The notes under the pieces were generated by a model. That model saw only the letters and a list, made by a program, of their open reading frames with translations, was not told the origin of the DNA and searched no databases. The position numbers were made by a program, and so were the translations under genes. DNA of 64,000 bases from Candidatus Cloacimonadales bacterium (GTDB lineage: Bacteria; Cloacimonadota; Cloacimonadia; Cloacimonadales; JAFGVF01), in the NCBI GenBank assembly GCA_963663475.2, contig CAXXJV010000001.1, forward strand, positions 2,112,001 through 2,176,000, given 5' to 3'. Of this stretch, positions 1 to 64,000 are shown one piece after another (the stretch's first letter is position 1; the number at the start of each line of letters is the position of its first letter).

Positions 1-1
1 A

Positions 2-178
2 GTTACACGTTTTGAACAATCATATTACTTTGATTATTGGTTCAGACCATCAGAAAAGGTAGTTGATTTTTCGAATAAAATGGATGGTTCTATCTATACT
101 GAAATTATAAAATACTCTACACTACTATCTCGAGCTAAATTAAGAAACAAGATATTTATTAATAAACTAAACGGATAA
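2..178 (+). CDS. 3' end of a gene running in from the window edge (hypothetical; C-terminus resembles ATPase/nuclease defence proteins)
   Basis: Open frame from nt 2 to TAA at 176-178: ...SIYTEIIKYSTLLSRAKLRNKIFINKLNG*. The family resemblance is from recall only. Confidence 0.55.
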   Translation, partial: VTRFEQSYYFDYWFRPSEKVVDFSNKMDGSIYTEIIKYSTLLSRAKLRNKIFINKLNG

Positions 179-275
179 TATAACAAATTTTAACAAAATT
201 ATAATATACTAAAAATCAATAAAATGACAAATATTATGAAGTTATTAAAAAGTAATAATAACTTAAGGAGAAAGA

Positions 276-1697
276 ATGGAAATAGGTACAGAAATTGAAA
301 TCTACCACAAGACCAAGACTGAAATTAATAGATTTGAGAATGAGGATTTATTCATAAAATTTCTAGATTACAACAATTTACCATCTAAAGATATTTTTGT
401 CTCTTTAGAACACAGAAAGAATGTTATAGATGGTTTTGAATCTGCTATTCAAGATTTGAAAATTGAGCTTCGAGAGACATCATTCTATCTTTCAAAATTT
501 ATTGCTGCTGTGGCTAATGGTCTTTTTGACGCTGCTCTTAATTATCTGTGGGATGAGACTATCAAATGTTTGAGACAAAAAATTTACAATTTTGATGTGG
601 ATTATTTTATAGATAATATTGATATATCAGATGAAAATAAAAAAGAAGCTAGAAAAGATTTATCAAGTATAACAGACCAGAAACTGATAGATGGTCTGAT
701 AAAATTAGAATATATCACAAAAATTGGTTACAGGAAATTATTATTTATCAAAGAAATGAGAAATTGGGCAAGTGCTGCTCATCCTAATCACAACGACATT
801 ACTGGCTTTGATTTACTTTCATGGCTTCAGATATGCATTACTGAAGTAATAAATTCTGATATTAATCGTATAACAATTAAAATAAGCGAATTCCTAAAAA
901 ATATAAAAAATCAACTATTAGATGATTTGTCAATACGAGAGATTACAAACCTAATCTATGATACAAGTATAAGTCAACTTGATAATTTAATAACTTCATT
1001 ACATTCAATTTATACTTCTGCGGATGTTACTAATATTGCAAAAACCAATATTCAAAAAATTTCTAAATCAATATGGAATTCATCATCTAATAACGCAAAA
1101 AATATGATTGGTATAAAATATAGCGAATTTTTAATGAGAGCTGATACTCTGAGAGCAAAATCTTCCAAAGAATTTTTAAGTATTGTAGATGGAATGTCGT
1201 TTTTGCCTGAAGAAATTAGAACCGCACATATTGATGAAGTATTAGATCAACTCTATTCTGCTAACTGTAGCCCAATAGACAATTTCTATAACGAACCTCC
1301 TATAGCAAGAAACTTAAAGAAGATTATTGACACAAAAGAAGTACCTAAACAGGTTAAAAGAAAATATGTTACTATTTTGATTACAGCTTTCATAACAAAT
1401 GGTAAAGGAGTATGCTGGGACGCCGACAAAATATATCTCTCATTGATAAAAGTATTAACTCCTGATGAAGCTAAACTCGCTATATCTTCAAGCCAAAATG
1501 ATTTAATTGAATATAGGCTAGAAAGTAGTGATTTATGTAGAAAGAAATACATTGAACTTTTGAATATTTTGAAAGACAAAATAATTGGTGAAAAAACCAT
1601 TTCAATTGTCGATAAACTCATTTCTGCAGATGATCAAGTTCATCTAAAATTGAAAGAGACTCAGATTAAAGATTTCATAAAATCAATAGATACATAA
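276..1697 (+). CDS. Hypothetical 473-aa protein with a HEPN-like Rx6H motif
   Basis: SD AAGGAG upstream; helical protein containing ...KLLFIKEMRNWASAAHPN; terminator downstream. Confidence 0.6.
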   Translation: MEIGTEIEIYHKTKTEINRFENEDLFIKFLDYNNLPSKDIFVSLEHRKNVIDGFESAIQDLKIELRETSFYLSKFIAAVANGLFDAALNYLWDETIKCLRQKIYNFDVDYFIDNIDISDENKKEARKDLSSITDQKLIDGLIKLEYITKIGYRKLLFIKEMRNWASAAHPNHNDITGFDLLSWLQICITEVINSDINRITIKISEFLKNIKNQLLDDLSIREITNLIYDTSISQLDNLITSLHSIYTSADVTNIAKTNIQKISKSIWNSSSNNAKNMIGIKYSEFLMRADTLRAKSSKEFLSIVDGMSFLPEEIRTAHIDEVLDQLYSANCSPIDNFYNEPPIARNLKKIIDTKEVPKQVKRKYVTILITAFITNGKGVCWDADKIYLSLIKVLTPDEAKLAISSSQNDLIEYRLESSDLCRKKYIELLNILKDKIIGEKTISIVDKLISADDQVHLKLKETQIKDFIKSIDT

Positions 1698-1717
1698 ATA
1701 TTATTAAAAAAAAGTTG

Positions 1718-1753
1718 AAAGAAGACCACACTTTCTTGGTCTTCTTTTTTTTT
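1718..1753 (+). terminator. Rho-independent terminator
   Basis: AAAGAAGACCA/TGGTCTTCTTT stem followed by a T run. Confidence 0.75.
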
Positions 1754-2229
1754 GTCTAAAAAACTGTCGCACCCATTAGCAAGCGTATTTGCCAACAATT
1801 TAATCTCTTTTAATATGCGTTATGAGTGAAGATTATTTAAATTAAAAGATAAAAATTAAGAATGAAAAATTGTGGTATTGCTTCGCAATGATATTGAATA
1901 CCACCCCACCTTCTTCGAAGGCACCCCTCCCAGGAGTGGAATTAAAGAGAGGTAACAATGAATGAGATTAAAAAAGATGAGTTTGTAAGTGATTGGAGTG
2001 TGTATCCAAACTTCCAGGAGTGGGAGTTTGCTTGTCCATCATCTGGTAAAGCTTATATGCAGAAGCGTTTTATGGATAAGCTTCAGAGGGCAAGAACAAT
2101 AGCAGGAGTTAGCTTTCATATTTCAAGTGGTTATCGAGATTGTAGATGGCATTTTAAATTGGTACACAAATGGCAGTTTAATCTGGTACAGTTTCCTAGA
2201 TAAAAAAATAGAGAAATCTAGGAGACAAT

Positions 2230-3714
2230 ATGAAAGGAGTCCAAGTGTATCACGCAATAAGAGTATTAAGAGAAAATGGCAAGAGTATAAGAGAAATAGC
2301 AGAACAGTTAAGTATCTCTAAAACAACAGTTATGGGTTACTTACAAAAAGACATTGAAACCGTAGAAAAAACTTTAATGAAAGTCAATCGAACAAGTAAG
2401 CTCGAAATTTACAGGGAAGAAATTAGCAAACATTTAACAAAATTTCCTAATATGCGATTAAGTAAATTATATCGTAAATTATCCAAACAGCATGGAAAAT
2501 TACCTGTAAAACAAAGAGCTTTTTTTAATTTTTCAAAAAAAATAAAAAATAATTTAATACAACCAACTAAGCGTTATTATCGAGTTGTCAATTATGAACC
2601 AGGAAATCAGATGCAGGTTGATCCCGGAGAGTATAATATCTATTTATCTGATAAGAGCAAGTTAAAAATATACTTTTGTGTGTTTAGCTATTGCTATTCA
2701 CGAATGAAATATGTACATTTTCAAACAAGACCTTATAAGACTCAAGACTTCATCCAAGCCCATAAAGATTGCTTTGAATATTTTGGATATATCCCAGAGA
2801 CAATGGTTTATGATCAAACAAAACTAGTCGTTATAAAGGAGATTTATCGAGAAGTAACTTATAATAATAAGTTTTTTCAATTTATGAATAATCTAACAAT
2901 AAGTCCTTATGTTTGTGAAGGTTATGATCCTGAAAGTAAAGGGTTGGTAGAAAGACAAGTTCAAGAAGTTAAGTATGATTTTCTTGATGGTGAAGTATTT
3001 ACTAGTTTATCTGAAGTTAAGTTGAAATCAAAAAGCTGGTTAGAAGAAGTAAATAATCGTATCCACAGTACGCTTAGAGAAAGACCTATAGTAATGTTTA
3101 AAGAAGAAGAAAAACTATTAAGAAGATATAACCTGAATATTGCAGAGACACGAAAAGTAGATAAAACAGGTCTTATCTCATGGAATGGTAACAAATATTC
3201 AGTTCCTTATATCTATCAACAAAAGATAGTTATAGTTAAAGAAAATGAAGACACTTTAGAAATAATAGATAGGAATAGTAGAAAAAAAGTTGCATCTCAT
3301 AGGATTTCCAGAGAAAGAACAAAACCTATCATATCTCAATGTCATTACATAGACTACTCGAAAACAATTAATAATATAAAGGAAGATATTTGCTCACTAT
3401 TCCCCAATAATGACAAGATAATCCTTTTATTAAATTTACTCATAGCACATAATCACAGAAATCCCAGAGAGCAACTATTAGCATTTTTAAAAATGTATAA
3501 TAAAAATAAATACTTAAATTGGTCAAACATAATTTCTAAAGCACTAGAATTAGAAGATATAAAAGCAACAAAGATAGAGTCTATAGTCAAAGAAGAGATA
3601 AAAGGCAATAAGTTATCTGCTAACTATCAAAATCAAGTCAATGGGATAATAGAAACAAAAAAATCAGTTATACAGAGAGATTTATCAATTTATAATAAGG
3701 TGGTAAAAAAATGA
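2230..3714 (+). CDS. istA: IS21 DDE transposase IstA
   Basis: N-terminal HTH; rve-type core with PGNQMQVD, MVYDQ and SKGLVER. Confidence 0.93.
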   Translation: MKGVQVYHAIRVLRENGKSIREIAEQLSISKTTVMGYLQKDIETVEKTLMKVNRTSKLEIYREEISKHLTKFPNMRLSKLYRKLSKQHGKLPVKQRAFFNFSKKIKNNLIQPTKRYYRVVNYEPGNQMQVDPGEYNIYLSDKSKLKIYFCVFSYCYSRMKYVHFQTRPYKTQDFIQAHKDCFEYFGYIPETMVYDQTKLVVIKEIYREVTYNNKFFQFMNNLTISPYVCEGYDPESKGLVERQVQEVKYDFLDGEVFTSLSEVKLKSKSWLEEVNNRIHSTLRERPIVMFKEEEKLLRRYNLNIAETRKVDKTGLISWNGNKYSVPYIYQQKIVIVKENEDTLEIIDRNSRKKVASHRISRERTKPIISQCHYIDYSKTINNIKEDICSLFPNNDKIILLLNLLIAHNHRNPREQLLAFLKMYNKNKYLNWSNIISKALELEDIKATKIESIVKEEIKGNKLSANYQNQVNGIIETKKSVIQRDLSIYNKVVKK

Positions 3715-4439
3715 TCGAAACATTAAAGAAAAATCTATTTAGACTAAGATGCAGGCATACTATTAATAATTTAGAATCATATCTTAAATATGCACAAGAT
3801 AATCAGTTATCTTATATGAATTTTCTTTCATATGTAATTGATAATGAATGCAATAGTAGAAATCAAACGATGATAAATTTACAGATTAGAAGGTCAAAAT
3901 TTCCTCTTTTGAAAAGTTTTGATGATTTTGATTTTAAATATCAGCATTCAATAACTAAAAGAATGATTACTGAGTGGAAGGACTTTACTTGGATAGATAA
4001 CAGAGAAAACAAAATATTAATGGGTCCTCCTGGTGTAGGTAAAACTCATATATCTATAGCTTTAGGATATGAAGCTATCTTAAAAGGATATAAAGTTATT
4101 TTTTACAATATGAATGACCTAATTGATGAAATGATTATTGCTAATGTAGAAAATAACTTCAAAAAATGGATTTCAAAGTTAGTAAAAAATGATCTTATTA
4201 TTATTGATGAGATAGGCTATCTTCCTATTAAGGCAGTAAATGCGAGTTTATTTTTTAAGCTAATAAATGAGTTATATGAATATAGATCTATTATCATTAC
4301 CTCTAATAGGCTATTCCAAGAGTGGGGAGAATCCTTTGGAGATAATGTAATAACTACTGCTATAGTAGATAGATTAGTTCATCATGCAGAAACAGTTCTA
4401 ATAGATGGAAATAGTTATAGAATGAAAGGAAAACTATAA
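3711..4439 (+). CDS. istB: IS21 helper AAA+ ATPase IstB
   Basis: Walker A GPPGVGKT, Walker B LIIIDEIGY, DRLVHH and GNSYR; ATGA overlap with istA. Confidence 0.95.
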   Translation: MIETLKKNLFRLRCRHTINNLESYLKYAQDNQLSYMNFLSYVIDNECNSRNQTMINLQIRRSKFPLLKSFDDFDFKYQHSITKRMITEWKDFTWIDNRENKILMGPPGVGKTHISIALGYEAILKGYKVIFYNMNDLIDEMIIANVENNFKKWISKLVKNDLIIIDEIGYLPIKAVNASLFFKLINELYEYRSIIITSNRLFQEWGESFGDNVITTAIVDRLVHHAETVLIDGNSYRMKGKL

Positions 4440-4739
4440 GGAAATATGATTTACAATAGTGTACCATTTTAAACTGCCAAAACTGTACCAATTTAAACTG
4501 CTATTGACAGAGATGAAGCCTATAATGATTCTTTGCCTAACAGTGTGCCAAATTCAGCTCATATATACGGTTTAGCCTGTGATATATGGTTGATAGCATG
4601 TTAGACAGGTTAAAACCCTCGACAGAGAGGAATTAATAGGGGTAAAAATGGCCATCTACAACAAGCCCAGTTAGTAAGAGGAATAAATGGATTTTGGAAG
4701 TTAAGAAAAGTTGTATTTAAACGCTAGTATTAGGCAAAT

Positions 4740-4763
4740 AAAAAAGCCTTCCCCAAGGAAGGC
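4740..4763 (-). terminator. Terminator of the tRNA-Asn operon
   Basis: GCCTTCC/GGAAGGC stem with a U run on the minus strand, right after the last tRNA. Confidence 0.8.
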
Positions 4764-4771
4764 ATAATCTA

Positions 4772-4846
4772 TGGCTCCGAAAGAGGGATTTGAACCCCCG
4801 ACCTAATGGTTAACAGCCATCCGCTCTACCGCTGAGCTATTTCGGA
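4772..4846 (-). tRNA. tRNA-Asn(GTT), copy 3
   Basis: TCCGAAATAGCTCAGCGGTAGAGCGGATGGCTGTTAACCATTAGGTCGGGGGTTCAAATCCCTCTTTCGGAGCCA folds as a cloverleaf with encoded CCA. Confidence 0.97.
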
Positions 4847-4889
4847 ATAAAAGATCAAAGTGTTGGCTCTCCGAAGAGAGCCTAATTTA

Positions 4890-4964
4890 TGGCTCCGAAA
4901 GAGGGATTTGAACCCCCGACCTAATGGTTAACAGCCATCCGCTCTACCGCTGAGCTATTTCGGA
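4890..4964 (-). tRNA. tRNA-Asn(GTT), copy 2
   Basis: Identical 75-nt cloverleaf. Confidence 0.97.
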
Positions 4965-5006
4965 ATAAAGATCGAAGTGTTGGCTCTCCGAAGAGAGCCT
5001 AATTTA

Positions 5007-5081
5007 TGGCTCCGAAAGAGGGATTTGAACCCCCGACCTAATGGTTAACAGCCATCCGCTCTACCGCTGAGCTATTTCGGA
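5007..5081 (-). tRNA. tRNA-Asn(GTT), copy 1
   Basis: Identical 75-nt cloverleaf. Confidence 0.97.
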
Positions 5082-5239
5082 ATATCTTCATCAATCATTG
5101 TTTTTTCATATGATAAAAAAGTGGTTTTTATGTCAAGACAAATTTATATTTTTTTTCCTATTTTTAATATCAGATTTATAAAATTATTGTTAATCAATTA
5201 ATTAAAGATCTAATTTAAATCAGGAAAATAGCCATTTAA

Positions 5240-6670
5240 CTAGAAAAACACTTTTACACCAGCTTTAAATTCTCGGTTTTTTATCTTATCATTGTTAAAA
5301 GAGGAATAATCTTTATCAGCTAGATTAATAAGTTCAGTCCATAAAGTAAGCCATTCCTTAAGCCTATATTTTGAATGAATGTTAAGGATATGATTAGTAG
5401 CTAAGTCTATGTTATAATCATTAGTCATACCATCTTCAATAATATAGTTTAGACCAATATCAAACTTTCCATTCTGGTAAATGAGAGAGTTGTTAATTCT
5501 CATATTAGGTGTGAAGGGTATGAAGTCACACGCAAAGTTATGATAGTCTATTAGTTGAAGCTTAGAATAGTAGTTTAAGTGCTGCTTGCTATAAGCAACT
5601 TTAGCATAATAGGAAGTGGTCCAGAAAGAATCATAAAAGATAGCTTCATTAGTCTGCTCAGTTCTGTATATTGGAGCATCTATAGCATACTGATAGTCTG
5701 CTCCAAGTGACCAGGTTAGCCAATTGAAGTAAGAGAGTTCAATGTTAGCATTTGCTGGCAGGAAGAAATCAGTTTGATTATTAGCTAGAATTCCGTATGG
5801 TATCTCTTGATAGAAATCGAAATAGCTTTTTCTTTCTAAATAGGGTTTATTGTGTATGCTTAAGGTAAGGTTGTTGAAATTAAGGTAAGCGTTTAGATTT
5901 GGGGCAAATAAGACTTTGTCTTTATTAATACCAGTCCAAAGTCCAACTGTAGATATATTTTCATAATTGAGGCTAATTTGGCCGTTTGCTAGTTTATGAT
6001 TATTTGAAAGCTCAAATTTTGTAAATAATCGGGAAAGTGGATTTAGTTCCAGCAAACCCTCAAAGTTTAAATGATTAGTCTGGTTAATGAGGTTAGTTTC
6101 AATACTTTCCAACTGCCCTGCCAAGGATAGCTGGGAGATGACACCCTTACTATTAGACTGATAATTATAAGCAAGACCAAGGTTTTGTGCATTATTTTCA
6201 GTGGTCAGATTGATAGATTCTTTAGAAGTCTGCAAGTAATTTACAGAAAGGGAGATTTGATGATTGCTAGTCGTAAAATTATTAGCAATGGATAATATCT
6301 CTTTTGATCTATCCCCACTATCGTGCCTTAGAGAATAATCAAGTCTTTGATTAAACTTATTAAGGGAAAAGTAACTTCTTATATCAAGAATATCTTTATT
6401 ACCGCTACTAAGATTTAAATAAGCTTTCAATTTTTTTTCAGGAAAGAGAAAAAAGTCACTCTTTAGAGGTCTGCCATGATAAGCATAATTAAATTTAATC
6501 AAGGAATCAGGTTTTATATCTCTAAGGTATTTGATTGGAGCGAGCTCTAATTCACTTTGAAGGTCAGCTTTAGTTTCAACAACAATGGGTTCACGTTCAT
6601 CATCGAGAATATCTTGGGCAAAAGCCAATACAGGTAAGAGACAGAGAATAATATAAAATATCTTTTTCAT
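5240..6670 (-). CDS. Putative outer-membrane beta-barrel (TonB-dependent-receptor-like)
   Basis: Signal peptide, amphipathic strands, C-terminal ...REFKAGVKVFF; directly downstream of a TPR gene. Confidence 0.55.
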   Translation of the reverse strand: MKKIFYIILCLLPVLAFAQDILDDEREPIVVETKADLQSELELAPIKYLRDIKPDSLIKFNYAYHGRPLKSDFFLFPEKKLKAYLNLSSGNKDILDIRSYFSLNKFNQRLDYSLRHDSGDRSKEILSIANNFTTSNHQISLSVNYLQTSKESINLTTENNAQNLGLAYNYQSNSKGVISQLSLAGQLESIETNLINQTNHLNFEGLLELNPLSRLFTKFELSNNHKLANGQISLNYENISTVGLWTGINKDKVLFAPNLNAYLNFNNLTLSIHNKPYLERKSYFDFYQEIPYGILANNQTDFFLPANANIELSYFNWLTWSLGADYQYAIDAPIYRTEQTNEAIFYDSFWTTSYYAKVAYSKQHLNYYSKLQLIDYHNFACDFIPFTPNMRINNSLIYQNGKFDIGLNYIIEDGMTNDYNIDLATNHILNIHSKYRLKEWLTLWTELINLADKDYSSFNNDKIKNREFKAGVKVFF

Positions 6671-6676
6671 GATTAC

Positions 6677-9580
6677 CTACTTGAATAACTTACTACGAAG
6701 CTTTTTGCTTTGCCAATCAGGAAGTTGCTTGTGATAGCTATCGAAATTTTGTAAGGCTTTATCTTTGTGACCAAGATTGAACTGACTTAAAATTAAGTAG
6801 TAACTAGCTTTGATATTTAGATCAGTGTATTCAGGGAAGAGATAGACTACTCTCATCATGTTAAGGGCAGAGTTTTCATAATCTTCTTGTCTAAAGCTAT
6901 TTAATCCTAGGAGATAGTAGGCTAAACTAGCAATGCGGTCATCAGGAGAGTCTGCTTGCCTAGTAAGAAAATCTAAATCTGGATTCTGTTTATTGTTAAG
7001 TTTCCATTCATTGTGCAGTAATTGTCCATAAGTTTTAGAAAGACCTTCAGCTATGCTTAAGAAAGCTTGATAAGATTGTTCAAAAGATTGATTATTACTA
7101 GCGACTTTTAGCTCAAGATTTTTGAACCAAATATCCATTTCATTTGATATTTCCAGAGCATCATCAAGAACTTTGATTGCATTAAGGGTATCTTTTCTAG
7201 CTAAGAAAGCATCTGACCAAGCTGAGAAGAGGTCAGCATCATTATGCCAACTTGTCAGATTAGCATACAATGAATCTGCTTTCCCATATTGATTTTTCTC
7301 AGCATAAGCCTTAGCCAAGCTTTGATTAATAACCTTATTTTTGTTATCTTCTGGATAATTATCTAGTAAGGATTGAGCTGTTTGGATAAGATCATCCCAC
7401 TTTTCATTCTCATTTTCATAAAGGAGGGTAATCTGAGAAAGAGTCTGAGAAATTCGATTATTTTTAATTTTATTAGCAAGGCTTGCTAGATCGGAGCGAT
7501 AATCTTTATCTTTATCATTAAGCACAGTCCATTTAATACCTAATAAGGTGTTTTTGAGTTCTTTACTATCAGGATTATTACTAAGGATTTCAGCATAACT
7601 CTCAAATGCTTGCTCATATTGTTTAAGATTATAATAAGAATCTGCTATGTTAAGTTTAACATAATTAGTTTTAGTAGATACAGGGTAGGTTAGGAGAAAC
7701 TCTTTGAATAGATTAATTGCATCGTTATATCTTTTACCATTTAAGGCAGAGTTACCAGCAAGGATAAGGTAATCTTCTGAAGTAGTTGAAAAGTTAGATA
7801 AGGATCTGAATGTCCTTTCTGCCATTTTGAAATCACCTTTAAGATAGTAGGTCCAGCCTAATCTACTAGTAATTAGAGAAATATCTTCACTCTTAACAGC
7901 CTGATTAGAAGCAAGCTGATAGTGGTTAATTGCCTTTTCATAATCTTGTAAATTATAATAGATATTACCTTTTATTAAATTTACCCTAAAACTATATAAA
8001 GGGCTTTCAGGAATATTATCTAAGGCTTGGAAAGAAGATTGCCATTGACTTAGCAAATAATTTACTTCAGCGATTCTCATCCATATAGAGATAGGATCAC
8101 TTGCTTTAGGAAGAGCCATGTTGAACCAATCAAGAGCAACTTGTAAATTATTATTTATTACATTTATTTCGCCCAAATAGAAATAAACTGTTGAGATATG
8201 TTTATAGTTAGGATACTTTTTAGATAGTTCTAATAAGGAAGAATTAGCTTGGTCGAAAACTGATGAATCAAAGTAAGTTAGACCAATTTTATAAAGTACT
8301 TCATCATAATATCTGCCTTGAGGATAAAGGTCTTGATAGTATTCAAAGAAAGATATAGCTTTACTCTTTTGAAGAGTAGAGAAGTAGATATCTCCTATTA
8401 AGAAGAGTAGTTTTTCTCTTGTGTCATTGTCTATTGCTGTGTTGTTAGCTTGGAGGAATAAATCTAAGGCATCCTTATAGTCTTCATTAAGGTAATTAAT
8501 AAAGCCCATTAAATAATAAGCATTACCTATATATTTACTCTGTGGTTTTTCATTGATGAAATTATTAAGCTGACCTAAATATTCCTTATTATGATTGATA
8601 ATTTCTTCTTTCTTTTCAGGACTACCTTGAGGAAGAGTCAGTGAACTGTTTATTGTTTCAAAGAAACTTAATTCCTGAATTTTATCAATGTTAGAAGTTT
8701 CAGCTAGCTCAGAAAAAATTGTATTAGCTAGTTTGATTTCTCCCTTAGCTTTATAGGCCAAGGCAATGTGAAATTGCTTAATATCGGTAGTAGGTTGAAT
8801 GGTTCTTAAGACATCTAAAGCTTGATCATATTTCCCTAGCTGGTAGTAGGCTTGGCCAATTATGATTGCATAATCGCTGTGCAATCTGGAGTAGGAAGGG
8901 ATTTTATAATTTAAATCCCGTAGAATTGCTTGATAATCTAATTTTTGATAAAGGTAATCAAACCACTCTAAGACTATTTGATAGGTAAATTCATCTGAAT
9001 AACTTGTATAGGTAGAATCCAGAATAGCTCTAGCTTGGGATGGCCTGTTGGCTTGTAATTTTATTTGGAAGGCTAAGTAATTCATCATAGATGATTGTTC
9101 AGTCTGATAAGCTAGATCAAGATTGGACTGGGCCTGGTTAAGATTACCTCTTTCCAGAGCAATTCTTCCCTTCCAATAATAAGCTTCCCCCTTGCTTTTA
9201 TGATTAGAGTAAGTAGCTAAAAATCTGTCAGCATACATTTCTGAAGCAACATAATCATCTAAGAAAAACTTAGTCTGAATAAGAGCTAGAATAACTAAAG
9301 CTTTTAATTCTTGGTCACTATTTTGTTCTAAAATAAGTAATTCTTGATCTGCTTGCTTAAAATTATTTTGTAAAAAATCTATCATTGCTTGATAATAATC
9401 AGCCTTTATTAAAAAGTCACTATTAGGGTATTTCTCTTTAAATCTTTCAATCTCTTGCTGGGCAAAAGTTAAATTATCACGTTGGTATAGTTCTTCAATA
9501 AACCTAAATTCTCTTTTTTCATTACCAAAGAGACAAATGGTTATTATGAGTAATATGCTTATAATCAGTACCTTTTTCAT
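6677..9580 (-). CDS. Exported tetratricopeptide-repeat protein
   Basis: Signal peptide and many TPR units (AYYWKG, AYYLMG, YFYLGE, YP.S motifs). Confidence 0.85.
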   Translation of the reverse strand: MKKVLIISILLIITICLFGNEKREFRFIEELYQRDNLTFAQQEIERFKEKYPNSDFLIKADYYQAMIDFLQNNFKQADQELLILEQNSDQELKALVILALIQTKFFLDDYVASEMYADRFLATYSNHKSKGEAYYWKGRIALERGNLNQAQSNLDLAYQTEQSSMMNYLAFQIKLQANRPSQARAILDSTYTSYSDEFTYQIVLEWFDYLYQKLDYQAILRDLNYKIPSYSRLHSDYAIIIGQAYYQLGKYDQALDVLRTIQPTTDIKQFHIALAYKAKGEIKLANTIFSELAETSNIDKIQELSFFETINSSLTLPQGSPEKKEEIINHNKEYLGQLNNFINEKPQSKYIGNAYYLMGFINYLNEDYKDALDLFLQANNTAIDNDTREKLLFLIGDIYFSTLQKSKAISFFEYYQDLYPQGRYYDEVLYKIGLTYFDSSVFDQANSSLLELSKKYPNYKHISTVYFYLGEINVINNNLQVALDWFNMALPKASDPISIWMRIAEVNYLLSQWQSSFQALDNIPESPLYSFRVNLIKGNIYYNLQDYEKAINHYQLASNQAVKSEDISLITSRLGWTYYLKGDFKMAERTFRSLSNFSTTSEDYLILAGNSALNGKRYNDAINLFKEFLLTYPVSTKTNYVKLNIADSYYNLKQYEQAFESYAEILSNNPDSKELKNTLLGIKWTVLNDKDKDYRSDLASLANKIKNNRISQTLSQITLLYENENEKWDDLIQTAQSLLDNYPEDNKNKVINQSLAKAYAEKNQYGKADSLYANLTSWHNDADLFSAWSDAFLARKDTLNAIKVLDDALEISNEMDIWFKNLELKVASNNQSFEQSYQAFLSIAEGLSKTYGQLLHNEWKLNNKQNPDLDFLTRQADSPDDRIASLAYYLLGLNSFRQEDYENSALNMMRVVYLFPEYTDLNIKASYYLILSQFNLGHKDKALQNFDSYHKQLPDWQSKKLRSKLFK

Positions 9581-9899
9581 AGATTCTCCACTAAAATTTT
9601 TATTGTAAATATGATAAAAAAATTATTATTATTTTCTAAGTAAAATAGCATTTTTAGCTTGATTAGTGTCAAGTAAAAAATTGGGGGAGCCACTGCAATG
9701 TATTAAATACTATCTTGCTCGAGTTTGAATAAATCTATTCTGCTATTCGCAAAATTCTACTGCACCATTCAGGATAATCTAGCAAAGAAAAGAAGGATAG
9801 AAATACTATAAAAATAGGGTTAAAAGCGCAATTATAAATATCATTTGACAATTTCAGTATTGATAGAGAATTGACTTATCAAAGTATTTTTTAATAAGG

Positions 9900-11255
9900 T
9901 TGAAAAAAATGAGAGATGTACTCGTAGCAATAGTGGGTAGACCAAATGTTGGAAAATCTACCCTCTTTAATAGATTATGTAAGCAAAGAAGAGCAATTAT
10001 AGATTTTGAAGAAGGAATCACACGTGACCGTAAATACGCAGATGTTGAGTGGGATGGCAAAAAATTCAGAATTGTTGATACTGGTGGCTTAGTTTTTAAT
10101 TCTCAAGACAAAATGGATGACCATATTCGTCTGCAAGCTGAAATAGCTATCCAAGAAGCAGACTTTATCTTATTTCTAGTTGATGGTATGACAGGAATTA
10201 CTGATTTTGACCAGAGGATTGCTAGATTACTCAAACCAATGCACGACAAAACAATGCTTGTGGTTAACAAAGTTGATAATGAAAAGATAGAAATGGATAT
10301 TTATGAATTTATGAAACTGGGTTTTGGTGAACCATTCCCAATAGCAGCTAATTCTGGGAGAAACTCAGGTAACTTCATGGATGAGTTATTAACTAAAATT
10401 CCTGCTAGAGATGTTGATGACTTTGAAGAACTTGTAGATACAAGTATTAAAGTTGCAATTGTAGGTAAACCAAATGTTGGTAAATCTTCTATAACTAATC
10501 GGTTAATAGGACAGGATACTGTCATTGTTACTGATATTCCTGGTACTACTCGTGATGCCATTGACTCTAAACTAAAATATCATGGTGAAGAAATTACTAT
10601 CATCGATACTGCTGGATTGAGAAAAAAGACTAGGGTTAAGTATGGGGTAGAGTATTTCTCCGCTATGAGGACAATTGATACAATTGATAGAGCAGATATT
10701 ATTCTCCTAATTGTCTCAGCTGATGAAGAAATCTCAGCTCAAGAGAAGAAGATTGCTTCTTATATTAAAAGACATTATAAGAATGTAATTATTGTTGTGA
10801 ATAAGTGGGATTTACCTGAAAAGGATAATCATACCCATAAAGAATTTACCCTAAAGATTTTGGAAGATTTACAGTTTATTAAATATGCTCCAGTTCTCTT
10901 TGTGTCGGCCTTAACAGGACAAAGAGTAAATAAGATTCTTGAGCTAGTTTTAAAGGTTAAAGAAGAAAGCGAAAGAAGGATTCCAACTTCACAGTTAAAT
11001 GATTTTGTGAAAAAGGTTATTGAGAGAAGACCTCCAAGTCATAAGACAGGTGCTCTGCTCAAAATCTATTATATAACTCAGCCAGATACTGATCCACCAA
11101 CTTTCATCTTCTTCTGTAACAGCCCTCGTAAGATATCAGAAGATTATAAGAGATTCTTACACAATCAGATTAGAAAGGTGTTTAAGTTTGAAGGTGCTAC
11201 TATTAAATTAGTATTTAAAGGAAAAGATACTGATGACGCAGATGTTATTTATTAG
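9900..11255 (+). CDS. der: Ribosome biogenesis GTPase Der (EngA)
   Basis: Two G domains (GRPNVGKS, GKPNVGKS, DTGG/DTAG, NKxD) plus a KH-like C-terminus. Confidence 0.97.
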   Translation: MKKMRDVLVAIVGRPNVGKSTLFNRLCKQRRAIIDFEEGITRDRKYADVEWDGKKFRIVDTGGLVFNSQDKMDDHIRLQAEIAIQEADFILFLVDGMTGITDFDQRIARLLKPMHDKTMLVVNKVDNEKIEMDIYEFMKLGFGEPFPIAANSGRNSGNFMDELLTKIPARDVDDFEELVDTSIKVAIVGKPNVGKSSITNRLIGQDTVIVTDIPGTTRDAIDSKLKYHGEEITIIDTAGLRKKTRVKYGVEYFSAMRTIDTIDRADIILLIVSADEEISAQEKKIASYIKRHYKNVIIVVNKWDLPEKDNHTHKEFTLKILEDLQFIKYAPVLFVSALTGQRVNKILELVLKVKEESERRIPTSQLNDFVKKVIERRPPSHKTGALLKIYYITQPDTDPPTFIFFCNSPRKISEDYKRFLHNQIRKVFKFEGATIKLVFKGKDTDDADVIY

Positions 11256-11874
11256 TCTTTCTTATCTAGTTGCTTACTTGATTGGAGGTATTCCAACAAG
11301 TGTTATTGCTGGTAAAATTAAAGGTATCGATATTACTAAACATGGTTCTGGGAATGCAGGAGCAACTAATGCCTTGAGAGTTTTAGGGACCAAAATAGGG
11401 GTGACTGTTATGTTGCTAGATGCCTTCAAAGGGATTGTAGCAATTTTACTTGGAACATATATTATTCAATATTTTACTTTAGAATCTAGTCAAATCTATG
11501 AGATAACCTTAGGAGTAACAGCTATTCTAGGACATGTATTCTCAATATACCTTAAGTTTAAAGGTGGTAAAGGGGTGGCAACAGCTGCTGGGGTCTATGG
11601 CTTGCTAGCTCCCTGGTCTTTCTTGATAGCCTTAATTGTCTTTATCATAATTGTAGCTATAAGTCGATATGTTTCATTAGGCTCAATTTTTGCTTCCCTA
11701 GCATTATTAAGTAGTCAGATAATTATAAATTATTTAAATGGTTTTCAGGATAAAGCAATATTGATATTGACTATTTTTGTAGCACTATTTATCATAATTA
11801 AACATAAACAAAATATTAAAAGATTAATAAATGGAAACGAAAATAAACTAGTATTTAAAAAAAAAATAAAATAA
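11233..11874 (+). CDS. plsY: Glycerol-3-phosphate acyltransferase PlsY
   Basis: GSGNAGATNALR, FKGGKGVATAAG and KHKQNIKRL motifs. Confidence 0.96.
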   Translation: MTQMLFISLSYLVAYLIGGIPTSVIAGKIKGIDITKHGSGNAGATNALRVLGTKIGVTVMLLDAFKGIVAILLGTYIIQYFTLESSQIYEITLGVTAILGHVFSIYLKFKGGKGVATAAGVYGLLAPWSFLIALIVFIIIVAISRYVSLGSIFASLALLSSQIIINYLNGFQDKAILILTIFVALFIIIKHKQNIKRLINGNENKLVFKKKIK

Positions 11875-11895
11875 ATTCGGGTAGGAGTATTTTAG

Positions 11896-13257
11896 ATGTG
11901 TGGAATAATTGGAGTATTTAATCATGAAAAGGCAGCTGATTTAGCAGCATTAGGAATGTTTGCAGAGCAGCATAGAGGGCAAGAAAGCTGTGGTATGGCA
12001 GTTTCAGATGGGAAAGTATTCACTCTTAGAAAAAAAATGGGACTAGTAAAACAGGTTTTTACTCCTGAAGTTCTAGAGAGACTTAGAGGTAAAATTGCAA
12101 TAGGTCATGTTAGGTACCCTACCAAAGGTTCGGCAACTGCTTATAATTCTCAACCTCATACTGTAGAATCACTCTATGGTGCAACTTATGCTCTTGCGAG
12201 TAATGGTGATGTTGTCAATTACCATGAAGTTAAAGAAGAATTGGAAAGTAAAGGTGTTTATTTTAAAAGCCAAAATGATGGTGAACTAATTCTTAAGTAT
12301 ATTATTTACCAAATCCAAAACCAAGGTATGAGTATTGTAGATGCTATAAAGGCAATGATGAAAAGGATTAAAGGAGCATTTTCAACTGTTTTAGCTACTC
12401 CAGATAAGATGTATATGATAAGAGACCCTTATGCTATCAGACCAATGGTGTGGGGCAAAATGAAGGATGGCACTGTTGTAGTTGCTTCTGAGTCATGTGC
12501 CTTAGATATCTTAGGTGTGGAAAATAGGATGGAAGTACCACCAGCAGGTATTATTCAGGTTACTGAAAGAGAAATTAAACTCTTTGATAATAATCCTGAT
12601 GATTACCGTCATTACAAAGAAGATAAACATTGTATCTTTGAACTAATCTACTTCTCTCGACCAGACTCTTATCATTTCCAAGAGAATGTTTATGAAGTTA
12701 GAAAGAAAATTGGTGCAGAACTAGCTAAAGGTGATGATTTTACTCCTGATGTAGTTGTACCAGTTCCAGACTCTTCAAACTTTATGGCTGTGGGGTATGC
12801 TAATGAAAAAAACTGTTATTTCTCCATGGGATTATTACGTAATCACTATGTAGGTAGAACCTTTATTAAACCTGAACAAACTATTAGGGATGAATCTGTA
12901 TCTCAGAAATTTTCTACCCTACCAAATTTCTTCACTGGAAAGAAGGTTGTCTTAATTGATGATTCTATCGTTCGCGGAACTACAATTAAAAAGATAGTTA
13001 ATATGATTAAGAAAGCAGGTGCTGCAGAAGTGCATTTGAGAATAGGTTCTCCTGCTGTAAAATTCCCTTGTTATTATGGAATTGATACTCCAAATCAAAC
13101 TGAGTTGATTGCTAACCAAAAAACTTTAGAAGAAATTAAAGATTTTGCAGGAGCAGACTCATTAAGATATATTGAATTAGAAGATTTAAAAAAGTGTGTA
13201 GCAAGTAAAGACAAATTCTGTCATGCTTGTTTCTCTGGTAATTACCCAATAAAGTAA
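11896..13257 (+). CDS. purF: Amidophosphoribosyltransferase
   Basis: N-terminal MCG, QHRGQE, GHVRY, DDSIVRGTT and Fe-S cysteines. Confidence 0.96.
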   Translation: MCGIIGVFNHEKAADLAALGMFAEQHRGQESCGMAVSDGKVFTLRKKMGLVKQVFTPEVLERLRGKIAIGHVRYPTKGSATAYNSQPHTVESLYGATYALASNGDVVNYHEVKEELESKGVYFKSQNDGELILKYIIYQIQNQGMSIVDAIKAMMKRIKGAFSTVLATPDKMYMIRDPYAIRPMVWGKMKDGTVVVASESCALDILGVENRMEVPPAGIIQVTEREIKLFDNNPDDYRHYKEDKHCIFELIYFSRPDSYHFQENVYEVRKKIGAELAKGDDFTPDVVVPVPDSSNFMAVGYANEKNCYFSMGLLRNHYVGRTFIKPEQTIRDESVSQKFSTLPNFFTGKKVVLIDDSIVRGTTIKKIVNMIKKAGAAEVHLRIGSPAVKFPCYYGIDTPNQTELIANQKTLEEIKDFAGADSLRYIELEDLKKCVASKDKFCHACFSGNYPIK

Positions 13258-13264
13258 GGTTGTT

Positions 13265-14257
13265 ATGGATATAGATATTAAGAGATTTGATAAATTTACT
13301 GAAATTGCAAAAGATAAGAAAATAGCTGTTTTAGGCGATATTATGATAGATCACTATATTATTGGTAGAGTGACTAGGATATCTCCTGAAGCTCCTGTGC
13401 CAATACTAGAAAGTCTTGAAGATGAATATAGATTAGGAGGAGCTGCTAATGTTGCTCTTAATATATCATCTTTGAATGCTAAGACTTATCTCATTGGTGT
13501 TATTGGTGACGATAGTAATAGCAATGTTTTAATGAATCTTCTCAAAGAGAAAAAAATCGATTCATCTCTTATTGTAGAAGATAAAAGCAGACCTACTACT
13601 ATTAAATCTAGGATTACTTCCAAAAAACAACAGATTGTGAGGGTTGATAGAGAAGTTACTAGCCCAATATCCAAGACTATTGAAGACAAAATAATCTCAA
13701 ATTTCAAAAATATTGTTAGCGAAATTGATGCTTTAATTATTGAAGACTATAATAAAGGCTTGCTTACTGAAAGAGTTATCACATCTGTAATTGACATTGC
13801 TAAAGCTAATAACATTATTATTACAGTTGACCCTAAAGTAGAAAACTTTTTCACTTACAAAGGGGTAACAGTATTCAAACCTAACTTAGCCGAATTAGCT
13901 AAGAATATGAATCATAATATAACAAATGATCAAGATTTACAGACTATTGCTTGGAAACTATTTAAAGAAATAAAAGCAAGATACTTAGTGGTTACTCTTG
14001 GTGAAAAAGGAATGCTGATTTTTGAGCATGATAAGAATATTTTCTCCTTACCAACCTATGCCCGTGAAGTGTTTGATGTTTCTGGAGCAGGTGATACAGT
14101 TATTTCTACCTTGACCTTAGCTTTGACTCTTACAGACTCTGTATTAGAATCAGCTATTATTGCTAATCATGCAGCTGGTGTAGTTTGTGGCAAGCTAGGT
14201 ACTTCTCCAACCTGCTGGTCTGAAATTCGTGAATCAGTAGAACAGGAATCCGAATGA
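13265..14257 (+). CDS. rfaE1: D-glycero-beta-D-manno-heptose-7-phosphate kinase (RfaE domain I / HldA)
   Basis: RISPEAPVP, GGAANVA and DVSGAGDT (PfkB family). Confidence 0.93.
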   Translation: MDIDIKRFDKFTEIAKDKKIAVLGDIMIDHYIIGRVTRISPEAPVPILESLEDEYRLGGAANVALNISSLNAKTYLIGVIGDDSNSNVLMNLLKEKKIDSSLIVEDKSRPTTIKSRITSKKQQIVRVDREVTSPISKTIEDKIISNFKNIVSEIDALIIEDYNKGLLTERVITSVIDIAKANNIIITVDPKVENFFTYKGVTVFKPNLAELAKNMNHNITNDQDLQTIAWKLFKEIKARYLVVTLGEKGMLIFEHDKNIFSLPTYAREVFDVSGAGDTVISTLTLALTLTDSVLESAIIANHAAGVVCGKLGTSPTCWSEIRESVEQESE

Positions 14258-14751
14258 AGATTGCAGAAAGAATAAAAGAATGGTCTGAAATTAATCACAT
14301 AGTATCAGCTTTGAAAGAGCAAGGAAAAACTATTGTTTTCACTAATGGTTGCTTTGATATACTTCATTATGGTCATTTAAAATATCTAGAAGAAGCTAAG
14401 GCCTGTGGTGATATTTTGGTTGTTGGACTCAACAGCGACCAATCAGTTAAAAGATTAAAAGGACCAAGTAGACCTGTAAATGGGCAATTTGAAAGAGCTT
14501 ATTTGCTTTGTGGATTAAAACCTGTAGACTATGTTGTAATATTTGATCAGGATACTCCCTTAGATTTGATTAAGTTAATTATCCCTAATGTCTTAGTCAA
14601 GGGAGGTGATTGGAAAGCTAATCAAATAGTAGGTTCTGATCTTGTGATTGAAAATGGGGGACAGGTGAAAAGTTTGCTTTTCCAAGATGGCTTTTCCACT
14701 ACAAATATAATCGAAAAGATAAATAAGGATGATAAAAATGGCAGTAGATAG
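14254..14751 (+). CDS. rfaE2: D-glycero-beta-D-manno-heptose-1-phosphate adenylyltransferase (RfaE domain II / HldC)
   Basis: FTNGCFDILHYGH, GLNSD.SV.RLKG and KGGD. Confidence 0.94.
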   Translation: MKIAERIKEWSEINHIVSALKEQGKTIVFTNGCFDILHYGHLKYLEEAKACGDILVVGLNSDQSVKRLKGPSRPVNGQFERAYLLCGLKPVDYVVIFDQDTPLDLIKLIIPNVLVKGGDWKANQIVGSDLVIENGGQVKSLLFQDGFSTTNIIEKINKDDKNGSR

Positions 14752-15175
14752 TACTCAAATAGGCTTTGTTAAGAAATTTGAAAATGGTAAAGCTACGGTT
14801 GTTATGGATGTGCAAGGTGGATGCTCTTCTTGTGGTATGCATGGTGTTTGTGGAAGCCATAATAATTGTGTAGAACATGTTATCCCCACAGATATTGAAC
14901 TTGAGGTTGGCGATAAGGTGATTATCTATATTGATCCTTCTAAAAGAATCTATTCAGCTTTACTCCTCTTTATATTCCCTATAGTTAATTTAGCTGTATT
15001 CTATTATATCGCTTCTATGTTTGTTAGTGAGGCTTATTCAATTATGTTTGCTTTCCTTGGCTTAATCGTAGCTTTTATAATAAATCGTATTATTGATAAA
15101 GTCTGGGGTAATAAAATTACCTACATGATAGCTGCAAAATACGAGGAGGATGCTAATAATGAAAATAACTCTTAA
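14729..15175 (+). CDS. RseC/MucC-family membrane protein
   Basis: CSSCGMHGVC cysteine cluster, VGDKV and two C-terminal TM helices. Confidence 0.8.
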   Translation: MIKMAVDSTQIGFVKKFENGKATVVMDVQGGCSSCGMHGVCGSHNNCVEHVIPTDIELEVGDKVIIYIDPSKRIYSALLLFIFPIVNLAVFYYIASMFVSEAYSIMFAFLGLIVAFIINRIIDKVWGNKITYMIAAKYEEDANNENNS

Positions 15176-15515
15176 AGATATGGTCTTTTATGGCTATCAT
15201 GGTGTTCAAGATGAAGAAAGAACTTTAGGACAAAGATTTATTGTTACCATAACTCTAGCTACCCAAGATGCTAAAGATCAAGAAATCCATAAATTAGAAG
15301 ATACTGTTGATTATACTAAAGTATATGATGTAATTAAGAATATTATGGAAGTTGATAAATTCCTCTTATTGGAAAACTGTGCTAATAAAATATTAGATGA
15401 AGTTCTTTTAAGATTCTCCCTAGTAGAATTTGCCACTATCAGTATTAAAAAACCTTCTGTTCCAATCCAAGGTCATTTAAGTTTTTCTGAAATTGAGATG
15501 ACTAGGGGTAGATAA
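15150..15515 (+). CDS. folB: Dihydroneopterin aldolase
   Basis: FYGYHGV..EER.LGQ.F, TVDY, LLE and KKP; true start probably 15159. Confidence 0.95.
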   Translation: MLIMKITLKDMVFYGYHGVQDEERTLGQRFIVTITLATQDAKDQEIHKLEDTVDYTKVYDVIKNIMEVDKFLLLENCANKILDEVLLRFSLVEFATISIKKPSVPIQGHLSFSEIEMTRGR

Positions 15516-16981
15516 TGGAGTTGGTAGTCTCACTAGGTAGTAATCTAGGAGATAGAAGGCAAAATTTAACAAGGGCACTTACTGAACTTGCTAAGATTTG
15601 TAAGATTAGGAAAACTAGTAAAGTTATTGAAAGTCTAGCTTGGGGAAAGACAGATCAAGCAGACTTCTTAAATCAGATTCTTATTGCTGATACAGACTTA
15701 TCACCCAGAGACTTTCTAAAGAATATTTTGAAAATTGAATTAGCTCTGGGAAGGGTTAGGAAAGAAAAATGGGGACCTAGAATAATTGATATTGATATAA
15801 TTTATTATGGAGATATGATCATTAAAGAAGAGGATTTACAAATACCTCACCCCCTCTTGCAAGAGAGGTTATTTGTATTAGAACCTCTCATTGAAGTTTA
15901 TGAAAACAAAATCGACCCTCGCTTTAATCTTACAGCTAGGGAATTATATAAAAAACTAATTACAGGAGAGAAAATGAATAAGGTTGGAGCTATTGTCCTT
16001 GCTGCAGGTAAAGGAACAAGAATGAAGTCTAACAAGCCAAAAGTAACCTTCAACTTAGCTGGTAAATCATTAGTAGAAAGAGTTGTTGAAACTGCATCAA
16101 AGCTTAATTCAAGTCTTACTTGCGTTATTGTAGGTTATAAAAAAGATCAAGTGATAGAATTAGTAGATAAATATGATAATATTGCCTTTGCAGAACAAAA
16201 AGAACAACTAGGAACTGGTCACGCTGTTAAGATAGCTAAAGATGTCTTTAATGACTTCCAAGGAGATATATTTATCTTGTGTGGTGATGTTCCTTTAACC
16301 AGACCAGAAACCTTAGAAGGTCTATTAAAAACTCATAGAGAGCAAAATGCAGCATGTACTGTTTTAACTCATGTTATTGATGACCCTGCTCGTTATGGTA
16401 GGATTATTAGAGATGCTAATGGCAATATAGATAGTATTGTGGAATATAAAGATGCTTCTGAAGAACAAAGACAAATTAGAGAGATTAATACTGGTATATA
16501 TTGCTTTAAAAAAGATAAGTTATTCTCTGCCTTAGAACAAATTACAAATGATAATGCTCAGAATGAATACTATCTTCCAGATACTCTGAAAATCCTTAAT
16601 AATGAAAATGAAATTGTAGCAGGACATATACTTGATAATTTTGTTGAAGCGGCAGGGATTAACTCCCAAGAACAATTAGCTCAACTTGAAACAGAATATT
16701 ATAACGATATTAAAAAGAAGTGGTTGAATCAAGGCGTTACTATCGAAAATCCACAAAGCGTTATTATCGGTGAAAAAGTTATTATCGAAAAGGATGTTGA
16801 AATTTCAGCAAATACTATTATCAGAGGGGAGACCTTAATCAAAGAAGCTAGTTTAATAGGTCCTAATTCTCTAATAATTGATGCAAATATCGGAGAAAAG
16901 ACCATTTTAAAAGGATATAATATTGTTGTTAAACAGACTCTTAGTGATGGACAAATTTTAGATTTTCAAGAAAAGCTGTAA
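15515..16981 (+). CDS. folK/glmU: Fusion of FolK (HPPK) and GlmU uridyltransferase with a truncated left-handed beta-helix
   Basis: aa 1-150: SLGSNLGDR, WGPRIIDIDI, IPHP; from M154: LAAGKGTRMKS, EQLGTGHAV, EINTGIY, NAQNEYYLPD. Confidence 0.88.
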   Translation: MELVVSLGSNLGDRRQNLTRALTELAKICKIRKTSKVIESLAWGKTDQADFLNQILIADTDLSPRDFLKNILKIELALGRVRKEKWGPRIIDIDIIYYGDMIIKEEDLQIPHPLLQERLFVLEPLIEVYENKIDPRFNLTARELYKKLITGEKMNKVGAIVLAAGKGTRMKSNKPKVTFNLAGKSLVERVVETASKLNSSLTCVIVGYKKDQVIELVDKYDNIAFAEQKEQLGTGHAVKIAKDVFNDFQGDIFILCGDVPLTRPETLEGLLKTHREQNAACTVLTHVIDDPARYGRIIRDANGNIDSIVEYKDASEEQRQIREINTGIYCFKKDKLFSALEQITNDNAQNEYYLPDTLKILNNENEIVAGHILDNFVEAAGINSQEQLAQLETEYYNDIKKKWLNQGVTIENPQSVIIGEKVIIEKDVEISANTIIRGETLIKEASLIGPNSLIIDANIGEKTILKGYNIVVKQTLSDGQILDFQEKL

Positions 16982-16993
16982 TTAGGAGTTAAC

Positions 16994-17488
16994 ATGGCTG
17001 ATAACTATCTCTACTCACCTTGGAGACTTGATTATATTCTGAATGAAAAAGAAAAAGGATGTATCTTCTGTCTCAAGCCTGATCAAAATAATGATGAAAA
17101 AAATGGAATACTTTACAGGTCAGACCACTGTTTCGTTATTCAAAACTTATATCCCTATAATAATGGCCATATAATGGTTGTACCTTACAAACATGTTTCC
17201 TCCCTCTTTGCTTTAAATGAAGAAGAAATAATTAACCTTTTTTCAACAGTAAGATTAGCCGAGAAGGCACTCCAGGATTGCTATCACTGCGAAGGACTAA
17301 ATATTGGAATAAACGAAGGAAAAGCAGCTGGGGCTGGAATTGCTGAGCATATTCATGTTCATCTTGTACCTCGGTGGATTGGAGATGTGAATTTTATGAC
17401 TGTTATTGGTGGCAAAAGAGTTATTCCAGAAGCCTTTGAAGTTACTTTTAGAAAACTTAAAGAACAGTTTGACAAATATAAAGAGTAA
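16994..17488 (+). CDS. HIT-family nucleotide hydrolase/phosphorylase
   Basis: CIFC, NLYPYNNGH and HIHVHLVPRW. Confidence 0.92.
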   Translation: MADNYLYSPWRLDYILNEKEKGCIFCLKPDQNNDEKNGILYRSDHCFVIQNLYPYNNGHIMVVPYKHVSSLFALNEEEIINLFSTVRLAEKALQDCYHCEGLNIGINEGKAAGAGIAEHIHVHLVPRWIGDVNFMTVIGGKRVIPEAFEVTFRKLKEQFDKYKE

Positions 17489-17494
17489 AATATT

Positions 17495-17941
17495 TTGACA
17501 CTTAGGCAAAAAATAATCTCAATAATAATTGCTGTAATTGTGCTTGTTACACTCATTATTGCAATATTAGTAGTTAAATTTGGAAACAAAGACCAAAGAC
17601 CAGAAATTGATGATAGAGAATTATCAATCAAAATACTTAATGGTTGTGGAATTCCAGGTTTGGCTAGAGATTATGAAAACTATTTAAAAGAAAAATATGC
17701 TGGTTATGAAAATACTTTCTTCAAATTTTCAGAACCTTCAAACGCTAGAAAATATATATATAATAAAAGTGTGATAGTTGTTTCTCAGGACTTAGATGAA
17801 AATCAAAATCCTAACAACTTGCAAGTGTTAATTGATCGTACTGGCATAGAGAATTGGACCTATGCTGTTGATAAAGTTGAATTACCTGATTATCAGTTTC
17901 TGATAATATTAGGTCGTGATTTCCAAAATATAATGAAATAA
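17495..17941 (+). CDS. LytR C-terminal domain protein
   Basis: N-terminal TM helix; ILNGCGIPGLA and IILGRDF. Confidence 0.8.
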   Translation: MTLRQKIISIIIAVIVLVTLIIAILVVKFGNKDQRPEIDDRELSIKILNGCGIPGLARDYENYLKEKYAGYENTFFKFSEPSNARKYIYNKSVIVVSQDLDENQNPNNLQVLIDRTGIENWTYAVDKVELPDYQFLIILGRDFQNIMK

Positions 17942-17953
17942 GAGAGATAGATT

Positions 17954-18322
17954 ATGCAAGGCAAAGAATTAGTTGAAAAATTAGTAGAGTGGTCAGCAGG
18001 AAGAAAAGCTGAAAACATTAAGTTTTACGACTTAAAAGGTAAAACTTCATATACAGATTATGTTGTGATTGTAGAAGGTGGATCTGAGTTACATATCAAT
18101 GCTATCGCAGGAAATATTGTTGATGAATGCAAGGCTAACAAAATTCATGTACGAGGAAAAGAAGGCATGAAATCAACTTCTTGGATACTTTTAGATTTTG
18201 TTGATGTTATTATACATATTTTAACACCTAGCACAAGAGAATTTTACAAACTAGATAGCTTGTTTGAAAAACTTGAAAAGCAAGAAGAAAGTGAAGATCA
18301 GGATGAGGATTTAAATGATTAA
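17954..18322 (+). CDS. rsfS: Ribosome silencing factor RsfS (Iojap)
   Basis: KAENI, WILLDFVDVIIHI and REFYKLD. Confidence 0.93.
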   Translation: MQGKELVEKLVEWSAGRKAENIKFYDLKGKTSYTDYVVIVEGGSELHINAIAGNIVDECKANKIHVRGKEGMKSTSWILLDFVDVIIHILTPSTREFYKLDSLFEKLEKQEESEDQDEDLND

Positions 18323-20291
18323 AGATATTATTAAAGGTATTATTGTTAACACTTTAGAGAAACTAAATTTGGAGAATAATAATAAATTTAATATTGAGGT
18401 TCCTAATAATCCTGGTCATGGTGATTATGCTACTAATGTTGCCATGGTCCTATCAAAACTAAATAAGAAAAAACCTCTAGCATTAGCTGAAATGATTAAA
18501 AAACAACTTGAGAAGGATAAACACTTCTCTAAAGTTGAAATAGCAGGACCTGGTTTTATAAATATCACTAATGATAATTCTCTTTACCAAGATCTAGTTT
18601 ATGATATTCTTAAGAAAAAAGAAGAATATGGTACTTCTGATCATGGACATGGTAAAAGAGTCTTACTGGAGTTTGTCTCTGCAAATCCTACAGGTCCTTT
18701 AAACATTGTATCTGCAAGAGCAGCATCATATGGTGATACACTTTATAGAATATTTACTAAAGTTGGCTTTGATGCTAAACGTGAATTCTATATTAATGAT
18801 GCTGGTAATCAAGTTGATATCTTAGCTGAATCACTTGAGCTTCGTTTAAGAGAAGTGAGAGGTGAGAATATTGGCGAGTTTCCTTTAGAAGCTTATCATG
18901 GTGATTACTTAATTAAAATGGCTCAAGAACTAAATGCTGCTGAAGGTAGTAGACTTCTAATGCTTCCTGAAAGAGATAGAATTGAAAATCTTAAGGAATA
19001 TGCCTTAGGTATTATTCATGATATGCAAGTTGAGAGTCTTACTAAGCTAGGAGTTGAATTCGATAGTTGGGTTTCTGAAAAGAAACTTCGTGAACAAGGT
19101 GTGGTTGAAGAAGTCCTAAGTTTCTTAGCTGAAGCAGAATGTACTTATGAAAAAGATGATGCTATTTGGTTCTCATCAACCAAGTTTGGTGATGATAAAG
19201 ATAGAGTGCTTATGAAAGCTGATGGCACAATCACTTATTTTGTTCCTGATTTGGCTTACCACTTAACCAAATATCAAAGGGGATTTGATTATATTATAGA
19301 TGTCTTAGGACCAGATCATCATGGCTATGTTCCTAGATTAATGGCAGCAATTGAAGCACTTAAATATGATAAAAATAAGCTGGAAATTGTATTTTTACAA
19401 CAGATTAATCTTTTTGATGAAGGTGAAAGAATCAAAATGTCAAAACGTCTTGGTAAGATCATAACTATGGATGATCTTATTAATGAGGTTGGTAAAGATG
19501 TAGCTAGATTCTTCTTTATAGATAGGAGAACTAATGCTCATCTGAATTTTGATATGGATCTAGCAACTAAAGAAAGCGAAGAAAATCCTGTATATTATAT
19601 TCAATATGCTCATGCCAGAATTAATAGTATTCTCAAAAGAGCTAGAAAAGAATTCAATATTAGAATTGGTAAACCTTCACGCACAGCTCTTTCATATCTA
19701 ACAAATGAAGATGATATTACTATGATGAAAAAAATGATAGATTATCCTCAGCTTTTAGTTGATGTTGCTGAAACTCGTGAACCTCATCGGTTAGCCAATT
19801 ATGTTTTTGAACTAGCTAGTTTGGTCCATAAGTATTACGGCAAGCATAAAGTAATTGATATGGAAGATTTAGAAACCACTAAAGGTAGACTTTTCTTAAT
19901 TACTGCTGCAAAAAATGTAATTGCTCTAGCTCTTGATCTCTTAGGTGTTAGTGCTCCTGAGAAGATGAAGAGTAAAAGTTCAGCTTCGAAAAAAACTAAG
20001 AAGGAAGTTGGAGAAAGTAAGGCTAGTGGCAAAAAGAAGACAGATAAAAAGGCTTCTACTTCAGAAAAATCTGCTACTAAAAAAGAAAAGAAAACTAAAG
20101 TAAGCAAAGATTCTGACCCTGCTGATAAAAAAACAAGCAAGAAAACTTCTACTAAAAAAGCTTCTGCTAAGGATGCTAAGTCTGAAAAAACTAAAAAGAC
20201 TGATGTAAAAGCTAAAAAAACTAGTAAGAAAACTAGTGATGCAAGTAAAAAAACTACCAAAACTACTACAAAAAAGCCATCTACAAAATAG
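18315..20291 (+). CDS. argS: Arginine--tRNA ligase with a Lys-rich C-terminal extension
   Basis: GDYATN, AGPGFIN, EFVSANPTGPL, KMSKR, YIQYAHARI and LGVSAPEKM, then ~105 aa rich in K/S/T/A. Confidence 0.95.
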   Translation: MIKDIIKGIIVNTLEKLNLENNNKFNIEVPNNPGHGDYATNVAMVLSKLNKKKPLALAEMIKKQLEKDKHFSKVEIAGPGFINITNDNSLYQDLVYDILKKKEEYGTSDHGHGKRVLLEFVSANPTGPLNIVSARAASYGDTLYRIFTKVGFDAKREFYINDAGNQVDILAESLELRLREVRGENIGEFPLEAYHGDYLIKMAQELNAAEGSRLLMLPERDRIENLKEYALGIIHDMQVESLTKLGVEFDSWVSEKKLREQGVVEEVLSFLAEAECTYEKDDAIWFSSTKFGDDKDRVLMKADGTITYFVPDLAYHLTKYQRGFDYIIDVLGPDHHGYVPRLMAAIEALKYDKNKLEIVFLQQINLFDEGERIKMSKRLGKIITMDDLINEVGKDVARFFFIDRRTNAHLNFDMDLATKESEENPVYYIQYAHARINSILKRARKEFNIRIGKPSRTALSYLTNEDDITMMKKMIDYPQLLVDVAETREPHRLANYVFELASLVHKYYGKHKVIDMEDLETTKGRLFLITAAKNVIALALDLLGVSAPEKMKSKSSASKKTKKEVGESKASGKKKTDKKASTSEKSATKKEKKTKVSKDSDPADKKTSKKTSTKKASAKDAKSEKTKKTDVKAKKTSKKTSDASKKTTKTTTKKPSTK

Positions 20292-20322
20292 ATTTTAGCT
20301 GAAAAAATTTGTAACTTGAACC

Positions 20323-20352
20323 TTAATCCCGCGTTTAACAACGTGGGATTAA
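20323..20352 (+). terminator. Stem-loop after argS (probable terminator)
   Basis: TTAATCCCGCGTT/AACGTGGGATTAA inverted repeat. Confidence 0.5.
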
Positions 20353-20368
20353 ATTTATAAGGAGAAAT

Positions 20369-20896
20369 ATGAATATCTTAGTTGTCTCTGATACACATAA
20401 TAATATTGCCTTATTTAGGAAAGTATTAGCCGAGAATAAATCTGATATGCTAATCCATTTAGGTGATTATTGGGAAGACAGTCAGAAAGCAAATTTTAAA
20501 GACTACTCTAAAAGCCTTTATCGTGTTCCTGGTATTTATCATCCTGGTTATAGGAATGGCAATCTTCCTGCAATTGAAGACTTAGATTTACATGGAATAC
20601 CAGTAAAATTAGTTCATAATATTGAAGATATTAATTTCTCTAAGACTTCCAACCAGGTGATTTTTTATGGTCACACTCATATTGCCCAAGTTAGCAGATA
20701 TTCAGGAAATATCCTAATTAATCCAGGACACTTAAAATTAGATGAAGATAGGGGACAGTTAGCCTCCTTTGTTAAATTAATCCTTGGTAAGAATGACTTA
20801 ACTGTAGAAATGCATGAAGTTGTTTCAGGTTTAGTTCAGAGATTTAAAATTATAAAAAATCAAGATAATATATTGGAGTTAGTATATGATGGATAA
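20369..20896 (+). CDS. YfcE-like metallophosphoesterase
   Basis: SDTH, HLGD, GHTH and INPG. Confidence 0.85.
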   Translation: MNILVVSDTHNNIALFRKVLAENKSDMLIHLGDYWEDSQKANFKDYSKSLYRVPGIYHPGYRNGNLPAIEDLDLHGIPVKLVHNIEDINFSKTSNQVIFYGHTHIAQVSRYSGNILINPGHLKLDEDRGQLASFVKLILGKNDLTVEMHEVVSGLVQRFKIIKNQDNILELVYDG

Positions 20897-21869
20897 TCAA
20901 TTTATTCCAAAGAGTGAAAACACTTATGATTTACAGCCACTAATTAGTGAGATTAGAAAGGTTATTGTTGGGCAAGATTATATGGTCGAGAGAATCTTAA
21001 TTGGCTTATTAGCTGATGGTCATATTCTAATTGAGGGTGTTCCAGGCTTAGCTAAAACATTAACCGTAAGTACAATTGCCGCAACTTTAGATGTTGAGTT
21101 TAAAAGAATTCAATTTACTCCAGATTTACTTCCTGCTGATATTACAGGAACTTTGATATATAATCAAAAAACAGCAGACTTTACAGCTAAAAAAGGTCCT
21201 CTGTTTGCTAATTTTATCCTTGCTGATGAAATTAATAGAGCTCCTTCTAAGGTACAATCTGCCTTACTTGAAGCTATGCAAGAGAAACAGGTAACCCTAG
21301 GTGATGAGACTTATTCTCTTCCTAAACCATTCTTAGTCATGGCAACTCAAAATCCTTTAGAACAAGAAGGAACTTATCCTTTACCAGAAGCACAGCTTGA
21401 TAGGTTTATGTTAAAACTTAAGGTATTATACCCAAGTAAGAATGAAGAAAAAGAGATTCTAAAAAGAATGGTAAAGACAAGTGTTTTTAAAATTAACTCA
21501 ATCTTTAAGCCTGAAGATATCATGAAGATGAGACAAGAAGTAGAAAACATATATATGGATGAAAAACTTTATGATTATATAGTTGATATAGTTTTTGCTA
21601 CTAGAAGGCCTGGACTCTATCGTAATTTAAAAGAATTAGAGAACTATATTGATTTTGGAGCTTCTCCTAGAGCTTCTATCTGTTTAGCTAAGGCTGCTAA
21701 AGCCCATGCTTATCTTGAAAATAGAAACTATGTTATTCCTGATGATATTAAGGCTATTAGTAAGGATGTTTTAAGACATAGGATTATCTTGTCTTATGAA
21801 GCTGAAGCAGAGCAATATGACTCAGATATGATTATAAGCAAAATATTTGATGAGGTTGAAGTACCATAG
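20886..21869 (+). CDS. moxR: MoxR-family AAA+ ATPase
   Basis: GVPGLAKT, RIQFTPDLLPAD, DEINRA and ATQNP. Confidence 0.95.
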   Translation: MMDNQFIPKSENTYDLQPLISEIRKVIVGQDYMVERILIGLLADGHILIEGVPGLAKTLTVSTIAATLDVEFKRIQFTPDLLPADITGTLIYNQKTADFTAKKGPLFANFILADEINRAPSKVQSALLEAMQEKQVTLGDETYSLPKPFLVMATQNPLEQEGTYPLPEAQLDRFMLKLKVLYPSKNEEKEILKRMVKTSVFKINSIFKPEDIMKMRQEVENIYMDEKLYDYIVDIVFATRRPGLYRNLKELENYIDFGASPRASICLAKAAKAHAYLENRNYVIPDDIKAISKDVLRHRIILSYEAEAEQYDSDMIISKIFDEVEVP

Positions 21870-21870
21870 T

Positions 21871-22755
21871 ATGGAAACTAAGGATATTATAAAAAAGATA
21901 AAGAAAATTGAGATATCTACTAAAAATATAGTAGAAGAACTATTTGCTGGAGAGTATCACTCTCTCTTTAAAGGTCAAGGCCTGGAGTTCTCTGAAGTTA
22001 GAGAATACACCCCTGGTGATAATTATAAGTTAATTGATTGGAATGTTACTGCCCGTAATCAAAAGCCATTCATAAAGACCTTTGAAGAAACTAGGGAACT
22101 AAATGTTCTGTTTCTAGTAGATTGTAGTGCTTCTAACATTTTTGGTACAAGGAATCAGCTAAAATCTGAATACATTGCAGAAATTACAGCAGTATTGTCT
22201 TTTTCTGCACTTATGAATCAGGATTTATGTGGTCTCCTAATGTTCTCAAATGAAATAGAGAAATATATTCCACCTCGCAAGGGGAAAAAGAGTGCTTTGC
22301 AAATGCTAAGAGAAATTCTTTTCTATGAGGCTAAAGAGAAGGGTACTGATATTGCCAAGGCTATCAAGTTTATCTCAAAAGTTATCAAGAAACGTTCTAT
22401 TATCTTTATTATTTCTGATTTCCAAGATTCTGCTTATGCTGATGCACTCAAGCATCTAAAAAATAAGCATGATGTTATAGCAATAAAAGTTACTGATCCT
22501 GCAGAGTCTCTTTTACCAGCAATGGGAATTGTCCACTTTATAGATCCTGAAAGTGGTCAGGATATTGTAATTAATACTAATAATTCTCGTTTTAGGAAAA
22601 ACTATTTAGCTCAAGCTAACCAAGCTGAGACTGATACCATTAACATAATGAAAGAATGTCAAGTTGATATGTTAAACTTAAATACAGAACAATCGTATGT
22701 TAGAGAATTGCAAAAGTTCTTTAATAAAAGACTAAAAAGAAAGAGGAAGGCTTAG
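21871..22755 (+). CDS. DUF58 protein
   Basis: GQGLEFSEVREY.PGD, IDWNVTAR and FEETRE; start taken at METKD. Confidence 0.92.
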   Translation: METKDIIKKIKKIEISTKNIVEELFAGEYHSLFKGQGLEFSEVREYTPGDNYKLIDWNVTARNQKPFIKTFEETRELNVLFLVDCSASNIFGTRNQLKSEYIAEITAVLSFSALMNQDLCGLLMFSNEIEKYIPPRKGKKSALQMLREILFYEAKEKGTDIAKAIKFISKVIKKRSIIFIISDFQDSAYADALKHLKNKHDVIAIKVTDPAESLLPAMGIVHFIDPESGQDIVINTNNSRFRKNYLAQANQAETDTINIMKECQVDMLNLNTEQSYVRELQKFFNKRLKRKRKA

Positions 22756-22757
22756 AG

Positions 22758-23693
22758 ATGAAAAAGTTTTTAATTTCTATTCTTTTCCTAATTTTAACTT
22801 GTAATGTTTTTAGTTGGGAACAAGAGAATCAGGTTCCTCAGCCGCTGAAAGTTCTTTATCCTTTCTCTATACAGGTTAAGTTTGATAAGCCTTTTAACTT
22901 AATAAAAGCCCATTTAGATAAGCCCGACAATCTTCTTATCTCAGATGAAGATCAGTGGACTTCTACCTTAACAGATTCTTTAAATCTCACATTGATGGCC
23001 TTAAAACCTGGTGAAATTAAGGTTCCTGAAATTAAAATTATTACTTATGATGAACTAGGTGCAGATACTCTTTTTACTAAGTCATTTGACATATTAGTAA
23101 CTGCTGTTAGTGATTCAAGCTCTCAATTAACAGACATTAAGGCTATTCAACCTTCAAAAGCTGCAATCCTCATGGAGACTCAATTTGCCTGGGTTTATAA
23201 ACTGATTAAATACCTGGTAATTATAATTGTTATTATATTCTTTCTTTACCTCTTATATCATTACTACCCAAGCATAAGAGATAGTTTCTTAAAGAATAAA
23301 CTAAGCCAAGATACTGTAAAACTATTGCCTTGGGAATATGCCTTGCAGGAATTACAGGTTATTAAAGATAGAATGCTCTTAGTTCCAGGCAAAGAATACC
23401 TATTCTCGATAGAATTATCCCTCTTAATGAGAAGATTTTTAGAGAAATATTACATGTTCCCAGCTGCAGAAAGAACTACTTCTGAGCTTAAAAGAGATTT
23501 TAAGAGTTTGGATATCAAAGAAAAAGATAAGCTAATTGAGATATTAGCAAAACTTGACCAAGTAAAATACACAAAAGGGAAATTAAGTGAAAATCTTAAT
23601 ACTGACAATATTTATCAGTGGTTTAGAGACTATTTAGCTGATATTAAGTCTTTTGAAGAGAAGAAAGTTCAAGAGATGGAGGTGAAAAAATGA
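22758..23693 (+). CDS. Bat-operon membrane protein (DUF4381/BatD-like)
   Basis: Signal peptide, Ig-like region, TM helix, A.E.TT.E motif; position in the operon. Confidence 0.6.
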   Translation: MKKFLISILFLILTCNVFSWEQENQVPQPLKVLYPFSIQVKFDKPFNLIKAHLDKPDNLLISDEDQWTSTLTDSLNLTLMALKPGEIKVPEIKIITYDELGADTLFTKSFDILVTAVSDSSSQLTDIKAIQPSKAAILMETQFAWVYKLIKYLVIIIVIIFFLYLLYHYYPSIRDSFLKNKLSQDTVKLLPWEYALQELQVIKDRMLLVPGKEYLFSIELSLLMRRFLEKYYMFPAAERTTSELKRDFKSLDIKEKDKLIEILAKLDQVKYTKGKLSENLNTDNIYQWFRDYLADIKSFEEKKVQEMEVKK

Positions 23694-24676
23694 GATTTCA
23701 AAATCCATTAATGCTTTTACTTTTACTAATAATACCCCTTTATATACTTGTTCAAATTTGGTTTAGGAAACGTTACAGTAATAAGATTGTCTTTCCTAGA
23801 TTAAAGTTATTATTGGAGGCTAATAATAATAAAAAAAGGTCTTTTTCAGCCCTTGATATCCTAAGATATATTGCTATATTCTTTATGATTTTTGCACTTG
23901 CAGAAGCTGAAATTAGGAGTAATAATAGAGTTACTGCTACTTGGGAAAGGAGTGATACAGATATTGTTATTTGCTTAGATGTTAGTGGATCCATGCTAAT
24001 GGAAACTAGAAATAATAAGCTAATTTCCCATGTCTTTTCTAATAGATTAAGAGACGCTAAACTTGTTATAGAAAACTTTGTAAATAAACTACGAGGTCAA
24101 CAAGTATCTTTAATTACTTTTTCTAATTCTGCTCAGATACTAACTCCGCTATCTGATGACTACTCTATGGTTATTGATAAAACTAAGAGTATAGAAATTG
24201 ATAGAAACAAGCAGTCTCTAACTGCTATTGGTATGGGTATTGCCCTTTCTTCAGCTGTTTTGAAAGATTCTCCTGCTAAATCAAAATTTATAATCCTGAT
24301 TACTGATGGTGTTAATAATACTGGTATTTATCAGCCAATTGAAGCAACAGAAACTTTTGCTTTACCTTTCGATCTTAAGATTTATCCTATTGGCTTTAAT
24401 GCTGCTAGGCAGGGAGGTTTTACAGGTGCAGATGTTGATATCGAAACTCTTAATAAAATTGCTCAGTTAACTGGAAGTGGTCGGGCTGAATTAGCAAATT
24501 CAAGTGAAGCTTTAGAAAGAATTATTAATAAAATCGGTGAATCAGAAAATATTCATGAAGATAAAGACTTACCCTACGCTTATTATCCAATACATCAGAT
24601 ATTGCTTATTGCAGCCTTTATTCTTCTTATAATTGAATTTTACTTAAGGAAAGTTGCCTACTATGAAGTACAGTAG
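23690..24676 (+). CDS. batA: BatA-like VWA domain protein
   Basis: MRFQNP N-terminus, MIDAS DVSGS, TAIGMG and ITDGVNN. Confidence 0.85.
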   Translation: MRFQNPLMLLLLLIIPLYILVQIWFRKRYSNKIVFPRLKLLLEANNNKKRSFSALDILRYIAIFFMIFALAEAEIRSNNRVTATWERSDTDIVICLDVSGSMLMETRNNKLISHVFSNRLRDAKLVIENFVNKLRGQQVSLITFSNSAQILTPLSDDYSMVIDKTKSIEIDRNKQSLTAIGMGIALSSAVLKDSPAKSKFIILITDGVNNTGIYQPIEATETFALPFDLKIYPIGFNAARQGGFTGADVDIETLNKIAQLTGSGRAELANSSEALERIINKIGESENIHEDKDLPYAYYPIHQILLIAAFILLIIEFYLRKVAYYEVQ

Positions 24677-24724
24677 TCTTATAAATAAAAATAAAAATTT
24701 AGATAGTTTTTGTGGGAGTATTAG

Positions 24725-25729
24725 ATGATTTGGGGAAATGAGTATTGGCAGATATTAATATTTATTATTGCCCCTATTATACTTGTTGGGTCTTTAATTG
24801 TTATGCTGATAACAGATAGAAGAAGAAAAGCAAACTTTGCTAAGTTTTCTTCTGAGAGATTATTTTCTTTTTGGAATCAAGGATTTATTCCTTTTTACTG
24901 GAACCTGCGTACTTTTCTTTTCGCCCTAGCATTAGTCATGATGGTAATAGCAATAGCTAATCCTAAGTGGGGAAAAAAAGAAACTGAATATGCTAGATCA
25001 GGCATAGATATTGTATATCTCTTAGATATTTCTAAAAGTATGGATATAAGTGATATTGCCCCATCTAGACTGCAAAGATCTCTTTCTTTGATAGGAATAT
25101 TATCTGAGAGGTTATCAGGGGATAGAATTGCTCTCATAACTTTCGCAGGAGATACCAATACAGTTTTTTCCTTTACAGATAATATTAAAATTGCTAATTC
25201 AATGATGAATTTAGTTAATACTGATGATGTAAAAGTCATGGGTACTAACATACCTCTTGCTCTGATAGAAACCAATAAGTTAATTGAAAGGGCAGCAAAA
25301 AAGAATGCAGTTGTTTTTCTCTTTAGTGATGGTGAGAACCTTGAGCAAGGAGAAAATCAAATTATGGAGCAAATAGAAAAACTAAAAAGAAGAGGTGTTA
25401 GGTTGTACTCAATCGGGGTTGGTACTCCTAAAGGGCAATTTCTGAAAGATAACACAAATGTTACATCAAGACTCAATGAAGATTTACTAACTAAGATAGC
25501 CCAATCAACTGATGGCAAATATATTGGGTTAAATAAGGATACTAATGCCCTACAAGAGTTAGAAAAGATTATTCAAGAGTATGATAAGAATAGATATTCT
25601 TCTAATAATCCTTTGTTTTATAAAGAACAATTCTGGTTACCCTTAGTGATAGCTTTAATACTTCTGTTAATCGAGACTTTTATTCCTTATGTTAAAAAAA
25701 CTAAACTAAAACGTTATATCGAGAGTTAA
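24725..25729 (+). CDS. batB: BatB-like VWA domain protein
   Basis: ANPKWG, DISKSM, PSRL, FSDGE and GVGTPKG. Confidence 0.85.
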   Translation: MIWGNEYWQILIFIIAPIILVGSLIVMLITDRRRKANFAKFSSERLFSFWNQGFIPFYWNLRTFLFALALVMMVIAIANPKWGKKETEYARSGIDIVYLLDISKSMDISDIAPSRLQRSLSLIGILSERLSGDRIALITFAGDTNTVFSFTDNIKIANSMMNLVNTDDVKVMGTNIPLALIETNKLIERAAKKNAVVFLFSDGENLEQGENQIMEQIEKLKRRGVRLYSIGVGTPKGQFLKDNTNVTSRLNEDLLTKIAQSTDGKYIGLNKDTNALQELEKIIQEYDKNRYSSNNPLFYKEQFWLPLVIALILLLIETFIPYVKKTKLKRYIES

Positions 25730-25731
25730 GT

Positions 25732-26688
25732 ATGAAAAAGATGTTATTTATTTTATTAATATTTATTACCATTAATGCTTATGGCTTTGGTCGTGTTTCT
25801 AAAAACAACCAAGCTGTAAAGGCAATTAATGATACTCTTTTATATAATGCTGAAGAAGAGTTAAAAGAGATATTAGAAAAAGATCCAGATAATCCAATTA
25901 TTAACTATAATTATGGTCTAACTAAGTTAAAGCAATTTGAAGAATATAGAAATGAATCTGCTTTAGCTGAGTCTATTGAAAGTTTTGAAAAAGCTAAGGC
26001 TGATACAAGTCGAACCAATTTGCAGGCTTTGTATTATAACCAAGCTAATGCCTATTATAACCTGAAGGATTATGCTTCAGCAGTAAATAATTATCAGGAG
26101 TCAGCTACATACCTTGATTCAACCAGTGTTGATTTGGACCTAGTTTATAATTTAGCTAATTCAATATATAAATTTGCTGAGGAGAATCCTGAATATGATT
26201 CTTTATTAACTAGGGTAGATGAGATGTACAAATCTATAGTATCTGGTGTGGACCAACAACATAAGCAAAAGATTCTTCATAATCTAGGTAATAGTGCTTT
26301 CAAGCAGAGTAAGTATCAGGATGCTATAAACTATTATGTTGAATCCCTTAGATTAAATCCTAAGTCTGAAACGACTAGAATTAACTATGAAATTGCTTTG
26401 AGAAAGCTGAGTGAACAGCAATCTGGTCAAGAAAAGCAAGAGAATCAAGACAAGAAGAAGTCAGATCAAGAACAAGAAGGTTCAAGTAAGCAAGATCAAG
26501 AACAAGAACAACAGCAACAAGAAGCTAAAGAGAAGCAAGAAGAGTATGATGATTTAAGTAAGGAAGAAAAAGAGAAATTAGAAGCTGAAAAGAAACTTGA
26601 TGCTTTGTTGCAAGAACAATCTAGAGATGATGATAATGAAGATAAAACAAAGTTTAGGCAGAATAGACCTAGTGGAAAATATTGGTAA
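25732..26688 (+). CDS. batC: BatC-like TPR protein
   Basis: TPR units and a Q/E/K-rich tail ending in KYW. Confidence 0.75.
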   Translation: MKKMLFILLIFITINAYGFGRVSKNNQAVKAINDTLLYNAEEELKEILEKDPDNPIINYNYGLTKLKQFEEYRNESALAESIESFEKAKADTSRTNLQALYYNQANAYYNLKDYASAVNNYQESATYLDSTSVDLDLVYNLANSIYKFAEENPEYDSLLTRVDEMYKSIVSGVDQQHKQKILHNLGNSAFKQSKYQDAINYYVESLRLNPKSETTRINYEIALRKLSEQQSGQEKQENQDKKKSDQEQEGSSKQDQEQEQQQQEAKEKQEEYDDLSKEEKEKLEAEKKLDALLQEQSRDDDNEDKTKFRQNRPSGKYW

Positions 26689-26697
26689 TCAGGAGAA

Positions 26698-28482
26698 GTG
26701 ATGAGTCATTACTTAACAAATAAGTTTAATCTACAAGTAAACAGACTTATATTGATTTGTCTTTTTATACTTCCTTTTAAGTTGTTTGCAGATGACATTA
26801 AAGTTGTTTCTTCTGTATCGGCTGATAAAATTGGTATTGAAGATTCTTTTACTTATACAATAAGTGTTGAAACAAGTTCAAACCAGCAGCTAGATGTTGA
26901 TGTGAAATTTGATAATTTCCCAGCTGATTATTTAAGACCGAGCATTTCTACATCTATGTCCACATCATTCATTAATGGAAAGATGTCATCATCTCGGACC
27001 CAATCTCATAAATATACTGTTTATCCTCGATCAGAAGGAATATTAAAAATTCCTCAAGTAAAAGTGATAGTAAATGGTAAAAGTTACACAAGTCAAAGTC
27101 ATACCATAGAAGTTGTTGCTGGATCATTAAGAGCTAAGAATCAAGCTAGAAGCAGATCTAGATCTCCCTTTTCTTCCTTTTTTGACTCAGATTTTGATGA
27201 TTTTCCTTCTAGGGTAAGAACAGATGCTTTTGTTGAAGTTGAGCTTTCAGCTGACTCAATATATATAGGACAGGATATCATTGCAAAATACATCTTTTAC
27301 ACAAGTGATAATAGAAATAGTATAAGTTATGATATGCAAGCTTTTGATGGATATGGTTATGATAGCTCCTCAAAAGATAATGAATCTTGGGAACGAGTAA
27401 GCTATAAAGGTAAGAATTATTTTAGAATTGAAATAACAACCTTCACAATATCAGCTCAAAAATCAGGAGTAATTACTCTTCCGCTTATAACAGTAAATGA
27501 GAGTAGGTTTTTAACAAGTAATACTACCAAAAGTCCTACTAAGAAAGTCTTAGTAAAGGAACTACCAAGCAAGGGAAAGGCAATAGATTTTTCCAACGCA
27601 ATTGGGCAGTTTACTATGGAAGCCAAACTTAACCAGAATATTATGTTTGATAATCAGCAAAATCAGTTGGTCTTAACTATTAAGGGAAAGGGTAATTTTA
27701 ATAAAATTCTCTATCCGCAGGTACCTGATGTTCCTGGATTGGAAATTCTTAAACCAAAAGCAAGTTTAGATTATAAAATTTCTGGTGAAGGTACCTTAGT
27801 ATTACATTATGATATAATACCTTATGAAGCAGGCAGATTTAAAATACCTCCTATTAGTTTTAATTATTTTGATGATGAGAATCAGGCTTATAATACTCTC
27901 TATTCTGAAACTTCATATCTAACAGTTAAGAAGAAAGCAAACTCAGCTTCTAGTGAAGATAAGAATAGCTATAATGTCTTATACAGCAAAAATAAACCAT
28001 ATCTTGCAAGTATAAAGTCTGATTACCTACTAATCCACAAAAGCGCTTATTGGATTTTATTAACTTGTTTAATTTTAGCCATAATTACCTTTATTGTGAT
28101 AAATAAGATTAATCATAATAAGATGAATAACATTAACTATGTCAGGAGACGAGAGGCTATATTAATTCTCAAAAAGGCAATAAAAGAATCAGAAGAATTG
28201 GTTAAAAATAAGGATATTACCTTTTATACCAATGCCCAAAACAATCTATTGAAGTTTATAGCTAAGATTACTAGGGTTTCATTGCAGTTGTCTCAAGAGG
28301 AATTAATAGAAGAACTTAAGAAAAGCAATATTAACAACGTAACAGTTGATAAAATTAAATCTTTTCTGACCTATTGTGAGCAAATAAAATATAGACCAAA
28401 CTTTAAAAGCAGTGAAAATATGCAAAATGATTATCAGAAATTTCTAGCTATCTTTAATGAGATAAAAAATAGTCAAGGATAG
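26698..28482 (+). CDS. batD: BatD-family protein
   Basis: STSFINGK, AIGQF, GKGN, IPPISFNYFD and a TM helix. Confidence 0.85.
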   Translation: MMSHYLTNKFNLQVNRLILICLFILPFKLFADDIKVVSSVSADKIGIEDSFTYTISVETSSNQQLDVDVKFDNFPADYLRPSISTSMSTSFINGKMSSSRTQSHKYTVYPRSEGILKIPQVKVIVNGKSYTSQSHTIEVVAGSLRAKNQARSRSRSPFSSFFDSDFDDFPSRVRTDAFVEVELSADSIYIGQDIIAKYIFYTSDNRNSISYDMQAFDGYGYDSSSKDNESWERVSYKGKNYFRIEITTFTISAQKSGVITLPLITVNESRFLTSNTTKSPTKKVLVKELPSKGKAIDFSNAIGQFTMEAKLNQNIMFDNQQNQLVLTIKGKGNFNKILYPQVPDVPGLEILKPKASLDYKISGEGTLVLHYDIIPYEAGRFKIPPISFNYFDDENQAYNTLYSETSYLTVKKKANSASSEDKNSYNVLYSKNKPYLASIKSDYLLIHKSAYWILLTCLILAIITFIVINKINHNKMNNINYVRRREAILILKKAIKESEELVKNKDITFYTNAQNNLLKFIAKITRVSLQLSQEELIEELKKSNINNVTVDKIKSFLTYCEQIKYRPNFKSSENMQNDYQKFLAIFNEIKNSQG

Positions 28483-28485
28483 ATT

Positions 28486-29298
28486 ATGAACAGATATTTT
28501 TCTTATAAAAACATAAAAAAGTCTACTATAGTCATGATTATAATTATTCTAGCTTCCCTACTACCTTTTAAATTGCAAGCTAATGAATTGAATCTCTTGT
28601 TTAAACAAGCTAATAACTTTTTTCAGCAAGGTAATTATTATGATGCTATCAAGATATATCAAGAATTGGAGAAAGAATCAAATGATACTAATCTCTATTA
28701 TAATATAGGTAATTGCTATTCTCAAATCAATGAACAGGGCTTTGCAGTTCTCTATTATAAAAGAGCATTAAGAATAGATTCTAGTAATTGGCAAGCTAGA
28801 AAAGCCTTAAATGAAATAGAAAATACTATTATATCTGCTACTCTTGCAGAATCATCTTTTACAAATAGACTTTTATCAGCTATCTATAATTGGTTAAGTT
28901 TAAACAGATTAGCCTTTATTGTCTTTTTACTTGTCTTGACTCTAGGTTTATTCATTTTTATATTTCTCTCACAAAAGATTTCAATCTCTATTTTTGCCAA
29001 AAGATTTTATTTAACGCTTAATATCTTTCTTCTAGCCCTATTTATTCTAATCTCAGTGAGTAAAATCTATGAATATGCTTCTAATCAGCAGGTAGTTATT
29101 GTTAAAAATAACACCCGAATTAATAAAGATGAGGATGGAAGAATCTATTCTACTAACAAGAAGCTGCAAGCTGGATTAAGCTTGAAATTTGTTGACTCAT
29201 TAGAAGATAGAAAGAGTGGTTATTCACTCTTAGCCTTGCCTAATGGAGAATTAGTTGTTATCGAAAACCAGGCTTTTGAACATGTATTAGTTAAGTAA
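28486..29298 (+). CDS. batE: BatE-like TPR membrane protein
   Basis: LYYNIGNCY...G.AVLYYKRAL TPR, two TM helices, SH3-like end. Confidence 0.75.
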   Translation: MNRYFSYKNIKKSTIVMIIIILASLLPFKLQANELNLLFKQANNFFQQGNYYDAIKIYQELEKESNDTNLYYNIGNCYSQINEQGFAVLYYKRALRIDSSNWQARKALNEIENTIISATLAESSFTNRLLSAIYNWLSLNRLAFIVFLLVLTLGLFIFIFLSQKISISIFAKRFYLTLNIFLLALFILISVSKIYEYASNQQVVIVKNNTRINKDEDGRIYSTNKKLQAGLSLKFVDSLEDRKSGYSLLALPNGELVVIENQAFEHVLVK

Positions 29299-29310
29299 GA
29301 TTTTTTAGCT

Positions 29311-29412
29311 AAATTCTGTAAGCTATTTTGCTAGAATAATCTGCACTCTTCACCTGTGATACCTAGCTTTTGCCAAGTATTACTAAAGCTCTACTATACT
29401 ATCTGGGTTTAA
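29311..29412 (+). repeat. Dispersed intergenic repeat, copy B (carries a ~30-nt insertion)
   Basis: AAATTCTGTAAGCTATTTTGCTA...GCACTCTTCAC[ins]TAAAGCTCTACTATACTATCTGGGTT matches copies at 38721, 41466, 55237 and partly 9737. Confidence 0.7.
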
Positions 29413-29547
29413 TAGGCAGGGTTCGGTAGACCCTGTATATATTAGTCAAAGCTTTATCTTAACCCTGTAAGGGCGAAATTATTATTTTTTTTCGCCCGAA
29501 GTCCCTTACCTACGCTTGAGGAAGACCAGTCTTATCAATACCCTTAT

Positions 29548-29626
29548 CATCCCTAATCCTTCCTTTACAGTCTTTCGATAAAAGTCAGGATTTCATCGAA
29601 AGACTGTAAAGAAAGGATTAAGGATG
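29548..29626 (-). repeat. Long inverted repeat (36-bp arms, 7-nt loop)
   Basis: Arms 29548-29583 and 29591-29626 with 3 mismatches, all G-U on the minus strand. Confidence 0.9.
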
Positions 29627-29827
29627 CAATAGTCTATATTATGAGTTTATCCCAGACTTATCTTAGCCCTGGAAGGACTACATTATCCCAAAATAATGCA
29701 ATATATCTTTGAGAATAGCAGAATATTCTTTTGCAAAAAAGGACCATTTTGAAAAAAATGGACCCTTAAAGATTATGAGGGCTTGTTAAAAAACTTCAAG
29801 AAAATCTAAGAAAAGGAGGATAAAGCA

Positions 29828-30280
29828 ATGGTTGTTATTGAATTTAAAATACCACATGGATTAAAAGCCAAAGCTAGAAGAGATGGATATTCTCTAGTAA
29901 AATATTCAAATCAGCCATTTTATCACCTCCGAAAAAAGAATTCTCCTAAAATAGGGAAAAATCATCATAAGTTCGGCAATACCATGCAAGAACTAAAAAT
30001 ATCTTATCGAAAGCTTAATGATGCTGAAAAGCAAGCACTGAAAAAAAGGAGAAAAAAGGAAGGAAGTACTAAGTCAGACTGGATTCAATTTGTTAGAGAA
30101 TATTATAGAGGGATTAGTCGTCAAGCTCTTAAAGAAAAAAGACACGTAAAATCTCAAAACAAGAAAGATAAAGTTAACAAGCCACAAAATGGAAGTGAAA
30201 GTAAGAATTTAAGAGAAAAACATTTTATATTCGTCCGAAGTCCCTTGCCTAGGGCTGAGGAACTCCGGTCTCCAACTTAG
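29828..30280 (+). CDS. Small, highly basic hypothetical protein
   Basis: Strong SD AAAGGAGGA; K/R-rich; 3' end runs into the repeat block. Confidence 0.65.
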   Translation: MVVIEFKIPHGLKAKARRDGYSLVKYSNQPFYHLRKKNSPKIGKNHHKFGNTMQELKISYRKLNDAEKQALKKRRKKEGSTKSDWIQFVREYYRGISRQALKEKRHVKSQNKKDKVNKPQNGSESKNLREKHFIFVRSPLPRAEELRSPT

Positions 30281-30683
30281 CGACTTCCGACAACTTATAT
30301 TCGTCCGAAGTCCCTTGCCTACGGCTGAGGAAGTCTGGTCTGCGCCAGTCTCTCTATCTCGCCGTCTCCCCATCTTTGAATCAAAAAAAAAGCGAAAATC
30401 TTTTTCCTTTGTGTCTTCGTGCCTTTGTGGTGAATCTCTTTCTACTCTGCCCGCCTTAAGCCACTACTTGGTATTAATCCCTTGCCTAGGGCTGAGGAAG
30501 TCTGGTCTGCGCCAGTCTCTCTATCTCGCCGTCTCCCCATCTTTGAACCAAAAAAAAGGCGAAAATCTTTTTCCTTTGTGTCTTCGTGCCTTTGTGGTGA
30601 ATCTCTTTCTACTCTGCCCGCCTTAAGCCACTACTTGGTATTAATCCCTTGCCTACGGCTGAGGAAGTCTGGTCTCCAACTGA
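30225..30683. repeat. REP-like palindromic motif array containing a 167-bp tandem duplication
   Basis: TCCCTTGCCTA(G/C)GGCTGAGGAA starts at 30241, 30311, 30478 and 30645, with a variant at 29502; units 30311-30477 and 30478-30644 are near-identical. Confidence 0.92.
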
Positions 30684-30771
30684 GTCTCCAACTTTTGGGT
30701 TAAAAGTTAATTAACTTCTTGACATATAGTATTGAAATTAAAATCATATAAAAAAAAATTCTGGGGTAATT

Positions 30772-33700
30772 ATGTTTGGAAATATTAAAAGTTATTATTG
30801 GTTGCTGATAATTGTATTATTACTTGTGGGATGTTCTAAAGAGCAAGAAAAAAAAGAAGAAAGAGTTGAGAAAATTAAATCTGATAAACAAGTTATTAAT
30901 CCACTTATGGAGCATAGCTCTCTGGGTACTAGCCTGAGGTCTGAATCACCAAGATATGAGCCAGAAGTAGAGTTTGAAGACCATAACTCATCAGCAAGTC
31001 AAGCAGTTGTTTATAGTAAGTTAAATTCCTGGAATAAGCAAAGAGATTACTATGAGATAGCTTTTAATGAAGACTTATTAGAAAATGTTTTATCTGGAAA
31101 CCTATTTAAATATATCAAGCTAAGTCCTAAAATTCCAGGAGTGTTTGAGAAAATTGATAGCAAAATAATCAGATTTTACCCTGATGATAGATTTGAAGGA
31201 GATACAGAATATAAGGTTGAGCTAAATCAAAGTGGACTCTTTGGAAAAGAAATGGCTACAGTCGAGATGTCTTTTTTCAATGACTCCCCGATTTTAAAAA
31301 TGGGACAAGTTTCTCTCTATAGTCTAGATCAAGATAATACATACTATTTAAAATTTAATATTCATCAATACAGGGGAAGTTACCTTGAAGAAGATTATAA
31401 GAATGAGCTTATGATCAATGTAGGTAATCAGAAAGTACTAGTAGCTAATGTAGAAGCTGAAGCTAATGGTCAGATGAATATTACTAGTAAGAAGTTTACA
31501 GCTTCTGGAAGAGCAAGAATACTTATTAGACCAAAAACCAAACTCTTTAACTCCCAGAGTGAAAAGGAACTATATTATTCTAACACAATAGAAGAGTTAT
31601 TAAAATTTAATATTAATAATATTGATACTATCACTGATAATCAAGGGCAGGCTAGAATAGAAATTACCTTTTCTAAAAACCTTGATACTAATCAATCATT
31701 AGCTGCTTATCTTTTCCTTGATGGACAAGAGTTTGCTAGTTCTGACATTTCCAAATTCTTCAATAAAGTTATTTTAACAGGGGATTTTATTTTAGGACAA
31801 GACTATAAGCTTGATATTAAAGCTGGAATCAGAGCATTCGATAATTCTGTTTTAAAAAAGGACATTAATAAAAAGTTAACGACCTATAACAGAGAAAGAC
31901 AACTAGAATTTGTAGATAAAGGTATTTTCTTATCAAGAAAAAATAATAATTCTACTAATATCAAGGTTATTAACTACTCAGAATTTACCTATGAGTTGTG
32001 GTCAGTCCAAGTAGATAATATAGCAGAAATGATTCATAATCTAAACTTATTCTCCTATAGTAATAATAGTAATCAAGGTTATTATAGAAGAGATAACTTA
32101 CATTGGTATGGCCAGTTACTTAAAGAAGAAAATATTGAAACTGGAGTAGAAAAAGATAAAGAAAGCTTTATCAAACTTGATTTAGGTAATGTAATTGAAC
32201 ATGATTCTAAGAAGATATATATATTAAATTTAATTGGGAAAACAGAAAATGGAGAAGACCTTAACTTAAAGAGAACAAGAAGATATTCTTGGATGAATCA
32301 TAAGGTCTCCAAGCTTCTTTTAGCTACTGATTACGCTATCACTGCCAAAGCTTTTGATAATAAAGTGGCTGTAAGGGTGGTTGATGTGCTTTCAGGACAA
32401 GCTATTTCTAGGGCTGATGTTGAGCTTAGGGCTTTTAATAATACTTTACTAGCTAGTGGTAAAACTGATAGAAATGGCTGGTTGATTCTTGATCAACTAA
32501 ACTATCCATTAGAAAATGGTGACTTTTTTATTATTGCAGAAAAAAGAGATAATATTGGCTTTCTATCTAGTCAATCAATGTATCTAGATAATTCTAAATT
32601 TAAAGTGGAAAGTAATTACTCAAATAGTGAATACAAGCTACATGCCTTCCTTGATAGAAATCTCTACAGGCCTGGTGAAGATGTAAATCTTATTGCTATG
32701 GTAAGAGATAAAAATAATGAAATAGTCCAAGAAGATATACCCCTCATAGTAACAGTCTATGATGCCAATAATACAAAAGTTATTAGTGAAAAAATTAAAG
32801 ATTTAGAAATAGGTCTTGCTACTTATAAGTTTTCAACTAAAGAAAGTTCTATGACAGGTCAATGGCAAATAGAGCTTAAATATGGATCTCTTAAAGAATA
32901 TGTTAATTTCACCCTAGAGACTTTTGTTCCTGAGAGAATTAATACTAGTATAAAAACAGATAAAGATTTCTATAATGCTAGGGATAGTAGAGCTAATCTA
33001 GAGCTAGCAAGCAAATATCTCTTTGGTGAACCTTTAGTTGATGCCCTATGTCAGGTCAATATTTCTTATAATCATGACTATTCTTTTGCTAATGATTATT
33101 TTGCTGAATATTCTTTTTATGATGATTACAAAAATTTTGATTATTCTATGTATAGCCAACAAATTACTCTTAAAACAAATAGTAATGGTAGAATAAATAC
33201 AAGAGTTGATTTGTTAAATAATAAGGAAACTTTCAGTCCTTACTTCCTCAATATTCATGCTCAAGTAACAGAAAAGGGAGGGAGACCAATTGAAAGAAAG
33301 CTTGTTTTACCTGTATCACCTCAAGAAAAGTATATTGGACTTAGCAATAACAGGTATCTTAAGGCTAAAGCAGGTGAGTTTTCTCTACCTTTCATTATTG
33401 TTGATGGAAAAGGAAATAAACTTACTGAAGCTAGTCAGATTGAATATGTAGTATATGCTAAACGTGGTTCTTGGTGGTGGGATTATGATGATTTCTATCA
33501 GTCGTCATTTAAAAACTCTGAATCTACTACTATAGTCACTAAGGGGGTAGTTACTAGTGGGAAAGACAATATAATAAAATTCACTCCTAAGTCTTCAGAC
33601 TTCCATGTTTTTATCATTGAAGCCAAGATAACTGGACAAGAAAATTATGAAATTTCCAGAAAGTACTACAATAGCTACTGGGGAGATAGTAGCGAACTAA

Positions 33701-36366
33701 CCCAAGATACTTCTCTTGAACTAAAACTTGATAAAGATGAATACCAGATTGGAGACAAAGTTAAATTAAATATCCCTAGCTCAAAGAACAGTTTGCTTTA
33801 TATAACAATATCTAAGCAAGATAAAATTCTAAAACAAGATATTGTAAAATCATCAGAAAATGGAAATTATATCTATGAGTTTACTACAGATAAGGACATG
33901 GTTCCAAATATCTACGCTGATGTAAGAGTTATTCAAGGCCAGAATGAAATTGAAAATGACTTGCCATTACGACTCTATGGTATAATTCCAATAAGAGTTA
34001 TTGATAAAGCTAGTAAACTAGATATCACCTTAGATATTCCTGAAAGAATATCATCTAACTCTAGGTTAGAAGGAAGCATTGATGTAGGTGTTAGAAAGAA
34101 AACTAAGTATATTGTTTCTGTAGTTGATCAAGGGTTAATTAACAAAACAAACTACAAAATCCCTAATCCTTGGTCATTATTCTACCAATCTGAAGCTTAT
34201 TATGGCCGTGATTTTGATAATTTCTCCTACTTTATTAATGCCCAACAATTAGATATATTTAGAAGTATTCTGATTGGTGGTGGCCTTTATGAGTCAGAGG
34301 CAAGTTTTCTTGCTATGGGTAAGGATGGCCTTGCTAGCCTAAGAGAAATGAATAGACTTCAAGAAACAGGAGTACAAAGATTTAACCCAGTTACTTACTT
34401 CCTTGGAATCTTAGAAACTGATAACAATGGTAAAGGTGATTTTCATATTGATATTGAAGATTATACTGGTAGCCTCAAGGTTTGTGTCATAGCTGTAAAT
34501 GAACAAGCCTTTGGACAAGCAACTAAATATACTATTGTTAAAGATAAAATTATAACTATGCCAACCTTACCAAGAGTTTTAACTCCTCAGGATGAAATTG
34601 AAATACCAGTAAATGTTATTATTGACGATGATATAAAGAGTCCTGTAGCAATTAGCTTATCTACTAATGAACTAGTTCAAGTGAGTTCACAAACTTCTTT
34701 TACTATCCCACAAGGAGAAAAATCTGCTTTGCTTATCTTCAAGGCTAAAGTCCTTGATAATACAGGTAAAGCTACTTTTAAATTTACTTCTAATAGTAAG
34801 AAATTTAGTGGAGAAAAGAATATCGAGATAGGGGTAAGATTACCAGCTCCTTATGAAACTGATTCACAAGTTCTAGAATTTAAAGATAACTTAATTAATT
34901 TAACTATTCCTAATAAAGGATTTGCTAACAGTAATCAAGTCTATCTTACTTTTACCCAAGGCCTAGTCTTTGATGCTGATCAGCTAGTCCAACAATCTCT
35001 TCGTTACCCTTATGGGGGAGCTGTGATGAAAACAGCGCTAACATTTAATCAACTACTCTTAAGCAACTTTGTTAAGGATATTAATTTAAGAAATAGACTT
35101 GATCAAGGTATTAACACTTACTTCCAAAATATTGTTAAATATAATCGCCAAGGCTTATACGAATGGCAAGGATCTTGGAAAGAAAGTTCAGAACGAAAAT
35201 TACTAAATATCTATGCTCTTCATACTGCCATAATTGCTAAAGAAAAAGGCTATAATATAAACGAGTTTGTTTATTCTGAAATATTGAACTATCTGTCTCA
35301 GAGTAAAACTGATAGAAAAGAGATTGATTTCGAAGATGCTTACCAACTCTATGTATTAGCCTTAGCTGGCCAAGCTGATATTGCTAAATTAAATTACTAC
35401 ATTGAGAAAAGAGGGATAAAAGTTAATAGTAATGCTATCAATATGCTGTATATGGCCTATGGTGAATCAGGCTTTGATATCAAGACAATTGAAAAAGACT
35501 TGAAACCTGTAATTGTTATTAATGATCAAATGTCTAGCAGAATTCTTAATCCTATAGAGGAAGTTCAGTCTGCTTTAGAACTCTACCTTAATTCTATATA
35601 TAAGAATAGCAATGGAGAGGATAAAGCTAAAAACATGGCTAAAGCTAACGCTATTGCTAATAAACTATCTCAAAGCAACTACTGGAATTATTATGACATG
35701 AGCTGGAACTTATTTGGATTATCTGCATATATAAGTAACCTGCCCAAAGACTTTAATGATTATCAAACTCAGGAACTGCAAGTATCATCAGCATCTGAGA
35801 CTAATAAGATTAAAGTCAATGACTTCAGCTCATTAGATTTGACTCCTTATAAAGGACAAAAACTTGAGATTAAAGGTCTTTCAAATAAAAGTGAAAATGT
35901 TATGGTTACCCTCTACAATACTTATGTTCCTAAGATTGAAGATACCAAAACATATTCAAATGATATTGAATTATTCATTACTTATCAAGACCTTGATGGA
36001 AATAAACTAGATATATCTTCTCTTAAACAAGGACAGATCTTTATTGTTAATTTCGAAGTAATTCCCAAAGAATCAAAAAATGATTTTGCTCTTACCTATA
36101 TTTTACCTTCAGGTTGGGAATTTGCTTCTCAGGATGAATCAAAGATGGTCGTTAAGCCTAACATGGCTAAACCTGAATATGTTGACCTCCGTGATGATAG
36201 AGCTATTCTCTATGGTAAGGCAAACTATTTTTCCAGAATAGGCCACCAGCTGATTATTAATGCTGTCTCTAAAGGGAAATATATTATTCCCGCAGCGTCT
36301 GTTGAAGACCTTTACAACCCTGAGATTAGAGCAAGTATCAAGGGAAAAATCATAGAAGTAAAATAA
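30772..36366 (+). CDS. Bacterial alpha-2-macroglobulin family lipoprotein
   Basis: Lipobox LVGC, DRNLYRPGE, LPRVL, YPYG region, LPSGWE and RDDR; adjacent to pbpC. Confidence 0.92.
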   Translation: MFGNIKSYYWLLIIVLLLVGCSKEQEKKEERVEKIKSDKQVINPLMEHSSLGTSLRSESPRYEPEVEFEDHNSSASQAVVYSKLNSWNKQRDYYEIAFNEDLLENVLSGNLFKYIKLSPKIPGVFEKIDSKIIRFYPDDRFEGDTEYKVELNQSGLFGKEMATVEMSFFNDSPILKMGQVSLYSLDQDNTYYLKFNIHQYRGSYLEEDYKNELMINVGNQKVLVANVEAEANGQMNITSKKFTASGRARILIRPKTKLFNSQSEKELYYSNTIEELLKFNINNIDTITDNQGQARIEITFSKNLDTNQSLAAYLFLDGQEFASSDISKFFNKVILTGDFILGQDYKLDIKAGIRAFDNSVLKKDINKKLTTYNRERQLEFVDKGIFLSRKNNNSTNIKVINYSEFTYELWSVQVDNIAEMIHNLNLFSYSNNSNQGYYRRDNLHWYGQLLKEENIETGVEKDKESFIKLDLGNVIEHDSKKIYILNLIGKTENGEDLNLKRTRRYSWMNHKVSKLLLATDYAITAKAFDNKVAVRVVDVLSGQAISRADVELRAFNNTLLASGKTDRNGWLILDQLNYPLENGDFFIIAEKRDNIGFLSSQSMYLDNSKFKVESNYSNSEYKLHAFLDRNLYRPGEDVNLIAMVRDKNNEIVQEDIPLIVTVYDANNTKVISEKIKDLEIGLATYKFSTKESSMTGQWQIELKYGSLKEYVNFTLETFVPERINTSIKTDKDFYNARDSRANLELASKYLFGEPLVDALCQVNISYNHDYSFANDYFAEYSFYDDYKNFDYSMYSQQITLKTNSNGRINTRVDLLNNKETFSPYFLNIHAQVTEKGGRPIERKLVLPVSPQEKYIGLSNNRYLKAKAGEFSLPFIIVDGKGNKLTEASQIEYVVYAKRGSWWWDYDDFYQSSFKNSESTTIVTKGVVTSGKDNIIKFTPKSSDFHVFIIEAKITGQENYEISRKYYNSYWGDSSELTQDTSLELKLDKDEYQIGDKVKLNIPSSKNSLLYITISKQDKILKQDIVKSSENGNYIYEFTTDKDMVPNIYADVRVIQGQNEIENDLPLRLYGIIPIRVIDKASKLDITLDIPERISSNSRLEGSIDVGVRKKTKYIVSVVDQGLINKTNYKIPNPWSLFYQSEAYYGRDFDNFSYFINAQQLDIFRSILIGGGLYESEASFLAMGKDGLASLREMNRLQETGVQRFNPVTYFLGILETDNNGKGDFHIDIEDYTGSLKVCVIAVNEQAFGQATKYTIVKDKIITMPTLPRVLTPQDEIEIPVNVIIDDDIKSPVAISLSTNELVQVSSQTSFTIPQGEKSALLIFKAKVLDNTGKATFKFTSNSKKFSGEKNIEIGVRLPAPYETDSQVLEFKDNLINLTIPNKGFANSNQVYLTFTQGLVFDADQLVQQSLRYPYGGAVMKTALTFNQLLLSNFVKDINLRNRLDQGINTYFQNIVKYNRQGLYEWQGSWKESSERKLLNIYALHTAIIAKEKGYNINEFVYSEILNYLSQSKTDRKEIDFEDAYQLYVLALAGQADIAKLNYYIEKRGIKVNSNAINMLYMAYGESGFDIKTIEKDLKPVIVINDQMSSRILNPIEEVQSALELYLNSIYKNSNGEDKAKNMAKANAIANKLSQSNYWNYYDMSWNLFGLSAYISNLPKDFNDYQTQELQVSSASETNKIKVNDFSSLDLTPYKGQKLEIKGLSNKSENVMVTLYNTYVPKIEDTKTYSNDIELFITYQDLDGNKLDISSLKQGQIFIVNFEVIPKESKNDFALTYILPSGWEFASQDESKMVVKPNMAKPEYVDLRDDRAILYGKANYFSRIGHQLIINAVSKGKYIIPAASVEDLYNPEIRASIKGKIIEVK

Positions 36367-36369
36367 TAC

Positions 36370-38706
36370 TTGTCTAGGTCAGAATCTTTAGTCATGATTA
36401 TGCAAAGAAAGAAAATTAAAATACTTGGTCTGCTATTAGTTATTTTTACTCTTAGTTTCTTAGGCTCAATTATTTTTATTCATGCACCTAAAGATTCTGA
36501 CTGGGACTATTCTTCTCAAATTTTAGATGAAAATGGTAAATTCTTAAGAGTTTATCTGGATGTAAATGACCAATGGCACTTAGCCTACAATGCTCCTATA
36601 CCAGAAAAATTAAAGATAGCTATTCTTCAATTTGAAGATAAACACTTCTACTCCCATCCAGGCATTAATCCCTTCTCAATACTCAGAGCTTTATATACTA
36701 ATATCTCTGCTGGGACCATAGTGAGCGGCGGTTCTACTATAACTATGCAAGTAGCTAGACTTTACTCTCAAGGAGATAGAAATCTTCTTAATAAAATAAA
36801 AGAAGCTCTTATCTCCATTAAATTAGAAGTATTGAACACTAAAGATGAAATCCTTCTCACTTACCTTAATAATGCACCTTACGGAAGCAATATTGTTGGT
36901 ATAGAGACTGCTGCTTATAAATACTATGGCAAAAAAATTCAAGAACTAACCTGGGCTGAAGCTTGCCTCTTTGCAGTCTTACCTAATAATCCTGGCTATC
37001 TATTCCCAGGTAGCAATACTAACAGACTAAAAGATAAAAGAGATAAACTTCTTAATAAACTTAAAGAACAAGGTTATCTTACTGATAATGAATACAAAAA
37101 TTCAATTAGAGAAAGGATCCCAAACAAGCATTACTCTTTCCCTCTCTTAGCCCCCCACTTAAGTGATAAACTCCACAGTCAAGGACCAGCTATCTACAAT
37201 ACCACTATTAATGGTGATTTGCAAAAGAAACTTGAAGATTTAGCTATCAGAAAAGGGTATTTATTAAATACTATGGGAATTAAGAATTTAGCAATCCTAG
37301 TTAGTGATACTAAAAATCACCAAGTAAAAGCTTATATAGGTTCTCAAAACTATTTTTCTAAATCCACTAATGGCTTTAATGATGGAGTACTTGCTTTAAG
37401 ATCCTCTGGGTCAATACTTAAACCCTTTATTTATGGATATGGACTTGAGAAAGGATTAATAACTCCTAACTCTCTCTTAGAAGATACTAAACAAAATTAT
37501 GGTATGTTACTACCCCAGAACTATGATAAGCAATATAGAGGATTAGTTACAGTTTCTCAAGCCCTACAAAAGTCACTTAATATCCCAGCTTATGAGATTA
37601 CTCAAAAAATAGGTCTCTATGATGTAACCTCAGTTCTCAAAAGTGTAGGAATGACAAGCTTGACAAGAGATCCTTCAACTTATGGTCTTTCAATCTGTGT
37701 AGGAGGAGCGGAAACTAATCTCTGGGATCTCAGTCAAATGTACCAGACTCTGGGAAATTATGGACAGTATAATAAGCTAAGTGTCCTTAAAGATAGTGAA
37801 GCTCATCAAAAGACAAGTCTGCTATCTCCTGCAAGTTCTTATCAAATTCTAGACATCTTAAGAGGTCTTAAAGTTCCTGATTCCTTTCCCGCAAATAATC
37901 TTAATATAGCTTGGAAAACGGGAACAAGTAATGGTTTTAGAGATGCTTGGGCTGTTGGACTTAATGAAGATTGGACAATTGCGGTTTGGGCAGGAAACTT
38001 CACAGGAGAAGGCAATCATAAGCTATCAGGAAGAAACATTGCAGGTGATATTCTTTTCCAAGTTGCTAGTGGTTTAATCTCTCCTCATGCTAGTTTTTTT
38101 ATAAAGCCTTGGTCTGATTTAAAACAAGTTCCAATCTGCCAAGTATCAGGGTATAGTCCAACTAAAAATTGCCAGGATACCCTTTGGATAGATGTACCCA
38201 AGAATGCTAACATATTACCTAACTGCCCTTATCATAAAAGTGTAGTTGTGGATAGTGAGGAAACAATGCAAGTATGTTCAGATTGCTGGCAAGGTATTAA
38301 ACATAAGACTATTTCTGTCTTGGACTATCCCCCTAATGTAGATTATCACCTTAAAGAAAATTCTATCACTTACCCTAAGTTACCTAAACATAATCCACAA
38401 TGCACAAGAATTCAAGAGGAAGAAAAATTAATTATTAAGTATCCAATCAACAATAGTAAAATCTATTTACCTATTGACTTGAATGGAAAAATAAACTCTT
38501 TCCAGGCTGAAGCAGTTTCTGATCATGACCAGCTATATTGGTTTCTAAATAATAAATTCTTAGGGAAAACTACTAAAGTTCATAAACTAGATATTAAAAC
38601 AAATCCTGGTAAAAAGCACTTACACCTAGTTTCTCAAGAAGGCCTTTCAACACAAATAACTTTTGAAATAATTGTTAACTCAAATAAAACCTTTAACCCA
38701 GAATAA
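36370..38706 (+). CDS. pbpC: Penicillin-binding protein 1C
   Basis: Transglycosylase FEDKHFYSHPG and SGGSTITMQ; transpeptidase SILK, SLN and KTGT; BiPBP_C-like end. Confidence 0.93.
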   Translation: MSRSESLVMIMQRKKIKILGLLLVIFTLSFLGSIIFIHAPKDSDWDYSSQILDENGKFLRVYLDVNDQWHLAYNAPIPEKLKIAILQFEDKHFYSHPGINPFSILRALYTNISAGTIVSGGSTITMQVARLYSQGDRNLLNKIKEALISIKLEVLNTKDEILLTYLNNAPYGSNIVGIETAAYKYYGKKIQELTWAEACLFAVLPNNPGYLFPGSNTNRLKDKRDKLLNKLKEQGYLTDNEYKNSIRERIPNKHYSFPLLAPHLSDKLHSQGPAIYNTTINGDLQKKLEDLAIRKGYLLNTMGIKNLAILVSDTKNHQVKAYIGSQNYFSKSTNGFNDGVLALRSSGSILKPFIYGYGLEKGLITPNSLLEDTKQNYGMLLPQNYDKQYRGLVTVSQALQKSLNIPAYEITQKIGLYDVTSVLKSVGMTSLTRDPSTYGLSICVGGAETNLWDLSQMYQTLGNYGQYNKLSVLKDSEAHQKTSLLSPASSYQILDILRGLKVPDSFPANNLNIAWKTGTSNGFRDAWAVGLNEDWTIAVWAGNFTGEGNHKLSGRNIAGDILFQVASGLISPHASFFIKPWSDLKQVPICQVSGYSPTKNCQDTLWIDVPKNANILPNCPYHKSVVVDSEETMQVCSDCWQGIKHKTISVLDYPPNVDYHLKENSITYPKLPKHNPQCTRIQEEEKLIIKYPINNSKIYLPIDLNGKINSFQAEAVSDHDQLYWFLNNKFLGKTTKVHKLDIKTNPGKKHLHLVSQEGLSTQITFEIIVNSNKTFNPE

Positions 38707-38720
38707 TGCAGTAGCCCCTT

Positions 38721-38777
38721 GCGAATAGCAGAATCTAGCACTCTTCACTAAAGCTCTACTACTCTATCTGTGTTTAA
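38721..38777 (+). repeat. Dispersed intergenic repeat, copy C
   Basis: GCGAATAGCAGAATCTAGCACTCTTCACTAAAGCTCTACTACTCTATCTGTGTTTAA. Confidence 0.7.
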
Positions 38778-38950
38778 CCCTGGTAACTAACTATAATTAT
38801 CGAAAAGAACTAGTAGAAAATAAAGCTTAGTTAGCTTGCGAAAGAAAAACTTTCTCTTTCTCTTATAATTTATTCGCTATTCAAGATAAAAGAAGATTGA
38901 CATAATAAGCCTTTTGAAAAAACTTAAATAAACTAAATAAGGATTTATAT

Positions 38951-39718
38951 ATGAAATTAAGAATAATAACACTAATGATTATGCTTGTTACCTGCTCTTT
39001 ATTTGCAATCCAAGATCAGGAAAGATTAACCTTTAATATCAGGTATGGTATTGTATCTGCAGCAGAAGCAGAACTTTTTACCCGCTATATAATTCATACT
39101 GATTCGATCTATACTGAACCTATTGAAGCATTGAAGGTAACTTCTAAAGCAGAAACTTATTCCTTTTTTGATGTCTTTTTTAAAGTCAGAGATAGGATAA
39201 CATCCATTTCTGAACAAGATAGTGGCAAAGCTATCTATTATGAGAAGAACCTGAGAGAAGGTGGCTATAAACAAAGAAGACTCCATTATTATGATAGAGA
39301 AAATGAAAACTGTATCTATCAAAAATGGTCTTTTGGAAGAAAAGAATTCTCAACCAAAAATATCCCCATTACTAAAGATACTTATGACTTCTTAGGAGCA
39401 TTTTATCATATTAGACAAGAAGAATTAGCCGTTGGCGATACTATTAGGCTAACCATGTCTGGAGATGGTGTAACCTTTGATGCTAATATCGTTGTTCATG
39501 AAAGAGAAAAACTAAAAACTATTTTCGGTAAAAAGAACTGTCTGAAAATAGAACCTCAACTTACCCAAGAGACAATCTTTAAAAATTCAGGTAAGATTTA
39601 TATCTGGTTAACCGATGATGAATTTAAAATTCCTGTAAAAATGGAATCTGAAGTTAAATTCGGTTCCTTTGTAGCTGATTTGAAAGATGCCGAAAATGTA
39701 GGGTTGAAGATAAAATAA
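38951..39718 (+). CDS. DUF3108-like exported protein
   Basis: Signal peptide, FFKVRD, YIWLTDD...IPVK and FGS. Confidence 0.75.
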   Translation: MKLRIITLMIMLVTCSLFAIQDQERLTFNIRYGIVSAAEAELFTRYIIHTDSIYTEPIEALKVTSKAETYSFFDVFFKVRDRITSISEQDSGKAIYYEKNLREGGYKQRRLHYYDRENENCIYQKWSFGRKEFSTKNIPITKDTYDFLGAFYHIRQEELAVGDTIRLTMSGDGVTFDANIVVHEREKLKTIFGKKNCLKIEPQLTQETIFKNSGKIYIWLTDDEFKIPVKMESEVKFGSFVADLKDAENVGLKIK

Positions 39719-39854
39719 AAAGTATATTTTAACTTAAAAAACACTAATCTCTAGCTTTATTTCATAGCAAGCTATGGGGATTTATAGGAAAAAATACTGG
39801 ACTGTTTTTCTTTAACATTATTTATTGTTATTCAATCTATTTTTCGGAGGATGT

Positions 39855-40853
39855 ATGAATAGAAAAGTTTCTTTAACTGGTATAAAACCAACTGGTATGC
39901 CACATCTTGGCAACTTTGTTGGTTCAATCAGACCTGCTTTGGAGCTGGCAAAAGATTATGATGCTCGTTACTTTATTGCAGATTATCATGCTTTAAATCA
40001 AATAAAAGACCCAAAAAAAATAAGAGATATGACTTTTGAGGTAGCTTCAGCTTGGTTAGCTTGTGGTTTAGACCCCCAACAAGTTCTCTTTTATCGTCAA
40101 TCAGATGTTCCTGAAACCTTTGAGCTAGCTATCGCCTTAATGGCCTTCACTCCTAAAGGTTTAATGAATAGAGCCCATGCCTACAAGGCTATTGTTCAAA
40201 AAAATGAAGAAGAAGGAAACCCTCTTGATGATGGGGTAAATATTGGTCTCTTTACTTATCCTGTCTTAATGGCTGCTGATATTCTACTTTTTGACGCTGA
40301 TATAGTCCCTGTAGGTAAAGACCAACTTCAACACATTGAAATGGCAAATGATATTGCCCAATCCCTAAACTTCAACTATAAAGAAGAAATTCTTAAACTA
40401 CCAAAACCTTATACCCATGCTGATGCTGGTATTATTGTCGGACTAGATGGTAGAAAAATGAGTAAAAGTTACAACAATGAAATTTCTCTCTTCCTACCAG
40501 AAAAGAAACTTAGAAAAACTATTATGAAAATAGTTACTAATTCTCAGACTATTGAAGAAGTTAAAGATCCTGACCAGTGCAATGTCTTCTCTCTTTATAA
40601 AGTCTTTGCCACACCTGACCAACAAGCTGAACTAAGAAAAAGATATTTAGCTGGTGGAATGGGTTGGGGAGAGGCAAAACAAGCCCTCTTTGAAGCAGTA
40701 AATGACCAACTAAAAGAACCAAGAGAAAAATATTTTGACCTATTAGAGAATAGAGACTATGTTGATAAGATCTTGATTGAAGGTGCTGAAAAAGCGAGAG
40801 ATATAGCTTCAGCTACCATTAAAAGATTAAGAAAATCTATCGGTATTGATTAA
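39855..40853 (+). CDS. trpS: Tryptophan--tRNA ligase
   Basis: TGIKPTG.PHLGN, YPVLMAADIL, VPVGKDQ and KMSKS; SD GGAGG before the ATG at 39855. Confidence 0.97.
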   Translation: MNRKVSLTGIKPTGMPHLGNFVGSIRPALELAKDYDARYFIADYHALNQIKDPKKIRDMTFEVASAWLACGLDPQQVLFYRQSDVPETFELAIALMAFTPKGLMNRAHAYKAIVQKNEEEGNPLDDGVNIGLFTYPVLMAADILLFDADIVPVGKDQLQHIEMANDIAQSLNFNYKEEILKLPKPYTHADAGIIVGLDGRKMSKSYNNEISLFLPEKKLRKTIMKIVTNSQTIEEVKDPDQCNVFSLYKVFATPDQQAELRKRYLAGGMGWGEAKQALFEAVNDQLKEPREKYFDLLENRDYVDKILIEGAEKARDIASATIKRLRKSIGID

Positions 40854-40937
40854 AAATTATTTAAAATATTAGAAAATATTCTTGACAAAAAAACTAACTT
40901 AAATTTATATGAGTAAACTTATCGCAAGGGAGAAAAA

Positions 40938-41318
40938 ATGGAAATATTTCTTTTAGTAATACATATACTTATTAGTATTGCTTTGGTCTTATTGATCTTA
41001 GCTCAAACTTCTAAGGGTAATGGATTAGATAGTAATTTAGGCGGAGCTGCTTCTAACGTTTTTGGAAGTTCTGCTTCTGAAATGTTGAAAAAATGGACTC
41101 AGATTATCGGAGGACTTTTCTTGATCTCTTGTGTCTTCTTAGCTATTAATGTTAAGTCAGGTAAGTCAGTTGATAATGTTGCTCCAGCATCAACAGGTCA
41201 AGTCAACACTCAAGAGACTTCACCTGCACAAGAATTAGATCTCGAAGAAGGCGATATTCAGGAAATACCTGCTACTGAAGAAACTTCAGAAACAGCAAGT
41301 GAAACACCTGTAAGATAA
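40938..41318 (+). CDS. secG: Preprotein translocase subunit SecG
   Basis: Two TM helices separated by a Q.SKG.GL...GG....FG loop; followed by tRNA-Leu. Confidence 0.9.
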   Translation: MEIFLLVIHILISIALVLLILAQTSKGNGLDSNLGGAASNVFGSSASEMLKKWTQIIGGLFLISCVFLAINVKSGKSVDNVAPASTGQVNTQETSPAQELDLEEGDIQEIPATEETSETASETPVR

Positions 41319-41329
41319 AACTTTTAAAA

Positions 41330-41417
41330 GCAGGAGTGGTGGAATTGGCAGACACGCAAGACTAAGGATCTTGTGCCCATTGCGGGTGTGCGGGTTCAAG
41401 TCCCGCCTTCTGCACCA
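41330..41417 (+). tRNA. tRNA-Leu with anticodon AAG
   Basis: Acceptor GCAGGAG/CTTCTGC plus ACCA, long variable arm, anticodon stem CAAGA/TCTTG with loop CT-AAG-GA, T-loop GTTCAAGTC. Confidence 0.95.
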
Positions 41418-41422
41418 AACTT

Positions 41423-41449
41423 AAAAGCCCAACATTGTTGGGCTTTTTT
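41423..41449 (+). terminator. Terminator after tRNA-Leu (potentially bidirectional)
   Basis: AAAAGCCCAAC/GTTGGGCTTTT followed by T run. Confidence 0.85.
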
Positions 41450-41465
41450 GCTATTAAGAATTAAG

Positions 41466-41520
41466 TGCTAAAAGAATCTAGTGCTCTTCACTAAAGTTCT
41501 ACTGCACCATTCGGGATTAA
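41466..41520 (+). repeat. Dispersed intergenic repeat, copy D
   Basis: TGCTAAAAGAATCTAGTGCTCTTCACTAAAGTTCTACTGCACCATTCGGGATTAA. Confidence 0.7.
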
Positions 41521-41579
41521 ATTAATATCGCAAGAAAGAAAATTAAAAGTTTTTAGATGTAACTTTCAAGAAATCTAAA

Positions 41580-42440
41580 CTAGCTTGTAATTCCATGGTT
41601 ATCACGTTCAGCATTTTGATTTAAAGGTTCCCATAATTCAAGCTTATTTCCTTCTATATCAAGAATATGTACAAATTTTCCATAATCGTAGGTTACTATC
41701 TTATCTAGGATTTTAACTCCATTTGCTTTCATTTCTTCAACTAAAGATTCAAGGTTTTCAACACGGTAGTTAATCATAAAATCTTTTTCAGAAGGAGTAA
41801 AATAATCAGTTTTTTCATCAAATGGAGACCATTGAGTATAGGCAATATTCTCTTTATCAGGGTATTGACACCACTTGAAGCTTGTACCATATTCATCTGT
41901 GTTAAGTCCAAGGTGTTTAGAATACCATTCTTTAACCTTATAAGGGTCTTTAGATTTGAAAAAAATACCTCCAATACCACGAACTTTTTTAGACTTGTCT
42001 GCTATTTGAGATTTTGGCTCAACAATAATCATCCAGTTTATTCCAAACTTATCGGTAAATTGACCAAAATAATCACCCCAGAAGGCATCTCTCATTGGTG
42101 ATTGAATTTTACCATCCTTAGATAAGGCTCTAAAAAGTCTATCTGCCTCATTTTTAGAATCACTTGTAATAGATATTGAGAAGTTGTTCCCATGCTGAAA
42201 AGCTCCACTATTATCTTCAATATTATCGCAACCCATTAAGCTTGTCTCTTGACTAATTGGTAAGCTAACATGCAAGATTTTATTAGCATGCTTTGAATCA
42301 ATAGCTGGAAAAGCAGCTTGAGAGGGAATATCTTTGAAACGACTAAGATAGGTGAATTCCTTGCCAAAAACAGATTTGTAAAAGGTAAAGGCTTCTTCGC
42401 AATTACCATCAAAATTAAGATATACATTAACAGTGGTCAT
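41580..42440 (-). CDS. Two-domain VOC protein (PhnB-like plus glyoxalase/bleomycin-resistance-like)
   Basis: YLNFDGNCEEAF.FY...FWGDYFGQFTDKFGINW, then GIGGIFFK...YGKFVHILDIEGNKLELWEP. Confidence 0.85.
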   Translation of the reverse strand: MTTVNVYLNFDGNCEEAFTFYKSVFGKEFTYLSRFKDIPSQAAFPAIDSKHANKILHVSLPISQETSLMGCDNIEDNSGAFQHGNNFSISITSDSKNEADRLFRALSKDGKIQSPMRDAFWGDYFGQFTDKFGINWMIIVEPKSQIADKSKKVRGIGGIFFKSKDPYKVKEWYSKHLGLNTDEYGTSFKWCQYPDKENIAYTQWSPFDEKTDYFTPSEKDFMINYRVENLESLVEEMKANGVKILDKIVTYDYGKFVHILDIEGNKLELWEPLNQNAERDNHGITS

Positions 42441-42540
42441 TATTTCTCCAAAATTATTTATTTCTATTAATCAAGATAATAGAATTGAAGGAATAAGCAA
42501 AGTTTATCAACAGATAAGAAAATAAGATTATCTTTAAATA

Positions 42541-42867
42541 CTAAGAAACTATAAAATTAAAAGACAAGAAAATATACTTTCCATTGTCTCTATAAGTATA
42601 ATTATCAGATATATCAAATTTTTCATTTATAAGATTAATTAACTGCTGTTCATTGATATCTTTTACATCTTCTTTAAAAAATATCAATGAGAATGCATAG
42701 ATCCCATCCCATGACCATATTTCAAATCTTGCATCGTATTCTCTTATCTTTATAAAATCTGTCATTATTATTTTTGTCCCTTCATCAAGCTTCAAATCTT
42801 TAAATTTCGCTTTAATAGATGCTTTCTCTGAGCACATAGATTCTTCCTTATTTTCAGTTTTACTCAT
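42541..42867 (-). CDS. Hypothetical protein
   Basis: 108-aa ORF with SD AAGGA; no recognisable motif. Confidence 0.55.
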   Translation of the reverse strand: MSKTENKEESMCSEKASIKAKFKDLKLDEGTKIIMTDFIKIREYDARFEIWSWDGIYAFSLIFFKEDVKDINEQQLINLINEKFDISDNYTYRDNGKYIFLSFNFIVS

Positions 42868-43041
42868 AATAATATCCTTTAGTTATTTTTAGCACTATTA
42901 TTATAAACTGAAAATCAAAAAAGTAACAAAATAAATTATTTTTTTTATATCAGCTAGTCATAAATTATATTAAAAATAGTTTTAACTTGACAATTAAATT
43001 CTAAAACCATTTATGACGATAAATAAAATAAAGGAATAACT

Positions 43042-43650
43042 ATGAATTGTAAAAACGTATTACTTCTAGTACTTGTTACAATGATTACTAGTATTTTTGC
43101 TTTTGATGGAAAACACCAAGGATTCATAGTTGGAATTGGTGTGGGATACTCACCTGTTCTCTATAAAACTGAAATAGAAAATACACAAGGTTCTTTCGAA
43201 TCTGATGTAAAATTTGCCAATGGATTTGCAACTAATACTTTGGTTGGTTATGGATTTTCTAATCGATTAGAAGCTTTTATCACTAATAAAAATGTTTGGT
43301 ATGAACGAGATAAATTTAACCAAAGATCTTCAGATGACTTCATAATTAATTTCTTATCTGCTACTGGTATAACCTACTTTTTATCTAAAGAGCTTGATTA
43401 TCAAACATGGGCTCCATCACCTTATATATCTGCTGGAATAGGTCGTTTGGATTGGATTGATTTCTTTGGTGAAAGTCATGGTAATAAGGGTCGCTTGGGT
43501 TTCTTTGTTGGAGTGGGATATGAGTTTGTTGAGCATCTAAGACTTTCATTAGATTATTATTCAAACACTAAAGAAACTTCTTCTGATAATGGAGATAAAA
43601 CAAGATATTCTCATTCCTTTATACTTTCACTAAATGCTTTTGTATATTAA
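43042..43650 (+). CDS. Outer-membrane beta-barrel protein (OmpA/Opa-like), paralog 1
   Basis: Signal peptide, Gly/aromatic beta strands, SPYISAGIG and GVGYEF, aromatic C-terminus. Confidence 0.65.
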   Translation: MNCKNVLLLVLVTMITSIFAFDGKHQGFIVGIGVGYSPVLYKTEIENTQGSFESDVKFANGFATNTLVGYGFSNRLEAFITNKNVWYERDKFNQRSSDDFIINFLSATGITYFLSKELDYQTWAPSPYISAGIGRLDWIDFFGESHGNKGRLGFFVGVGYEFVEHLRLSLDYYSNTKETSSDNGDKTRYSHSFILSLNAFVY

Positions 43651-43693
43651 AATTTTAATTCTTTAAGAAAAATATTATAAAAAAGGAGTATGT

Positions 43694-44299
43694 ATGAAAA
43701 AGAAAATAGGGTTAATGGTAGCTTTTATTTGTATATTGGCTAATTTGGTGGCTTTTGATGGAAATAGAAAAGGTTTTCTATTAGGTTTTGGAGGAGGTGT
43801 TTCTAGTGTTTCCTATAAGCAAGAAGTAGAGTTTTTTGGCGAAACCATCAAAGCACCAAGTGTTAGTGAATATGGATTTGTAACAGACTTCAAAATAGGT
43901 TACGCTCCTGCTAATCATATTGAATTTTATTATACAAGTAAGACTGCTTGGATTAATTTATCAAATACTTATGGTGATGATATTGTCATTGCTGATGGAG
44001 TTGGATGTATAGGATTTTCATATTTTACTGAACCAAAATTGAAAAGTGGGGAATGGCACCCATCATTTTTCTTTAGTGGAGGTGTAGGGATTTCTTCATG
44101 GTCTGCTCCTTTTGATAGTGATATTGATGATAGATATAAGGGGGCTGGAGCTTTTTTAGGTTTTGGCTATGAACTAGCTAAGCATTACAGAATTAGTATG
44201 GAATACTTTGTAAATAATCCTTCGGATGATACAAATTATGGAACTGCTACAACTTATTCTGAAGTACTGATGATAACCTTTAGTGGACTTGCTTTTTAA
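43694..44299 (+). CDS. Outer-membrane beta-barrel protein, paralog 2
   Basis: Shares AFDG...GF..G.G.G and GYE with the upstream gene; C-terminal F. Confidence 0.65.
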   Translation: MKKKIGLMVAFICILANLVAFDGNRKGFLLGFGGGVSSVSYKQEVEFFGETIKAPSVSEYGFVTDFKIGYAPANHIEFYYTSKTAWINLSNTYGDDIVIADGVGCIGFSYFTEPKLKSGEWHPSFFFSGGVGISSWSAPFDSDIDDRYKGAGAFLGFGYELAKHYRISMEYFVNNPSDDTNYGTATTYSEVLMITFSGLAF

Positions 44300-44319
44300 G
44301 ATAATGATAGAATGAATTT

Positions 44320-44351
44320 AAGTGGTATTATGTTTATGGTACCACTTTTTT
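44320..44351 (+). terminator. Rho-independent terminator
   Basis: AAGTGGTA/TACCACTT stem followed by T run. Confidence 0.6.
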
Positions 44352-44437
44352 CATTGATAACAAGCCTAAAATTTAAATGAATATTTAAGAATGCATCAAG
44401 TTTGAGCCCCTTGTTTTTGATAAAATTCTCTTTTTCG

Positions 44438-44466
44438 TTGACAGACTAACAAAACAAAATTATAAT
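44438..44466 (+). promoter_or_regulatory. Sigma70-type promoter of purA
   Basis: Perfect TTGACA-17 nt-TATAAT. Confidence 0.8.
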
Positions 44467-44482
44467 GAATTAATGTTAATAA

Positions 44483-45751
<1,269 letters not shown>

Positions 45752-45925
45752 ATGTTATTTTACACTCAAGAGTTCACTAGTACTCTTGAGTGGTTATTTT
45801 ATTACTTTCTTAATACTTTTTCTAGATATGAGTAGAAAAGTGATTATATATAATATAGGGTCGTTTAAATAATTATAAAATTATTAGCTATTTGCTTAAA
45901 ACAATACATTAAACTTAAGGAGTTC

Positions 45926-47116
45926 ATGATGAAAAGGTCTTTTCTTATAGTAATTACTTTACTTCTAATCCAAATCAGTATAGCAGACGCTCAAGTTAAC
46001 TATAGTGCCCCTGAATTTATGCAGGCATATTACCAAGCTTATTCTAGAAACTATATCAATACATTGGCATCAGGTAGAGGAAATACAGGAGTAGCAAAAA
46101 TAGAAAATATTGAAAATGTTCTATTAAATCCTGCTGGTTTCTCAACAGATCACTCAGAAATGTATATAGAGTTCATGGTCAAACCTGAACAAAAAGAAAT
46201 TGGACATTTATATGATCAAAACTATCATTCTAATAAACCATTCACTTTTGTTGGCTTTGGATTTAATATTATTGATAAGTTATCTACTGGACTTTACTAT
46301 TCACTACCAAATAGCATTAAATACGATAGATATACTATTGATGATTATGGTACTGCTCTGATTCAAAATTCTAAACCTGAATATAACCAATATAGTTTTG
46401 GCTTAGTTAATTCTTACAAACTTGGTAAACTAAGTCTTGGATTTAATGCAAAATATGATATCCACTCAATAAAGAGTATGTTACTAAATGGATCTTCTGC
46501 TAAATTTGATTTGGACGAAAGCCTTGTTTCCTTCTCCACAGGAGCTATTTATCAAGTTAGTGATAGATTGAATCTTGGACTTGCTTACAATCATAGTTCT
46601 GAAATAGATTTTACTACCCAGTATTATTCATGGGATGTAAGTATTCCTGTAAGTTTCTCTGCAGGTATCTCTTATTATTATCTTTATGATAGTATTGTAA
46701 ATTTAGATTATGAAAAGAGGTTTAATAGTCAAATGAGTGATTACTATGATGATTTAGATATCTTCAAACTAGGACTAGAACAACAGATAAGAAATAGTAT
46801 AGTTCGATTTGGACTTATGTATATTCCATCTACATTCTCAGGACAAGTTAATCTACCAATTGCTAATCTAGATTCTCAGATAGAACCTCATTATCCAAAT
46901 AATTTTAACAATGGAATAGAGAATATACTATCCACTGAACAAACCTTCTTAACTATTGGTTATACCTTAAATATGGAAGAGCTAACCTTTAATCTAAGTG
47001 GCATGCAGGCTGTTGGTTCAGAGATGAAAACCACTCAACTTTCAATGTCTATTGGTGTTAACTTAACTGATTTCGATATAACCAAATATACACCAAAGAG
47101 TCGTGATGAAGACTAA
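45926..47116 (+). CDS. Exported, probable outer-membrane protein (FadL/PorV-like)
   Basis: Signal peptide, A.G.G..G.A and LLNPAG near the N-terminus, beta-strand pattern. Confidence 0.5.
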   Translation: MMKRSFLIVITLLLIQISIADAQVNYSAPEFMQAYYQAYSRNYINTLASGRGNTGVAKIENIENVLLNPAGFSTDHSEMYIEFMVKPEQKEIGHLYDQNYHSNKPFTFVGFGFNIIDKLSTGLYYSLPNSIKYDRYTIDDYGTALIQNSKPEYNQYSFGLVNSYKLGKLSLGFNAKYDIHSIKSMLLNGSSAKFDLDESLVSFSTGAIYQVSDRLNLGLAYNHSSEIDFTTQYYSWDVSIPVSFSAGISYYYLYDSIVNLDYEKRFNSQMSDYYDDLDIFKLGLEQQIRNSIVRFGLMYIPSTFSGQVNLPIANLDSQIEPHYPNNFNNGIENILSTEQTFLTIGYTLNMEELTFNLSGMQAVGSEMKTTQLSMSIGVNLTDFDITKYTPKSRDED

Positions 47117-48242
47117 GAACAAAGTTTTAATAAAAAGATTAGAAGATTATAACTTAGACAAGATTGAAGCATTCTTTAAGAGAAGCTACCTTCATAAGGA
47201 TAAAGTTCTCCCCAAATTACAAGGGAAAAAGATTTTATTGAAGCCTAATCTTTTAGGGGCTTTTACTCCAGATAAAGCTGTTACAACTCATCCTGTAATT
47301 TTAGAAGCTATTATTAGAATTCTCCAGACAATTGACTGTAAAATTCTAATAGGAGATTCTCCTGGTGGTTCTGTTAATTACCAATCAGTTATAAATAAAT
47401 GTGGTATAAAGAATCTTGCTGATAAATACAATGTTGAAATAGTTAATTTGAATCACTATAAAGTAATAAATATAATGCATGGTAATTTCTCTCTAGCTTA
47501 TAGTCAGATTTATGATCAAGTAGATTATATAATAAATCTAGCTAAGTATAAAACACATAGCTTAATGCAATTCACAGGGGCAGTTAAAAACCTCTATGGC
47601 CTAGTTCCAGGATTAAAAAAAGCAGACTATCATAGACAGTACCCTAACTCTCATAATTTTGCTCAGTTATTAGCTTCACTCTATGAAGTTTTTAAAGAGA
47701 AAATTCTTTTCTCTGTAATCGATGGAATTGTAGGTATGGAAGGTAAGGGACCAAGTGGGGGAAAAGCAAGAAATTTTGCTTACCTTTTTGCCTCGGAATG
47801 TGCTTCCTCATTAGATTACGTTGCTGCCTATATGATGGGTTTTAAGCCTTTAAGTATTGATTTAATAAATCTTACCATGCAAGCTGATGGTATTTTACCT
47901 TCTAGAATTGCTAGTAATTTTCTCTGGCAAAAAAATATTATTCCAGATGTTGATACAGGTATTGTTAAGTTAAGGAATAAACTCCTAAATACTATCCCCA
48001 ATAGTGTAAGTAAGATTTTTAAGTCCTTGTTCTGGTATAAACCTTTTATAACTGATAAATGCAAGAAGTGTAATATTTGCTTGGAAAGTTGCCCTGTTGA
48101 TGCTATAAAAGCTGATGACTCAGGTAACTTGAAGATAAATGATAGCATTTGCATTAGATGTTTATGCTGCCATGAGTTTTGTCCTCACCAAGCTATTGAA
48201 ATTCAAAAATCTTCAATTGCTAGTAAGATTATCCCTGGATAA
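47103..48242 (+). CDS. DUF362 protein with a C-terminal 2x[4Fe-4S] ferredoxin domain
   Basis: LLKPN, VTTHP, KYKTH, GMEG.GP and two CxxCxxCxxxCP motifs. Confidence 0.9.
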   Translation: MMKTKNKVLIKRLEDYNLDKIEAFFKRSYLHKDKVLPKLQGKKILLKPNLLGAFTPDKAVTTHPVILEAIIRILQTIDCKILIGDSPGGSVNYQSVINKCGIKNLADKYNVEIVNLNHYKVINIMHGNFSLAYSQIYDQVDYIINLAKYKTHSLMQFTGAVKNLYGLVPGLKKADYHRQYPNSHNFAQLLASLYEVFKEKILFSVIDGIVGMEGKGPSGGKARNFAYLFASECASSLDYVAAYMMGFKPLSIDLINLTMQADGILPSRIASNFLWQKNIIPDVDTGIVKLRNKLLNTIPNSVSKIFKSLFWYKPFITDKCKKCNICLESCPVDAIKADDSGNLKINDSICIRCLCCHEFCPHQAIEIQKSSIASKIIPG

Positions 48243-48387
48243 TTTTATCAATATTTAGAATGAACTTTTACTAATTTAGCTAATCAGATAGAAAGTAATT
48301 TTATAGTGAAGAATATTAAGAAAAAAAGTCTTGACTAATATAATAGAAGTCCATTAAATTGTAAATACCAAACAAAGTGAGAAGAAT

Positions 48388-48717
48388 ATGGATAGATTAA
48401 AAAGGAGAGTACCACTCTCAAAAAAAATTAAGTATATGTTCATAACTGCCGTAGCATGTCTTCTCTTTGTAGTTAGTTTTGTAGGTAGAGGAAGCTTTTT
48501 AGGAGTATATCGGAATAGTTTAAGGGCTAAACAGAAAAGACAACAGTATGAGCAAATTATGACTAAAATTGAAAAAACAGATGCAGAAATTGATCGAATT
48601 CTGAATGATGAAGAATATCTGATAAAGATAGCTCGTGAAGAATACGGAATGCAGAGAAAAGACGAACATGTTATAAAACTCATCAAAACTCAGGAAAATA
48701 ATCAAACAGGAGAATAA
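48388..48717 (+). CDS. Septum formation initiator FtsB/DivIC family
   Basis: TM helix, coiled coil and [11 protein letters not shown]. Confidence 0.8.
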
Positions 48718-48722
48718 TATTT

Positions 48723-49826
48723 ATGGCACAAGTAATTGTGAATAATGTCAATAAAATATATGATAACGGCTTTCATGCTGTTAAGAAAGCAGAATTTATT
48801 GCTAAAGATAAAGAATTTGTAGTCTTAGTTGGGCCTTCAGGCTGTGGTAAAACAACTACTCTAAGAATGATAGCTGGTTTAGAAGATATAACTGATGGTG
48901 AGATTAAGATTGGAGATAGAGTTGTAAATAATATAGCCCCCAAAGATAGAGATATTGCTATGGTTTTTCAAAACTATGCTCTTTATCCACATATGACTAT
49001 TTATGATAATATGGCTTTTGCTCTGAAACTACGAAAAGAATCAAAAGAAGAAATTGATAAAAAAGTCAAAGATGCTGCTAAGCTCTTAGGTATCGAAAAT
49101 CTTCTTGATAGAAAACCTAAGCAGTTATCTGGTGGTCAAAGACAACGTGTTGCTCTAGGTCGAGCTATTGTAAGAAAGCCTGCTGTATTTTTATTTGATG
49201 AACCACTTTCAAATCTTGATGCTAAGTTGAGAGTTCAGATGAGAGCTGAGATTATTAAACTTCACAAAACTCTTGAAACAACCATGATATATGTTACCCA
49301 TGACCAAGTTGAAGCTATGACTATGGCCGATAAAATTGTAGTTATGAAAGATGGAATTATTCATCAGATTGACAGTCCTCTTAACCTCTATAATAATCCA
49401 ACAAACCTATTTGTGGCTGGTTTTATTGGTTCTCCTGCGATTAATCAGCTTACAGGTAAGATAATTAAAAAAGATAATGGGTTCTACTTCACAGATAATG
49501 ATATTGTTTTAAGAATAGATGATGAGCATAAAGAAGTTTTAAAAGCTTACGAAAACAAAGAAGTTATTATAGGTATCAGACCTGAAGATATTTATGATTC
49601 AGATTATGATGATCTTGCTGAAAATCCAGAGAGAATAGAAGCTTATTGTGATATTGTGGAGCCTATGGGAAATGAATTTGTTGTCTTTTTAAAGACTAAG
49701 AATTCAAAGCTAACCGCTCGTTTTGATCCTAAAAAGATGCCAAAAATTGATGAAAATATTAAAATTACTATCGATATGAAAAAGGTGAAAATATTCGATA
49801 AGGAGAGTGAACTTTCTCTCTTCTAA
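48723..49826 (+). CDS. Carbohydrate ABC transporter ATP-binding subunit (UgpC/MalK/MsmX)
   Basis: [33 protein letters not shown] and a TOBE-like end. Confidence 0.95.
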
Positions 49827-49842
49827 GTTAAAATAATTTATC

Positions 49843-49874
49843 GAGACCCTATTCATAAGGGTCTCATTTTTTTT
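49843..49874 (+). terminator. Rho-independent terminator
   Basis: GAGACCCT/AGGGTCTC stem followed by T run. Confidence 0.8.
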
Positions 49875-49882
49875 GAGGTTAT

Positions 49883-50659
49883 ATGAAAAGGTTTGGTCTT
49901 GTAATTTTACTATTTTGTTTAATAAGCTTATTAAATGGGCATATTTATTTAAACAATTGTGCTGATAGAATTGGAGTAGCTAATATTTCTTTACTTTCGC
50001 AGTCTCCGATTACTTCTTACTATAATCCTGCAATTTCTCATGAAGGAATCTCATCATCAATATCTCAGCCCTATGGTTTTAATGATGTTGATAAGGGTAA
50101 TTTATCAATTTCTAAAGACTTTCAGAAGTATAACATTACAATTACTAGCAACTATCTGATTAGTCCCCACTACACTTATTTTTCCAATAATCTTGCTATG
50201 AATTATAAGTTTGATAAGTATGCTATTCTTGGCATTGGTTATAAAATTGTTAGTATTAGAGAAGAAGAAAATTACAACTTACCTGAGACTAATATTGGTT
50301 TGCTACTTCACAAAGATAATGTAAGATTAGCAGTGAGTTATTCTAATTTATTAAATAAGAAAAGTAGCCATACTGAATTACCTAATATCTTAACTTCAGA
50401 GATTTCTTTCAAACTTAACCAGTTTATAGGTCTTGCTTTAGGACTTGAAAAAGAAAAGAACTACAAGCAAACAACAAAAATTGCTATAAGATATAAAGCT
50501 CTGAAATCACTTGAACTGCTGTCAGGATACTCACTTGATCCAAATCAACTGTTTGCAGGTATGCAAGTTGATTACAAAAAGATTAAGACTGTTTATGCTC
50601 TTGAATCTCATTTAGAATTAGGATTAACTCATACAATATCCTTAATTTATGCATTTTAG
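49883..50659 (+). CDS. Exported hypothetical beta-barrel-like protein
   Basis: Signal peptide, YYNPA and C-terminal H.ELGLTH.IS..Y.F. Confidence 0.5.
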   Translation: MKRFGLVILLFCLISLLNGHIYLNNCADRIGVANISLLSQSPITSYYNPAISHEGISSSISQPYGFNDVDKGNLSISKDFQKYNITITSNYLISPHYTYFSNNLAMNYKFDKYAILGIGYKIVSIREEENYNLPETNIGLLLHKDNVRLAVSYSNLLNKKSSHTELPNILTSEISFKLNQFIGLALGLEKEKNYKQTTKIAIRYKALKSLELLSGYSLDPNQLFAGMQVDYKKIKTVYALESHLELGLTHTISLIYAF

Positions 50660-52085
50660 AATAATTTTCTTTATAATAATATTTATCATTCATGTTAGTG
50701 TTTATGCTGATACGAGTATTTATGATTATGAAGAAAAAGATGAATTAATCGATAGAATTAATAATGGTATTGAACAGACTCTATATGAAGTATGGTCAAA
50801 TAAAAGACTTTTTTTAACATATAGAACAGATTTATGTGCTTCTTATGAGAATCAATATCTTGCAAGCTATCAAACAAGTAATGTTGATTTTAAGTTTCGT
50901 CAGCAAGGTAATGATCATTCGCGATTATATATGTCTCTAGCTCAAGATAATTATAATTTTGGATTTGGAAGCTATGAAACAAGCTTTGGTTTAGGTAATA
51001 TTTATCACAAGAATAGTAAAGAGCATTTTAATGATAAAGTTTTTTCATCATCTAGTCTTGATCAAAATGGCTTATTCTTAGCTTATAATACCATTAATTA
51101 TGGCCTAGATTTATTTTATTCAGTAAATAATATAAATACAATAGTGAAGGATGATTTGACCAGAAAGATTGTTTATTATGATAGCAATAAAAGTCAAATT
51201 AAACAATATGGTATCAAAACGAGTTATAGTTTTTCTTGTTTGGCTGTAGATTTATTATATACTAATTTTCGCACTGACAGCTATATAGAGGATTTTGCAA
51301 ATAAGAAATCTAGCTCCTTATTCTCATATTATTTAGATTATCACAAATCTTTTATTAAACTTGCCTATGAAGGTAATTATCAATTTGATAATTTTGCTTA
51401 CGCATTTTTGTCCAGCTTTTCCCGAGATGATTTTGAAATTACGTGGAAATATAAAAAACTTCCAGAAAAATCATTAGCATGGTATAGTTCAGGAATTAGT
51501 AATAAATACAATTCTAATACTGAGATTATTGCTGGATTCATAGAATTCCCATTATTTATGATGAAATTTAAGCTAGCCTATGAAGTAAAATCAAATAATC
51601 GTATCTCTGAATGGTCTAGTAAGGAATATCTACAAATGTCTAATTTAAATAAATTCAAATATAGGTTAACAAAGGAAGTATATAAAGATTATCAAGCTGA
51701 AAAACATGAGAAGTACAGTCATTTGATTAATGCAGAAATTATGAAATTCTCTAATTCTAATATAAGTATTAACTATCTCCTCAATACTAAAAAAGAGTCT
51801 GGTCTTGCCCATAGATATAAGCTTAACTACAATCTAAAAACTAGAATAGGCTTATTTAAATCAAGTTTAACTATTCTTGATAACTACAAAAATGAAGAAA
51901 TTGTCCAAGATTTAGATCAGAGAATTATAGCCACTTTTTACAAGTATTCAGAAGATTTGATAATTGCATTTAAGTTTAAGACAAAAGACTTTCACAATAT
52001 TTCATTGCAATGTAATCTATTGCATTCTTTATATAACAATAGACTTAATTCCTTTAGAATAGACTTAAATTTTCTTCTAAAATAA
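50649..52085 (+). CDS. Exported hypothetical protein (beta-rich)
   Basis: Signal peptide; Tyr/Phe-rich beta pattern; overlaps the upstream gene. Confidence 0.5.
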   Translation: MHFRIIFFIIIFIIHVSVYADTSIYDYEEKDELIDRINNGIEQTLYEVWSNKRLFLTYRTDLCASYENQYLASYQTSNVDFKFRQQGNDHSRLYMSLAQDNYNFGFGSYETSFGLGNIYHKNSKEHFNDKVFSSSSLDQNGLFLAYNTINYGLDLFYSVNNINTIVKDDLTRKIVYYDSNKSQIKQYGIKTSYSFSCLAVDLLYTNFRTDSYIEDFANKKSSSLFSYYLDYHKSFIKLAYEGNYQFDNFAYAFLSSFSRDDFEITWKYKKLPEKSLAWYSSGISNKYNSNTEIIAGFIEFPLFMMKFKLAYEVKSNNRISEWSSKEYLQMSNLNKFKYRLTKEVYKDYQAEKHEKYSHLINAEIMKFSNSNISINYLLNTKKESGLAHRYKLNYNLKTRIGLFKSSLTILDNYKNEEIVQDLDQRIIATFYKYSEDLIIAFKFKTKDFHNISLQCNLLHSLYNNRLNSFRIDLNFLLK

Positions 52086-52734
52086 CTTCTTCAATCAAAC
52101 TGGGATAGTTGTTAGAAGTTTTATTAACTGCTTTAGAAACAGGATACATGACCAAGTTGTCGTTAGACATATTGTCGCATTTTATCAACACTTCTTTATA
52201 ATCAGGGCTTGTAAGGTAATTTGTTAACTCATTATCTTCTAGAATAATAGGCATTCTATGATGTAATTCAGATATTTGGGAGTTAGCATCTTTTGTTAAT
52301 ATTGAGAATGTTGCCTTAAGTGAACCATTCGCATAATTAGTTATATCATATATTCCTGCTAGAAAAACTAGGTCACCTTTATTTGATTTGATAAAATAAG
52401 GTTGTTTAGTCTTTTTATGCCATTCATAGAAACCTGTTACAGGTATAAGACACCTTTTATGCTGAAACAAACCCCTCCAGTATGCTTTTTCTTTAATTGA
52501 TTCAATTCTCGTATTTATTATCTTATATTTGGAAGAATCTTTTGCCCAAGCTGCTAGCAAAGTCCATTGCATGAAATCTTGAATAATTGCACCATCATGT
52601 TTAAATACAACTCCAGCATATTGACTAGGGCTAACATTGAAGTTTATTGGAATAGTCATTTCTGGATTAGCTATTTCATCAATATACTTCTTAAGATATT
52701 TATGTTTAATAACTTGAGCAAATCTTCCACACAT
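52054..52734 (-). CDS. SOS response-associated peptidase (SRAP/YedK/HMCES)
   Basis: MCGRF N-terminus, RCLIP..GFYEW, HHRMPIIL and YPVS..VN. Confidence 0.93.
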   Translation of the reverse strand: MCGRFAQVIKHKYLKKYIDEIANPEMTIPINFNVSPSQYAGVVFKHDGAIIQDFMQWTLLAAWAKDSSKYKIINTRIESIKEKAYWRGLFQHKRCLIPVTGFYEWHKKTKQPYFIKSNKGDLVFLAGIYDITNYANGSLKATFSILTKDANSQISELHHRMPIILEDNELTNYLTSPDYKEVLIKCDNMSNDNLVMYPVSKAVNKTSNNYPSLIEEVILEENLSLF

Positions 52735-52735
52735 T

Positions 52736-53986
52736 TTATTCGGCCCAACTATTGGCTAAGTTAACTATAACTTCAACAGCCTTAACCATAGAGGAAACAG
52801 GAATCCATTCTTTTAAGGAGTGATAGAGAAAACCACCAGTAAAAATATTAGGTGTAGGAATACCTAAATAACATAATTTTGCTCCATCTGTTCCACCTCT
52901 AATAGGCCTTCTTAAAGGGTTTATTCCTAAGTCTAACATTACTTTCTCTGCTTTTCCTATAACTTGTGGGTACTTATCTAGAACAGTCTTCATGTTTTGA
53001 TAAGTGTGAGAATGGTCTATTTCAATAGCAAGTCCATCATACTTAACTCTTAAAAATTCAGCGAGTGTCTCAATTAATTCAACTCTTTTCTCATTATTAC
53101 TTTCCAGAAAATCTCTTAAAAGTAGGTCAACTCTTGCTATAGTTTCATCACCTTTTATACTTCTTACATGATAAAAGCCTTCTCTATTTTCTGTATTTTC
53201 AGGACTCTCACAGCTAGGGAGGAGACTAATGAATTCAGCCGCAATTTTACAAGCATTAATCATGATATTTTTAGCCTTGCCTGGATGAACATTATGACCT
53301 TTGAATTGGATTTTAACACTATGGGCATCAAAGCATTCATCCTCTAATTCACCAATTTCTCCACCATCAATAGTATAGGCTATCCGACCTAATTTTAAAC
53401 GGTTTATATTGGCAGTGCCAGCACCAACTTCTTCATCAGGGGTAAAACAGACTCTAATTTCAGGATGCAAAATATCTGGGTTTGATTGTAAGACTCTGAG
53501 GGAAGTCATAATTTCGGCTATACCAGCTTTATCATCAGCTCCCAGTAGGGTATCTCCAGAAGAAGTAATGATATGGTCTCCTATATAATCAAGTAATTTT
53601 GGGCAGTCTGTTGGACTTAGTATAAGATCATCATTATAGGGATAAGCTAAATCTTCTCCTTGATAAGATTTTCTCATTAAGGGCTTAACATTATGTCCTG
53701 ATACAGCAGGACTGGTATCAAGATGTGATAAGAAGGTTATTGGCTCACTTTTAACTCTATCTGATGCAGGAAGAACTGCATAGACAAAGCAATTCTCATC
53801 TACATGAGCATTTAAAAGGCCTAAATCTTCTAGCTCAGTAACAAGAATATTTGCTAAATCCCACTGGCATGTGGTTGTCGGATTAGGACTCCCTTCTTCA
53901 TCTGAAGTAGTATCGATCTGAACATACTTTAAAAATCTACTGACAACATCATCCTGGATATAGTTATATTTGGATAAGTCTATCAT
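52736..53986 (-). CDS. pepT: Peptidase T
   Basis: HLDTS, LLGADDKAG, FTPDEEVG, HPG.AK and IRGGTDG. Confidence 0.96.
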   Translation of the reverse strand: MIDLSKYNYIQDDVVSRFLKYVQIDTTSDEEGSPNPTTTCQWDLANILVTELEDLGLLNAHVDENCFVYAVLPASDRVKSEPITFLSHLDTSPAVSGHNVKPLMRKSYQGEDLAYPYNDDLILSPTDCPKLLDYIGDHIITSSGDTLLGADDKAGIAEIMTSLRVLQSNPDILHPEIRVCFTPDEEVGAGTANINRLKLGRIAYTIDGGEIGELEDECFDAHSVKIQFKGHNVHPGKAKNIMINACKIAAEFISLLPSCESPENTENREGFYHVRSIKGDETIARVDLLLRDFLESNNEKRVELIETLAEFLRVKYDGLAIEIDHSHTYQNMKTVLDKYPQVIGKAEKVMLDLGINPLRRPIRGGTDGAKLCYLGIPTPNIFTGGFLYHSLKEWIPVSSMVKAVEVIVNLANSWAE

Positions 53987-54009
53987 TCTCTCTCCTTTAT
54001 TTAATTAAC

Positions 54010-54032
54010 AAAAAAGCGGTCCTAAGACCGCT
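54010..54032 (-). terminator. Rho-independent terminator
   Basis: AGCGGTC/GACCGCT stem with a U run on the minus strand. Confidence 0.75.
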
Positions 54033-54053
54033 AACATTATTTAAAGAAGTAAA

Positions 54054-54626
54054 TTAGTTACCTAATTCTTTCTCTAATTCTTCAAATCTCTGTGAAGCTT
54101 TAAATTCATTATATAAAGCTTCTTCATTTTTTATTGCTGAAAGTGTTTGCTTGTTGATTTCACTTTGAGGAATTCTAACTCTTACAAAAACTTTAATTTT
54201 GTTGTCTTTTTGCTTGATAGTTTCACTTTTATCAATGCTTGTGCCTTTAAATTTAGCATTAGAAACAACTTTAACAACTGAAGAAGTTAAGGCAAGTAAT
54301 TGAGGATCATTAACTCCTGACTCTTCTTCAAAATTCTTTATCATACCTTTAACATTAGCTTCAACATAATTAGCTGCTTGTAGCATCGCATTAGCATAGG
54401 CAGCATCTTTTGCTAGAGAACTAGTCATCTTAACGCCTTCACCATAAGTATAAACAAATTCAGGGTTATCTTGTGAATCCCACCATTCTGGATAATACAT
54501 GATTACGTGTTCAGGGTTTTCTTTCTTAGGACCCTTGTTAGATGAACATGCAACTGACAATATTGCTATTGTTATTAGCATTAATACTACAATACATTTT
54601 GTTAACTTCATATTTCCTCCATTCAT
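54054..54626 (-). CDS. LPP20-like lipoprotein
   Basis: Lipobox SVAC, PEWW and A...A...A....A helix. Confidence 0.65.
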   Translation of the reverse strand: MNGGNMKLTKCIVVLMLITIAILSVACSSNKGPKKENPEHVIMYYPEWWDSQDNPEFVYTYGEGVKMTSSLAKDAAYANAMLQAANYVEANVKGMIKNFEEESGVNDPQLLALTSSVVKVVSNAKFKGTSIDKSETIKQKDNKIKVFVRVRIPQSEINKQTLSAIKNEEALYNEFKASQRFEELEKELGN

Positions 54627-55070
54627 ATTTTAAATATTTACATTACTAAAATAAGTTAGCATAATCAAGGTGTCAAGATAAAAAGAAGATTAATAGAAAA
54701 AACATAGATTATTTGTCATTAAAAGTAATTCGACTTGCTTAAATGCACTTAGCTGAGTTTTGTATAAAAAATAAGTATAGAAGAATAGTATCTTGCAGAC
54801 GTTAAATAAGTTATGTCATTTGATGGACTGTAAGACGATGTATTTCTTGCTTACATAACTCAAATATTTATTTAAAAGGAAATTTTTAAGTTTATCTCTT
54901 TTCTAGATTATTCAATGCTTAAATGTAAGATTAAGTAATGTCCTAAAAGTATTCATATCTTGACTATTGGGACTTCATTAGCTCTAATAGTGATGGATAT
55001 CTAATAAAGGCCTAATAGACGCCCAATAAAGGGGGGATAGACTTTAAACCCAATAATGTAGTTGATCTTA

Positions 55071-55128
55071 TGGAGTGGAAGCATCCTTGCTTCCACATTT
55101 TTCTTATGGCAAGGATGCCATAAGTCCA
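55071..55128. repeat. Inverted REP-like doublet
   Basis: Hairpins GTGGAAGCA-TCCT-TGCTTCCAC and CTTATGGCA-AGGA-TGCCATAAG with complementary loops and TGGA/TCCA feet. Confidence 0.7.
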
Positions 55129-55236
55129 TAGTTTTTATTGAACCCAAAAAAATGTAATAGATCTTTGAAAATAGTAATATCTTCTTTTGCAAAAGGAACT
55201 TACATAATTCTTCCAAATATATATATAATATACGTC

Positions 55237-55307
55237 AAATTCTGCAAGCTATTTTGCTAAAGAATTTGCAATCTTCTCTATAGCTCTACTAGACTATCTG
55301 GGTTAAA
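55237..55307 (+). repeat. Dispersed intergenic repeat, copy E
   Basis: AAATTCTGCAAGCTATTTTGCTAAAGAATTTGCAATCTTCTCTATAGCTCTACTAGACTATCTGGGTT. Confidence 0.7.
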
Positions 55308-55443
55308 CATAATTCTCTTATTACCTAGGCTATGCTTGATTAGGGCAAATGATGGCAATCTAGTGTTTTTAGTATATTATTCTTGACTTAAAATAGCTGA
55401 ATCGAAATATTAGTAAATAATACAATAATAAGAAGGGAATATC

Positions 55444-55791
55444 ATGAAATTGAAAGATATCTTAGAGTTATTAGAAGGTGAATTGTTAACACCAGATGCT
55501 GATATAGAGGTTGATATACCTTGTGCTTTTGGGTCTGATTTAATTTCAGACATCTTGATGTGTACCAAAGAATCAACACTGTTATTAACAGGATTAACTA
55601 ACCCGCAAGTTATTAGATTATCCGATATGATTGATTTGTTAGGCGTCGTTTTTGTTAGAGGTAAGAGACCACCTCAAGATCTTATTGATATGGCTATCGA
55701 AAGAGAACTACCATTGATAACAACTAAAATGACCATGTACAAATCTGCTGGACTTCTCTATAATAAAGATTTAAGAAGTTGTCAGATTTAA
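55444..55791 (+). CDS. DRTGG domain protein
   Basis: FGSDLISDIL, LLLTGL.N.QV and FVRGK.P. Confidence 0.85.
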   Translation: MKLKDILELLEGELLTPDADIEVDIPCAFGSDLISDILMCTKESTLLLTGLTNPQVIRLSDMIDLLGVVFVRGKRPPQDLIDMAIERELPLITTKMTMYKSAGLLYNKDLRSCQI

Positions 55792-55792
55792 T

Positions 55793-56284
55793 ATGGCAGA
55801 ATATTGGAACATTAATGAAAACTTTAAAGAGAGAGCTGAAGCTTTTTTAAAAGACAAACCACAACCAGCTATCTCTTTAGAGTATAAGGTAACTAAGCAC
55901 GACTTTAATAATGCGGGGAATGGTTCGGCAGAACTGAAAAGAATGCTAAAAAAATTAGGTGTGGATCCTGTAGTTTTAAGAAAAGTTGCAGTTGCATCTT
56001 ACGAAGCAGAGATAAATTTAGCTGCTCATTCAGATGGCGGAGTAATGAAAAGTCATGTGCATGGGGATTTAGTACATATAGTATTTGAAGACGTTGGACC
56101 AGGAATTGAAGATATTAACAAAGCTCTAGAAGAAGGATTCTCTACCGCTGTTGAGTATGTAAGAGAAATGGGTTTTGGGGCAGGATTAGGCTTGCCTAAT
56201 ATAAAAAAGAATTCAGATGTAATGCATTTAGATTCAGTAAGAGGAAGAAATACTATATTAGAGATTATAACATATTTTAAATAA
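55793..56284 (+). CDS. Anti-sigma-factor-type Ser/Thr kinase (HATPase_c, RsbT/RsbW-like)
   Basis: YEAEIN, D.GPGI, GFST and GFGAGLGLPN. Confidence 0.87.
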   Translation: MAEYWNINENFKERAEAFLKDKPQPAISLEYKVTKHDFNNAGNGSAELKRMLKKLGVDPVVLRKVAVASYEAEINLAAHSDGGVMKSHVHGDLVHIVFEDVGPGIEDINKALEEGFSTAVEYVREMGFGAGLGLPNIKKNSDVMHLDSVRGRNTILEIITYFK

Positions 56285-56285
56285 A

Positions 56286-57584
56286 TTGCAGGAATATATG
56301 TATCAGGAAAACGAATATTTTCATGCTTTGAGAATAAATCAGGATAATTGTACGGGTTGTACAGCTTGCGTAAAAGTCTGTCCTACCGAAGCAATTAGAA
56401 TTAGGAATAAAACAGTAATTTTAGACGAAAGAAGATGTATCGACTGTGGTAATTGCATTGAAGCATGTTCATTTAAAGCTATTGTTCCTTATTCAGATGA
56501 TTTTGATATAATAGACAAATATAAATATAGAATAGCTGTATTTTCAACAGTTTATGCAGGGCAATTTACTGAAGAAAATGACTATGCAACTATCAAAAAA
56601 ACGGTTTTAAAGCTAGGTTTTGATGAAGTCGCAGAAGAATCAAGTGTTGTTGATTTTATGACTGAGATGATTCAGAAGTATATTCGTGATAATGAAGATA
56701 TCAGACCAGTTTTATCCAGTGGCTGCCCAGCAATTGTAAGATTGATTCAAGTTAGATTCCCATCCTTACTACCTAATCTTTTCCATATTGAAGCCCCTAT
56801 GAGTATTCTTTCTTATTACTTAAGAGAGCAAGCTAAAGAAAAATTTCAGTATACAGATGATGAAATTGGCGTATTTTTGATAGTTCCCTGTGTTTCGCAA
56901 GTAACTGCTGTTCACCAGCCTGAGGGAACTTACAAATCTTATCAAGATGGAGCTTTTTCGATTAGACAGATTTATAGTAAAGCTCAAGAGGTAGTTAAAG
57001 AAGCTTGGTATGATGAAGAGCCAATCGATACTTATGAAAGTGGATTAACATATGGAATTGCTGCTAAAGAAGCTGATAAAATAGATTCTGATGATATCAG
57101 AGTTTTATCCGTTACTGGAATTGATAACTGTATTGAAATTCTCTCCCGTATAGAAGACCATCATTTTGACCAGTATCAATACGTCGTCCTACGTTCTTGT
57201 GATGTAGGTTGTGTCGGTGGGGGATTGAATGTTGAAAATAAATTCATTGCTATGAGTAGGTTGAAGAAACTTGCTCAAAAAGAAAATGATGATAAGCTTG
57301 ATTATAAAGAATTTTGGACCTTGAATAAAAAAGGTAAATTTGCTGTGCCAAAGCTTAAACCTCGTTCTATTATGGAGCTAGATGATAACTTATTTGCAGC
57401 ATTAGAAAAGATTCAAAAAATCCAAGAGATAACAAAGCAACTTCCTGGCATAAATTGTAGTGCCTGTGGTTGTCCTACTTGTTATGCACTTGCAGAAGAT
57501 ATTGTTCAAGGTAAAGCAACAATTAAAGATTGTGTAATACTCTATAAGAGAAATCTCGATAAAACAGAAAAGAAAGGAAAATAA
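56286..57584 (+). CDS. [FeFe]-hydrogenase-like Fe-S protein (2x[4Fe-4S], Fe_hyd_lg_C, C-terminal FeS)
   Basis: Two CxxCxxCxxxC motifs; SSGCP, VPC and SCDVGCVGG; LPGINCSACGCPTC. Confidence 0.85.
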   Translation: MQEYMYQENEYFHALRINQDNCTGCTACVKVCPTEAIRIRNKTVILDERRCIDCGNCIEACSFKAIVPYSDDFDIIDKYKYRIAVFSTVYAGQFTEENDYATIKKTVLKLGFDEVAEESSVVDFMTEMIQKYIRDNEDIRPVLSSGCPAIVRLIQVRFPSLLPNLFHIEAPMSILSYYLREQAKEKFQYTDDEIGVFLIVPCVSQVTAVHQPEGTYKSYQDGAFSIRQIYSKAQEVVKEAWYDEEPIDTYESGLTYGIAAKEADKIDSDDIRVLSVTGIDNCIEILSRIEDHHFDQYQYVVLRSCDVGCVGGGLNVENKFIAMSRLKKLAQKENDDKLDYKEFWTLNKKGKFAVPKLKPRSIMELDDNLFAALEKIQKIQEITKQLPGINCSACGCPTCYALAEDIVQGKATIKDCVILYKRNLDKTEKKGK

Positions 57585-57585
57585 A

Positions 57586-57930
57586 ATGATAAAATTACAA
57601 GAATATCTAGAGAAAATTGACCATCAAGTATTAAACCCAGAATTACCATTAGATAAAGTTGAACTATCTACTGGTTATGTTTCAGATTTGTTATCAGATG
57701 TTATGGGATCAGCAAAAGATAATATGGCTTGGTTCACGATAATGCGTCATATGAACGTAATTGCTGTAGCTTCCATGGCCGATATACCATGTATTATCTT
57801 TGGAAAGAATACGCCACCCGAACAAGCTGTTATTGATAAAGCAACAGAAGAAGGCATAGTACTGATTAAAACATCTTTACCTGTTTTTGATGCTGCTGGA
57901 GTACTTTATAAGCTTTTACACCAGGATTAA
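57586..57930 (+). CDS. DRTGG domain protein
   Basis: GYVSDLLSDVMG, W.T...H.N.IAVA. Confidence 0.82.
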   Translation: MIKLQEYLEKIDHQVLNPELPLDKVELSTGYVSDLLSDVMGSAKDNMAWFTIMRHMNVIAVASMADIPCIIFGKNTPPEQAVIDKATEEGIVLIKTSLPVFDAAGVLYKLLHQD

Positions 57931-58673
57931 TGCTAAAAAAGTATAAAATTGATCTTCATAACCATACAGTTTTATCTCCGTGTGGGGGCTTAGAAATGTC
58001 CCCTACAGCTCTTTTAGAAAGAGCTAAGGAGTTGGGACTTGATATGATAGCCATAACAGATCATAATAGCTGTAAGAATTGCAAAGCTTATTATGAGTTA
58101 GGCAAGGATTATCAAATAAGTGTAATTCCAGGAGTCGAAATCCAGACTATGGAAGAGATTCATGTTATTGCTTTGTTTCCTGATATTGAAACAGCTGAAA
58201 CTTTCGATAAAATATTATACCAAGCTCTACTTCCTATTGAAAATAATCCAGATTATTTTGGAGATCAAGTCATAGTCGATAAAGATGAAAACATTATTGG
58301 TTTGGAAGAAAGAGCCTTGATAAACTCAGTGATTTGGGATTTTGAAACTACTGTGAATAAGGTTAAAGAGTTTGATTCCATTTGCTTTCCTGCTCATATC
58401 GATGCCCAGGCCAACTCAGTTATCTCTCAGCTAGGTTTCTTGCCTGCAGGTTTGCCTATTGATGGTGTTGGAATCACTGCTAGGTGCGATATAAAGAACT
58501 TTCTAGCCAACAATTCTTACTTAGATGGGATTACTCTTATTAGAAATTCAGATGCCCATTACCTTAATGATATGGGTTCTGGGTCGTGTTTCGCAAGACT
58601 TGAGGATGTTACCTACGCAGAACTAAAACTTGCCTTTGCTAAGCAAGCTAATAGAGAGATTATTCCTGCCTAA
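57930..58673 (+). CDS. PHP-domain phosphoesterase
   Basis: DLHNHT.LSPC, AITDHN, PAHID and NSDAH. Confidence 0.9.
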   Translation: MLKKYKIDLHNHTVLSPCGGLEMSPTALLERAKELGLDMIAITDHNSCKNCKAYYELGKDYQISVIPGVEIQTMEEIHVIALFPDIETAETFDKILYQALLPIENNPDYFGDQVIVDKDENIIGLEERALINSVIWDFETTVNKVKEFDSICFPAHIDAQANSVISQLGFLPAGLPIDGVGITARCDIKNFLANNSYLDGITLIRNSDAHYLNDMGSGSCFARLEDVTYAELKLAFAKQANREIIPA

Positions 58674-58675
58674 AA

Positions 58676-59569
58676 TTACTGATATTTTTTAAATCTTCTT
58701 GATTCTCTTTCTAAGTGAGATTTAAACTTATAGGGAAGACTTAAATTAAATTCTAAGATATTATCTCTAAATGGATGTCTAAAAGATAGATAAGAAGCTG
58801 TTAGAAAAAGACCTTTACCTCTTAATACTAAGTCTGGATTACCATACAATTTATCTCCCAGAATTTGATGGCCAATTGACGCAAAATGCTTCCTAATTTG
58901 ATGAGTTCTTCCTGTATGTAAGCTAATTTCCACAAGACTAAGCTGGCCTGCTTTGAGAGAATTATAATAATTCAAGACTCTATACTCTGTCAGAGCATGT
59001 GTTTTACCGATTGGACTATTAATAACACCTCTTTCAGGTAAATGTCCGATGGCTATAGCAGTATATTTTTTTACCACTTTCCTATCTTGAAATAGTTTAG
59101 AAAGCTCAATTAAAGAATGAGAAGTCTTAGCAATAAGAAGAAGACCTGAAGTTTGATTATCTAATCTATGAACTGGTCTCAACTTCTTCAAACCATCACT
59201 TGTAAGATTTGGCTTAATATTGCTTAATAGCATGTTTTCAATTGTTTTGAATTTATTTCCACTTACATCAACTCCAGCTGGCTTATTTATAACAGCAAGT
59301 GAATCATCTTCATAAATTATCTCTAAATTCCTTTTGTAAGACTTATAAGTAATATTTTCATCTTCAATAAGACTGATTACATCTCCATTACTTACATAGT
59401 CTGCAGTATATGCTCTTGCCTGGTTAAGTAATACATTACCTCGCTTGATAGCTTTAACTAAGGCTTTTCTACTATGAATAAAATCAAACTTACTAAAGTG
59501 GATATCACTCAATCTTTGAGACCCATCTAAATCATTTATTATTATCTCTTCTATTATCTTCATAAACAT
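58676..59569 (-). CDS. RluA-family pseudouridine synthase with an S4 domain
   Basis: INKPAG, VHRLD.QTSG, TGRTHQIR and ILGD.LYG. Confidence 0.93.
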   Translation of the reverse strand: MFMKIIEEIIINDLDGSQRLSDIHFSKFDFIHSRKALVKAIKRGNVLLNQARAYTADYVSNGDVISLIEDENITYKSYKRNLEIIYEDDSLAVINKPAGVDVSGNKFKTIENMLLSNIKPNLTSDGLKKLRPVHRLDNQTSGLLLIAKTSHSLIELSKLFQDRKVVKKYTAIAIGHLPERGVINSPIGKTHALTEYRVLNYYNSLKAGQLSLVEISLHTGRTHQIRKHFASIGHQILGDKLYGNPDLVLRGKGLFLTASYLSFRHPFRDNILEFNLSLPYKFKSHLERESRRFKKYQ

Positions 59570-59690
59570 ACCTATAAAATATTTTTATGTCTGACAGAAT
59601 TAGCAGACATTATTTCTTTATTGACTTATTTTAAGTATTCCTAAATTATGGCAAGATAAATAATAATAAAAAAAAAGTAGGTAAAAAATT

Positions 59691-60890
59691 ATGGATTATA
59701 GCCAAATCTTTTCTCAAAGCACGAGAAATCAAGGTTCGTCAATGATCAGAGAGTTAGTTGCTTCAACAAGAGGAATTGAAGGTTTAATTTCCTTTGCTGG
59801 TGGTTTCCCTTCTCCTAAAACTTTCCCTTGCCAAGAATTAAGTGATTTATATGCTCAAGTTGTTAAAAATGAAGGTTGTGAAGTTCTTCAATATGGGGCT
59901 TCAGAAGGTGACCCTATCTTTAAACAAGCTTTAATAAACTATGAAGCAAAAGCTAATTTAAAACAATCAGAGATTATTACAAGTGTTGGATCAACAAATG
60001 CAATTTATGCTTATGCAAAATGTTTTATTGACCAAGGTGATTATGTTATCTGTGAAGCTCCTAGTTTTCTGGGAACTGTTGTTGCTTTTGAAGCTTTAGG
60101 AGCTAATTTACATGGTGTTGAAGTTGAAGATGATGGAATGAATATGGAACAATTAGAGTTGGATATTCAGAAACTTATAGCAGAAAATAAAAAGATAAAA
60201 TTTATTTATACAATCCCTGAATTTCAAAACCCAACTGGTGTAACTATGTCTAGGGAAAAAAGAGATAAACTAATTGAACTTGCTCTTTTATATGATATCC
60301 CAATCTTAGAAGATAATCCTTATGGTGAACTTCGCTATACTGGTAACAAGATTGATTCAATCTTTGAAATTGCCAGAATGCAAGGAAAGAATATAGTTAC
60401 TTCAGTTAAATCATTCTCCAAAGTTTTAGGACCAGGAATGCGTTCAGCATATATGATGGGAGATGAAATTATTATTGCTAAAGTTGCCCTTTGGCTACAA
60501 AAAATCATAGTTAGTAGTGATTGTGTTACTCAAAGAGTAGTTGCTAGATTACTTGAAAAAGGTATGTTAGCAAAGCAAATTCAAAAGATTTCTGATATTT
60601 ACCAACCTAGTCTTGAGGCAATGTTGAATGCACTTGAAAAGCATATGCCAAAAAGCCTAAAATGGACAAAACCTGAAGGTGGTATGTTTATTTGGATTAC
60701 TCTCCCAGAAGGAATGAGTGGTGATCAATTATTTGAAGATGCGAAAGCTGAAAAAGTATGCTTCATTCCTGGATCTAAATTCTATCCTAAAGGACAAGAG
60801 AAGTATAACGCAATAAGATTAAACTTCACCTTTGCTGACCCTGATACTATCGAAGAAGGTGTCAAAAGATTAGCTAAACTCTTTAAGTAA
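59691..60890 (+). CDS. Class I/II PLP-dependent aminotransferase (LysN/ARO8-like)
   Basis: ISFAGGFP, FQNPTG, EDNPY, SFSK..GPG.R and PEGGMF. Confidence 0.92.
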   Translation: MDYSQIFSQSTRNQGSSMIRELVASTRGIEGLISFAGGFPSPKTFPCQELSDLYAQVVKNEGCEVLQYGASEGDPIFKQALINYEAKANLKQSEIITSVGSTNAIYAYAKCFIDQGDYVICEAPSFLGTVVAFEALGANLHGVEVEDDGMNMEQLELDIQKLIAENKKIKFIYTIPEFQNPTGVTMSREKRDKLIELALLYDIPILEDNPYGELRYTGNKIDSIFEIARMQGKNIVTSVKSFSKVLGPGMRSAYMMGDEIIIAKVALWLQKIIVSSDCVTQRVVARLLEKGMLAKQIQKISDIYQPSLEAMLNALEKHMPKSLKWTKPEGGMFIWITLPEGMSGDQLFEDAKAEKVCFIPGSKFYPKGQEKYNAIRLNFTFADPDTIEEGVKRLAKLFK

Positions 60891-60951
60891 GTATAAACTT
60901 ACTAGTTAATATTTAAATTATATAATAAAGCCCCGTCAAGGGGCTATCTTT

Positions 60952-61494
60952 ATGGAAGGAAATGAGGTGCTTATGAAGATTTCTATTAGAGGGGTGTCAT
61001 GTTCAGGTAAAACAACTTTAGCCAAAAGGTTATCTAAAGAACTAAATATTAAACATATAGAATTAGATGAATGCTACTGGCTACCTAACTGGCAAAATAG
61101 AGAACTTAATGAATTTCTGCAAGTTGTAGAGAAAAAACTAAAAGCTGAATCTTGGGTAATGGATGGTAACTATAGCAAAGTATATAAAGGTTTAAAAGTA
61201 GATTATGATTATCAAGTGTGGTTAGATTATTCTTTTACTAAGATTTTTTATAGATATTGCAAAAGAACTTTTGATAGGGTAGTTTTTAAAAGAAGAGTAT
61301 GCAATGGTAACATAGAAAATTATAAGTCATTGTTTTCTGCTGATAGTTTATTACTTTGGATATTAAAAACTTACTGGAAAAGAAAGTCAGAACTAAAAAT
61401 TTTACAAGCGAATGGTGATAAAAAGTTAATCGTAATAAAAAAAGAAGATGATATTGTCAGAATGATAGAAAATTTAAAAAAGCGAATGAGGTAA
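60952..61494 (+). CDS. Adenylate-kinase-like P-loop protein (FlaR/topology-modulation family)
   Basis: GVSCSGKTT, IELD..YW.PNW and WVMDGNY. Confidence 0.82.
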   Translation: MEGNEVLMKISIRGVSCSGKTTLAKRLSKELNIKHIELDECYWLPNWQNRELNEFLQVVEKKLKAESWVMDGNYSKVYKGLKVDYDYQVWLDYSFTKIFYRYCKRTFDRVVFKRRVCNGNIENYKSLFSADSLLLWILKTYWKRKSELKILQANGDKKLIVIKKEDDIVRMIENLKKRMR

Positions 61495-61500
61495 GCTATC

Positions 61501-62268
61501 TTATCTCATTCTTTTAATTATTTCAAAATTAGTTGTATATCGTAAATATTGATTAGGATTAGGTGAGGATGTAAAAGGCATGTGACAAGGTCTATAAACC
61601 ATCTTACTTTCCTCGAGGGACTTAGCTGTTAAGTGTAACTCCTTAACTCGGCAATGATTGAGTAATTCATCTTTATTATCAGGATTCACTCCCGACCCAG
61701 CCATGATTGATATCCTACCCTTTGATAAGTTTACTAAGTCTCTTATGAGATTCTTTCCCTTAATTGCTGTAGGCTCATGTCCTGAAGTAAGAATCCTATC
61801 AGCACCACTAAATATTATATCTTCAAGTGCCTGAATGGGGTCTTTGGTAAAATCAAAAGCCCGATGAAAAGTTACTTGCATAGGTCTAGCTAATTGCACA
61901 AGTTGAGAAGTTCTGTCTATATCAATATAACCATTTCTTGTAAGAATACCAAATACTACACAATTAGCAGCTAATTCTTTAGCCATGATTATATCTTCTT
62001 TCATAACCAAGAAATCTTCATCAGAATAGCAAAAATCTCCACCTCTTGGTCTAATCATGATGGATAAATCTAGTGAAATATTAGATCTTACAGATTTGAT
62101 AAGTCCATATGAAGGTGTAATCCCTCCTTCTAGTAGATCTGAACATAACTCAAGCCTATCCGCTCCAGCACTTTGAGCAATAATAGCTGATTTTAGAGAA
62201 TCAACACATATTTCTAAAGTAAAGCTTTTCTCAGAGCTTGGACTAGGATTTGAAATCTCATCCTTCAT
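61501..62268 (-). CDS. cutC: Copper homeostasis protein CutC
   Basis: LEICVD, RLELC..L.EGG.TPS, MIRPRGGDF, TFHRAFD and RILTSG. Confidence 0.95.
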   Translation of the reverse strand: MKDEISNPSPSSEKSFTLEICVDSLKSAIIAQSAGADRLELCSDLLEGGITPSYGLIKSVRSNISLDLSIMIRPRGGDFCYSDEDFLVMKEDIIMAKELAANCVVFGILTRNGYIDIDRTSQLVQLARPMQVTFHRAFDFTKDPIQALEDIIFSGADRILTSGHEPTAIKGKNLIRDLVNLSKGRISIMAGSGVNPDNKDELLNHCRVKELHLTAKSLEESKMVYRPCHMPFTSSPNPNQYLRYTTNFEIIKRMR

Positions 62269-62914
62269 TAGGCCACCTTTTTAGATAATAAGCATGATCC
62301 ATAAATTGATAATCTAAGCTACAAGAGTAGTTGAATATTTGGGAAATTTTGGAGAACTCAGTTTGAGAAAGATCTATACTAAAGTCATTCACATATCTTT
62401 TAACCAGGTTAGTTTGTGCTATGAAATCCTCGGAAACATAAGTATCAATCCAAGACTGGTAGGGGTTTCCTGAGACACTATGTTTAGCTATATTTTTACC
62501 ATTCTCCAGATAAAGCCAAAAACAGGGGAGAAGAGAAGTTAGGCCATGTAAGAATTTCTCAGTAGAGATTGTAGAAATTAAAAAAGAGCTATAAGCTAGG
62601 CAGGCAGGTTGCATAAATTCTGTAGCTTCAATATTATACTTTAAAAAGAGGTCTTTTTGAAAGATGTGTTCAAGTTCATAAGACTCAAGAGCAAGTTTAG
62701 CGAATACATCTGATATCTCAGCATTCGGGGCTTTTTGAGAAAGCAGTGTCATTGCTTTAGCATATTGCTTGATATAGATTGCATCTTGTTGTAAGTAGAA
62801 TTTAAAAGCTTCTAATGGTAGATTTCCTGCAGCAAGAGATTTTGAAAATGGATGATTGAAATGTTTTGCAATAATATGACTAGCATTCTGCCATAGAATG
62901 TCTGTAGTTAACAT
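62258..62914 (-). CDS. tenA: Thiaminase II (TenA family)
   Basis: HPF...LA.G.L, F.FYL.QD, LLPCFWLY and Y..WI.TY. Confidence 0.9.
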   Translation of the reverse strand: MLTTDILWQNASHIIAKHFNHPFSKSLAAGNLPLEAFKFYLQQDAIYIKQYAKAMTLLSQKAPNAEISDVFAKLALESYELEHIFQKDLFLKYNIEATEFMQPACLAYSSFLISTISTEKFLHGLTSLLPCFWLYLENGKNIAKHSVSGNPYQSWIDTYVSEDFIAQTNLVKRYVNDFSIDLSQTEFSKISQIFNYSCSLDYQFMDHAYYLKRWPNEG

Positions 62915-62926
62915 TATACTTTCCTT

Positions 62927-63730
62927 TTACCAAAGATTATAGAAGTGATTAACAGGACTTTTACCCTTACCAAGTTTATAAAAAGCTCCATCAGAAATAG
63001 CTTTAGTAATATAATCTTTTGCTTTTTCTACAGCAGAAATAACATCATAATTCTGACCAAGATAAGCAGCAATTGCAGAGGAAAGAGTACAACCAGTTCC
63101 GTGATTATTAATAGTATCAATTCTTTCGGATTCTAGCCAAATAGCTTGCTGATTTTGGGATAAAAATAGGTCTGGAAGCAAGTCATTTTTATAGAAACTT
63201 CCTTTAAGAATAATGTTTTTACAACCAAATGAAAGTAACTTATTACCAGCAGTTAGCATATCTTCCTTGTTAGAAATATTCATATTAGTAAGCACTTGGG
63301 CTTCACTTAAGTTAGGGGTTATGACTTGGGCAATAGGCAAGAGTTTTGCTATGAGTGATTCAATAGCATTATCATGCAAGAGTTTATCTCCTGATTTAGC
63401 CACCATTACCGGATCAAGAACAATTTTCTCAATACCATATTCTTGAATGCAAGTTGCAACTATTTCGATAACTTGCGGACTGCTTAACATCCCAATTTTA
63501 ATGGCATCAGCACCAATATCAGATAAAACAGCATCAATTTGTTCTTTCACAAAGTCAGGGCTAACAGGATAAATACCAGTTACTCCTAAAGTGTTTTGAG
63601 CTGTCAAAGCTGTAATAACAGACATTCCATAACAGCCTAAAGCTGAAAATGTTTTTAAATCAGCTTGAATACCAGCTCCTCCACCGCTATCAGAGCCGGC
63701 AATAGTCAAAAGTCTAGTATATTTTTTCAA
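62927..63730 (-). CDS. thiD: Hydroxymethylpyrimidine/phosphomethylpyrimidine kinase
   Basis: LTIAGSDSGGGAGIQADLK, DPVMVA and HGTGCT. Confidence 0.96.
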   Translation of the reverse strand: MKKYTRLLTIAGSDSGGGAGIQADLKTFSALGCYGMSVITALTAQNTLGVTGIYPVSPDFVKEQIDAVLSDIGADAIKIGMLSSPQVIEIVATCIQEYGIEKIVLDPVMVAKSGDKLLHDNAIESLIAKLLPIAQVITPNLSEAQVLTNMNISNKEDMLTAGNKLLSFGCKNIILKGSFYKNDLLPDLFLSQNQQAIWLESERIDTINNHGTGCTLSSAIAAYLGQNYDVISAVEKAKDYITKAISDGAFYKLGKGKSPVNHFYNLW

Positions 63731-63820
63731 TCATTTCTCCTTGGAAGTAATTTAATCATAAGAATAACAGTAGAATAAGTCTTAAATGTTAATAAGAATA
63801 TTCTACTGTTAATGTAAGTT

Positions 63821-64000
63821 TCAAAGTTTTCCTTTTTGTATTTGGTCGCGAAGATTTATACTTGCCTGACGTGGGGAATCTGCAGAACATATTGCAGAGA
63901 CTACAGCAATTCCGTCAGCACCAGCTTTAATAATATCACTTGTATTATGGATATTAACTCCTCCAATTGCTACAAGTTTATGTTTAGAAAAGCTTTTAAT
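63821..64000 (-). CDS. thiE: Thiamine-phosphate synthase, 3' part (gene begins beyond the window)
   Basis: Minus-strand translation ...KLVAIGGVNIHN...KAGADGIAVVSAICSA...GKL*; lies upstream of thiD. Confidence 0.88.
   Translation of the reverse strand: MKSFSKHKLVAIGGVNIHNTSDIIKAGADGIAVVSAICSADSPRQASINLRDQIQKGKL

Follow-up and report, generated by a model that had tools for sequence, protein, structure and literature searches.

The window analysed here, 64,000 nucleotides from a Candidatus Cloacimonadales bacterium, carries a gene for a leucine tRNA with the anticodon AAG, hereafter tRNA-Leu(AAG), directly downstream of secG (Table 1). The first-pass annotation had described an intact leucine tRNA with a long variable arm, discriminator A, CCA and a terminator at the secG locus, and each of these features is borne out. 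The AAG anticodon is read directly in the arm and agrees with the ARAGORN call, Leu(aag); Rfam RF00005 matches the gene at 53.3 bits (cut-off 29) and places an insertion in the variable arm, and the discriminator A and CCA end at position 41417. The open reading frame (ORF) that ends 11 bases before the tRNA is SecG by TIGR00810, above the cut-off. The hairpin downstream is one of two terminator-like sites found, against 0.4 expected in shuffles, and the terminator region (41418-41455) has a fold energy of -15.4 kcal/mol. No promoter-like site was found on the plus strand between 40800 and 41600. tRNA-Leu(AAG) is probably transcribed with secG, and would be expressed as a mature tRNA and charged with leucine.

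Table 1. Features of the tRNA-Leu(AAG) locus and the tadA-like gene of the same genome. Positions refer to the window unless a contig is given.
Feature	Position	Strand	Basis
tRNA-Leu(AAG), 88 nt, long variable arm, discriminator A, encoded CCA	41330-41417	+	ARAGORN, Rfam RF00005, sequence
Anticodon arm CAAGA-CT AAG GA-TCTTG	41357-41373	+	Sequence
Anticodon AAG; A34 at 41364, predicted inosine site	41364-41366	+	Sequence (editing predicted)
secG, conserved neighbour	40938-41318	+	TIGR00810, 61.1 bits, cut-off 30.85
Intrinsic-terminator-like hairpin, 11 pairs, T-rich tail	41423-41447	+	Terminator search
trpS, upstream of secG (context)	39825-40853	+	ORF; TIGR00233, 292 bits, cut-off 176.75
tadA-like gene, single, 148 aa, directly before tRNA-Ser(CGA)	G000:C1 2247794-2248240	-	Profile and structure-database matches

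Several other features of the window deserve mention. On the minus strand, three identical tRNA-Asn(GTT) genes stand in tandem (4772-5081), and a 286-aa ORF (41580-42440) combines a glyoxalase/PhnB-like N-terminal domain with an apparent second glyoxalase-type domain, possibly a fusion of two small genes. On the plus strand (30772-38706), a gene for a bacterial alpha-2-macroglobulin of 1864 aa precedes one for a PBP1C-like transglycosylase/transpeptidase; the two form a known pair.

The source genome (G000) comprises 3.30 Mb in 2 contigs at 33% GC and is 99.24% complete. Its 57 tRNA genes, as called by ARAGORN, include a leucine set of TAG, CAA, TAA (two genes) and AAG; neither Leu(GAG) nor Leu(CAG) is among them. 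The only A34 tRNA besides Leu(AAG) is Arg(ACG), and an Arg(CCG) gene is present. tRNA-Leu(AAG) would be the only leucine tRNA with a purine at position 34 serving the CUN box in this cell. A relaxed ARAGORN run that allowed introns gave 2,693 calls, mostly spurious, and was ignored. A tRNA-Sec(TCA) gene was called outside the window (G000:C1 2349691-2349785), so the organism probably makes selenoproteins.

Distribution of tRNA-Leu(AAG)

From a 41-genome DNA search the 30 loci with the best matches were taken, from the source genome and 29 others; the anticodon is AAG at every one, and 29 of the 30 have a secG-like match adjoining the tRNA. The gene is identical over all 88 bases in two genomes of the same genus and differs by 2 of 88 letters in a Candidatus Cloacimonadota record (L136); further named Cloacimonadota records hold a near-identical tRNA (L097, L105, L120, L128 and L161). 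With a strict pattern of 22 letters that had zero control matches, the AAG arm was found in 195 of 232 Cloacimonadota genomes, including 144 of the 151 good ones and members of all 17 families. A first, looser pattern was discarded for counting since its control matches were as frequent as the real ones. When ten non-matching genomes were searched again by DNA, four proved to carry the AAG gene with a variant D arm (G224, G225, G227 and G228), and the search of the other six gave other leucine tRNA genes only. The near-phylum-wide tRNA-Leu(AAG) is a real and conserved gene, and the A34 anticodon, which the first-pass annotation ascribed to a switch, is lineage-wide rather than a private mutation.

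A corresponding GAG pattern, which may miss D-arm variants, matched five of the 232 genomes, and ARAGORN confirmed Leu(GAG) in two of them. Both of these genes (L039 = G113:C56 and L042 = G033:C42) have a different body and lie away from secG on contigs of less than 8 kb, and in G033 Leu(AAG) is present alongside; the two may be foreign or misbinned. In this genome and lineage, AAG replaces Leu(GAG).

Some loci show local rearrangements. Two identical tandem Leu(AAG) copies occur at L008 (G023) and L026 (G020), with a secG-like match between the copies in L026. In families f16 and f17 (L583, L584, L592, L593, L512, L513 and L519), Leu(AAG) is followed in tandem on the same strand by Arg(ACG), giving two predicted substrates of the tRNA adenosine deaminase TadA side by side.

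Outside this phylum, Leu(AAG) is much commoner than the first-pass annotation or the papers cited here imply. A pattern scan of GTDB listed 120 matches, all of them called Leu(AAG) by ARAGORN, and by record title these comprise at least 26 Lactobacillales, 26 other Bacillota, 18 Verrucomicrobiota, 10 Proteobacteria, 7 Cloacimonadota, 7 Cyanobacteria, 6 Actinomycetota, 4 Synergistota and 16 others. The statement that Leu(AAG) is known mainly from some lactic-acid Firmicutes is not supported by this spread over many phyla, with 26 of the 120 listed matches in Lactobacillales. A metagenome scan that accepted either purine at position 34 listed 119 loci, namely 109 GAG, 8 AAG and 2 without a tRNA call, so that AAG accounts for 8 of the 117 Leu(RAG) tRNAs among the matches listed. 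Both scans are samples of the matches listed, not a census. Published accounts place almost all bacterial Leu(AAG) genes in Bacilli, with further cases in Mycoplasma and Prochlorococcus (PMC13249217), or find Firmicutes dominant in a GtRNAdb survey whose preprint text does not mention Cloacimonadota (bioRxiv 10.64898/2026.05.15.725136). Our literature search did not find Leu(AAG) in Cloacimonadota, although survey tables, supplements or GtRNAdb may list a Cloacimonas gene; where the literature found on tRNA inosine names the phylum, it does so for tRNA-Trp only.

The anticodon loop and the origin of the gene

The loop of tRNA-Leu(AAG) is remodelled beyond its anticodon. The 109 listed Leu(GAG) genes from metagenomes carry the loops TT-GAG-GG (75), TT-GAG-GT (33) and CT-GAG-GG (1), and the 120 listed Leu(AAG) genes from GTDB carry CT-AAG-GA (87), TT-AAG-GA (11), TT-AAG-GG (20) and TT-AAG-GT (2). 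A38 is thus present in 98 of the 120 listed Leu(AAG) against 0 of the 109 listed Leu(GAG), and C32 in 87 against 1; A38 also occurs in 65 of the 87 listed Leu(AAG) outside Lactobacillales and Cloacimonadota, and G38 or T38 is retained in 22 of the 120. The change therefore exceeds G34A, and the simple G34-to-A34 switch of the first-pass annotation understates it, as the bases at 32 and 38 are also unlike those of Leu(GAG).

The same loop is found, with a single difference, in Arg(ACG) of the phylum, the normal kind of TadA substrate. The Arg(ACG) arm GACTACGGATC (GA-CT ACG GA-TC) was found, by a pattern that allowed A or G at position 37, in 103 of 114 Cloacimonadota genomes and was the same in all 104 matches; it shares 10 of its 11 inner bases with the Leu(AAG) arm, the sole difference being position 35. 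The Leu loop, CUAAGGA, also matches the TadA editing consensus YUAMGRA (PMC11472039). C32 and A38 are likewise found in Leu(TAG) tRNAs of Cloacimonadota, so the loop need not be an adaptation to TadA.

Three other groups contain both anticodons (counts taken from pattern-match tables, with unpaired chance rows left out), and because kin share their history, the counts run higher than the number of events behind them, which is a handful. In Fermentibacterota, 53 of 61 genomes matched, with 7 TT-GAG-GG, 36 TT-AAG-GA and 10 CT-AAG-GA; the GAG and AAG bodies are near-identical, and all 7 GAG genes have G38 and all 46 AAG genes A38. By tblastn, secG adjoins six of seven GAG loci and two of four AAG loci, and at L312 a SecG-like ORF stops 6 bases short of the AAG gene. 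In Synergistota, 96 of 101 genomes matched and never with both forms: all 47 GAG genes are TT-GAG-GG and all 49 AAG genes CT-AAG-GA, and the two forms share their acceptor and T stems and the same upstream ribosomal-protein gene, which we take to be L19-like. In Verrucomicrobiia, 117 of 121 genomes matched, with 88 GAG and 29 AAG genes (23 with A38, 6 with G38).

As no GAG orthologue was found inside Cloacimonadota, the direction of change has to be taken from other phyla. The Fermentibacterota pairs favour an in-place switch, by which tRNA-Leu(AAG) would descend from a secG-linked GAG gene; the same secG position holds Leu(GAG) in Fermentibacterota, in keeping with the earlier remark that the tRNA after secG is usually Leu(GAG). 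The alternative, which would fit either mode of decoding, is that the gene derives from Leu(CAG) or Leu(TAG), as a copy or through gene conversion, and later took the place of Leu(GAG) next to secG. Identity to tRNA-Leu(AAG) is 0.74-0.82 for twelve Leu(CAG) genes of Cloacimonadota, several with the same acceptor stem; the sampled Leu(GAG) reach at most 0.81, with a median of 0.69. Since Leu(CAG) is as similar as any sampled GAG gene, and AAG and CAG genes stand in tandem with the same anticodon stem in G203, we give this course some weight. Against it, the secG-linked gene of Fermentibacterota occurs as GAG and AAG with a near-identical body, its AAG form is itself 0.82 identical to tRNA-Leu(AAG), and the Synergistota genes keep their neighbour and stems across the two anticodons. 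An origin from Leu(CAG) or Leu(TAG), by either course, accordingly appears unlikely, although a serious contender. In the G203 tandem (L511; G203:C1, ~626080-626270), Leu(AAG) and Leu(CAG) follow secG and have the stem CAAGA/TCTTG in common, possibly through duplication or gene conversion.

The scans also brought out a second class of Leu(AAG) with a GAG-type loop, TT-AAG-GG, which makes up 20 of the 120 listed genes and includes several in Clostridia and one Verrucomicrobiia group (for example L046, L065, L078, L115, L132, L146 and L152, and genomes G403, G427, G451 and G457). These genes are candidates, by their loops, for unedited A34. Among five genomes of this class with a TadA-like gene, three have a changed D104 or K106 position.

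TadA and the reading of CUN codons

The first-pass annotation had offered two modes of decoding, a TadA of widened specificity that yields IAG or superwobble by an unmodified A34. A TadA is present. That of the source genome has the catalytic and zinc motifs HAE and PCxxC, every one of its top PDB matches is a TadA (from S. aureus, E. coli and others; S. aureus best, E 6.9e-33), and it scores 134.1 against NCBIfam TadA, below the cut-off of 150. TadA was found in 210 of 232 Cloacimonadota genomes and in 149 of the 151 good ones. Residues were surveyed in 54 of these enzymes (55 tried of the 210, 30 of them chosen as best matches), with S. aureus numbering mapped from an alignment to the TadA of the source genome. 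D104 and K106 are present in all 54; the R94 position holds R in 51 and K in 3, and the R149 position R in 53 and K in 1. The R70 position is aromatic throughout (Y 29, F 21, W 4), the R44 position is never R and is T in 50, and at the G22 position R is absent and 52 of the enzymes have D, N or G. The canonical set of backbone-binding residues, R44, R70, R94, K106 and R149 (PMC10586758), is therefore incomplete, with R44 and R70 lost; E. coli TadA also lacks R44, and a narrower position-35 pocket has been attributed, as a suggestion, to its R26 (PMC10586758). R70 contacts the tRNA backbone at G36/G37, and K106 and N123 contact the C32-A38 pair; the TadA of Mycoplasma capricolum, which may edit more weakly, has R70N among the changes associated with this (PMC3711424).

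No single TadA change accompanies Leu(AAG) in the lineages surveyed, however distinctive the Cloacimonadota enzyme is by its residues. Fermentibacterota TadA has the same residues at R44, R70, R94, D104 and K106 in AAG and GAG genomes, with R70 kept in 39 of 39 AAG and 7 of 7 GAG genomes (two unparsed and two without a Leu match excluded), so there is no clear need for a TadA of widened specificity. R70 is also kept in all 13 single AAG genomes of other lineages, Streptococcus included, and a universal TadA signature for Leu(AAG) was ruled out on these counts. In Synergistota the R70 position is N in 38 and K in 2 of 40 AAG genomes, against R in 25 of 28 GAG genomes. In a quick tree most AAG rows fell into one group (support 81) that also took in two GAG rows; the R70 change in the Synergistota AAG genomes is probably about one event. 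Also in Synergistota TadA (L408-L423), N occupies the D104 position in 12 of the 40 from AAG genomes, and many lack two residues after N42; D108N of E. coli TadA is a change known from base editors (PMC10586758). Of the two modes offered, inosine is the one we favour, though not necessarily with the widening of TadA that had been tied to it.

We consider it likely that tRNA-Leu(AAG) is edited by TadA to IAG and reads CUU, CUC and CUA, standing in for the lost Leu(GAG). A34 would be deaminated by the housekeeping TadA, which would recognize the C32...A38 frame as it does in Arg(ACG); position 35 is barely contacted by TadA, and with the Leu and Arg loops alike but for this position recognition is proposed to work. 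E. coli TadA no longer edited when position 32, 37 or 38 was altered (PMC11066159). In Streptococcus pyogenes, Leu(AAG) is fully edited, by its own TadA but not by that of E. coli (PMC11472039), and editing of Leu(AAG) is also described for S. mutans, with the TadA of S. mutans and S. pneumoniae (PMC13249217). The loop CU-AAG-GA is the same in Streptococcus Leu(AAG) (L060). Points against IAG include the subthreshold TadA score, the loss of R44 and R70, and the behaviour of E. coli TadA, with which editing of an AAG tRNA reached about 15% when it had A37 and was nil when it had G37 (PMC11066159); in Oenococcus oeni only two of four A34 tRNAs are edited (cited in PMC11066159).

Codon use bears on the same question. 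In 2,063 long ORFs of the source genome, obtained by simple ORF calling, the leucine codons are TTA 0.40, CTT 0.24, CTA 0.15, TTG 0.09, CTC 0.07 and CTG 0.05; there is no GAG-bearing sister within the phylum against which a shift from UUA to CUU and CUC could be compared. The frequent CTT codons had been taken to fit either mode of decoding, but they lend support to neither: CTT makes up 0.48 of the CTN box, within the T-ending share of 0.46-0.58 in the other four-codon boxes, and an enrichment of CTT was rejected because the box follows AT bias. The C share of CTY is 0.23, against 0.14-0.21 in six G34 boxes. Nine relatives were sampled at 12-80 kb each; in the five at 49-52% GC, CTC makes up 58-75% of CTT and CTC, and in the other four its share of CTY is 0.15-0.52. 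The CTC-rich usage of the GC-rich relatives indicates that CUC is read well without a G34 tRNA.

The pairing of bases 32 and 38 tunes decoding, and this forms part of the principal alternative to editing. A34 may stay unmodified or be edited only in part, CUU being read by A34 and CUC by A34 wobble together with the U34 of Leu(UAG), with the C32-A38 pair serving decoding rather than TadA binding. In some boxes, codons ending in C are indeed read by unedited A34 (Pro 56:44), and an unedited AAG tRNA in E. coli prefers U over C by 87:13 (PMC11066159). The loss of R44 and R70 in this TadA also speaks for this alternative. RNA libraries of a relative (G014, locus L015) gave 23 matching runs, all of them assembled contigs, of which four were examined; contigs from X15, X3 and X6 have A at the anticodon position (L015:1539). 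Among the differences listed, X15 has none from L015 and X6 has one A>G, at 1461. One contig spans secG through the tRNA, so these contigs look like precursor or DNA. Unedited A34 sits poorly with CTC exceeding CTT in GC-rich members and with the lack of any deficit relative to other four-codon boxes; moreover, the same TadA must serve the near-identical loop of Arg(ACG) in 103 of 114 genomes, and S. pyogenes edits this very loop to completion (PMC11472039). We judge an unmodified or partly edited A34 to be improbable. That the anticodon reflects a sequencing error, a private mutation or a pseudogene has next to no probability, since AAG stands at each of the 30 loci compared and in 195 of 232 genomes, the structure is intact, the source genome has no G34 tRNA for CUC, and error is excluded by the relatives, not by the genome's own reads.

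Comparison with known systems

Taken together with the other phyla, editing of tRNA-Leu(AAG) would place Cloacimonadota in a wider pattern. Rather than a peculiarity of lactic acid bacteria, Leu(IAG) may be a repeated and predictable route of bacterial tRNA change, in which G34A and G38A, then U32C, mimic the Arg(ACG) loop for an existing TadA, Cloacimonadota being a phylum fixed in the end state; we offer this tentatively, at somewhat less than an even chance. How TadA co-evolves with its tRNAs is a question raised in the field (PMC11472039), and GAG/AAG orthologues at one locus provide natural pairs in which to study what the loop has to change, if TadA must change with it, and if codon usage shifts in turn. 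If the reading is true, the aromatic-R70 TadA of Cloacimonadota may accept a broader set of substrates, UAAG sites in mRNA among them. The gene is also relevant to codon-adaptation and tRNA-seq work on anaerobic-digester organisms.

Relative to Arg(ACG/ICG) and TadA of E. coli and S. aureus (PDB 2B3J, 1Z3A), the Leu loop keeps C32, U33, A34, G36 and A38 but has A35 in place of C35. E. coli TadA leaves S. pyogenes Leu(AAG) unedited (PMC11472039); the Cloacimonadota enzyme keeps D104, K106, R94 and R149 and lacks the equivalents of R44 and R70. A34 tRNAs that are unmodified or partly modified, such as Mollicutes Arg(ACG) with a degenerate TadA (PMC3711424) and engineered tRNAs (PMC11066159), are alike in having A34 in a four-codon box, and loss of R70 is common to Cloacimonadota and M. 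capricolum TadA (PMC3711424). M. capricolum TadA is, however, changed at D104 and R94 (PMC3711424), where Cloacimonadota keep D104 and R94 (or K), and unlike in Mollicutes Arg(CCG) is present in the source genome and the genomes are not reduced.

The closest likeness is to Leu(AAG) edited to IAG in Lactobacillales (S. pyogenes, PMC11472039; S. mutans and S. pneumoniae, PMC13249217; Oenococcus oeni, cited there), with which the Cloacimonadota gene shares the anticodon and the loop CU-AAG-GA. In both, Leu(GAG) is replaced lineage-wide, Leu(UAG) is kept and there is one TadA per genome. The Cloacimonadota gene differs in being near-phylum-wide and secG-linked, that of Lactobacillales occurring in some families, and its editing is predicted from sequence. 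Cloacimonadota Arg(ACG) has G37, so that the Leu and Arg loops differ at position 35 only, whereas those of S. pyogenes differ at 35 and 37 (PMC11472039). Cloacimonadota TadA has an aromatic residue at R70, which Streptococcus oralis TadA keeps, and that of the source genome is without a long C-terminal extension; nor does this genome, with TTA at 0.40 of leucine codons, have a genome-wide enrichment of CTT and CTC like the Lactobacillales recoding (PMC13249217). As the mechanism itself is already known from Lactobacillales, the gain lies in breadth and testability rather than in a new kind of system: a phylum with the gene, GAG/AAG orthologue pairs, the link between A34 and A38 and, by its residues, a distinctive TadA.
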